A stretch of DNA of 64,000 nucleotides from Octopus bimaculoides (GCF_001194135.2 NC_068981.1:18408251-18472250), one strand, 5' to 3'; counted from the first letter of the stretch, positions 1 through 64,000 are shown. A program made the numbers and translations. Notes: generated by a model from the sequence alone, not told the origin.

Positions 1-420
1 TTTATGAGATGGCTGACCAATTCCCAAACATCAACGGAGATCTGTATTGTGACGATTGTCTACTCTACCTTCAAAATGTTTCTAACCAAAAATTACAAAA
101 GGTTAAAAATAGGTTGGTTAAATTTTTCCGAAACATGGGCTTAAGCATCGTTTCCAACGATGATATTACTAAAGCCAACTTTTTGGATAGTACCCTTAAC
201 TTACATAATGCTTCGTATTTCCCATACCATAAACTCTCAACTAATTTAAAATATATTAGCTCTTTCAGTAATCATCCAAAGGCTATTACAAGGAATTTAG
301 TTAGAAATATTTCACTTAGACTTTCTAGATTATCTGCCAATGTTGATACCTTCAACAATAAAACTGAATTTTATAACTCTGCCTTACTTAAAGCAGGCTA
401 TAAACAAAAATTACCTAATA

Positions 421-830
421 GGCGCAGGCATGGCTGTGTGGTAAGTAGCTTGCCTACCAACCACATGGTTCCGGGTTCAGTCCCATTGTGTGGCACCTTG
501 GGCAAGTATCTTTTACTATAGCTTCAGGCTGACCAAAGCCTTGTGGGTGGATTTTGTAGACGGAAACTGAAAGAAGTCCATCGTATATATGTATATATGT
601 ATGTGTGTGTATTTGTTTGTGTGTCTATGTTTGTCCCCCAACATCGCTTGACAACCGATGCTGGTGTGTTTATGTCCCTGTAACTTAGTGGTTCGGCAAA
701 AGAGAATGATAGAATAAGTACTAGGCTCACAAAGAATAAGTCCTGGGCTCGATTTCTTTGACAAAAGGCAGTGCTCCAGCATGGCCACAGTCAAATGACT
801 GAAACAAATAAAAGAGTAAAAGAGTAAAGA
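421..830 (+). mobile_element. tRNA-headed CORE-type SINE (family A) inserted in the PLE ORF
   Basis: A/B-box head TGGCTGTGTGGTAAG...GGTTCAGTCCC, CORE-like CCTTGGGCAAGT, internal microsatellite, and tail GCTCCAGCATGGCC.CAGTCAAATGACTGAAAC-(AAAGAGT)n. Confidence 0.85.
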
Positions 831-2027
831 GTATATTAATCCTATTGACATTAATTCTGCCTCTATTAATCAGGACATGAAAACACGTCGTACCGGTAAT
901 AGCAATATAAATTTTAGTTTGAATAACAACACTAAATTGAAAAATGTAATTTTGCAGCACAAGGGAAATAACCATTCTTTAAAACCCTTTTTAAATTATA
1001 AAAGTAAATATAGGACTTTTAAAGATAATTACCCTAATAACAAGGTATATCCTAGTAAAACTGTTTGGTTGATAATTCCATATGGTAAGCAGATCAAATC
1101 CAACTTCCCTGTGAAGTTATAGATAAGAATTTCCTCAAAAATTCAAGATACCATTCCATTATCAATTTACACCGAATTAGAATAGCATTTCCAAACACCA
1201 AAAACCTTTCACAAATGATCTCTTCGCATAATAATAAGTTGTTAAATACAAATCCACTTAATGAAAATAATAACATTGATATTACTGACACTAACCATTC
1301 TTTGAACAATAATAACAACAATATTAATATTTCTGATATTAATTTGAATCGCATTCGTTTGCTTAGCAGTAATTTTAAGACTTGAAACTCTGTTTATCAA
1401 TGTAAAATTACTTCCAATTCTGATGTCTTTTTTTTTACATAATTAGTTCTTCATCTCAGTTGTCCAAAAGAATATCTAACTATTACTCTACATTTAGTCA
1501 TATCAATACACACTACAATACTGGGCTTAGTAAATTAATTTGGTCTCTTAAGGAACATAATAAACAGTTTGATTTGGAATGGAATATTTTGTTTAAATCC
1601 TTTCCATATGATAAAAGTAAATCCTTTTGTCTGTTCTATAATGAAGAAGAGTATCTCATTCTGTTCTTGGAGAATTCTATTGTAAACATGTTTAAAGAAC
1701 ACATTTATCCCTACAAACATTGGCAAAAACATACCTTTAGTTCCTATAAGTAATTTCTACCAATCCATAAAATTTGACTTTTATCTGTCTTCTTACATTT
1801 TATTTCCACTACATATATCTATTTACATGCTTTTACCGCACTATATTTCTCCACTCTTAATTTTCTGTTAATTTCTTTCTTTCTCTTCCTTCTCTTTCTC
1901 TAAATTACCTTTGACGTTAAATCTATTAACAGTATTTAAAAAAAATAACTTTCCAGCGTTCCCTTCATCATATACATGGTAATCAGATTCAGTTAAAATG
2001 GCTTATTGAAGTGTTTTGTTTCTCTTT

Positions 2028-2115
2028 TTCCTCTGATGAGATGATTACATTGTTTTAATTCATTTTATTCCCTCAGGAATAATACCAATGTTTTCTTCGA
2101 AGCATATGTCGGAAG
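2028..2115 (+). ncRNA. Decayed minimal hammerhead ribozyme at the 3' end of the PLE
   Basis: ttcct-CTGATGA-g[long loop]c-GAAG-catat-GTC-ggaag. GAAA is mutated to GAAG, stem III is palindromic (catatg) and stem I is imperfect. Confidence 0.5.
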
Positions 2116-2197
2116 TATATAAAGATTTGAATAACACCTGCATTTAACTCCATTTCTTAATTTATACACATAATAAACACATTTTTACTGAATGCAT

Positions 2198-2276
2198 GGA
2201 AAAGCAACTCTTAAAAAAAACAACCTTTTAAAAGCGAACTTTTAAAAGGTTGTTTTTTTTTAAGAGTTGCTTTTCC
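2198..2276. repeat. Near-perfect hairpin, 37-bp stem with CGAA loop
   Basis: GGAAAAGCAACTCTT(A)8CAACCTTTTAAAAG-CGAA-CTTTTAAAAGGTTG(T)9AAGAGTTGCTTTTCC. Confidence 0.9.
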
Positions 2277-2494
2277 TTGGATTCGGTACTAAAATGCATT
2301 TATTTGGAAAGTCTAGTGTGTGGCATTATTCTGTAGTAATGCCCTTATATAAATATAAATAAATAAATATATTCTTGGGAATAAAAAATGATGGATTTTT
2401 TCCCTTATGAGTATTTTCATGCTAGCTTCTTGATAAAATTATTGTAAAAGATTTTATCCTATTATTGAATTAATTAAATATATATCTATCTATC

Positions 2495-2526
<32 letters not shown>

Positions 2527-3010
2527 GTATGTATGTATGTGTGTATGTATGTATGTATGTATGTGTGTATGTATGTATGTATGTATGTATGTATGCATGT
2601 ATGTATACTCATAGTGGCCAGATGGTTTGTCACTAGGTAGTAATCATGATGTCTCAGAGAGTGATACTCATGTTGTAGAAGCATTTATCATGTTAATCCA
2701 AGGACATACAAACGTTTCTTTGTGGTAACCTCATTTGGTATTCCATCTACTGAAAGCACAACGCTGACAGAAGACTGGTGATGTGGGGCATACCAAACTA
2801 GTAAGAAGGGTCAACTTCAAGTCAAAAACGTTTGAAACCTTGATCGGTGGTGGGGGGGACCTTTTATCCCACAAAATGACCAGATCAGTGCAGTGGAAGT
2901 TACGGCTTTCATCAGTTGGCTTTGCTTCGAACTGCAAATCTGCAGCAGGACTGGACAATCTTCTGAGGAAATGGAAATCATCTGTGAAGTTGGAACAATC
3001 ACAATAGTAA

Positions 3011-3048
<38 letters not shown>

Positions 3049-3739
3049 TAGAGGCATGTGCTGTAACAACATGTCACTGAATCCACCATTTGTTGGTGAC
3101 TCTCTATTCCTGGTTGATGACACCTTTTGCAGCCAGCACTCAGGGGACAACCTTCCTACCCATGGGTCTGTTTGGGTAGTCACTGCTGATGAGGATTTCG
3201 AATGGTCAGAGTGCAAACTTGAACTCTTTTAGTTGCCTTTTACAACAACATGCAGAAGAAATATTGGGCCTGTTCTTTGACATGCCAGTCCCCACCATAG
3301 CATTCAAGCAATCATATATTAGCGCTTGCATCTACTCTAATAGATTCTTCAGATTTAAATCTAAAATTTAAATCTGAAATCTTAAATTTTGTATGTATAT
3401 ATAAATATATATATATACATACATATACACACATCCATCATTGTTTTAATGCCTACTTTTCCATGTTTGCATGGGTCTGATGAGACTACACTAAGATGGA
3501 ATTTTCTATGGCCAGATGTCCCTCTTGATGCCAACCCCTACATGTTTCTAAGGAGAGGTGATGATAATTGTATCAAACATTGTACAGTCAGGACATGTTT
3601 TCACAGAGGGCATATGTGAAAACATCTCAAGAAGCCCAAATATGTTTTCATGGTGGACTTTGAACAGATTTGCCATTTGCATGAATGGTGGCGCAAAGAT
3701 GAGAGGAATATACACTTTGTCAACCATGCGTATGCACAT

Positions 3740-3779
<40 letters not shown>

Positions 3780-5739
3780 TGGCACTCCATTGGTTAGAGT
3801 GATGGGGGTTCCAGTTAATCCATTCAACAGAACAGCTTACTTGTGAAATTAGCATGCAAGTGGTTGAATACTCCACAGACATGCAGACCCTTAACATAGT
3901 TCTCAGGGAGATTCAACATGACACAGAATGTGACAAGGCTGGCCCTTTGAATTACAGGCTCAATTCATTTTTGCCAGCTGAGTGGACTGGAGCATCGGGA
4001 AATAAAGTGTCTTGCCGAAGGACACAATGCACTGCTGGGAATTGAACTTATGATGTTACAATTGTGAGCCGGATACCCCTAACCACTAAGCCATGTGCCT
4101 TCACACAGACACACATACATACAAACATGCATATGTAGGATGACAATGATGCTGATGTTGGTATATTCTTTCTCTTGGAGGAGAGACTTAACATTTACAA
4201 CCATATGTCTCTTCTCTTCCCAACACTCTCCCAAACATCTTTTTACTTTCCAGCCACACACCCATAACATACACCCATTCCAACACCTATCTTTAAGTTT
4301 GAATAGCTTTCAAAATGTGTACAAATGCAAGAAACTTCTGTAGTCTTTGGTAAAAAACAAAATAAAACCAACAAAAAAATAAAACAAACTAAATGTTGTC
4401 TGAACTGCTAACAATTCAACTTAAAGCAGGTAACGAATCTTAACCAAAGAACAGAATGGTTATAACAGAATCTCATATCATGAATATGGGATTGTAGTCT
4501 GGTACTGTAAATACTACATTTCTATTAAATACATTCTTAATATATACTTTCTCCTAGGTTATGAATGACATTTTATAATTTGGTCCACATGAAAATGATA
4601 TTAACATAAGTATATTTGTGAATTAACACTTTATATCTATTACCATTAGCTTTCAAAAAACGACTCTTTCAATGTATTGAATGATATAATGTTGACGTCA
4701 TATGAACTTTATAAACTTTCGACAGAAGTCTTTCAAGGAATATTTTGAAGTGTGCACATAATGCTATGAATAATAGCATGTAACACTGGTGGTGTGCTGT
4801 GTAGAAAACACTGGTGCTATGCCACATAGAAAGCACCGTGTACACTCTGTAAAGGGGTTGGTTTTAGGAATGGCATCCAGTTGCAGAAGCCATGCCAAAA
4901 TAGATATTGGAACCTCATGCGGCTCCTGGCCTTTCCAGGATCTGTCAAGCCATCAACTTATGCCAGCATGGAAAACATATGTTAAATGATGATGATGATG
5001 ATGGAATATTGTGTTAAAAAACAATTTTGGATAAGAAAAATCAAAGGCAGCCTGTGGGATTTTAACCCACATCTCCTGCAGATAAGACATGAATGCTACC
5101 ACTGGATCAAAGCAATCCTTTGAATTTTTTAAAATACATTTTGGAGGCTTGATTCCTATCAGGAAGACTCGTACATTGTTGACGTTGTAAGAATTTTATA
5201 AACTTTCAAGAAAACATTAAATAATTCTTTTTTGGAATATCTTGAAGCACACATATAAATAATAACATAAAAATACTGGACTGAAAAACCCTTTTGAATA
5301 AAAATATTTACATTCTATTATTTATAGCTTCATGTGCATGTTTTGAAATATTTCCAAAAAGAATTCTTTAATGTTCTCTTGAAAATTTATAAAATTCTTA
5401 TGATGTCAACAAAACACAAATTTTGTTAGTATGAATGAAGTTTCTAAAAAGGAATTGAGAAATTGAAAGGGTCGTTTTGGTCAAATGGTAAAACGCCTAC
5501 AAGAGATGTGGGTTTGAGTCCCATGAGCAAGCCTTTGACTTGTTCTATCCGAAAGGGGTTTTTCAATCCCATACTGAAATCCCATGTTAAAAAGCACCCA
5601 GTACACCTTGTAAAGAGGTTGGCATTAGGAAGAGCATCCAGCTGTAGAAACCATGCCAAAACAGACAATTGGAGTCTGAGCAGCTCTCTGGTTGGCCAGC
5701 TCCATCCAACCCATGCCAGCATGGAAAGCAGACGTGAAA

Positions 5740-6290
5740 CATCATCATCACCATCATTTAACGTCCGTTTTCCATGCTAGCATGGGTTGGACGATTTGAC
5801 TGGGGACTGGTGAACCAGATGGCTACACCAGACTCCAATCTGATTTGGCAGAGTTCCTACAACTGGATGCCCTTCCTAATGCCAACCACTCCGAGAGCGT
5901 AGTGGGTGCTTTTTATGTGCCACCGACACGAGGCCAGTCTGGCAGGATTGGCAACGACCACGCTCAAATGGTGTTTTTTACGTGCCACTTGCACAGGAGT
6001 CAGTCCAATGTTTTGTTCACATGTCACTGGCACAAGTGCCAGTAAGGTGAAGCTGGAAATGATCGCGCTCAAATGGTGCTTTTTACCGGCACAGAAGTGA
6101 GACCGCTGCTCTGGCAGTGATCCTGCTCAGATGGTGCTGTTAGCACTCCACTGGCACGGCTGCCAATCATTGAATTTGGTTCAGTTTCGATCTCACTTGC
6201 CCCAACAGGTCTTTGCAAGCTGAGTTTAGTGTCCAATGAAGGAAGGTCGGCATGGGTGCCATGATGATGATGATGATGATGATGATATTT
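5740..6290 (-). mobile_element. Repeat family C (RTE 3' UTR-derived) copy
   Basis: (CAT)n-TTTAACGTCCG...CTGGATGCCCTTCCTAATGCCAACCAC plus internal tandem units. Older + strand copies lie at about 4810-5000 and 5570-5735. Confidence 0.8.
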
Positions 6291-9204
6291 ACATGTTATT
6301 ATTTAGATCTTTATGTAAATGTTGTGAGATATTCCAAAGGAAGAATGATATAATGCTAAATGTACGTTTAACATAATATTATTACAATAAAAATGTCATA
6401 TCACACATTTTTACTGGATACTATTTTAGCTTCATTTAAGGTAATTTTATCAAACTAAGAACTTGCCACCAGATATTGCACTTTAACAATTATTGTATTT
6501 GACAGCATATAATACGCACTTTCTTCCCAAAAGAATGTCTCAAAAAAGAACAAAATACAAACAAATAACCCCAAGTCCTATATCTGAAGTTGTGTTTCCC
6601 ATAAACTAATTTTATCCCTGATATTAAAATATGTTAAACGATGATGATGATGATATTAAATTTGTACTGCTGAAAATGGATGCATTTAATATGTACATAC
6701 ATATTTTATGCTTTCAGATATGGAAATTATAATCTTCATTTTTGTCTATAAGTACATGTTTATTGTCCTATTAACAGTGTGGTGTCTGTATTGTTCTATC
6801 CATAGTGTGTCTGTGCGTGAAAGTATGGTATTTATTTTTTGGGAAAAATATTTCTTTGCTAAGATCTAGTGAATGCCTTGATTCTCCACAGAAAGACACT
6901 AACAGAGTGAATGAAAGTTTTCCAACATCAGACACATTTATTTGTAAGAACAAATGAAATACCAGAAATATACCACAAAATTGTCGTTATGACCATGATC
7001 ACAGTCATTATCATTTAACATTCATTTTCCCACATTGGTATGAGTTGAACAGGTTGACAAGAGGGCTGCACCAGGCTCCATTCATCTGTTTTGGCATAGT
7101 TTCTATGGCTGGATGCCCCTTCCTAATGCCAGTCACTTTACAGAGTCTACTGAGTGCCACTTAGGTGGCTCTGTCATGGGTACTTTTTAATGTAGTGCCA
7201 CCATGAATACTTTTAATGTGGTGCTGGCATGGGTGCTCTTTACATTGTGCCAGCACGAGTTCTTTTTATATGGAGGCAGCAGGGGTGCTTTCTTATGTGG
7301 TGTTGGTACGGATACTTTTTATGTTGTACCAGTACCCACAGGATCAGCCATGATTTTACTTAGCATGACTGACCTTGCGGATACTGGTACCACATAAAAA
7401 GCACCTGTGAAAACCATGCAACCTAGGTACACACTTAGTTATAGACAGGCATTCTTCAGAGTTTGGTAGTTCTCAGTCCCATCCTGTTTACTATAGCCAT
7501 GGCTGAAACAGAGGAGTCAAAGGCTTGTTATCCAATGGGATTACCCATGTGTTGTTGTCTTAGTTCTTACAGCTGAATCCCTCGTAAATAAGAGAAGAAA
7601 TTTGAGACATGGAAGCAGAGGCTAAAATCAAGAGGCCTTGATCCTAGAGACCTCAAAGTCAATTCAGTCAAGACAGAACTTTAAGTATCCTGGAATAATT
7701 AACAGAACTCTTCTGCAATCAAGGAGGAGGCCATGCTCAATATACAGAAGAGGAGTAGGTATACTCTGTAATACGATTTAAATGAAACATTGCAGTATTG
7801 TGATTATCGTCATCGTCATCACCATCATCATCACCACCACCACCACCACCACCACCACCACNNNNNNNNNNAAAATATACTTTTTGAAATGCTAATAGAT
7901 ATAATTGATAGTTTCTTTTTTTTTTTTTAATCTAGGTTGGCTAATTAGCAGTGATTGTGGCTCTTTATGTAGGGGGCTCTGAAAGGTGTCTTAAGGAGTA
8001 GCGTCCCTGCTTTCCTGAGCTAGTTTTCTACCACATTTCTTAAAAATTATGGTAGAGGCCTTGGTCTTGGGACCACTCATGTCTAGATACTGAGAAAATC
8101 CAGCTCCAAAAAAAGCCTCATGATAGCAAAGGAGAATGGGCACAAGCCAGCCCAAAGGTTTGAATGGGCTGCACCTACATACCTCAGTTGCTTTGGCATT
8201 GGGGTAGATCTGGCCACCCTCGTTAACAGGGACAAAACCCGGATTTAAAATACTGGATGACGATGATGATGATGTGGCTCTTTAGAAAGCATAACAACCA
8301 GAATGAGAAGAAGATGGAAAATGTTTAGGGAGAGTATTACCTCTGCTAGCAGCAAAATCTTTCTTTCTTTGAATGAAGGGAAGATTGTATGATATTTGTG
8401 TAAGGTGTGTGATGTGATATGATAGGAAAACATGGGTACTGAATAATGAGGAAGTGTGAAGGTTAGAAAGGAAAAAGCAGACATTCTTTGTTGGATGTTA
8501 GCGAGCATGATGTATGAAAGAAAAACTGGGTTTAAGGAGAAACAGGTGTAATGTGCAAGAGAGAAAACTGCACAGGTGACATTTGGGTCAAGGAGTGCCA
8601 AATAAGAGAGGGAAAACTATAAAAGACATAAGAAGAGGTGGTGAAGGTTTGTCTTGGGAGGCTGAAGCTTACAACAGAGATGCCAAAAGACCACAAAATT
8701 CGACAAGAAGATGTACTGGAGAAAATCTATTAAGCCCATACATAAAAGAGAAAAACGAATTTAGAAACGATGTTGGTAGTGGTGGTAGTGGCAGATGGTG
8801 GTGGTGGTGGTGATGATGATGATGATGATGATGATGATGGCGATTCACAGATAATTCAGTTTAGTTTATTTATTTGATTGTATTTATTCAGAGCCTACAA
8901 ATAGTAAAAGTGGAAATTAAATGTTGCTTTAAGAACACAAGCTGTTCAGCATCAATGAATTATTGATGCATGTAGAAACTGCACAAAGTTTTGGTTCTGG
9001 CACAGTTGGAACATTGTCACAATGTTGTAGTTCATATATATATATAACATTTTAATGGTACTTAGCCACTAAGTCTGTATGCACTGTCAGATTTCACCTT
9101 TATGTAAGCACAACTTCAAAAACCCTAACCCTTACCCTATATTCACCACACGCATACATGTGAGTATATACACAGACAAGAACCATGTGGTAAGGAAGTG
9201 AACC

Positions 9205-9650
9205 TTTTACCAGGTCTGCACCACACACACACACACATACTCACACACACATGCACACACACACACACACACACACGTGCGTGCATGCACATGCACGCAC
9301 ACACACATGCTTGTGCACATACATGCTCACACACATACACACACTCACACACACATGTGTGCATGCACACACACACACACATGGATGCATGCGCACACAC
9401 ACATGCATGTATACACACACACATGCGCACACACACACACTCACACACACATGTGTCCATGCACACACGCACACATATACATACACACATGTACATACAC
9501 ACAAACCCACCCACACAACCGCACACGCACACACATGTGCATGTGCTCACATACACACACATACACGCATGCACACATGCAAGAACACACACGATGTACA
9601 TACACACACATGCACGCACACACAGATGCACACATACACACACAGACGTG

Positions 9651-9688
<38 letters not shown>

Positions 9689-9690
9689 GA
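9205..9690. repeat. Degenerate (CA)n compound microsatellite
   Basis: Direct reading. Similar tracts lie at about 21760-22075, 39690-39950, 53615-54170, 55880-56680 and 62130-63030. Confidence 0.9.
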
Positions 9691-10383
9691 CTGCAGCCAT
9701 GCTGGGGGGGTCACTACCTTGAAGAATTTTAGTCACATGAATTGTCCCCAGTACTTATCATTCTTTTGTTTTTTTAAGCCTGGTACTTATTCTATTTGAT
9801 CCCCTTTGCTGAAGCGCTAAGTTACAGGGATGTAAACACACCAACACCAGTTATCAAGTGATAATGAGGAACAAACACAGACACAAAGACACATAGAAAC
9901 ACCCACGCTCACACACACACATACACACCCACTCACACACCCACACACACACATATGCAATGGACTTCTTTCAGTTTCTGTCTACCAAATCCAATCATAA
10001 GGCTTTGGTGTGCCTGGGGCTATAATAGAAGACACATTTTCAAGGTGCCACACAGCAGGACTGAACCCAGGACCATGTACTTGGGAAGCAAACTTCTTAC
10101 CACAGCCACACCTGTACCATACATACACACATGCATACATACATACATACATACATACACACATACATACATACATACATACATACATAGAACCAATTAA
10201 AATCAAAAGGATGGCTTATTAGCAATTAGAACCCAAAAGCAAAATCAATAGAGGTCGCAAAAGTAATGAAAGGTGATGACTAGCAGCACTTATGCTGAAA
10301 TCAGGGTTACATTCACTCTTATTTTAGCGTAAGTGGTGCTGGCCGGCAACCCCTGTCACTTTTGGGACCTCTATTAATTTTGC

Positions 10384-10457
<74 letters not shown>

Positions 10458-11395
10458 TCATAATCATCATCAACATCAGCATCATCATCATCGTCATTCA
10501 ACGCCCGCTTTCCATGCTGGCATGGGTTTGACGGTTTGACTGAGGACTGGTGAGCGAGATGGCTGCATCAGACTCAGTCTGATCTGGCAAAGTTTCTACA
10601 GCTGGATGCCCTTCCTAATGCCAATCCATGGTCACTATATTCTGAGGCAGATTGGAGGGCAATTTCTAATTCATATATTTCAGTTTTATCATTGTCTTTA
10701 TAGCTGTGCTCATTTTACTTCCTATCATCACTTGAGGGTTGCTATGTCCTTGGCAAAATTCAAGAGTCTTCTCTATGTTACACTATCTCCATTTGTCTGC
10801 CAAACATTTCACAGAGTGTGATGTGCATTTTGCCATGACATTGACTCTTAAAAGGTTCTTGTCCCTCAAGTGATTATCAAGTCTTCTCTGTACTGTTTTG
10901 ATCTGTTTCCATTTTCTCAAGGGAAATGTGACTAAAGGGGTGAATAGAGATTGAGGAGCAGAAAACTGAATGAAGAGAGTATTGGCATGAATGTGATGGG
11001 AAAACAGGGTGATGACAATGAGAGCATGTTAAAGGTGGGAGTAATGAGAGAGAGACAGTAATAGGCAGCTACATGTTGTTTGTTGATAAGGGGATTGAAT
11101 AGAAAGACATCATAGTGTAATGGGAAAAAGAGAGATAGGTGGAAAAAAGTCAAATTATGGAATGAGAAATATGTCAGAATGGATTGTTATAAGAGAGGAT
11201 AATGTGTGTGTGTGTAAGAAAAATGAATTTTGTTAAGTGTGTGGTAGATGTCTATGGGCCTTCACACTGTGGAGTGACACAGTGACAGCCAGCAGTAAAG
11301 AAGACTGATGTTATGGGTATTAAGTATGGCAAGACCTATAGCCATTTCTTGCTACACATGAATTGTACATACATACATACACACACACATGCAAT

Positions 11396-11428
<33 letters not shown>

Positions 11429-11629
11429 TCACAATTATATAAATATATGCATAAGTATGTATATGTTTATTAAATATTTTACCACGTCTGTTGTGTATCC
11501 TTTTCCCCATCTCCCATCATTTTATATTGCTTTGATTGTCCACCTTCTACCATATGTATTGTAATGTTTGACATTTATTGTATTCTATGTGTGAGCCTTT
11601 TGTGGCTAGTAAACAAACTATTATTATTA

Positions 11630-11676
<47 letters not shown>

Positions 11677-11690
11677 ACTATTATTACTAT

Positions 11691-12669
11691 NNNNNNNNNN
11701 NNNNNNNNNNNNNNNNNNNNNNNNNNNNNNNNNNNNNNNNNNNNNNNNNNNNNNNNNNNNNNNNNNNNNNNNNNNNNNNNNNNNNNNNNNNNNNNNNNNN
11801 NNNNNNNNNNNNNNNNNNNNNNNNNNNNNNNNNNNNNNNNNNNNNNNNNNNNNNNNNNNNNNNNNNNNNNNNNNNNNNNNNNNNNNNNNNNNNNNNNNNN
11901 NNNNNNNNNNNNNNNNNNNNNNNNNNNNNNNNNNNNNNNNNNNNNNNNNNNNNNNNNNNNNNNNNNNNNNNNNNNNNNNNNNNNNNNNNNNNNNNNNNNN
12001 NNNNNNNNNNNNNNNNNNNNNNNNNNNNNNNNNNNNNNNNNNNNNNNNNNNNNNNNNNNNNNNNNNNNNNNNNNNNNNNNNNNNNNNNNNNNNNNNNNNN
12101 NNNNNNNNNNNNNNNNNNNNNNNNNNNNNNNNNNNNNNNNNNNNNNNNNNNNNNNNNNNNNNNNNNNNNNNNNNNNNNNNNNNNNNNNNNNNNNNNNNNN
12201 NNNNNNNNNNNNNNNNNNNNNNNNNNNNNNNNNNNNNNNNNNNNNNNNNNNNNNNNNNNNNNNNNNNNNNNNNNNNNNNNNNNNNNNNNNNNNNNNNNNN
12301 NNNNNNNNNNNNNNNNNNNNNNNNNNNNNNNNNNNNNNNNNNNNNNNNNNNNNNNNNNNNNNNNNNNNNNNNNNNNNNNNNNNNNNNNNNNNNNNNNNNN
12401 NNNNNNNNNNNNNNNNNNNNNNNNNNNNNNNNNNNNNNNNNNNNNNNNNNNNNNNNNNNNNNNNNNNNNNNNNNNNNNNNNNNNNNNNNNNNNNNNNNNN
12501 NNNNNNNNNNNNNNNNNNNNNNNNNNNNNNNNNNNNNNNNNNNNNNNNNNNNNNNNNNNNNNNNNNNNNNNNNNNNNNNNNNNNNNNNNNNNNNNNNNNN
12601 NNNNNNNNNNNNNNNNNNNNNNNNNNNNNNNNNNNNNNNNNNNNNNNNNNNNNNNNNNNNNNNNNNNNN
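11691..12669. other. Largest assembly gap (others at about 17344, 20409, 23607, 25186, 34367, 40176, 41731, 43424, 47381, 51784 and 55973)
   Basis: N runs, almost all bounded by microsatellites. Confidence 0.95.
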
Positions 12670-12684
12670 ATATATATATATATG

Positions 12685-13285
12685 AAGACACGTGTGTGAA
12701 AAAGTGTCACACCCTAACAGTGGAGGGAACCTGTGGAAGAGGTAGACCCAGGAGAACTTGGGATGAGGTGGTGAAGCATGACCTTCAAGCATTGGGCCTC
12801 ACAGAGGCGATGACGAGTGACTGAGACCTCTGGAGATATGCTGTGCTTGAGAAGACCTGGCAAGCCCTAGTGAGAGTATAACCGTGGCCTATGCCAGTGT
12901 AGCATAACTGGCCCATTTAAGAGTACCCTTGAATCATTGGGCAATAAACTGTGTTTGCGAATACCTGTTGAGTCAAGTGAAGTCATTGTAATGGCCTATG
13001 CCAGTACTGCCTAACTGGTACCTGTGCTGGTGGCATATAAAAGGCACCATTCGAGCGTGGTCATTGCCAGTGCCACCTGACTGGCTCCTGTGCCGGTGGC
13101 ATGTAGAAAGCACCCACTACACTCTCAGAGCAGTTGGCGTTAGGAAAGACATCCAGCTGTAGAAACTTTGCCAGGTCAGATTGGAGCCTGGTACAGCCTT
13201 CTGGATTGCCAGTCCTCAGTCAAACTGTCCAACCCATGCCAGCATGGAAAGCAGACGTTAAATGATGATGCTGATGATGATGATA
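12685..13285 (+). mobile_element. 5'-truncated copy of the RTE LINE (ORF end, 3' UTR and tail)
   Basis: Starts with TVEGTCGRGRPRRTWDEVVKHDL coding remnant, continues into the tandem unit and GGCGTTAGGAAAGACATCCAGCTGTAGAAAC block, and ends in (GAT)n. Confidence 0.85.
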
Positions 13286-13394
13286 TTTATAAACAAGCCC
13301 AGAGGCTTGATAATTTACAGAGAAATAGCGGTGTTGGTGTTGTTTTGTTATTCATTCAGCAGATGTCAAGGATGGGTAGTACATTCTTTTACTC

Positions 13395-13775
13395 TGACTG
13401 CAGCTATGCTGGAACACCACCTTTTAGTCGAGCAAATCGACCCTAGGACTAATTCTTTGGAAGCCTAGTACTTATTCTATCAGTCTCTTTTGCCGAACCG
13501 CTAATTTACGGGGACGTAAACACACCAGCATCGGTTGTCAAACGATGCTGGGAGGGGGACAAACACAGACACACAAACATATACACACACATACATATAT
13601 ATACATATATACAACGGGCTTCTTTCAGTTTCCGTCTACCAAATCCACTTACAAGGCTTTGGTTGGCCCGAGGCTATAGTAGAAGACACTTGCCCAAGGT
13701 GCCACGCAGTGGGAATGAACCCGAACCATGTGGTTGGTAAGCAAGCTACTTACCACACAGCCACTCCTGCGCCTT
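13395..13775 (-). mobile_element. SINE family A copy
   Basis: Reverse complement of the family A consensus. An older copy lies at about 9780-10110 (-). Confidence 0.85.
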
Positions 13776-13845
13776 TTGTTTGATCTCATTTAAGACATGA
13801 CTGTCTTCAATAGTTTCTGAACAGATTGCTGGTATATTTTAATAT

Positions 13846-14360
13846 CACATGGTAAAATGCAAGGATGAAAAGTAATATTCTTAAGATTATAAACCTGGAA
13901 AAGTACAGGACAAGTTATTACACCTGTAAAAGTATAGAACAAGCTATTATTTCTAGTAAAGTAAAGAATAAGAAACTTTTTACTTAAAATATTGCAGCAA
14001 AGAATGTTAGTTCTTCTAATTGATCACTCTTTACAGTTCTCATCTTTAAATTTATTGTATAAAACTGTTAAGCTAATTTGTAAGTTTGTCTCATTAGTCA
14101 CTTTTTTCTGTATTTAAGGTAGTAAATTAGCCAAATTCTACTTAAATAAGTATTGTGTTATTTGTAAACTATAATAAAATAAGTTTTAATATTCAAATTT
14201 TAATTTTAGCTGCAATATTTTAAATATAAAGTTTCTTATTCTTTACTTTACTAGAAATAATAGCTTGTCCTATACTTTTAAAGGTATAATAACTTGTCCT
14301 GTAATTTTCCAGGTTTATAATCTTAAGAATATTACTTTCCATGCTCGTATTTTTCCATGT
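13846..14360. repeat. Long imperfect inverted repeat (arms of about 150 bp; foldback/MITE-like)
   Basis: 13846-13998 versus 14209-14360, e.g. AAAGTAATATTCTTAAGATTATAAACCTGGAAAA matches in reverse complement. Confidence 0.85.
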
Positions 14361-14979
14361 AATCCATGATTTTTCCAGGCATTGCTGTTATAAGATAATT
14401 GATAATGTGTCAATTAATAATTTAAGATTTTACCTTGTAAAATACTGAAAGATAATATTTCAATTTTTCCATGTAAATGATGATAATATTTCAATTTTTT
14501 TCGTGTTTAATATATGTTGTGATTGAATTATATGATATTACCCATCCATGCCAAATTAATGGTAGGGATTTTTACCATGTTGTTGGTTGCACCATGGCTC
14601 ACCAAAAGTTACAAACAACAAGACCTCAAAACCATCAGTTACCAGGCTCGCCTTAAGTAACCTAATTTTGCAATATTAGGAGGTCACAGGAATTCATTCA
14701 ATGAAAAAAAAAATTCCAATGATTCTGGGATTGTGGTGGGGGAAACCCCCATCTCATTTTTTCCGAACTAAAATAAAGGATATGCAGCATATTAGGAGGT
14801 CAGGGTACTTGATTCCATGCAAAAAATCAAATTTTTTTTTTTTTTTCTTAGTGAAAATCGTGTGGGTGCTAATATAGAAATTTACCATAGTGTTGTTGTT
14901 ATTTAACCTCAAATCAACTGATACTGCAAACCCATCATCAAAGACATTCCAGCCTTCAGCAAACAATCTTTTTAGGGAT

Positions 14980-15150
14980 ATGAGTGGTTGGCGTTAGGAA
15001 GGGCATCCAGCTGTAGAAACTCTGCCAAATTAGATTGGAGCCTGGTGTTGCCATCCGGTTTCACCAGTCCTCAGTCAAATCGTCCAACCCATGCTAGCAT
15101 GGAAAGCGGACGTTAAACGATAAACGATGATGATGATGATGATGATGATT
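14980..15150 (+). mobile_element. Repeat family C short copy
   Basis: GAGTGGTTGGCGTTAGGAAGGGCATCCAGCTGTAGAAACTC...GGACGTTAAAC(GAT)n. Confidence 0.8.
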
Positions 15151-16169
15151 ACATACAATGGGCGTGTGATTTAGGTAGGGGGATACTTTGGCTACTATCT
15201 TTAACATGTTGAGTGATCAGGTTGAGGCTCTTTCATTGGTTTGATTGCATGATGAGATTTTTTTACACATATATGTAATATGTGTATATATCATCTGCAG
15301 AAGTTAGCGAGTAAGTCAAAAGCTGAGAATTTCGTGTATTGGCACTTATCAAACACAAATTTGCCCATTGTCACTCAGTAACTTTTGACGAAATAACTTC
15401 TAAAATACAAAATTAAGAGTAAACCCTGTTCTATGTGACACATTCTACCAGTATCAGAAGTTTGAAAGTGTTTAGTTAGAAAAAATTAATTAAATAGTCT
15501 GTACGTCAAAGTCAACCTCGGTGAAATTTGAACTCAAAACATAAAGACAGACAAAATACTGCTAAGCATTTTGCCTGGTGTGCTAACATTTCTGCCAGCT
15601 CACCACCTTAGAATGTAAATGTTCATTTTAGAAATATATTCTTTATTCTTATTGCTTAAGAGTTACTCCCTTACTTCCTTACTTACTGACATAAAATTAT
15701 ATATATTATAATATGTATTGTAATATAATTATAATATATATATTATGATTTACCAGCAGTCCTCAATGACCTGTTGAGTTCAGAAACTATTGAAAACTGT
15801 CATGCCTTAAAGGAAATCAAACAAAAGAATGTACTACCCATCCTTAACATCTGCTGAATGAATAACAAAACAATACCAACACCACCATCCCCATATAACT
15901 ACCATTCCTTCTTCTATTTCCATCACCTTACCTCCTCCCCCCATCAGACACACAGAGAAATACCCACAGAACTCACTTGACCTTTATACTGGCAAAAATG
16001 GACAAGCATCCCTCTTTTGTAGATCAATTAATGTTATCTCTCATTGTGAGATTTAAAAATAGCAATTTTCTAACTAATGTTATATCGCCTGAAGAAATGA
16101 ATCAATTATAATGATCAACTGGTTATCCGTGGATACTACAGACTACACTGTGATCATCCCAGAAATAGG

Positions 16170-16397
16170 GACATGGCAGAAACGTTAACACACTGGGCGA
16201 AAGGCTTAGCAGTATTTCGTCTGCTGTTACGTTCTGAGTTCAAATTCCGCCGAGGTTGACTTTGCTTTTCATCCTTTCAGGGTCGATAAATTAAGTACCA
16301 GTTAGGCTCTGGGGTCGATGTAATCGACTTAATCCCTTTGTCTGTCCTTGTTTGTCCCCTCTATGTTTAGCCCCTTGTGAGCAATAAAGAAATAAGA
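16170..16397 (+). mobile_element. tRNA-headed SINE family B
   Basis: TGGCAGAAACGTTA...GTTCTGAGTTCAAATTCCGCCGAGG.CGACTTTGC.TTTCATCCTTTC.GGGTCGATAAATTAAGTACC, tail (AAGAAAT)n. Near-duplicated flank AAATAG.GACATG. Confidence 0.85.
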
Positions 16398-17312
16398 AAT
16401 AGAGACATGTGATCTGTGGAAATGCATGTACTACATCCCTGTTCTGTTGTACCTTAATTGAGGGTGGGTGGCTGGGGGTCTTATCTTGTCAGTTCCAGGT
16501 TTCCATGAATAAAGGACCTAATGCACTCTGTAAAGGGCCTTGGCTGCAGAAACCCTGCTGAAGCAAACATTGGACCTTGGTGCTGTCTTTTGGATTGTTA
16601 AAACCAGATTCACCATACATCTCATGTTAATATGGAAGATGGAGATTAAATGACAACGACGATGATGATGACGACAATGATGGTGATGATGATGATGATG
16701 ATGATGATGATGTTGACATATAATATATATAAAAAATTCTTAGTTTTACATTAATGAAATCTGAGTAACCAGTACATATAACTGTTAAATGTCAATTAAG
16801 CATTGTTCCTTAGTGATTATACATTATGACTTCAAGTTTCATATTACAGAATGATTATCCAAATATTTATGTGGTGAGAAAATAATATCCACATCAAGAA
16901 ATACCTTGCTTTGCAATTAATTACACTTACATGCAATGTCTGCTTTGGCAGGGATTATACAGCAGGATGCCTTTTCTGATGTCAACCACTTTACAGGGTC
17001 TTGTGGGTGCTTTATTCATGGCTCTGTGGCACCGAGTAACTCTGAAGATAAGACTCAACCCTCAATTTAGTAGGGATGTAATAACGAAGGAGGGAAGTGG
17101 CTTTATGGCAAATGCTGAGTGTTTAAAGCATGATAGAGGGACAGGAACACGTATGCAGACGTACATACATACATCCATACATATGCATGTGTGTGTGTGA
17201 CCTGTCCGTGTTTTCTTTGTATCGTCTATCTGGATGTTTTGTCCCTTTCTTGTATCACCTAACTGTCTGGATGTTTTGCGTCCTTGTCCCATTCTGTATT
17301 ATTTATACATAC

Positions 17313-17343
<31 letters not shown>

Positions 17344-17939
17344 NNNNNNNNNNNNNNNNNNNNNNNNNNNNNNNNNNNNNNNNNNNNNNNNNNNNNNNNN
17401 NNNNNNNNNNNNNNNNNNNNNNNNNNNNNNNNNNNNNNNNNNNNNNNNNNNNNNNNNNNNNNNNNNNNNNNNNNNNNNNNNNNNNNNNNNNNNNNNNNNN
17501 NNNNNNNNNNNNNNNNNNNNNNNNNNNNNNNNNNNNNNNNNNNNNNNNNNNNNNNNNNNNNNNNNNNNNNNNNNNNNNNNNNNNNNNNNNNNNNNNNNNN
17601 NNNNNNNNNNNNNNNNNNNNNNNNNNNNNNNNNNNNNNNNNNNNNNNNNNNNNNNNNNNNNNNNNNNNNNNNNNNNNNNNNNNNNNNNNNNNNNNNNNNN
17701 NNNNNNNNNNNNNNNNNNNNNNNNNNNNNNNNNNNNNATATATATATATATATATGTATGTATGTATGTATGTATATCATCACTACCACTCTCATCAGCA
17801 AATCACTTTACCACTAGTATTCTTTTCATCATTATCATTTGTTTTACCTTCCTTTCCACCATCATCATTATCATCATCGTCGTTGTCATCGTCATCATTA
17901 TTGTCTTTATATTCATCTCTTCCTATTGATTCATTTCAG

Positions 17940-18027
17940 AAAACACCAGAAGAAGACTATGGACAGGTGGCCCTTAAAGCTGGTTACATATCGGAAACTC
18001 ATGGCTATGTCACTATATACGTGAAAG
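17940..18027 (+). CDS. BAIAP3: BAIAP3/Munc13-4-like gene, coding exon (start of C2B domain): KTPEEDYGQVALKAGYISETHGYVTIYVK
   Basis: Acceptor tcatttcag|AAA, donor AAAG|gtcagt. Phase-1 end joins the next exon to give GTA (Val). The peptide fits the YGQLTV..Y......L.VEV entry into C2B of the Munc13-4/BAIAP3 family. The symbol is a family-level assignment (BAIAP3 versus UNC13D not resolved). Confidence 0.8.
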
Positions 18028-18227
18028 GTCAGTGTATCACTGTTGTTGTTGCTGCATGATATTGATACTGTGAACCTTTACTGTTTAATGTGAGCTAATT
18101 TGAACTGGTTTAAATTTTTGAGGTATTTCTACTATTTAGATCAGTACTCCTAAATATGAGCTGTACTTCCCCTCTCTGGGGCAGTGGAAAATTTTATATG
18201 GGTACTGAGGACAAAGGAAGTGATCAT

Positions 18228-18560
18228 CATCATCATTTAACATCTGCTCTCCATGCTAGCATGGGCTGGACGGTTTGATTGGGGACTGGCGAACCAGATG
18301 GCTATACTAGACTCCAATCTGATCTGGCAATGTTTCTACAGCTGGATGCCCTTCTTAACGCCAACCACTCTGAGAGTGTAGTGGGTGCTCTTTATGTGCC
18401 ACCGGCACGAGGGCCAGTCCGGCGGTACTGGCAACGGCCACCACGCTCAAATGGTGTTTGTTACGTGCTACCTCCACAGGAGTCAGTCCAATGTTTTGTT
18501 CACATGCCACCAGCACAAGTGCCAGTAAGGCAAAGTTGGAAAGAATCGCGCTCAAATGGT
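18228..18560 (-). mobile_element. Repeat family C copy
   Basis: Same diagnostic blocks as the other copies. A shorter copy lies at about 10480-10630 (-). Confidence 0.8.
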
Positions 18561-19700
18561 GATAATTGCGTCTGTATAATTTTTGTAGTCTTTGTCGTCT
18601 ATCAAAATATTGACAGTTAATAATTTTAATGTAATATTATGATGAACTACTTGTTAACTCAAAAAATACAATTATCAGCAATAATAATAGACTTTGAAAT
18701 GCAAATAATTAAATAAACAAAAGCAAATACATACCACTTAAGTATCTAAATTATGGACAATAAACTAAAGTATAATTTAAAAGAGAGTGTCGGAATTTGT
18801 GTCTCCATATATGTAATAAAGACAGCCACTGCACCTGTAGCATTAGCAGTATGTATATACAAATGTATGTATATTGATGCTGTTGATTCTAGCTTTGAGT
18901 GTCATTTTTGATTGCATAGTTTGTCCATATGTATAAAGAGATAAGTGTAAAGTTGCAAATGAACAGAGGAATCAGTATGTGAGTGTGTGAATGTTTCAAA
19001 ATTACAGCTACACATCAAAATACAAAAATAAATTTTAGCTGGTAGCTATGGGGGTATATCTGAAGCACAAAAAATATGTAAATGTGTTTAGCTGAAGCCA
19101 TGTGCTAAAGTCTCGAGTCAATAACTAAGATTAAGCATTGATGTGTCAAATATTTGCTTATGGTAGGGTGATGCTGTGGTAAGTAGCCACCCGTGTCAAG
19201 CTAATACCCAGAACTAAATTAACTGATATTACATGTATGTACATTAAAAAATGGGGTGGGATGGGTATGGGGGTGGAGGTGGGGTGTGTTTAAATCTTAG
19301 TGGTGGGAGCATCGAAAAATATTACTTAAAGAAAAGAGGTGATAGTTTAGAAGATTTTGAGAAGCACTGATTATAACCAACAGCAGTTTGGTGTTGTATC
19401 TCACTCAAAAGCTCCCACATGGTCACTCAGCTTGCTAGAAATAGAAGCCAAATTTTCCTCAGATTTCATGCTTCATTCTTAAAGCGGATGATATGGTTAT
19501 GGAAGGTATCCTTGTATCGTAGCTCTACACAGTCATGGGTGACTGGGGACCTGAAGCAAAACAACACCAGCAACCAATAGGTTACTTTTACAATATCTTA
19601 GGGTTTCATAGCTTATGTCATAATACTGCTGTATTACTATTGCTTGTGTTATATGTAACTGTTAGTACAATTCTCTCTGTAACAACATAGGAATAAGCAA

Positions 19701-19739
19701 TCTCTGAAGAAGCTTTAGCAACAACTGAAACTAGTCAGG
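19701..19739 (+). ncRNA. Minimal type-I hammerhead ribozyme (intronic, sense strand)
   Basis: tct-CTGAAGA-ag(ctttagcaacaa)ct-GAAA-cta-GTC-agg. Intact core, palindromic stem III (actagt), GUC site at 19734-19736, 3-bp stem I. Confidence 0.6.
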
Positions 19740-19830
19740 AGGAATTTTTTATTCTGTTTCCTCCCAACACATGAATATACACTCACACACATACATGCAT
19801 GCACACATACTAGCACACGCATGCATGCGT

Positions 19831-19884
<54 letters not shown>

Positions 19885-21164
19885 CGATTGTGGTTTCGCT
19901 ATTAAGTTTCTATTTTCACAGCAAAGATAAATTTGTGATTACAACCCATCATTATAAATTGCTTCTTTTAATTAAATGATCAATTAATTTAGATTACCAT
20001 CTCTTGTACTTATATGCAAATTAGACAAACCAATTTAATTCTGTCCAAGTGTGCATATATCATAAATAGCCATAAGCCACTACTCTATCTGTGACTGAGA
20101 ATGAGTAATGAAATTTTGTCGAATCCTTAAAGCGCTGAAACTAGTCAGTTCAATACCCACTTTTTAAAAAATTCTTTTGACTGCAGAAAGAACAACCTGT
20201 GGTAATTTGCTTTTTCACAGTAAGGATAAATGTGTTTATTGTACCCAGATCAAAGTTAAAAGAAAAAAAAAAGACCATACTTTTAAGTTTCCTTATATTT
20301 TTTGTCATTCTACCACTATGTCATGCTTCTTTTAATATATATGTATGTACATCTATCTATCTATACAGTTATATTCATACAACAGGCCTCTTATATATAT
20401 ATATATATNNNNNNNNNNNNNNNNNNNNNNNNNNNNNNNNNNNNNNNNNNNNNNNNNNNNNNNNNNNNNNNNNNNNNNNNNNNNNNNNNNNNNNNNNNNN
20501 NNNNNNNNNNNNNNNNNNNNNNNNNNNNNNNNNNNNNNNNNNNNNNNNNNNNNNNNNNNNNNNNNNNNNNNNNNNNNNNNNNNNNNNNNNNNNNNNNNNN
20601 NNNNNNNNNNNNNNNNNNNNNNNNNNNNNNNNNNNNNNNNNNNNNNNNNNNNNNNNNNNNNNNNNNNNNNNTGTGTGTATGTGTGTATGTGTGTGCATGT
20701 GTGTGACATTTCCTACTGAAACTATTTCAGTCACCACCTCCAGTGATTGTTCCTTAGATATTTTGCGTGTCTCCAATTTGAAATCGAAAAAAAAAAAAAA
20801 AAATAAGCATAAATAATATTAATATTTTCAGTTCTGGAAAATAAAATTGGATTCCTTTGTTAGTTATTTGTAAAAAAACAAAAAACAAACAACAAAACAA
20901 AAACAAAACGAAACAAAACAAAAATGAAAACAAAATAATCAAAAACTTTGGAGATGAAACCTTTAGAAATGGATTGTTTAATTTGAAAACTGAAGTCAAT
21001 TTCCTTACCTTAACACTTCCCACCTGTTTCGTTTTTGCTTATATTACTTCATAAAATCTGACTTTGATAATATTCTACATTTGTTCCCTTTGACAATTTT
21101 TCAACAAAAACTGCAAATAATCTTACTTTTTTTTTGTACACTATTAGTTTAAAAAGAGTATTTC

Positions 21165-21575
21165 TGTGAAGAGTGGTGTTAATATACGTTTTTTTCAATG
21201 TTTTGGTCTAGACAAAAGGATTGTATGCATGATCTTCAGAGGTCCTTTAAGACAGGTGAAATTAATGTCTATAGTGTTTTTCTTGAGCAGCAGCTGCAAG
21301 TTGATGAGTGCAGGGGCAAAAAACGAGCTGGAAGAGAATTTCAGAGGGTCAACGTTCTAAAGTTGGAGGGAAAGAATAAAGTGGTTAGTGTGAGTGATAG
21401 ACGGTAGGTGGGTAGGTGTTATGGAGGTGAATGTAAGAGTGATGAGAGATGAAAGAGGAGAGAGTTGAGCTTGCCTGAGTGGAGGTGGAGAGGAAGAAAC
21501 GGAGAAATGAGTTCAACACGAGTGAGTGGAGATGGTATGAGACCATCGAGTTCAGCTTCTCAGAAGTTACTATTA
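21165..21575 (-). mobile_element. Old LINE (CR1/L2-like) 3' ORF fragment
   Basis: Minus-strand remnants resembling LINE C-terminal ...THTNHF..S.......S.F sequence. A similar decayed tract lies at about 8300-8770. Confidence 0.35.
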
Positions 21576-22773
21576 TTTGCAGTAGAAATGGTAGAATGAG
21601 GGGACGGAGGTTGGGGTGATTTGGTGAGTGATTTCATACTGGTCAATCAGGTGGCCTTTTGATGGTGGTGGTGGTGGTGGCGGTGGCAGTAGTCGTGGTG
21701 GTGATGGTAGTGGTGGGGATGTGGTTGAGGATGCATGTTTGCATGTGACCCTTAGTGGGCATGTGTGTGTATGAGTGTGTGGGTGTGTGTGAATGCATGT
21801 GTTTGTGTGTGTGTGTGTGTGTGTATGAGTGTGTGGGTGTATGTGAGTGCATGCATTTGTGTGTGGGTGTGTGTGAGTGCATGCATTTGTGTGTGTGTGT
21901 GTGTGTATGAGTGTGTGGGTGTATGTGAGTGCATGCATTTGTGTGTATGTGTGAGTGTGTGTTGGGTTGTGTGAGTGCATGCATTTGTGTGTGTGTGTAT
22001 GAGTGTGTGAGTGTGTTTGTGAGTGCATGTGTTTGTGTGTGCATGCGTGTATGTGTGTGTGTGTGTGTGTATGAGCAATGAAGGTGCATAGCTTGATGGC
22101 TAAGAGTGTTCAGTTCAACATCATAAGGTCGTGAGTTCAATATCTCGCGGCGCATCATGTCCTTGATCAAGACACATTATTTCATATTGCTCCAGTCCAC
22201 TCAGCTTGCAAGAATGAGTTGTACCTGTAATTCAAAAGGGGCCAGCCTTGTCACATTCTATGTCACACTGCATCTCCCCGAGAACTATGTTAAGGGTATG
22301 TGTGTCTGTGGAGTGCTCAGCCACTTGCACATTAATTTCATGAGCAGGCTGTTCTGTTGACTGGATCAGCTAAAACATCCAGTGTCATAACCGAGTGCCA
22401 GTGTGTGTGTGTGTGTATATGTGTGTGTGTATGTGTGTGTGTGTGTATATGTGTGTGTATATGTGTGTGTGTGTCTGGGTGTGAAAGAGACAGTGAGTTT
22501 GCTGTTGCAATTAAATAGGCCTTGTTTCACAGATTAAAATCTAGAAACAGAGGAAGATGTAAATGGCTGCATTAGCTATAACAAGGTCCATGAAAACTCA
22601 TCAGGGAATTCACTAAGTTCAGTGGCTGTGAAGAGAGAAGAATCTAATGTTTCAAATATTGACCTTCATCCTTAAACAAAACCCACCAATGATCATGTTA
22701 ATAATCGAATGAATATTCACCATTCCATATTTAATAATTGTCTTGCTATTTCCTGTTCTGTTTCTGTTAACAG

Positions 22774-22936
22774 TAATCAATGCTAAGGATCTTCCAGGCT
22801 TGGATACCACAGGACTTAGTGATCCATATGTTGTAATCACTCTACAGCCTCGAATATTATTCCAAAATCTCAGATCACAGAAGACGAAGATTATTACCAA
22901 AACTTTGAACCCCGTTTTCAACTCCTCTTTCCAATT
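22774..22936 (+). CDS. BAIAP3: BAIAP3/Munc13-4-like gene, C2B exon: VINAKDLPGLDTTGLSDPYVVITLQPRILFQNLRSQKTKIITKTLNPVFNSSFQ
   Basis: Acceptor tttctgttaacag|TA, donor CAATT|gtaagt. Classic C2 motifs DL..LD..GLSDPYV and QKTKII.KTLNPVFN. Phases match both neighbours. Confidence 0.93.
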
Positions 22937-24706
22937 GTAAGTGAAATTTCATTCCTGTCAGATATCTGTTTATATTTTCTTTGATTCTACATTATTCCCT
23001 TAGGGAACAACATGGAATTGAAGACAAACTTAGTGGTGCAAAAATAAAGGGTTATATATTACTGTGAAACATAGTCATGTATCACACAATATTGCGATTA
23101 TTGTGACAAAAGTGTCAATTAAGAGACATTCCATTTCCATTTGGTTATTAGTTGCAGGATATCAATATTCTTTCACCTGTCATTTGATTCTGCAAACAGG
23201 ATCAGTTTATATATAGAGAGATGTAATTTTTTTCGTTCAATACTATATGTACGTGTGTGTGTATGAATGTATGTATATATGTTTGTATGTATGAATGTAT
23301 GTATATATGCATGTATGTATGTATGTATGTATGTGTGTGCGTATGTGTGTTTATGCATGTATGTATGTATTTATATATTTACATATTTATGCATACATAC
23401 ATTATATACATGCACACACACATACATACAGACATATATATATATTTAGAGAAATATATAAATATATATATATATAATTTTATGTTTATATGAGCATATA
23501 TATCAATTTATACCAGCATACACACACTCATACATACACACATATAAATATACATACATATATATATATATATACACAAGCTAACACCTACATATATATA
23601 TATATANNNNNNNNNNNNNNNNNNNNNNNNNNNNNNNNNNNNNNNNNNNNNNNNNNNNNNNNNNNNNNNNNNNNNNNNNNNNNNNNATATGCATATGTAT
23701 ATGCATATATGTATACATAAATACATTATATTATTATTTATAATACATTATGTCATTATTGTTTGTGTGTTCTTTGAAACATTGTACTGTTTATTTTGGA
23801 AGAATATTTGAAAGAGCAGACATGCTAAGTACCAAATAAACATTATTTTTCTCTTTTAGCATATTGGAGAAAAAAAAAAAAAGATATGAAAAATATACAA
23901 GACCAAGATTACATCTTCAATTCTAGATACATCTACCTATTCTTTGAAAGAGTTGGGGTGGGGAATCTCAGTAATATAGTTTCTGTTTATCAGAGGAATA
24001 TTTATACATTTTAAGCAGAATGATTCTAAACACATAATCTACCTCATGTCACTCATATTAAACACATGTTAAATTCCACCTAATACTCACACTAAACACA
24101 TACTGTGCAAAATGGTAGAGCAACCATATTAAGCACATATGTTAGTATGTGCCAGATACTAGCATGCATTCTGGTATCAGCGACATATTTTTACTAATTG
24201 ACATCTACTTAAGCATATGGTTTGCTACCTGCTAGTTGCTTCAATCAAGGGCCTCAGTTATGGGTCATATTGTAAATAAAGGTCCTTTGGCTTAGGGCAT
24301 ATATGAAATAAAATAGGGCTTGGCCCCAAGACATATGTCATACCAGCTCAGTGATGTGTAGACATGATCTGATGTCATATGAGTTGTTCCCTCTGTTTAA
24401 GGATTAAATAACCCCCTCAGAGATAAGCTTGGGAGAGTAAACTACAAGTGTAGTAGCAGGTAGAATTCTTAGCATGTCAGACAAAATGCTTAGGAGCATT
24501 TCTTCTGGGGTTTTTTATGTCCTGGGTTCAAATCTCATAGAGGTTAATTTTTTCTTTCACCCTTTCAGGGTCAAATATTGTAAAGTACCAGTCAAATACA
24601 AGGACTGATGCAATTGACTTCTGTCTTCCCCTTAAAATTGCTGGCCTTGAATTCTGCAAAAAACAGGCATCCTGTTGAAGGGGAATGCCATGATCTTGAT
24701 CATTTA

Positions 24707-24922
24707 TGAGGGGGTACTGAAAAGTTCCTGGCTTTGAGTAAAAGAAAATACCAGACGATCAGTTAATTATGATTTTATTCAACGTATTCCTCTCCCAGAT
24801 TCTACACTTACTGTAGTAGTCCTTCAGATTTTTTAAGCCTTGTAAAAGAGATCGGAAGGTCGAGCCTCCAAGCAGGTCTTTTGTGACACCCTTAAAGCGA
24901 GGAATTTTTCAGCACCCCATTG
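24707..24922. mobile_element. Mariner/Tc1-type MITE
   Basis: TA-TGAGGGGGTACTGAAAAGTTCC ... GGAATTTTTCAGCACCCCATTG-TA: imperfect TIRs of about 22 bp with TA TSD. A truncated second copy lies at 57639-57716. Confidence 0.75.
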
Positions 24923-24999
24923 TACATGTCATGAAAACCAGGTACCTAGACTTACGAGCCCTAGGGTTCAAGAAAAAAATAAAAGCAAAAATTGCTAAC

Positions 25000-25600
25000 A
25001 GGAGTGGCTGTATGGTAAGTAGCTTGCTTACCAACCACATGGTTCCGGGTTCAGTCCCACTGCATGGCACCTTGGGCAAGTGTCTTCTACTATAGCCTCG
25101 GGCCGACCAAAGCCTTGTGAGTGGATTTGGTAGACGGAAACTGAAAGAAGCCTGTCGTATATATATGTATATATACATATATATANNNNNNNNNNNNNNN
25201 NNNNNNNNNNNNNNNNNNNNNNNNNNNNNNNNNNNNNNNNNNNNNNNNNNNNNNNNNNNNNNNNNNNNNNNNNNNNNNNNNNNNNNNNNNNNNNNNNNNN
25301 NNNNNNNNNNNNNNNNNNNNNNNNNNNNNNNNNNNNNNNNNNNNNNNNNNNNNNNNNNNNNNNNNNNNNNNNNNNNNNNNNNNNNNNNNNNNNNNNNNNN
25401 NNNNNNNNNNNNNNNNNNNNNNNNNNNNNNNNNNNNNNNNNNNNNNNNNNNNNNNNNNNNNTGTAACTTAGCGGTTCGGCAAAAGAGACCGATAGATTAA
25501 GTACTAGGCTTACAAAGAATAAGTCCTGGGGTCGATTTGCTCGACTAAAGGCGGTGCTCCAGCATGGCCACAGTCAAATGACTGAAACAAATAAAAGAGA
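25000..25600 (+). mobile_element. SINE family A copy (microsatellite core in gap)
   Basis: Head at about 25000 and tail at about 25590 flank an N run. Confidence 0.85.
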
Positions 25601-26199
25601 AGGTACTGAGAAACCATGACTGAAACTTTCCCTACAAAATCATGAATCTCCAGACATTAGTATGGAAGTCCATAATCACCAACACTTGTAAAAATTCTAT
25701 ATAAAGAGAGAGAGCGAGAGGTAGAGAGGAAAAGAGAGGGAAAGAAAGGGTGAGAGAAAGTGAGAGGAGAGAGATAGAGAGTGATCCGTAAGAAGCATTA
25801 CTGTACAATTACACGTTCATTCTAATTACTGGATGGTAATTAACCACGTTATATTAGATAGAGTACTGAGTGCAATTTAAATTATTCAGCTGATATCCGT
25901 TATTTTTTTTTAGAATCTGACTAAAAGACTTGTTGAATAATAGCTTACATCTGGTACATAATTCTGTATATCTTTCGATGAACATGCACACATGTGCATG
26001 CATGTACACACATATACATGCACATTTGTTCACACAATTTTATACACATACACATGAAAGAGATATGGCAAATTGGTATTTCTGTGTATGTAAAGTCTCA
26101 CAAGAAAAAAAGATAAGAAAAGATTAGCTAAAACTATGATAGAGTGAAACTATGCAAACTGAATAACAGGTAAGTTGAGGGAAAACTACATCCATTTGC

Positions 26200-27005
26200 C
26201 CATTCATCATCATCATCGTTTAACGTCTGCTTTCCATGCTGGCATGGGTTGGACAATTTGACTGAGGATTGGCGAACTAGACAGCTGCACCAGGCTCCAA
26301 TCTGATCTGGCAAAGTTTCTACAGCTGGATGCCCTTCCTAACATCAACCACTCCGAGAGTGTAGTGGGTGCTTTTACATGCCACCGGCATCGGTGCCATT
26401 TGTGTGACACCATTATTTGCTATGACTGCGATTTTTCTCAGCTTCATAGGATCTCTTCTCAAGCATGACATATAATCATTGCCTCCATTAGGCCCAATGC
26501 TCACAAGGAGCTCAATAAATATATATTATGGAAGTGAGACCGCTGCTCTGGCAGTGCTCCTGCTCAGATGGTGCAGTGGAGTGCTAACAGCACCATCCGA
26601 GCAGGATCACTGCCAGAGCAGTGGTCTTGCTTCCGTGCTGGTGGCACATAAAAAGCACCATTTGAGCATGATCGTTTCCATCTTTGCCTTACTGGCACCC
26701 ATGCTGGTGGCATGTGAACAAAACATTGGACTGATTCCTGTGCCGGTGGCATGTAAAAAAACACCATTTGAGTGTGGCTGTTGCCAGTACCGTCGGACTG
26801 GCCCTTGTGCTGGTGGCATGTAAAAAGCACCCACTACACTCTCGGAGTGGTTGGCGTTAGGAAGGGAATCTAGCTGTAGAAACTCTGCCAGATCAGATTG
26901 GAGTCTGGTGTAGCCATCTGGTTCATCAGTCCTCAATCAAATCGTCCAACCCATGCTAGTATGGAAAGCAGACGTTAAATGATAATGATGATGATGATGA
27001 TGTGT
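26200..27005. mobile_element. Two oppositely oriented family C copies (about 26200-26400 minus; about 26530-27005 plus)
   Basis: Both carry the tail and CATCCAGCTGTAGAAAC block, forming an inverted repeat with arms of about 180 bp. Confidence 0.8.
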
Positions 27006-27175
27006 ATATGATGAGCTTCACTTAGTTTCAGTCTATGAAATGCACTCACAAGACTTTGGTTAACCTGGGGTAAAAGTAGAAGACATTTGGCCAAGTTACT
27101 GCACTATGGAACTGAACCTGAACCCATGTGATTGAATAGCAAACTTTGTAACCACACAGCTATCCATACCCCCTG

Positions 27176-27277
<102 letters not shown>

Positions 27278-27338
27278 AATGTATCTATTAACAAAGTGTC
27301 CCAGTAAATCTAATCCTGTCATTGCTTCTTTTCTAAAG

Positions 27339-27555
27339 CCATAATGTTCTTAGTGAGTTTCTGAAGAAACAAGGTGCCGCAGTTCAAATTTTGGTATATG
27401 ACTACGATAAACTGAAGCGTGATGATTTCGTAGGAGAAGCTGTGATCCCTTTATCATCAATCCCACAGTTGAATGGCAATGCTTTGGCCTTTGAGAGAAC
27501 CCCCGGAATGATCTTGCCATTGAAGAGACCCTCTATGACAGAAGGACCATTAAAA
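27339..27555 (+). CDS. BAIAP3: BAIAP3/Munc13-4-like gene, C2B exon: FHNVLSEFLKKQGAAVQILVYDYDKLKRDDFVGEAVIPLSSIPQLNGNALAFERTPGMILPLKRPSMTEGPLK
   Basis: Acceptor ttcttttctaaag|C completes TT+C (Phe); donor AAA|gtgagt. C2 loop-3 motif VYDYD....DDFVGEA.IPL, followed by the LPL.RP segment typical of the family. Confidence 0.93.
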
Positions 27556-27877
27556 GTGAGTAATTCTTTGTAAAAATTTGGTAAAGAATAAAAAGTTTTG
27601 AATGGTACAACAATGCACTATAATACAAAAAAATGGATTGTATACCTGTTGTAACTTGGTTATCCATAGTCCGATGATATTTTGGAATACAATTCCTTCT
27701 TCAGATATTCTTAGATGAAATTTAGTGTTGTTGTTGTTGTAGTGGTGCCATTTCTTCACATGAATACAATGGACAAAGTACAGAATCATAACAATGTCTG
27801 GTAAAAACGCTTAGCGGTTTTTCTTCTGTTTTTGCATTCTGAGTTCAAATTTTGTTGAGATTGACTTTATCTTTCAT

Positions 27878-28032
27878 CAGGGGTGGACTGAGAGTATTAT
27901 GGGCCCTCGGGCATAACTGTTTACCAGCCCCTTAGGATTGATATCACTAGAGTTAACATGTAGAGTGTGGGCCTCTCAGAGCTCCGGGCCCTCAAGCAGT
28001 GCCTGATTGACTGATGGCTCAGTCTACCCCTG
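27878..28032. mobile_element. hAT-type MITE (155 bp) nested in a SINE B copy
   Basis: TIRs CAGGGGTGGACTGAG and CTCAGTCTACCCCTG (14/15 match). 8-bp TSD TCTTTCAT / CCTTTCAT. Confidence 0.85.
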
Positions 28033-28372
28033 CCTTTCATCCTTTCGGGGTTGATAAAATGAGTCCCAGCTGAGCACTAGGATCACTCAAGTCAACTAGT
28101 CCTCTTCCTCCATTTCTCGTTAAGTGTTTTCCATACACCTAGGGCAGAGAAGCTTATTGTATGCTTTCACAGTCTACACACACATATTCACAGGTAAAAT
28201 ATGTATGTAAAAAAAAATTAATAAATAAATAAATTCATGAATGAATGTTGTTTTCACAACGATAATGTTCTTCTCAGTATATGAGTCATTCTAGTTAACA
28301 CGATTTTTTGCACTTCCTGTAGGGATGGTAGTAGGCCTGGTATCATTTTCAAATAGGTTTCAGTACCTTTTT

Positions 28373-28422
<50 letters not shown>

Positions 28423-28494
28423 CATCATTATTATCATCATCATTATCATTATTATTATTATTATAATCATCTTCATCATCATTATTATTATTAA

Positions 28495-28706
28495 AGCGGT
28501 GAGCTGGCAGAAATGTTAGCACGCTGGGCGACATGCTTAGCTGTATTCCGTCTGTCTTTATGCTCTGAGTTCAAATTCCACCGAGGTCGACTTTGCCTTT
28601 CATCCTTTTGGGGTCGATAAATTAAGTACCGGTTGTGTACTGGTGTCAGTCTAATCGACTGGTCCCCTCCCCTAAAATTTCAGGCCTTGTGCCTAGAATA
28701 GAAAAG

Positions 28707-28753
<47 letters not shown>

Positions 28754-28965
28754 GGCGGTGAGCTGACAGAACTGTTAGCACAGTGGGGAAAATGCTAATC
28801 AACATTTCATCTGTCCTTATGTTCTGAGTTCAAATGCCGCCAAGGGTGACTCTACCTTTTATCCTTTTGGGATGAGTACTGGAAGTGGGGGGGGGGGCCT
28901 TGTAATTGACTTACCCTGCCTCCAGACTTGTTGGCCTTGTGCCAACATTTGAAATTTCTATCATT
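28495..28965 (+). mobile_element. Two tandem SINE family B copies separated by (TAT)n
   Basis: Both start GCGGTGAGCTG.CAGAA. Other family B copies lie at about 15500-15610, 35440-35625, 37660-37890, 38810-39045 and 44000-44225 (all minus). Confidence 0.8.
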
Positions 28966-29512
28966 ATTCAAAGGGAATTTTTTTTTTCTGAAATACTTCT
29001 GTGTTGAGGTATCATCTAAGTATTGTGTATTTGACATGTAATGTAAAAATATTTACCATATACAGTATGTGGGTGTTTCAGACAGTGTTTAAAAGATTAT
29101 GTTATGCAGAACTTTATAAGAAGTATAGATTCAAATATGTATATCTTAAATTCTAAAAGGTTACAGTTACTTGTAGTTTTCACTCTGATTTCTCATATAT
29201 ACACAGACAAAAATGGTCATTGTATTCAAGGAATAGTAATAAATTTTGCTTGTGCCACATAAAAAGCACCCCTGATGGTGTCACACAATAAGCAGCCATA
29301 CTGGTGCCTCATAAAAGCATGCAGTACATTTTGTAAAGTGGTTGGTGTTAGGAAGAGCGTCCAGCTGTAGACACCTTGCCAAAACAGACAGTTGGAATTT
29401 AGTGCAGCTCTCCAGCTTGCAAGTAGCTGTCAATCTATCCTACTCATACCAGCTTGGAAAATGGACATTAAATGATGATGATGATGAAGATATAAATCCA
29501 ATACCCTCCTCA

Positions 29513-29567
<55 letters not shown>

Positions 29568-29639
29568 ATATATGTATATTGGATACCGGCTCCCTCCTCA
29601 GTGGAAGATTTATAATTAAAAATAAAAGTGACATATATG

Positions 29640-30231
29640 TATCATCATCATTATCATCATTGTTTAATGTCCGCTTTCCATGCTGGCATGGGTTGGACGA
29701 TTTGACTGGGGACTGGTGAAGCAGATGGCTACACCAGACTCCAACCTGATCTGGCAGAGTTTCTACAGCTGGATGCCCCTCCTAACGCCAACCACTCCGA
29801 GAGTGTAGTGGGTGCTTTTACGTGCCACCCGCACGAGGGCCAGTCTGGTGGTACTGGCAACAGCCATGCTCAAATGGTGTTTTTTATGTGCCACCTGCAC
29901 AGGTGTCAGTTCAGCGGCACTGGCAATGACCTCGCTCGAATGTCTTTTCACGTGCCACCGGCACAAGTACCTGGAAGGCGACACTAGTAATGATCATGCT
30001 CAAATTGTGCTATTTACGTGCCACCGGCACGGAAGCCAGACAACTGTTCTGGCATTGATCACGCTCAAACGGTGCTCTTAGCGCTCCACTCGTACAGGTA
30101 CCATCACGATTTCGCTTTCACTTGCCCCAACAGGTCTTTGCAAGCGGAGTTTAGTGTCCAATGAAGGAAAGGTAAGCATAAGTGGGCTGGCAACACCTTT
30201 GGCAGAGGCCTTGGATTATGGTCTCATTTGG

Positions 30232-30235
<4 letters not shown>
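29640..30235 (-). mobile_element. Repeat family C long copy (an older + copy lies at about 29240-29490)
   Basis: Tail, conserved block, 3-4 tandem units and the RTE 3' UTR segment (CTTGCCCCAACAGGTCTTTGCAAGCGGAGTTTAGTGTCCAATGAAGG). Confidence 0.8.
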
Positions 30236-30304
<69 letters not shown>

Positions 30305-30779
30305 ACAGTTAAAAAGCTAAGCTTCCATGTGTGCTGAATAATCAATGTTTAAATAAAACATCAACAATTTGCATTGATACAAAATAAATTGTAAGGGTGA
30401 GCGAGATGACTATTGTTTGTTTTAAAATAACAGTGGTTAATACTGAACTAGTTTCATGTTTAATAGATAAATTAAGCAAATCAATCTTTAAAAAAAATTA
30501 ATTTAATTTAGATTTGTTATATTACAATCATCGGTAGTATACTTCCATGTTTTGGGAAAACAAACAAAAACATGTTTAACTTTAAAATATATTTGCCGTC
30601 ATTCATCCACATTAATTTGTAATTCAAGGTACACAAGGAAAATTGGTGATGGTTTATTTAAACATTGATCATTCAACACGCATGGAAGCTTAGTTTTTTT
30701 AACTGTTCTCCTCTCTCTGTCTATATACATACTTATATATACACCCATACATATATCTATGTGTGTGTTTGTGTGTGTA

Positions 30780-31160
30780 TGTACTCTTTTACTTGTTTCA
30801 GTCATTTGACTGTGGCCGTGCTGGAGCACCGCCTTTAGTCGAGCAAATCGAGCCCAGGACTTATTCTTTGTAAGCCTAGTTCTTATTGTGTCGGTCTCTT
30901 TTGCTAAACCGCTAAGTTATGGGGACGTAAACACACCAGCATCAGTTGTCAAGCGATGTTGGGGGGACAAACACAGACATGCAAACATCTACACACACAT
31001 ACATATATATATACATATATACGACAGACTTCTTTCAGTTTCCGTCTACCAAATCCACTCACAAAGCTTTGGTCGGCCCGAGGCTATAGTAGAAGACACT
31101 TGCCCAAGGTGCCACGCTGTGGAACTGAACCCGGAACCATGTGGTTCGTAAGAAAGCTAC
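30780..31160 (-). mobile_element. SINE family A copy
   Basis: Full reverse-complement copy. Confidence 0.85.
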
Positions 31161-31699
31161 TTACCACACAGCCACTCCTACGCCAATGTATATATCTTTG
31201 TGTTTGTGTGTCCCTCAAAACCACTTGACGATTGGTATTGGTTTGTTTACATCCCTATATGTTTGCAGTTCAGCAAAAGAGACCGATAGGATAAGTATCA
31301 GACTTTAAAAGTGTAATTTCCGGGGCTGATTTGCTCAACTGGACCCTTGAAGGTAGTGCTCCAGCATGGCTGCAGTCTCATGACTGAAAGATAAAAACAG
31401 ACAGGCAGATACACACACACACACACAAACACACCACATATATGCTTATATATATACATCTTTTTCTTTTTCTTTTTTTCTACTTGTTTTAGTCATTAAA
31501 CTGTGACCATGCTGGGGCACTGCCTTGAAGAATTTTAGCATGGAATGTTGCCCAATGATTCAAAGGTACTTTTTTAAGTGGGCTGGTTATGTGACACTAG
31601 TGTAGGCTACAGCTGCAATCTCACTTTACTTTCCGGGTCTTCTCAATCACAGCATATCTCCAGAGATCTCAGTCTTTTTCGTCATTGCCTCATATATAT

Positions 31700-32123
31700 A
31701 TATATCATCATCATCATCATCATCATCGTTTAACGTCCGTTTTCCATGCTAGCATGGGTTGGACGATTTGACTGAGGACTGGTGAAACCGGATGGCAACG
31801 CCAGGCTCCAATCTAATTTGGCAGAGTTTCTACAGCTGGATGCCCTTCCTAACGCCAACCACTCAGAGAGTGTAGTGGGTGCTTTTACGTGTCACCCGCA
31901 CGAAAACGGCCACGCTCGAAATGGTGTCTTTTATGTGCCACCTGCACAAGACAGTCCAGGGGCACTGGCAACGATCTCGCTCGAAAATCCTACGGGAGCC
32001 AGTCAGGCGGTACTGGCAACGGCCACGCTCAAAATGGTGCATCTCATGTGCCACCCGCACAAGAGCCAGTCCAGGGGCACTGGCAACGATCTTACTTGGC
32101 TTGCCGGGTCTTCTCACGCACAG

Positions 32124-32127
<4 letters not shown>
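31700..32127 (-). mobile_element. Young repeat family C copy reaching the RTE ORF end
   Basis: Ends in CTTGCCGGGTCTTCTCACGCACAGCA, the reverse complement of the LINE's ...AVREKTR terminus. Confidence 0.85.
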
Positions 32128-32208
<81 letters not shown>

Positions 32209-32289
32209 GATATTAAATAATATATTATATATATATATTTATATGCATGTATATATGTCTATATATATAGTATTTATTATTTACTATTT

Positions 32290-34125
32290 CATCATCATTA
32301 TCATCATCGATTAATGTCGGTTTTCCATGCTGGCATGGGTTTGATGATTTGACTGAAGTCTGGAGAGCTAGATGCTGCACCAGGCTCCAATCTGGTCTAG
32401 CAGACTTTCTACAGCTGGATGCCCTTCCTAACACCAACCACTCCAAGAGTGTTGTGGATGTTTTTTACATGCCACTGGCACTGGGGCCAGTAAGGTGGGC
32501 CTGGTAATGATCATGTTTGGATGGTGCTTTTTATGTGCCACTGGCACAGGGGCCAGTCAGATGGACTTGGCATTGACCACGTTTGGATGGTGCTTTTTAC
32601 GTGACCTCGGCATGGGAGCCAGTCAGGGGGCACCGGCCCCAGCTATGATATTGGTTTTACTTGACTCAACAGGCCTTTTCTAGCATATAATATTGCCCGA
32701 CGCATCAGGAGTATTCTTAACAGGGCTTCACGTGCATGGCTGCGATCTCACTTTAGTTGCTGGGCCTTCTCAATCACATCATATCTCCATAGGTCCTGGT
32801 CTCCAGTCATTGCCTCTTTGAAACCCAATGTTCAAAGGTCATGCTTCAACACCTCATCCAATGTCTTCCTGAGTCTACTTCTTCCACAGGTTCCTTCTAC
32901 AGTTAGGAAGTTGCACTTCCTCACACAGCTGTCTTCATTCATATGTAACACATGGTCATACCAGCACAGTCGCCTCTCTTGCACACCACATTTGATGCTT
33001 CTTATGCCCAACTTTTCTCTCAGGCTGCTTACACTGTCGTGTATGCACACTGACATTACACATCCAGTGGAGCATACTAGCATCATTTCTTTCAAGCCTA
33101 CGCATGTCCTCAGCAGTCATGGACCATGTTTCACTGCTGTGTAGCATGGCAGTTCACACACATGCATCATACAGTCTACCTTTCACCCTGAGTGAGAGAC
33201 CCTTAGTTGCCAGCAGAGGTAGGTGCTCCCTGAACTCTGCCCAGGCTATTTTTACTTTAGTTGCTCCAGACTTGGTCTCCTAGGTAGCAGAAGCTATTAA
33301 CTACTTCTAGTTTCTTCCCCTGGCATGTGATGGAATCTGTTTTCTGTACATCTTTAGTGCATCTGCCACAGACAAAAACCTTTCCTGGTTAACCTTTCTT
33401 TGATATTGCTGCACCTTTTATGTGTCCATAGCTTACACCAACCATATATATTGTGTTGAGTTTCTACCCACGCCTTTTCTACAGATCGAGCAGGGCCATC
33501 TACTTGAAGTAGGTTGTGATTTGACAGCCTTCCTATTTACTAAGACTTTGGTTTTGGCTAGGTTAACTCTAAGGCCCGTCAATTCTAAACCTTGCTTCCA
33601 CACCCTAAACATTGTCTCCAGTTCTGGCAGTTATTCGGCTATTAGAGTAATGTCATCAGCATAGAAGAGTTCCCAGGGGCAGCCTGTCTTGAATTCCTCT
33701 GTTATTGCCTGGAGGATTACAATGAATGAGAGGGGTTTGAGGACTGATCCTTGGTGAACCCCTACTTCTACTTGGAATTCTTCACTATACTCGTTGCCAA
33801 CCCTCACCTTACTGACAGCATCCCTGTACAGGCCATGTACAGCTCTTACTCGTCTATCCCCAGTTTCCACATTTACCACCAGATATCGGATCAGTGGACC
33901 CTGTCAAAGGCTTTCTCCAAGTCAACAAAAGCCAAGTACAAAGGTTCATCTTTGGCTGGGTATTTCCCCTGCAGTTGCCTGACCAGAAATATAACATCAG
34001 TGGTGCTTCTGCCTGGCACAAAAGCGAACTGCATCTTATCTAGGCTAACTCTCTCCATAATTAGTTGGGCTATGACCCTCTCTGTAACTTTCATCACCTG
34101 ATCCAATAATTTGGTGTCCCTGAAG
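32290..34125 (-). mobile_element. 5'-truncated RTE-clade LINE: RT, PHD-like insert, C-terminus, 3' UTR with tandem units and (GAT)n tail
   Basis: QFAFVPGRSTTDVIF, YLAFVDLEKAFDRV, VGVHQGSVL.P, ELFYADDITLIAE, GLRVNLAKTKV, LHSSETW, RRLCWYDHV, GTCGRSRLRKT. Multiple frameshifts. Confidence 0.92.
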
Positions 34126-34917
34126 TTATTTATTTATTTCATATATATACATATACATGTGTAAGTGTAATGCATAAATATTTAATATATAAGTAGGTGT
34201 TTCAGACATTGATTAAAAGATTATGTTATGCAGAACTTAATAAGAAATGTAAACTCAAATATGCATATCTTATATTCTGAAAGGTGACAGTTATTTATAG
34301 GTTTCACTTTGCTGTCTCATTTATATACAGACAAAACAGTTATTATATTTTATGAAGTTGTTTTTGNNNNNNNNNNNNNNNNNNNNNNNNNNNNNNNNNN
34401 NNNNTATATATATATATATATATCTATACACACATATATATACATATACATGTGTAAGTGTAATGCATAAATATTTAATATATAAGTAGGTGTTTCAGAC
34501 ATTGATTAAAAGATTATGTTATGCAGAACTTAATAAGAAATGTAAACTCAAATATGCATATCTTATATTCTGAAAGGTGACAGTTATTTATAGGTTTCAC
34601 TTTGCTGTCTCATTTATATACAGACAAAACAGTTATTATATTTTATGAAGTTGTTTTTGAGTTGGCTTTGTGATTCTTGTTGTTGGTTTCAAATTAATTT
34701 TTAGAAACCTACAATGTTTGGTTATTCATTTTGGCACTTGGACACATTGGGTTAATTGAATATTTCAATATTTTCTGAAAGTCAAAGTGGTGAGCTGGCA
34801 GAAACGTTGGCTCATTAGGCAAGATGCTTAGCAGCATTTCATCTGTCTTTACGTTCTGTGTTCGAATTTCAGCTTTGTCTTTCATCCTTTCAGAGCTGAT
34901 AAAAAAAAAAAGTACCA

Positions 34918-35096
34918 GGCGTAGGAGTAGCTGTGTGGTAAGTAGCTTGCTAACCAGCCGCATGGCTCTGGGTTCAGTCCCACTGTGTGGCACCTTGGGC
35001 ATGTGTCTTCTACTATAGCTTCGGGCCAACCAAAGCCTTGTGAGTGGATTTGGTAGATGGAAACTGAAAGAAGCTTGTCGTATATATGCATATATG

Positions 35097-35135
<39 letters not shown>

Positions 35136-35350
35136 ATGTATGTTTGTGTGTCCATGTTTGTCCCCCCAACATCGCTTGACAACCGATGCTGGTGTGTTTA
35201 CATCCCCGTAACTTAGCTATTTGACAAAAGAGAGTGATAGAATAAGTACTAGGCTTACAAAGAATAAGTCCTGGGGTTGATTTGCTCGACTAAAGGTGAT
35301 GCTCCAGCATGGTCACGGTCAAATGACTGAAACAAGTAAAAGAGTAAAAG
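34918..35350 (+). mobile_element. SINE family A copy
   Basis: Full copy, directly after a family B head at about 34790-34915. Confidence 0.85.
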
Positions 35351-36743
35351 AATTGAATACTGCAGTTGATGGAATCAACTTACTCAATCACCTTAAATTG
35401 CTGGTCTTGGAACCATTATTCTTTTCACAAGGCTCAAAATTTTTGGAGAGGGGGCCAATCAATTAGGTCGACTCCAGTACACAACTGGTACTTAATTTAT
35501 CGACCCCAAAGGATGAAAGGCGAAGTCAACCTTGGCGGAATTTGAAGACAGACAAAATATCGCTAAGCATTTCGCCCGGCTTGCTAACGTTTCTTATTTC
35601 TTTATTGCCCACAAGGGGCTAAACATAGATGGGATGCCCTTCCTAACGCCAACCACTCCGAGAGTGTAGTGGGTGCTTTTACGTGCCACCGGCACGAGGG
35701 CCAGTCGCACGGTACTGGCAACGGCCACGCTCAAAAAGGTGTTTTTTACTTGCAAAAAAAAAAAAATGATGATATATATTATATTAATACATATATATAC
35801 ATGCATACATTAAATGATTTCAAAATATTTAGTTTGACTTCATTATTACAATCACACACACACACACACACACACACAACAGGCTTCCATACAGTTTCCA
35901 TCACCCAAGTTCTTTCACATGGTATTGGTCTTCTACTACTTGGGCTATAGTAGAAGATACTTGCCCAAGGTGCTGTGCAGTGGGATTGAACCTGAAACCA
36001 TATAATTACAAAGTGAGCTTCTTATTCACAGCCTTGCCTGTATCTGATAGTCACTTTTCTTTAACTCAAGCTGAATTCTAATCAAACAGATTTATGATCA
36101 TAAGAATTCCAACCATAACCACCCTTCTAGATGATTGAGTACGATATGAGGTATACTTGGCTGCTAGTTATAACAGATTGAGGGGGTACATAGGAGCTCT
36201 GTCTTTGACGTGATGTGTATAGTAAATGGGTTGTATTCGTTCTTGTGGTTGTTGAGCAATTTTAATCCCTTACCAAATAGATCGCCAACAAATTGACTTG
36301 AAGAAAGTGTCAACTTCGCTAGAAATGTCCAGAAACGTTTTCACAGTTAAGAGATGATTCATAACCCTTAGAGACTAATTAAGTTAATCTATTGGCCGGC
36401 CATGTTTGTCCTCACAAGATGAACAGGTTTATTTATCAACCCTATGAGAGAACACTCGTGGATGACTAACTAATGAAAGTATCAACCACTCAAATACACA
36501 TACACACACACACACACACATCATATATAGATGTTCAGGCATGACTGTGTGATAAAAACTTAGCTTCCCGACCAGATGGTTCTGGGTTCAGTCTCACTGT
36601 GTGATACCTTGGGCAAGTGTCTTCTACTACAGCCCCTGGCCATGTATATATATATATATATATATATACATATATATATGACTCTGTGTTAAGAACTTAT
36701 CTTCTCAATCAGATGGTTCTGGGTTCAATCCCACTTTGTGGTT

Positions 36744-36777
<34 letters not shown>

Positions 36778-36894
36778 TACAATATATAATTTTAGGGAAA
36801 ATAACCAAGTTTCAAGAACTCATCGATGAATTTTGGATTTTGTCCCTAATATTATTATATATATATATATATATATACATATATATGTATATAT

Positions 36895-37645
36895 ATATGT
36901 GGCTGTGTGGTAAGACAGTAGCTTCCATACCACATGGTTCTGGGTTCAGTCCCACTGCGTGGCACCTTGGGCAAGTCTTTTCTACTGTAGCTTTGGGCTG
37001 ACCAAAACGTTGTGAGTGGATTTGGTAGATGGAAACTGAAACAAGCCTGATGTGTGTGTGTGTGTGTGTGTATATATGTACATATATATGTATGTATACA
37101 TCTATATGTGTCTTTGTATCTCTGTTTGTCCCCCCATCACCACTTGACAATTGGTGTTGGTGTGTTTATGTCCCTGTAACTTAGCAGTTCTGCAAAAGAC
37201 ACCAATAGAATAAGTACTAGGCTTTAAAAAATTAAGTCCTGGGGTCAATTTGTTTGATTAAAATCCTTAAAAGCAGTGCCCCAGTATGGCTTCTGTCAGA
37301 TGACTGAAATAAGTAAGAAAATAAAAGAATACACACACACACACACATGTAAACATATATTTTCTTTTATTCTTTTACTTGTTTCAGTCATTTGACTGGG
37401 GCCATGCTGGAGCACTGCCTTTTAGTTGAAGACATCGACCCCTGGACTTATTCCTTGTAACCCTGGTACTTATTCTATCAGTCTCTTCTGCCAAACTGCT
37501 AAATTTCGGGGACGCAAATACACCAACATTGATTGTCAAGTGACGGTGGTGGGGACAAACACACAGACACAGACACACAGACACGCATACACACACACAC
37601 ATAAACATATACATATATATATGACAAGCTTCTTACAGTTTCTTA
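36895..37645. mobile_element. Tail-to-tail SINE family A pair (about 36895-37325 plus; about 37370-37645 minus, continuing at about 37890-38050 after a family B insertion)
   Basis: Two oppositely oriented copies separated by about 45 nt. Confidence 0.75.
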
Positions 37646-38760
37646 TTTTTTTGTAATTTCTTTATTGCCCATGAGGGGCTAAACATAGAGGGAACAAACA
37701 AGGACAGACAAAGGGATTAAGTCGATTACATTGGCTCCAGTGCGTAACTGGTACTTAATTTATCGACCCCGAAAGGATGAAAGGCAAAGTCGACCTCGGC
37801 GGAATTTGAACTCAGAACGTAACAGCAGATGAAATACTGCTAAGCATTTCGCTCGGCGTGCTAATGTTTCTGCCAGCTCATCGCCTTACAAGCTTCTTAC
37901 AGTTTCTGTCTACCAAATCCTCTCACAAGTCTTTGGTCAACCTGAGATTATAGTAGATGACACTTGTCTAAAGTACCATGCAGTGGTACTGAAACTGGAA
38001 CCACGTAGTTATGAAGCAAGCTTCTTACCACACAGCCACGCCTGCACCTATATATATATGTACATGTATGTATGTATGCATGTATATGTATATCTTTCCC
38101 CAGTATGTATTGGTGATAGATGTAAACATTGGTGAGAAAACCGATGAACTGGTGCTTTCAAACAAAAATACACTGTCTGGTATTTGTTCTGCCTGAGTTG
38201 CACAGACAATCCATTGTCACTTTGTTCTGTTTTAAATGCAGTGAACCATTGATTTGCCCATTGGAAACCTGTAATCAATAATCTTATTTAGTATTGATAA
38301 AATGTTATATAAAATTTCAAAAAATATTTAAGAGGATATATATTTTTCTATATCTATTGATGTTTTTAGTTTTTAAATATTTTGCAAAATTTAAACTCTT
38401 AAAAATTTTATTTGTTTTATATCATGTAAAAATATCTCCATGTTCTTTCATGTAGAAACAGAAGTAGGTTTATGTCTCCAAAGGGTTAAAATGTTCTTTA
38501 TTTTGTTTATCATCCCAAAGGTGAGTGGTATTGAGTGTATTTGAAGCTTGCTTCCAGTTCTGAGTCAGTTCTGTTTTGCTCCTAGATGCAAGGATGGCTG
38601 TGTGATTAAGAAGCTTGATTTGCAACCACATAGTTCCAGGTTCAGTCCTACTGCGTGGCACCTTGGGCAAGTGTCTTCTACTATTGCCCGGGGCAAACCA
38701 GTGCCTTGAAAAGAATATTGTAGATGGAAACTATATAGAAGCTTGTCACATATGTGTGCA

Positions 38761-38798
<38 letters not shown>

Positions 38799-39400
38799 TA
38801 CATGTGTGTTATTTCTTTACGACCCACAATGGGCTACAACACACAGAGGGGACAAACAAGGACAGACAAACGGATTAAGTTGATTATATCGACCCAGTGC
38901 ATAACTGGTACTTATTTAATCGACCCCGTAAGGATGAAAGACAAAGTCGACCTTGGCGGAATTTGAACTCAGAACGCAGAGGCAGACGAATTACCTCTAA
39001 GCATTTCGCCCGGCGTGCTAACGTTTCTGCCAGCTTGCCACCTTATGTGTGCGTGCATGCGTGCGTGTATGTGTGTGTGTGTGTGCGCGTGCGTGTGTGT
39101 GTGTGTGTGTGTTTGTTTGTTGCCCACCCACTGCTCGAAAACTGATATAGGTTTACATTCCCTTAGCTTAGCAGTTTGGCAAAAGAAACTGATAGAATAC
39201 GAACCAAATTTTAGAAAGTGGCACATAAGTACCGGTGGTTAATTTGTTCAACTTAAACCCTCCAAAGTGTTGCCCCAACATGGCCACAGTCCAACGACTG
39301 AAACAAGTAACAGACAGGTAAAGAAGAGAAGGTTACTAGTTTGCTTTTATCCTCCATGCACCTCCAGATAACACAAGACTTTTCCTTTATCTTCCACCAG

Positions 39401-39538
39401 GTACTTCAGGAACGATCTCAGAAAGATTCAGAAGCCAAGGAGTTTTTAAATGAAAGACAAAATCTGTTTAATAATCAGCGGAAACGAACAGATGGAAACA
39501 AAAATTATAATGCTCTCAAATTTTTGCTGGAATATTAA
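39401..39538 (+). CDS. BAIAP3: BAIAP3/Munc13-4-like gene, terminal coding exon: VLQERSQKDSEAKEFLNERQNLFNNQRKRTDGNKNYNALKFLLEY*
   Basis: Acceptor tttcctttatcttccaccag|GTA in phase 0. VL.ER..D.EA.EF...R matches the family C-terminal helix. TAA at 39536-39538. The four exons sum to 606 nt in frame. Confidence 0.85.
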   Translation, partial: VLQERSQKDSEAKEFLNERQNLFNNQRKRTDGNKNYNALKFLLEY

Positions 39539-39606
39539 AGTCAATGTTATTTTGAACAAATATGGCTTCAGTTTCAAATCATATTCATACTTGAGATTGA
39601 AAAGAA

Positions 39607-39678
39607 AATAAATTATTTTGTACTTTTCTAAAGCTGTCTGGGTTTATTTTTTCTTAAAATGTTCAAAATTTAAATAAA
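39607..39678 (+). promoter_or_regulatory. Candidate polyadenylation signals (AATAAA at 39607-39612 and 39673-39678)
   Basis: Hexamers about 70 and 135 nt after the stop codon. The context is AT-rich, so they may be chance matches. Confidence 0.25.
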
Positions 39679-39904
39679 ATAGTGATAGGTTTATTATATA
39701 CACATTGTATACATATATATATTATATATGTATATATAAATATATATGCATGTATATGTGTGTATGTGTGAGAGTGTGTATGTGTATGAGTGTGTGTATG
39801 TATGTGTGTGCACATATATATATATGTATGTATGCACATATATATGTATGTGTGTGCACATATATTTATGTATGTGTGTATAAGTATACATACATACATA
39901 CATG

Positions 39905-39949
<45 letters not shown>

Positions 39950-40921
39950 TATTTTGTTTAAAAGAGTTCCAACACTGTCTGTTTTTTATGTTTTATTTAT
40001 ATTCCTGCAGAACCAATGTGGGATATAGAATATGGAATATACAATATATAATATAATATACAATATATAATATAAAATAAAATAAAATAAAAATGGATGG
40101 CACCATGAAATAAAGAATTGAATGTAGATGAAATATTGAGTGTTCAATATAAAGGATCAAATATATAAATATATANNNNNNNNNNNNNNNNNNNNNNNNN
40201 NNNNNNNNNNNNNNNNNNNNNNNNNNNNNNNNNNNNNNNNNNNNNNNNNNNNNNNNNNNNNNNNNNNNNNNNNNNNNNNNNNNNNNNNNNNNNNNNNNNN
40301 NNNNNNNNNNNNNNNNNNNNNNNNNNNNNNNNNNNNNNNNNNNNNNNNNNNNNNNNNNNNNNNNNNNNNNNNNNNNNNNNNNNNNNNNNNNNNNNNNNNN
40401 NNNNNNNNNNNNNNNNNNNNNNNNNNNNNNNNNNNNNNNNNNNNNNNNNNNNNNNNNNNNNNNNNNNNNNNNNNNNNNNNNNNNNNNNNNNNNNNNNNNN
40501 NNNNNNNNNNNNNNNNNNNNNNNNNNNNNNNNNNNNNNNNNNNNNNNNNNNNNNNNNNNNNNNNNNNNNNNNNNNNNNNNNNNNNNNATATATATATATA
40601 TAGTTAGTGGATCATATATCTGAAAAAGAAGTACACTCTAAAAGTTAGAGCAATAATGTATATATTATATAAATATAGGGGTTATGAGAGGTAATGGTGT
40701 CAAGAAGACCCAAAGGTGTCAGGTAATGCTTAGTAAGTGCTATGGACAGACTATAGTTAAGTTCCAGGTTCAGTAATTATGTGAATGTGGAGTCCAACGT
40801 AGGTCATATATCAGCATGTGTATATATAAAAAAATATATCAGCATGTGTGTATATAAAAAAATTAACAGAATGAGATAAAAATCCAAGGCTGTGAAAGAT
40901 TTCAGAACATTTATAAATAGG

Positions 40922-40969
40922 TCTTACAGCTGTTTCCAGGATATTTCATATGTATCCCTTCATCGGAGA
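40922..40969 (-). ncRNA. Minimal type-I hammerhead ribozyme (CCGAUGA core variant)
   Basis: Minus strand reads tct-CCGATGA-agggata(catatgaaa)tatcctg-GAAA-cagct-GTA-aga. Confidence 0.7.
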
Positions 40970-41370
40970 TGGTGTGAGAGAATGGTTAAGCAATAATTAT
41001 TCTAGGTAAGATATGAAATAGATAGTGAAGTGGAGGAATGAAAATAGATGTGAGATATGCAGGGATATTGTATCTTCAGTTCCATTATTTCGGCAGAATG
41101 GTATATATATATAAGATTCTTGTACCTTGTGAATAAACCCTCCATTCAATAACACCGTCTACAAACTCTATGCTTGGAATGACCAATTTTAAGTACTATT
41201 GGAACTTACTCACAAGGTACAAGAATCTTATATGTATGCCATTCTGCCAAAATAATAGAACTACAGATACAATATCCCTGCATATCTCATGTCTATTTTC
41301 ATTCCTCTACTTCACTCTCTATTTCATATCTTATCTAGAATAACTATTGCTTAACCATTTTCTCACACCA

Positions 41371-41416
41371 TCTCTGATGAAGGGATATATAAAATATCCT
41401 GGAAACAGCTGTAAGA
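41371..41416 (+). ncRNA. Minimal type-I hammerhead ribozyme
   Basis: tct-CTGATGA-agggata(tataaaa)tatcctg-GAAA-cagct-GTA-aga. Intact core, 6-bp stem II, palindromic stem III (acagctgt), predicted cleavage after A41413. Confidence 0.8.
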
Positions 41417-41696
41417 CCTTCTATTTATAAAATGTCAGGTCACCAATGAGGCTCTACATGTCAGGTCACCTATGAGGCTCACATAAATGCTACTGGTAAC
41501 ATGTAATCCAGCACAACCTGTTGCATGGTCGGGTTGCCAGCGACTAACCTGGCACCCCCCACCAGGCTACCCTGGTGAGGAGGGTTGCTAGAAACCCAGC
41601 AGGATTAAAAACAAGACCTGTTGAAAGCTCGGATGGACCTAGTGCAGGCTCAACGGCTATCTAGCAATAGCATGGGTATGCAATCATGTTTGGATT

Positions 41697-41730
<34 letters not shown>

Positions 41731-42531
41731 NNNNNNNNNNNNNNNNNNNNNNNNNNNNNNNNNNNNNNNNNNNNNNNNNNNNNNNNNNNNNNNNNNNNNN
41801 NNNNNNNNNNNNNNNNNNNNNNNNNNNNNNNNNNNNNNNNNNNNNNNNNNNNNNNNNNNNNNNNNNNNNNNNNNNNNNNNNNNNNNNNNNNNNNNNNNNN
41901 NNNNNNNNNNNNNNNNNNNNNNNNNNNNNNNNNNNNNNNNNNNNNNNNNNNNNNNNNNNNNNNNNNNNNNNNNNNNNNNNNNNNNNNNNNNNNNNNNNNN
42001 NNNNNNNNNNNNNNNNNNNNNNNNNNNNNNNNNNNNNNNNNNNNNNNNNNNNNNNNNNNNNNNNNNNNNNNNNNNNNNNNNNNNNNNNNNNNNNNNNNNN
42101 NNNNNNNNNNNNNNNNNNNNNNNNNNNNNNNNNNNNNNNNNNNNNNNNNNNNNNNNNNNNNNNNNNNNNNNNNNNNNNNNNNNNNNNNNNNNNNNNNNNN
42201 NNNNNNNNNNNNNNNNNNNNNNNNNNNNNNNNNNNNNNNNNNNNNNNNNNNNNNNNNNNNNNNNNNNNNNNNNNNNNNNNNNNNNNNNNNNNNNNNNNNN
42301 NNNNNNNNNNNNNNNNNNNNNNNNNNNNNNNNNNNNNNNNNNNNNNNNNNNNNNNNNNNNNNNNNNNNNNNNNNNNNNNNNNNNNNNNNNNNNNNNNNNN
42401 NNNNNNNNNNNNNNNNNNNNNNNNNNNNNNNNNNNNNNNNNNNNNNNNNNNNNNNNNNNNNNNNNNNNNNNNNNNNNNNNNNNNNAAATAACAAAAGTAT
42501 ATATTAGTATGACGCTCGGGAATACGGAAAG

Positions 42532-42568
42532 TCTTTGACGTTTCGAGCTACGCTCTTCAACAGAAAGA
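42532..42568 (-). ncRNA. Minimal type-I hammerhead ribozyme with A6U core change
   Basis: Minus strand reads tcttt-CTGTTGA-a-gagc(gta)gctc-GAAA-c-GTC-aaaga. 5-bp stem I and 4-bp stem II. Confidence 0.7.
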
Positions 42569-44479
42569 ATACGGAGACAAGGAGAAAAACACGGAGAAAA
42601 AAAATTGAATAGTGTTCAGTCAACGGTCAATCATGTGTGTGTGTTTGTGTGTCTGTGTTTGTCCCCCCACCATCGCTTGACAACCGATGCTGGTGTGTTT
42701 ACGTCCCCGTAACTTAGCGGTTCGGCACAAAGAGACCGATAGAATAAGTACTAGGCTTACAAAGAATAAGTTCTGAGGTCGATTTGCTCGACTAAAGGCG
42801 GTGCTCCAGCATGGCTGCAGTCAAAATGACTGAAACTAGTAAAAGATAGTAAGAGACCCGCTACTAGAAGGAAGTTACCTTTATCTGGCCCAAATATTAC
42901 ATTGTGCATATCTGTGTATTATACACAGTATTAAATTCTTCATAGTTTATTATGCAATGTCTAAGCAATATACTGCAAATCTCATTGTGACATATGCGAT
43001 ATTAAAATCATTTCTCAAGTGCACTGCAACATATATCGTAGTATCCAAGTGATAAAGCTATCATGCAACATCTGTCATAGCTGATATGACACAGACTGCA
43101 TGCAATTTGCATCAGGTTGCATATATTGAAATGCTGCACGATCCGTACATGCAATTGTAATGCAGTATTCAGTGCATTATATAATTTTATCGTTTATTTG
43201 TTTCGGTCATTGAACTGTGGCCATGCTGGAGTCACTGCCCTGAAGGTTTTTATTCAAATTGACCTCAGGGAGTTATTATGTTTTTAAGGTTAGCGTTTAG
43301 TGTTTGGTGTTTAATGTATTGTTCTCTTTTGTTGTACTGCTAAGTTACAGGGAAGCAGACAAACCAGCGACTGTTGTCACATGGTGAGTAGACAAAGCCA
43401 AGCACACACACACACACACACACNNNNNNNNNNNNNNNNNNNNNNNNNNNNNNNNNNNNNNNNNNNNNNNNNNNNNNNNNNNNNNNNNNNNNNNNNNNNN
43501 NNNNNNNNNNNNNNNNNNNNNNNNNNNNNNNNNNNNNNNNNNNNNNNNNNNNNNNNNNNNNNNNNNNNNNNNNNNNNNNNNNNNNNNNNNNNNNNNNNNN
43601 NNNNNNNNNNNNNNNNNNNNNNNNNNNNNNNNNNNNNNNNNNNNNNNNNNNNNNNNNNNNNNNNNNNNNNNNNNNNNNNNNNNNNNNNNNNNNNNNNNNN
43701 NNNNNNNNNNNNNNNNNNNNNNNNNNNNNNNNNNNNNNNNNNNNNNNNNNNNNNNNNNNNNNNNNNNNNNNNNNNNNNNNNNNNNNNNNNNNNNNNNNNN
43801 NNNNNNNNNNNNNNNNNNNNNNNNNNNNNNNNNNNNNNNNNNNNNNNNNNNNNNNNNNNNNNNNNNNNNNNNNNNNNNNNNNNNNNNNNNNNNNNNNNNN
43901 NNNNNNNNNNNNNNNNNNNNNNNNNNNNNNNNNNNNNNNNNNNCACTTACACACACACACACACACACACACGTGCATACACAAATATGATAGGCTTCCA
44001 CACAGTTTCTTATTTCTTTATTGCCCACAAGGGGCTAAACATAGAGGGGACAAACAAGGACAGACAAAGGGATTAAGTGCATAACTGGTGCTTAATTTAT
44101 CAACCCTGAAAGGATGAAAGACAAAGTCAACCTCGGTGGAATTTGAACTCAGAACATAAAGACAGATGAAATACTACTAAGCATTATGCCCGGTGTACTA
44201 ACGTCTCTGCCAGCTCACCGCCTTCCACACAGTTTCTGTTTACCAAATTCACTTACAAAACACTGGTGGGGGCAGGGCTATAGCAGAAGAGTACTTCCCC
44301 AAGTGACATGAACCAGAACTGAACCTGAAACCATGCGGATGCAAAGCAAGTTCCTTAACCACACAGCCATATGTGCACCTTCATCTGTATTACAATCTAC
44401 CCCACAAAAAGTGATGATACATTTATACATATGCTGCTGTTGCACCTGACATTGCACCAAACACTGCCACTGCAAAAAA

Positions 44480-44975
44480 GATCTCTTATGCAATTGATTA
44501 ATGTCACCTGACTGGCACCCGTGCTGGTGGCACGTAAAAAGCACTATTTGAGTGTGATTGTTGGCAGTGCTGTCTGACTGGCTCCCATGGCGGTGGCATG
44601 TAAAAAGCACCATATAAGTGTAGTCATTGCCAGTGCCACCTGTCTGGTCCCATGCTGGTAGCATGTAAAAAGCACCATACCGCCTGACTGCCGCCCCCCC
44701 GCCCCATGCTGGTGGCACGTAAAAAGCACCATTCGATCATGGTTGATACCAATACCACCTGACTGCCCCCCCAACCCATGCTGGTGGCATGTAAAAAGCA
44801 CCCACTACACTCCTAGAGTTGTTGGCGTTAGGAAGGGCATCCAGCTGTAGAAACCTTGCCAGATCAGATTGGAGCCTGGTGCAGCCTCGTGGCTTGCCAT
44901 TCCTCAGTCAAACCATCCAACCCATGCCAGCATAGAAAGTGGACGTTAAACAATGATGATAATGATGATGATGAG
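44480..44975 (+). mobile_element. Repeat family C copy with expanded internal tandem array
   Basis: About five variable units of the form CACCTGACTGGC.CC.GTGCTGGTGGCA.GTAAAAAGCAC precede the conserved block and (GAT)n tail. Confidence 0.8.
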
Positions 44976-45267
44976 AACTTGCAAACCTTCAAATCCCTTC
45001 TAAAGGGAGAACCCTCATGTAATTGATAGAATAATAATAAATAGCAACCACTTAAATACCCTCAAATGAGGGGAGTCAATAAAAGCTCTAGAAATAGTAG
45101 CCTCTTAAACCTCCTCTAATGAAAGATGCATTATGGTGTTGATAAAAGAATTAGGAAAAAGCTGCCCCTCAAATCCTTACAAATGAGGGACTCCTTATGT
45201 AGTTGATAAAAGTATCAGAAAAAGCAACCCCTCAAATCTCCTCAGGTTATTTATTTAAATATTGTTT

Positions 45268-45670
45268 GGCTGTGTGGTAAGTAGCTTGCTTACCAACCAC
45301 ATGGTTCCGGGTTCAGTCCCACTGCGTGGCATCTTGGGCAAGTGTCTTCTACTATAGCCTAGGACCGACCAAAGCCTTGTGAGTGAATTTGGTAGATGGA
45401 AACTGAAAGAAGCCAGTCATATATATATATATATATTTATGTATGTGTGTGTATATGTTTGTGTGTTTGTATTTGTCCCCCCAACATCGCTTGACAACCG
45501 ATGCTGGTGTGTTTATGTCCCTGTAACTTAGTGGTTTGGCAAAAGAGACCGATAGAATAAGTACTAGCCTTACAAAGAATAAGTCCTGGGGTCAATTTGC
45601 TCGACTAAAAGTGGTGCTCCAGCATGGCAGCAGTCAAATGACTGAAACAAGTAAAGGAGTAAAAGAGTAA
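45268..45670 (+). mobile_element. SINE family A copy
   Basis: Full copy. Further + strand copies lie at about 38590-38750, 42640-42845, 52066-52435 and 57075-57470. Confidence 0.85.
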
Positions 45671-46062
45671 ATAGAGTAAGAAAAGAAGAAATTATATAAT
45701 TTAATCAAAGATATTTCTTGGAAAACAAGACAGAAATAGCTGGAAGTAGTTGACGATAGGTTTACTTCCCTTGCAGTTAACTCTTTAGCATTTAAATTAG
45801 CCATATCTGGCCAAAATACTCTACCTATTTTGTGTTCAAACTAACCAGATCTGGCCTCTCACACCTATCCTATCTTTAAAATAAACAATCACATCATTGA
45901 AAGCTTGAAGCTACAACATAATGCTTGGTTAATTTAAAAACAATATGAATAAATAAACTTTGCGTTCGACAGAGTAATCTGAATGCTAAAAGGCTTAAGC
46001 AACACTACTATCAACAACTGAAACAAATATTGCATTACTGTTATTGGGTACCACAACACAGA

Positions 46063-46233
46063 GTGGTACCACTTCACACTGTGGTACCACTTCACACTGT
46101 GGTACCACTTCACACTGTGGTACCGCTTCACACTGTGGTACCACTTCACACTGTGGTACCACTTCACACTATGGTACCACTTCACACTATGGTACCACTT
46201 CACACTGTGGTACCACTTCACAATGTGGTACCA
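46063..46233. repeat. 18-bp minisatellite GTGGTACCACTTCACACT, about 9.5 copies
   Basis: Direct reading shows units every 18 nt from 46063, with few substitutions. Confidence 0.95.
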
Positions 46234-47057
46234 ACTCATTTGATGTAGAATGTCGAATATAGTGCAGCAAAATACTTCAGTGTCTTGTACTATACTTAAA
46301 CGTTATAGTATAGTACGTAGTGGTGCAGTTTTTACTAATGCAGTGTAAGAACTTAGTGCACTTTGTGTGCGTTTGGTGGCACTGTATAACACCGCAATGT
46401 ACTGAATGGTAGTGCAGTGTAAGAACATAGAGCAGTGTGTGTAGGTGTGTGCTACAGTGTATCTCAATTAAACAGGTTGTAGTGGTACTGTGTAAATACA
46501 GTGCGGTACCACTCTATACTGCATCCCAAGACACTATACAACAGTGTTACACTGTAGCACCTCTTATTTCACTGTTCCACTAGACATTGCTTTGTTACAC
46601 TGCACATATCAAAGAAATTCTGTGTCTCATTGACTGGAGCACTTTGTGAAAATGTGAAGTGACTGCTGTTGCCATGGATACCTGTTGATCATTGTTCTGT
46701 GATACTATGAAGATAAAAGTGATGTCATCATCTTCTTCGTTGCCATTGGTTACTTTAGAGATGTTTGATAGACAGCAGTTGGCAAGATAAAACAGCAGAC
46801 TGGTGTGATATCTCTGCTAATCTGTTATATAACACCCATGTAAAGCAACAAAAAGACAAAAATAACAACATACTCATACAGCTACTAATACGCATACATT
46901 TGTACATACACAGGAGGCATACTTGAGGATGCACACATATACTTGAATATACATATGAACATGCATACACATGCACTCAAACACATTCACTCATTTAGAT
47001 GAGTAGTTGGAATTTATACTCATTTAAATGTATACATATATATATATATATATATAT

Positions 47058-47380
47058 ATCATCATCATCATCATCATCATCGTTTAACGTCCGCTTTCCA
47101 TGCTAGCATGGGTTGGACGATTTGACTGAGGACTGGTGAAACCGGATGGCAACACCAGGCTCCAGTCTAATTTGGCAGAGTTTCTACAGCTGGATGCCCT
47201 TCCTAACGCCAACCACTCAGAGAGTGTAGTGGGTGCTTTTACGTGTCACCCGCACGAAAACGGCCACACTCGAAATGGTGTCTTTTATGTGCCACCTGCA
47301 CAAGCCAGTCCAGGGGCACTGGCAACGATCTCGCTCGAAAATCCTACGGGAGCCAGTCAGGCGGTACTGGCAACGGCCAC
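47058..47380 (-). mobile_element. Young repeat family C copy (runs into gap)
   Basis: Nearly identical to 31700-32030. Confidence 0.85.
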
Positions 47381-49072
47381 NNNNNNNNNNNNNNNNNNNN
47401 NNNNNNNNNNNNNNNNNNNNNNNNNNNNNNNNNNNNNNNNNNNNNNNNNNNNNNNNNNNNNNNNNNNNNNNNNNNNNNNNNNNNNNNNNNNNNNNNNNNN
47501 NNNNNNNNNNNNNNNNNNNNNNNNNNNNNNNNNNNNNNNNNNNNNNNNNNNNNNNNNNNNNNNNNNNNNNNNNNNNNNNNNNNNNNNNNNNNNNNNNNNN
47601 NNNNNNNNNNNNNNNNNNNNNNNNNNNNNNNNNNNNNNNNNNNNNNNNNNNNNNNNNNNNNNNNNNNNNNNNNNNNNNNNNNNNNNNNNNNNNNNNNNNN
47701 NNNNNNNNNNNNNNNNNNNNNNNNNNNNNNNNNNNNNNNNNNNNNNNNNNNNNNNNNNNNNNNNNNNNNNNNNNNNNNNNNNNNNNNNNNNNNNNNNNNN
47801 NNNNNNNNNNNNNNNNNNNNNNNNNNNNNNNNNNNNNNNNNNNNNNNNNNNNNNNNNNNNNNNNNNNNNNNNNNNNNNNNNNNNNNNNNNNNNNNNNNNN
47901 NNNNNNNNNNNNNNNNNNNNNNNNNNNNNNNNNNNNNNNNNNNNNNNNNNNNNNNNNNNNNNNNNNNNNNNNNNNNNNNNNNNNNNNNNNNNNNNNNNNN
48001 NNNNNNNNNNNNNNNNNNNNNNNNNNNNNNNNNNNNNNNNNNNNNNNNNNNNNNNNNNNNNNNNNNNNNNNNNNNNNNNNNNNNNNNNNNNNNNNNNNNN
48101 NNNNNNNNNNNNNNNNNNNNNNNNNNNNNNNNNNNNNNNNNNNNNNNNNNNNNNNNNNNNNNNNNNNNATATATATATATATATATATAGGGATCTAGCT
48201 TGACCTTACCTGAGATTTGAAACCAAATCCACCCACTTGTTGCTTGTCAAAAAGAGTGGGGGAGTGGGCCGAATCCTCTCCACACTAGATGATTGATGAT
48301 GAAACATTCAACACCTGTGCTGGTCAAGGAAAGGTCAGTCCTTTGTTCAGCATTTGACCTACATTACTGACCATAGTCTTTATAGCAGAGAACACTTCCT
48401 GTCTGTCTGTCTGTCTGTATCTCTTTTTTATGTCAGCAGACCAAGGAGCAACATGGTCTTTTGTGTCAGCCAGACCAACGAGCAACACATCAGCCATGAC
48501 CAAGAACAACACTTTCCTCAGCTGCATGAAAGATGATGCCACCTTTATCCTTTCTTCCTTTCTAGTCAGCACCGTGCATTCCTTACTCTTTCACCCTCTA
48601 CTAACAGACAACCTTTTTCTACACTATTAACTACTAACCAGCGAGCCAAACCTGTTGTCATTATCACTAAAATTGCTACTGTCTCTTTAACTACCTGTCA
48701 GAAAAACACATAAATATATGTAAATAATATTTCTTCCTTCTTGGTGTTGATTCTTTGATGTTCACTGGTTATTCCGACGCAAGAACCTTGAAGTGTTACG
48801 TCTACACACTACATTTAGTAGTGGACTACATCGTATCAACCTGATATCACATCTCACATCCAGCCCGCTACATATAAATACACATGATATCATCAATTTT
48901 AAAATTTATCCACAGATGATATGAACAATAGTGACATCTGATTTCAAATCTCAGTGTTTCAATGTTTTGCTTATAAATTTTTATGCACCATGTGCTCTGT
49001 TTTTGGCGCAAAACAAAACCAGTTGCACTGTCAGAGTTTAACGTGACAGTTATGGATTATTAACCCAGTAGG

Positions 49073-49127
49073 CCACACTGATGAGGCTCAGGGTTTAAAT
49101 ACCCAAAAACCGAAACCTGGTTTGTGG
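49073..49127 (+). ncRNA. Minimal type-I hammerhead ribozyme
   Basis: ccaca-CTGATGA-gg(ctcagggtttaaatacccaaaaa)cc-GAAA-cctg-GTT-tgtgg. Perfect 5-bp stem I and intact core. Confidence 0.75.
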
Positions 49128-49547
49128 ATGTCCCTAATTGCATATTTTTATTTTATGCTGTAAAATGTTTTAATTCTTTCTGTTTTCCTCGCATACTGTT
49201 TTTCTCTGTTATCTTGGTGTGGTATGGTGGATTAATTTAAGACTTTAGCTCTTATTTCTAGCAGGTGTGTGCTTTTTAAGCAATATTACTCTTCATGCAA
49301 ATTTATAATTCATAGCTATATAATGCTATTGTGCCTGCAATCCACCCATGTCACTGCTGGTGATATAATCAATTTTATAATTTATCCACAGGTGATATGA
49401 ACAGTAGTGACATCTGATTTCAAATCTAAGTGTTTGAATATTTTGCTTATATATATGTATATATATATGTATGTGAGTGTGTGTGTGTGTGTGTTTGTAT
49501 ATATTAGTACATTGGCAAAGAAAAATTTTTCTTTTTGCCCTTATTTA

Positions 49548-49579
<32 letters not shown>

Positions 49580-49895
49580 CTCGTTTAAATATATATATAT
49601 ATATATATACATGAACACACATAATTATACATTTACATAGACACGACCATACCTGTATGCATATACCTGTATTTGTACACTTGTATGCAGGTATATACAC
49701 ACATGCATATGTATATATGCTTCTATACAAATGTACAGATATTTGTACACACACACATTTATTCATATATTTATATATATATACACATACTCACACCTAT
49801 ATACATTTGTTGTTACACACGTGTATGTACATACATATTAACATGTCGTTTTATGTACTTCCATGAGCAAGCATACACATCTGTATTCATTACAT

Positions 49896-49928
<33 letters not shown>

Positions 49929-50039
49929 CACAAATAATTGTATGCATGCATGTATATACCTTTACACCAGGCTCACGCATTATTGTATGCATACATAGAC
50001 AATTGCATTTATACACTCAATGAGTGTATACAAACATTG

Positions 50040-50112
<73 letters not shown>

Positions 50113-50278
50113 GTGTACATTGCAACACTAACCAGTACACATGCATGAATATATATATAGTCGATTCAAACATGAACAAGCAAGAAAGAACACAAAAAAC
50201 ATGAAAAAACAACGACGCAAGGACGTGGAATAAGTACAGTGTTATTGGACGCACAGGAAAGGAAAGAAAAGAAAGAGG

Positions 50279-50313
50279 ATTTAACTTTTCGAGCAGAGCT
50301 CTTCGTCAGAAAT
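50279..50313 (-). ncRNA. Minimal type-I hammerhead ribozyme (stem III mismatch)
   Basis: Minus strand reads attt-CTGACGA-a-gagc(tct)gctc-GAAA-a-GTT-aaat. Confidence 0.65.
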
Positions 50314-50433
50314 ATATGAAAAGTCCATAGAAGTTAAGACAGAGAAAGAAAATCGCCAACAATGCACACACGGTCACATATTGGAATATATATATATATA
50401 TATATACATACATGCATATATGGGTACAGGATG

Positions 50434-50475
<42 letters not shown>

Positions 50476-50512
50476 AAAAAGAAAATGGAGGGGATACAAA
50501 AATGACATACAT

Positions 50513-50640
50513 CAGCTGGTAGACCTTCTATTATGTCTACTTATTCTAAAACATAATCATCATCATCATCATCATCATCGTTGATGATGATGATGATTAT
50601 GTTTTAGAATAAGTAGACATAATAGAAGGTCTACCAGCTG
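50513..50640. repeat. Perfect 59-bp-arm palindrome with 10-nt spacer
   Basis: 50513-50571 is the exact reverse complement of 50582-50640. Confidence 0.9.
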
Positions 50641-51607
50641 TATAATACATACACATGCAAAGACTGTGTGTTACACAAATATATGCTGCTGCTACTACTA
50701 CTAGTACTACTACTACTACTACTAGGTGGTGGTGGTGGTGGTGGTGGTGGTGATGGTGGTGGTGGTGGTGGTGATGATGATTGTGATGCTAATGATGATG
50801 AAGATGATGATGATGATGATGAAGGTGATGATGATGAAGATGACAGTGGTGATCATTATGATGAAGGTGATGATGATGATGATGAAGAAAGTGATGATGA
50901 CGATGGGGATGATGATGACGATGACAACAATGGTGATCATGATGATGATGAAGGTGATGATGACAACGGTGAAGCTGATGATGGTGATCATGATGATGAT
51001 GATGAGGAGGTTGATGATAATGATGATGGTGATGATGATGACGGTGATGATGATGATAAATGAACTAATAAGTTGCTACACTTTCCACTCTTATTCCCAT
51101 GTCCACTGTCCACCTCGTCTCTGAAGACAATTCAATGCATTAAAACTTTTAATGGTGGACTGGCAGAATTGTTAAAGCATCAAACAAAATATGGTTTCGT
51201 ACTTAAACCACAAAACTGCCTAAAAGCATATTTTGAAAATAGACATTTTAATGTCACTTTTTTTAAATATATTGTTGAAGCCATAGGGAAAAAGGAAATT
51301 TTCCAAAACTGGTACAAAGCCAATCCCTTCAATACTACTCCCCTTCTTTTAGTTGAGGGGGAGGTTTGTTTTGACCCTGTCAGCGTTGGTGCCACATAAA
51401 ATGTACTGGTGCTGGTGCCATGTAAAAAGCACCCGTTACACTCTGTAAAATGGTTGGTGTTAGGGAGGGTATCCAGCTGTGGAAACCAAGTTAAAACAGA
51501 CTAGGGAACCTGGTGTGGCCCCACTGGCTTTGCCAGTTCTTGTGAAACTGTCCAAAATGGGAAAATGTTGGACAGCATGGAAAATGGACATAAAATGATA
51601 ACAAAGG

Positions 51608-51641
<34 letters not shown>

Positions 51642-52794
51642 ATCTTTGTGATTAAGAAGTTTGTTTTCTAAGAATGTGGTCATATTGGACAAGGGTCTTC
51701 TACCATAGCCCCAAGCAACCAAAGGCTTCTTTGGAGATTTTGTTGCCTGAAACTGAAAGAAACCTATCATTCATATATATATANNNNNNNNNNNNNNNNN
51801 NNNNNNNNNNNNNNNNNNNNNNNNNNNNNNNNNNNNNNNNNNNNNNNNNNNNNNNNNNNNNNNNNNNNNNNNNNNNNNNNNNNNNNNNNNNNNNNNNNNN
51901 NNNNNNNNNNNNNNNNNNNNNNNNNNNNNNNNNNNNNNNNNNNNNNNNNNNNNNNNNNNNNNNNNNNNNNNNNNNNNNNNNNNNNNNNNNNNNNNNNNNN
52001 NNNNNNNNNNNNNNNNNNNNNNNNNNNNNNNNNNNNNNNNNNNNNNNNNNNNNNNNNNNNNNNNNGCTTACCAACCACATGGTTCCGGGTTCAGTCCCAC
52101 TGTGTAGGATCTTGGGCAAGTGTCTTCTACTATAGCCTTGGGCCGACCAAAGCCTTGTGAGTGGATTTGGTAGGCGGAAACTGAAAGGAGCCCGTTGTAT
52201 ATATGTATATATATGTATGTGTGTGTATATGTTCGTGTGTCTGTGTTTGCCCCCCCCCCAATCGCTTGACAACCGATGCTGGTGTGTTCACGTCCCCGTA
52301 ACCTAGCGGTTTGGCAAAAAAGACTGATAGAATAAGTACTAGGCTTACAAAGAATAAGTCCTTGGGTTGATTTGCTTGACTAAATGCAGTGCTCCAACAT
52401 GGCCACGGTCAAACGACTGAAACAAATAACAGAATAAAAGAATATATACATGTATGTATGTATGTATCTATATATGTATATATGTTTGTATGTATGTATG
52501 TACGTACGTATGTGTATATTTCTGCATATGTCTGTGTACCCTTCTCCTGACATCACTTGATGGTCGTAAATGAACATCACTGTCATACAAGTGAGGTTGT
52601 TTGTTTCTTGTCTTCCATGAAAAAACACGTCTAGCTGTGAGAAAGTATCACCTTGCTTGGAAACGGGTGAGAGTTGGTGATGGGGAAAGCATCCAGCCAT
52701 AGAAGAATTTGCCTCAACAAATTCCAGTCGATCCATGAAGGCATGGAAAAGTGGACATTAAATGACGATGACGATGATAATGATAATGATATCT

Positions 52795-64000: not shown

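What the first reader, a model, noticed from the sequence alone, without database searches (positions are those of the whole stretch)
40908..41435. Inverted twin-ribozyme cassette just downstream of the host gene's stop codon
Seen: a 230-bp inverted repeat with a 69-nt spacer and a hammerhead near each outer end (intact at 41371 on +; CCGAUGA variant at 40922 on -), 1.4-1.9 kb past the TAA at 39538. Established: PLE insertions often form inverted pseudo-LTR structures. Inference: read-through or long-3'UTR transcripts of the BAIAP3-like gene could either fold a 230-bp dsRNA hairpin (ADAR or Dicer substrate) or fold the + strand ribozyme and cleave after 41413. These folds are mutually exclusive because the ribozyme lies in the hairpin arm, so this could act as an RNA switch for 3'-end formation.
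Basis: partly seen in the sequence, partly recalled or inferred. Interest (0 to 1): 0.7.

Follow-up and report, generated by a model that had tools for sequence, protein, structure and literature searches.

The report
Inverted retroelement ends with hammerhead-like motifs
This is most likely a dead, head-to-head pair of transposon tail fragments, each carrying a minimal Penelope-type hammerhead-like motif; it lies in intergenic DNA past the gene's likely poly(A) sites, and nothing suggests it acts as an RNA switch.

Summary
Two 230-nt arms (40907-41136 and 41206-41435) form an inverted repeat around a 69-nt spacer. They are 93% identical at aligned positions. A hammerhead-like motif sits 22 nt from each outer end. 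The right copy (+) has every conserved core base. The left copy (-) has U4->C.

"Intact" is too strong. An extra G lies between helix II and G12. Helix I is only 3 bp, and helix III is a 2-bp palindromic stub. No Rfam hammerhead model matches either copy, even at E<=10 on 100-nt slices. The layout fits the dimer-dependent, weakly active "min-HHRs" of Penelope-like elements, which are already reported as pairs on opposite strands 100-700 bp apart.

The switch idea is not supported. Freeing the ribozyme from the hairpin costs about 81 kcal/mol. Each transcript would carry only one sense copy. AATAAA signals lie 69 and 135 nt after the stop codon, and conservation with Argonauta ends 94 nt after it.

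The element sits on a 1143-bp contig between two N gaps, so its distance from the gene and its orientation are uncertain.

Penelope-like origin could not be proven. No further copy or linked RT ORF was reachable.

Verdict: an ordinary transposon relic of a known kind, of low interest.

The parts
40907..41136 (-). Left arm of the inverted repeat: a 5'-truncated copy of the repeat unit, with its 3' end pointing left
   Evidence: Local and global alignment to the right arm: 210 of 226 aligned positions identical, 8 gap columns
40922..40969 (-). Left hammerhead-like motif, degenerate. It has CCGAUGA (U4->C; C3 = 40966), a helix II of about 6 bp, GAAA = 40936-40933, the palindrome ACAGCUGU, and a nominal cleavage site between 40925 and 40924.
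   Evidence: Sequence read directly. Differences from the right copy are listed. No Rfam hammerhead hit.
41137..41205 (.). 69-nt spacer (hairpin loop). It may be extra 5' sequence of the right-hand copy, because the frame 41137-41343 is open for 68 codons.
   Evidence: The peptide from this frame has no real homologues.
41206..41435 (+). Right arm of the inverted repeat: a 5'-truncated copy, with its 3' end pointing right
41371..41416 (+). Right hammerhead-like motif with a complete conserved core. Helix I is UCU/AGA (41371-73 / 41414-16). CUGAUGA is 41374-80. A41381 and G41401 flank a 7-bp helix II (41382-88 / 41394-41400, loop AUAAA). GAAA is 41402-05. Helix III is AC-AGCU-GU (41405-12). H17 = A41413, so the nominal cleavage site is after 41413.
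   Evidence: It is the only such site in the window. A relaxed descriptor found 0 hits in 300 simulated windows. There is no Rfam hammerhead hit. The monomer fold is not the minimum-energy fold, and the homodimer forms an 8-bp helix III.
40176..40587 (.). Assembly gap (412 N) between the host gene's 3' end and the contig that carries the repeat
41731..42485 (.). Assembly gap (755 N) on the other side of the 1143-bp contig 40588-41730. Both contig ends are (TA)n runs.

Best explanation
The feature is a decayed transposon relic. It consists of two 5'-truncated 3'-terminal fragments (about 230 and 230-299 nt) of one hammerhead-bearing retroelement, joined head-to-head so that their 3' ends, each with a minimal hammerhead motif 22 nt from the tip, point outwards. 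This is the arrangement produced by Penelope-like elements, where an inverted 5'-truncated copy abuts a pseudo-LTR, or by non-autonomous elements that use PLE machinery.

In the parent element the motif would act only when two sense copies pair through the palindromic ACAGCUGU to build helix III. This locus has one sense copy per strand. One copy carries U4->C, and both carry an unusual extra G next to G12. Self-cleavage here is therefore unlikely.

Any transcript crossing the locus would fold into a ~230-bp imperfect hairpin. That is a generic property of inverted repeats and gives no evidence of a regulatory device.

Shown: the repeat, the motif anatomy, the energetics, the gaps, and the absence of Rfam support. 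Inferred: PLE ancestry, lack of activity, and lack of transcription.
For: The geometry and divergence of the repeat are established.

The motif has all conserved core bases and is non-random: 1 hit in the window against 0 in 300 simulated windows.

Its architecture matches published PLE min-HHR traits. These are a 7-8 bp helix II, a short helix I (2 bp in D. virilis), a nucleotide after A9, a small palindromic helix III, dependence on dimers, low in vitro activity, and 'dual min-HHRs ... ~100-700 bp ... in opposite strands' (PMC4209133). HHRs lie near PLE 3' ends and in pLTRs, and inverted 5'-truncated copies are typical and break short-read assemblies (PMC8557442; PMC6765202).

The predicted homodimer does form the 8-bp helix III.

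The 14 transition differences between the arms give 8 G.U and 6 A.C pairs on the + strand. There is therefore no strand-specific preservation of the hairpin (derived).

The repeat is absent from 10 kb downstream of the Argonauta hians orthologue.
Against: No RT or GIY-YIG ORF is linked to the arms. The only long frame in the arms has no homologues among 1.84 billion representative proteins or in Pfam.

No second copy of the arm was found in the window, in the Argonauta locus, or in the metagenome and viral collections. Family status and copy number are therefore untested.

The G10.1-C11.1 pair described as highly conserved in PLE min-HHRs is replaced by A.G with an extra G.

Rfam hammerhead models do not recognise either copy.

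Both arms are truncated at the same point. That would also fit a local inverted duplication or a foldback/MITE-type element.
Confidence: 0.62

Rival explanations
1. It is a non-autonomous hammerhead-bearing element (retrozyme-like or SINE-like, as with Schistosoma Sm-alpha or metazoan non-LTR retrozymes), or a foldback/MITE-like DNA element whose long terminal inverted repeats captured a hammerhead-containing segment. It would not be a fragment of an autonomous PLE.
For: The arms have no coding similarity. Both arms end at the same inner point. Helix III with 2 bp and a palindromic tetraloop is also the usual invertebrate type-I layout in retrozymes (PMC7229834).
Against: Retrozymes are direct tandem repeats with a canonical 6-bp helix I, a 4-bp helix II and loop-loop contacts. 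Here the copies are inverted, helix II is 7 bp and helix I is 3 bp. No target-site duplication flanks 40907/41435.
Confidence: 0.2
2. It is a chance hammerhead look-alike inside an ordinary local inverted duplication, with no ribozyme ancestry.
For: No Rfam hammerhead hit at any threshold tried. The helix II/G12 junction is non-canonical and helix I is 3 bp. The monomer fold is unstable. The two copies are duplicates of each other, so they count as one event.
Against: A relaxed descriptor gave 0 hits in 300 simulated windows. The palindromic helix III, the long helix II and the position near the outer ends all coincide with the published PLE pattern.
Confidence: 0.1
3. Read-through or long-3'UTR transcripts of the Munc13-4/BAIAP3-like gene choose between a dsRNA hairpin (an ADAR or Dicer substrate) and ribozyme cleavage after 41413, which sets the 3' end.
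For: The hairpin would certainly form if the region is transcribed. A core-complete motif lies on the + strand as currently scaffolded. A hammerhead in a 3'UTR has a precedent in mammalian Clec2 genes (Martick et al. 2008, cited; the details are from my own knowledge).
Against: The hairpin is favoured by about 81 kcal/mol. There is one sense copy per transcript, but the motif type needs a dimer. PAS hexamers lie at 39607 and 39673, and cross-species conservation ends at 39632. A gap of unknown size separates the gene from the contig, and the contig's orientation is unverified. The repeat is absent at the Argonauta orthologous locus. The hairpin shows no strand-specific preservation.
Confidence: 0.03
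4. It is an assembly artefact: a chimeric palindrome, or a contig placed at the wrong locus.
For: The 1143-bp contig lies between two N gaps and has (TA)n at both ends. The adjacent conserved block (41488-41621) is in the opposite orientation to its Argonauta counterpart.
Against: The arms differ by 16 substitutions and 4 indel events (8 gap columns) and enclose a unique 69-nt spacer. Artefactual palindromes are near-perfect. The conserved block also lies downstream of the same gene in Argonauta, which weakly supports the placement.
Confidence: 0.05

Closest known systems
Minimal hammerhead ribozymes (min-HHRs) in the pseudo-LTRs of metazoan Penelope-like elements (Cervera & de la Pena 2014, PMC4209133)
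   Same: Type-I layout, a long helix II (7 bp), a very short helix I, an unpaired or extra base right after A9, and a small palindromic helix III that can only be completed in a dimer. The motif lies close to the element's end. It also occurs as two motifs on opposite strands a few hundred bp apart.
   Different: An extra G lies before G12, so A.G replaces the conserved G10.1-C11.1 pair. No PLE ORF is linked. Family-level covariation could not be examined. One copy has U4->C.
Complex tandem/inverted insertion structure of PLEs (Evgen'ev & Arkhipova 2005; Craig et al. 2021, PMC8557442)
   Same: 5'-truncated copies are joined head-to-head to form an inverted repeat, in a region that a short-read assembly could not close.
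   Different: There is no full-length unit or tandem pLTR next to it. Both copies are extremely short and no 30-40 bp 'tail' could be identified. The gaps here are explained by flanking (TA)n runs, as at many other gaps in the window.
Metazoan non-LTR retrozymes (Cervera & de la Pena 2020, PMC7229834)
   Same: AT-rich, non-coding units of a few hundred nt with a type-I hammerhead whose helix III is 2 bp plus a palindromic tetraloop.
   Different: Retrozymes are direct tandem arrays with canonical helices I and II and loop-loop contacts, and they give circRNAs. This is a single inverted pair with a minimal-type motif.
Inverted-repeat transposon pairs as dsRNA/ADAR substrates, such as inverted Alu pairs in mammalian 3'UTRs (own knowledge)
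   Same: A ~230-bp imperfect intramolecular duplex would form in any transcript that crosses it.
   Different: There is no evidence that this locus is transcribed or lies within the 3'UTR.

Membership tests
Hammerhead ribozyme (Rfam Hammerhead_1/3/II/HH9/HH10 models) | A match to a curated covariance model | tested here: not met
   No hammerhead family was reported at gathering score on the whole window. None was reported at E<=10 on 40600-41720, 41345-41445 or 40895-41000.
Hammerhead ribozyme (any type) | Conserved core: C3 U4 G5 A6 N7 G8 A9, G12 A13 A14, A15.1-U16.1, H17 not G | tested here: met
   The right copy has all of them: CUGAUGA 41374-80, GAAA 41402-05, U41412, A41413. The left copy fails at U4 (C).
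Hammerhead ribozyme (any type) | Self-cleavage at H17 | not testable with these tools
   This needs in vitro transcription. The predicted monomer structure is only -2.9 kcal/mol and is not the minimum-energy fold.
PLE min-HHR (Cervera & de la Pena 2014) | Long helix II (6-8 bp) and short helix I (2-5 bp) | tested here: met
   Helix II is 7 bp (41382-88 / 41394-41400). Helix I is 3 bp (UCU/AGA).
PLE min-HHR | An extra nucleotide between A9 and 10.1, together with a conserved G10.1-C11.1 pair abutting G12 | tested here: inconclusive
   The extra A41381 is present. However, G41382 pairs with U41400, and a further G41401 separates helix II from G12. Read another way, 10.1/11.1 is an A.G mismatch. 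Both arms share this.
PLE min-HHR | Palindromic 15.2-16.2 / loop 3 that allows a dimeric helix III | tested here: met
   ACAGCUGU (41405-12) is self-complementary. RNAcofold of two copies forms the 8-bp intermolecular helix.
PLE min-HHR | Consensus families with covariation among many genomic copies | not testable with these tools
No further copy was found in the window, the Argonauta locus, or the metagenome and viral collections.
Penelope-like element (insertion) | Linkage to an ORF with a telomerase-like RT and a GIY-YIG endonuclease, with the motif in its pLTR | tested here: not met
   There is no such ORF on the 1143-bp contig. The only long frame has no homologues. The flanking sequence is lost in gaps, so absence is not proof.
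Penelope-like element (insertion) | 5'-truncated copies in a tandem and/or inverted arrangement | tested here: met
   Head-to-head arms with 3' ends pointing outward, matching the description.
Metazoan non-LTR retrozyme | Direct tandem repeats of 150-450 bp, each with a canonical type-I HHR (6-bp helix I, 4-bp helix II, loop-loop contacts) | tested here: not met
   The copies are inverted and not tandem, and the helix sizes are non-canonical (compared).

The most novel reading that the evidence does not exclude
The contig is correctly placed and oriented, and long or read-through transcripts of the Munc13-4/BAIAP3-like gene reach it. The 230-bp hairpin is then used in this octopod as an ADAR or small-RNA substrate. 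Alternatively, with a chaperone or a second transcript, the + strand hammerhead contributes an alternative 3' end at 41413.
Probability: 0.03. Interest if true: 0.6.

Novelty: new member of a known kind. Interest (0 to 1): 0.15.

Why it matters
It matters little beyond annotation. Minimal hammerheads at Penelope-like element ends are already known to be very abundant in invertebrate genomes, including as pairs on opposite strands. This would add one decayed octopod example. Two practical lessons follow. Rfam models miss this class, so a core-plus-helix descriptor is needed to annotate it. A hammerhead inside an inverted repeat should not be read as a switch without checking the energetics and whether the locus is transcribed. 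If the locus were shown to be transcribed and processed, it would be a rare case of a transposon ribozyme or hairpin co-opted at a neuronal gene in a heavily RNA-editing animal. Nothing here points that way.

Tried and rejected
1. Rfam at gathering score and at E<=10, on the contig and on 100-nt slices, gave no hammerhead. The only hits were weak miRNA-like matches to the generic hairpin, plus TtnuCD8 and Pistol noise.

2. I looked for other copies of the arm. None is in the window apart from a marginal 21-nt match to another palindrome at about 50.5 kb. None is in the 28-kb Argonauta orthologous locus or the Logan contigs. Exact-pattern scans of metagenome contigs (two patterns) and viral contigs gave nothing related. 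The single metagenome hit, L006, is a chance match inside a bacterial coding gene whose product resembles a glycoside hydrolase (my reading of the sequence, not tested).

3. I tested whether the inner part of the arms is the C-terminus of a retroelement ORF. The 68-codon frame contains a C..C...H...C-like pattern. phmmer against 1.84 billion representatives gave only two repetitive junk hits, and Pfam gave none. Rejected.

4. I tried to obtain octopod PLE loci from the ORF at window 3-518, which I suspected from memory to be a PLE RT. Only three short Logan ORFs matched, with no Pfam or PDB support, on contigs of about 1.2 kb without hammerheads. This did not help.

5. I asked whether the conserved block right of the repeat is the 5' end of a PLE. 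There is no RT-like ORF next to its Argonauta copy. Rejected.

6. The paper by Lunse, Weinberg & Breaker on PLE hammerhead dimers is not held. Two literature searches timed out.

Full report
**What is there**

The region lies on a 1143-bp contig (40588-41730). It is bounded by N gaps at 40176-40587 (412 N) and 41731-42485 (755 N), and both contig ends are (TA)n runs.

Within the contig, gapped alignment defines a left arm at 40907-41136 and a right arm at 41206-41435, separated by 69 nt. The arms show 210 matches, 16 mismatches (14 transitions, 2 transversions) and 8 gap columns. That is 92.9% identity at aligned positions and 89.7% over all columns. As RNA the region folds into a single hairpin of -344.3 kcal/mol, with z = -37.7.

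The divergence, the indels and the unique spacer make a palindromic assembly artefact unlikely. Placement and orientation of this small contig in the scaffold remain unverified.

**The hammerhead-like motifs**

On the + strand the right arm reads as follows:
- UCU (41371-73)
- CUGAUGA (41374-80)
- A, then GGGAUAU-AUAAA-AUAUCCU, then G (41381-41401)
- GAAA (41402-05)
- the palindrome ACAGCUGU (41405-12)
- A41413, followed by AGA (41414-16)

The left arm carries the same motif on the - strand (40969-40922), but with CCGAUGA (U4->C) and a slightly altered helix II and loop.

It is the only CUGANGA...GAAA site in the window with a credible helix II. A relaxed descriptor allowed one extra base on either side of helix II. 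It required helix II of at least 5 bp, a short or palindromic helix III and helix I of at least 3 bp. It hits this site once and hits nothing in 300 first-order Markov simulations of the window. The descriptor was relaxed after seeing the site, so that figure is generous, but the motif is not plausibly random.

"Intact" overstates the case:
- An extra G (41401) sits between helix II and G12, so the position of the usually conserved G10.1-C11.1 pair is occupied by A.G.
- Helix I is 3 bp.
- Helix III is 2 bp plus a tetraloop.
- The explicit monomer ribozyme structure is worth only -2.9 kcal/mol, and RNAfold prefers other folds.
- No Rfam hammerhead model reports either copy at gathering score or at E<=10, even on 100-nt slices.

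**What it resembles**

Cervera & de la Pena (2014) described the "min-HHRs" of metazoan Penelope-like elements (PLEs). These have a helix II of 7-8 bp, a short helix I (2 bp in D. virilis), a nucleotide inserted after A9 and a palindromic helix III or loop 3. A single motif showed no detectable activity, activity as a dimer was low, and sequence variability was very large.

In Schistosoma they also noted [quoted passage not shown], probably from truncated PLEs. Craig et al. (2021) describe PLE insertions as highly 5'-truncated, often with an inverted 5'-truncated copy abutting the pLTR. Hammerheads lie in pLTRs near the 3' ends, and the authors note that such structures break short-read assemblies.

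The present feature is two short 3'-terminal fragments joined head-to-head, with a minimal hammerhead 22 nt from each outer end. It fits this description. RNAcofold of two sense copies forms the expected 8-bp intermolecular helix III from ACAGCUGU.

Metazoan non-LTR retrozymes share the 2-bp/tetraloop helix III. They are, however, direct tandem arrays with canonical helices I and II, which is not the case here.

**Limits of the PLE assignment**

I could not link the arms to any RT/GIY-YIG ORF.
- The contig has no such ORF.
- The one long frame (41137-41343, 68 codons) has no real homologue among 1.84 billion representative proteins or in Pfam.
- No further copy of the arm exists in the window, in the Argonauta locus or the Logan contigs, or in the scanned public collections. 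The one pattern hit is a chance match inside a bacterial coding gene.

Family-level covariation, the strongest published criterion, is therefore untested. A retrozyme-like, SINE-like or foldback origin, or even a look-alike motif, remains possible.

**The host gene and the transcript question**

The + strand gene ends at TAA 39536-39538. Its last exons encode a C-terminal C2 domain. The Argonauta hians orthologue fragment (78% identity) aligns across its C-terminal region with residues 926-1102 of the 1118-residue human Munc13-4. "Munc13-4/BAIAP3-like" is therefore a reasonable label.

Exons align between the window and the Argonauta locus at 73-81% identity. Similarity around the last exon stops at 39632, which is 94 nt past the stop. 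AATAAA hexamers lie at 39607 and 39673. The mRNA therefore probably ends about 100-150 nt after the stop. That is more than 1.2 kb, plus microsatellites and a gap of unknown true size, before the repeat. This is an inference, because no RNA data were reachable.

The repeat is absent from the 10 kb downstream of the Argonauta gene. At that evolutionary distance this says only that the repeat is not a deeply conserved element.

**The "RNA switch" idea**

- Folding 40900-41363 and 41364-41445 separately gives -263.6 kcal/mol, against -344.3 for the full hairpin. The penalty for freeing the ribozyme segment is about 81 kcal/mol.
- The left arm is transcribed first and the ribozyme is the last segment to emerge, beside a helix that is already nucleated.
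- This class of hammerhead needs a second sense copy. An inverted pair gives each transcript one sense and one antisense copy.
- The transition differences between the arms give 8 G.U and 6 A.C pairs on the + strand, and the reverse on the - strand. There is no sign of selection to keep the hairpin on either strand (derived).

That a transcript would form dsRNA is true of any inverted repeat. It needs evidence of transcription before it means anything.

**Verdict**

The best explanation is an inert head-to-head pair of hammerhead-bearing retroelement ends of the PLE type. The regulatory interpretation is unsupported. The kind is already described in the literature, and this is at most a new member of it.

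Noticed in passing
window 41458-41650 (+), core 41488-41621; Argonauta locus L001 24096-24228 (-): A GC-rich block abuts the right end of the repeat. It is 80% identical over 134 nt to a block about 5.8 kb downstream of the orthologous gene in Argonauta hians, which is as conserved as the coding exons. It lies in the opposite orientation there. Several predicted hairpins keep pairing through double changes between the two species, for example CACCAGG-CUAC-CCUGGUG against CACUCAG-UUUG-CUGGGUG. It has no Rfam or tRNA match and no adjacent RT ORF. It could be a SINE-like repeat or a conserved non-coding RNA. If it is orthologous, the contig 40588-41730 may be inverted in the scaffold.
   Followed up: partly
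window 41432-41480: A 26-nt tandem duplication, ATGTCAGGTCACC[A/T]ATGAGGCTC, sits exactly at the junction between the right arm and the conserved block. The sequence is single-copy in Argonauta. The first ATGT is shared with the arm's end. This may be a junction or microhomology footprint, but it is unexplained.
   Followed up: partly
window 50508-50643: A second, smaller palindrome has an (ATC)n/(GAT)n centre. Its outer ends carry ACAGCTGGTAGACCTTCTATT, which is 19/21 identical to the helix III/cleavage-site/helix I segment of the focal arms, but oriented towards the centre. Significance is marginal: 1 of 500 shuffles reached the score. It may be a decayed relative of the same family.
   Followed up: partly
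window 3-518 (+), also 1089-1750 (+): An open frame at the window start (YCDDCLL...FLDSTL...SNHP...) looked to me like a Penelope-type RT tail. This rests on memory only. Its only database relatives are three short unnamed Logan ORFs (57-71% identity), and it has no Pfam or PDB match. No hammerhead core follows it.
   Followed up: partly
window 53066-53491 (-): An ORF fragment has a weak RVT_1 match (E = 0.0014, below Pfam's cutoff) and an FIDLTKAF motif. It is probably a LINE-type reverse transcriptase remnant.
   Followed up: no
window gaps, e.g. 17344, 25186, 34404, 40587, 41731, 48168, 56218: Many of the 13 N gaps are flanked by (TA)n runs, so (TA)n microsatellites are probably what broke this short-read assembly. 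The gaps around the focal contig have (TA)n flanks like these, so they do not point to anything particular about the repeat.
   Followed up: no
window 39093-39324 and 42635-42856 (+): Two copies (78% identity over the matched pieces) of another interspersed repeat that begins after a (GT)n run. One lies in the last intron and one lies beyond the second gap. Translations of similar repeats recur many times across the window.
   Followed up: no
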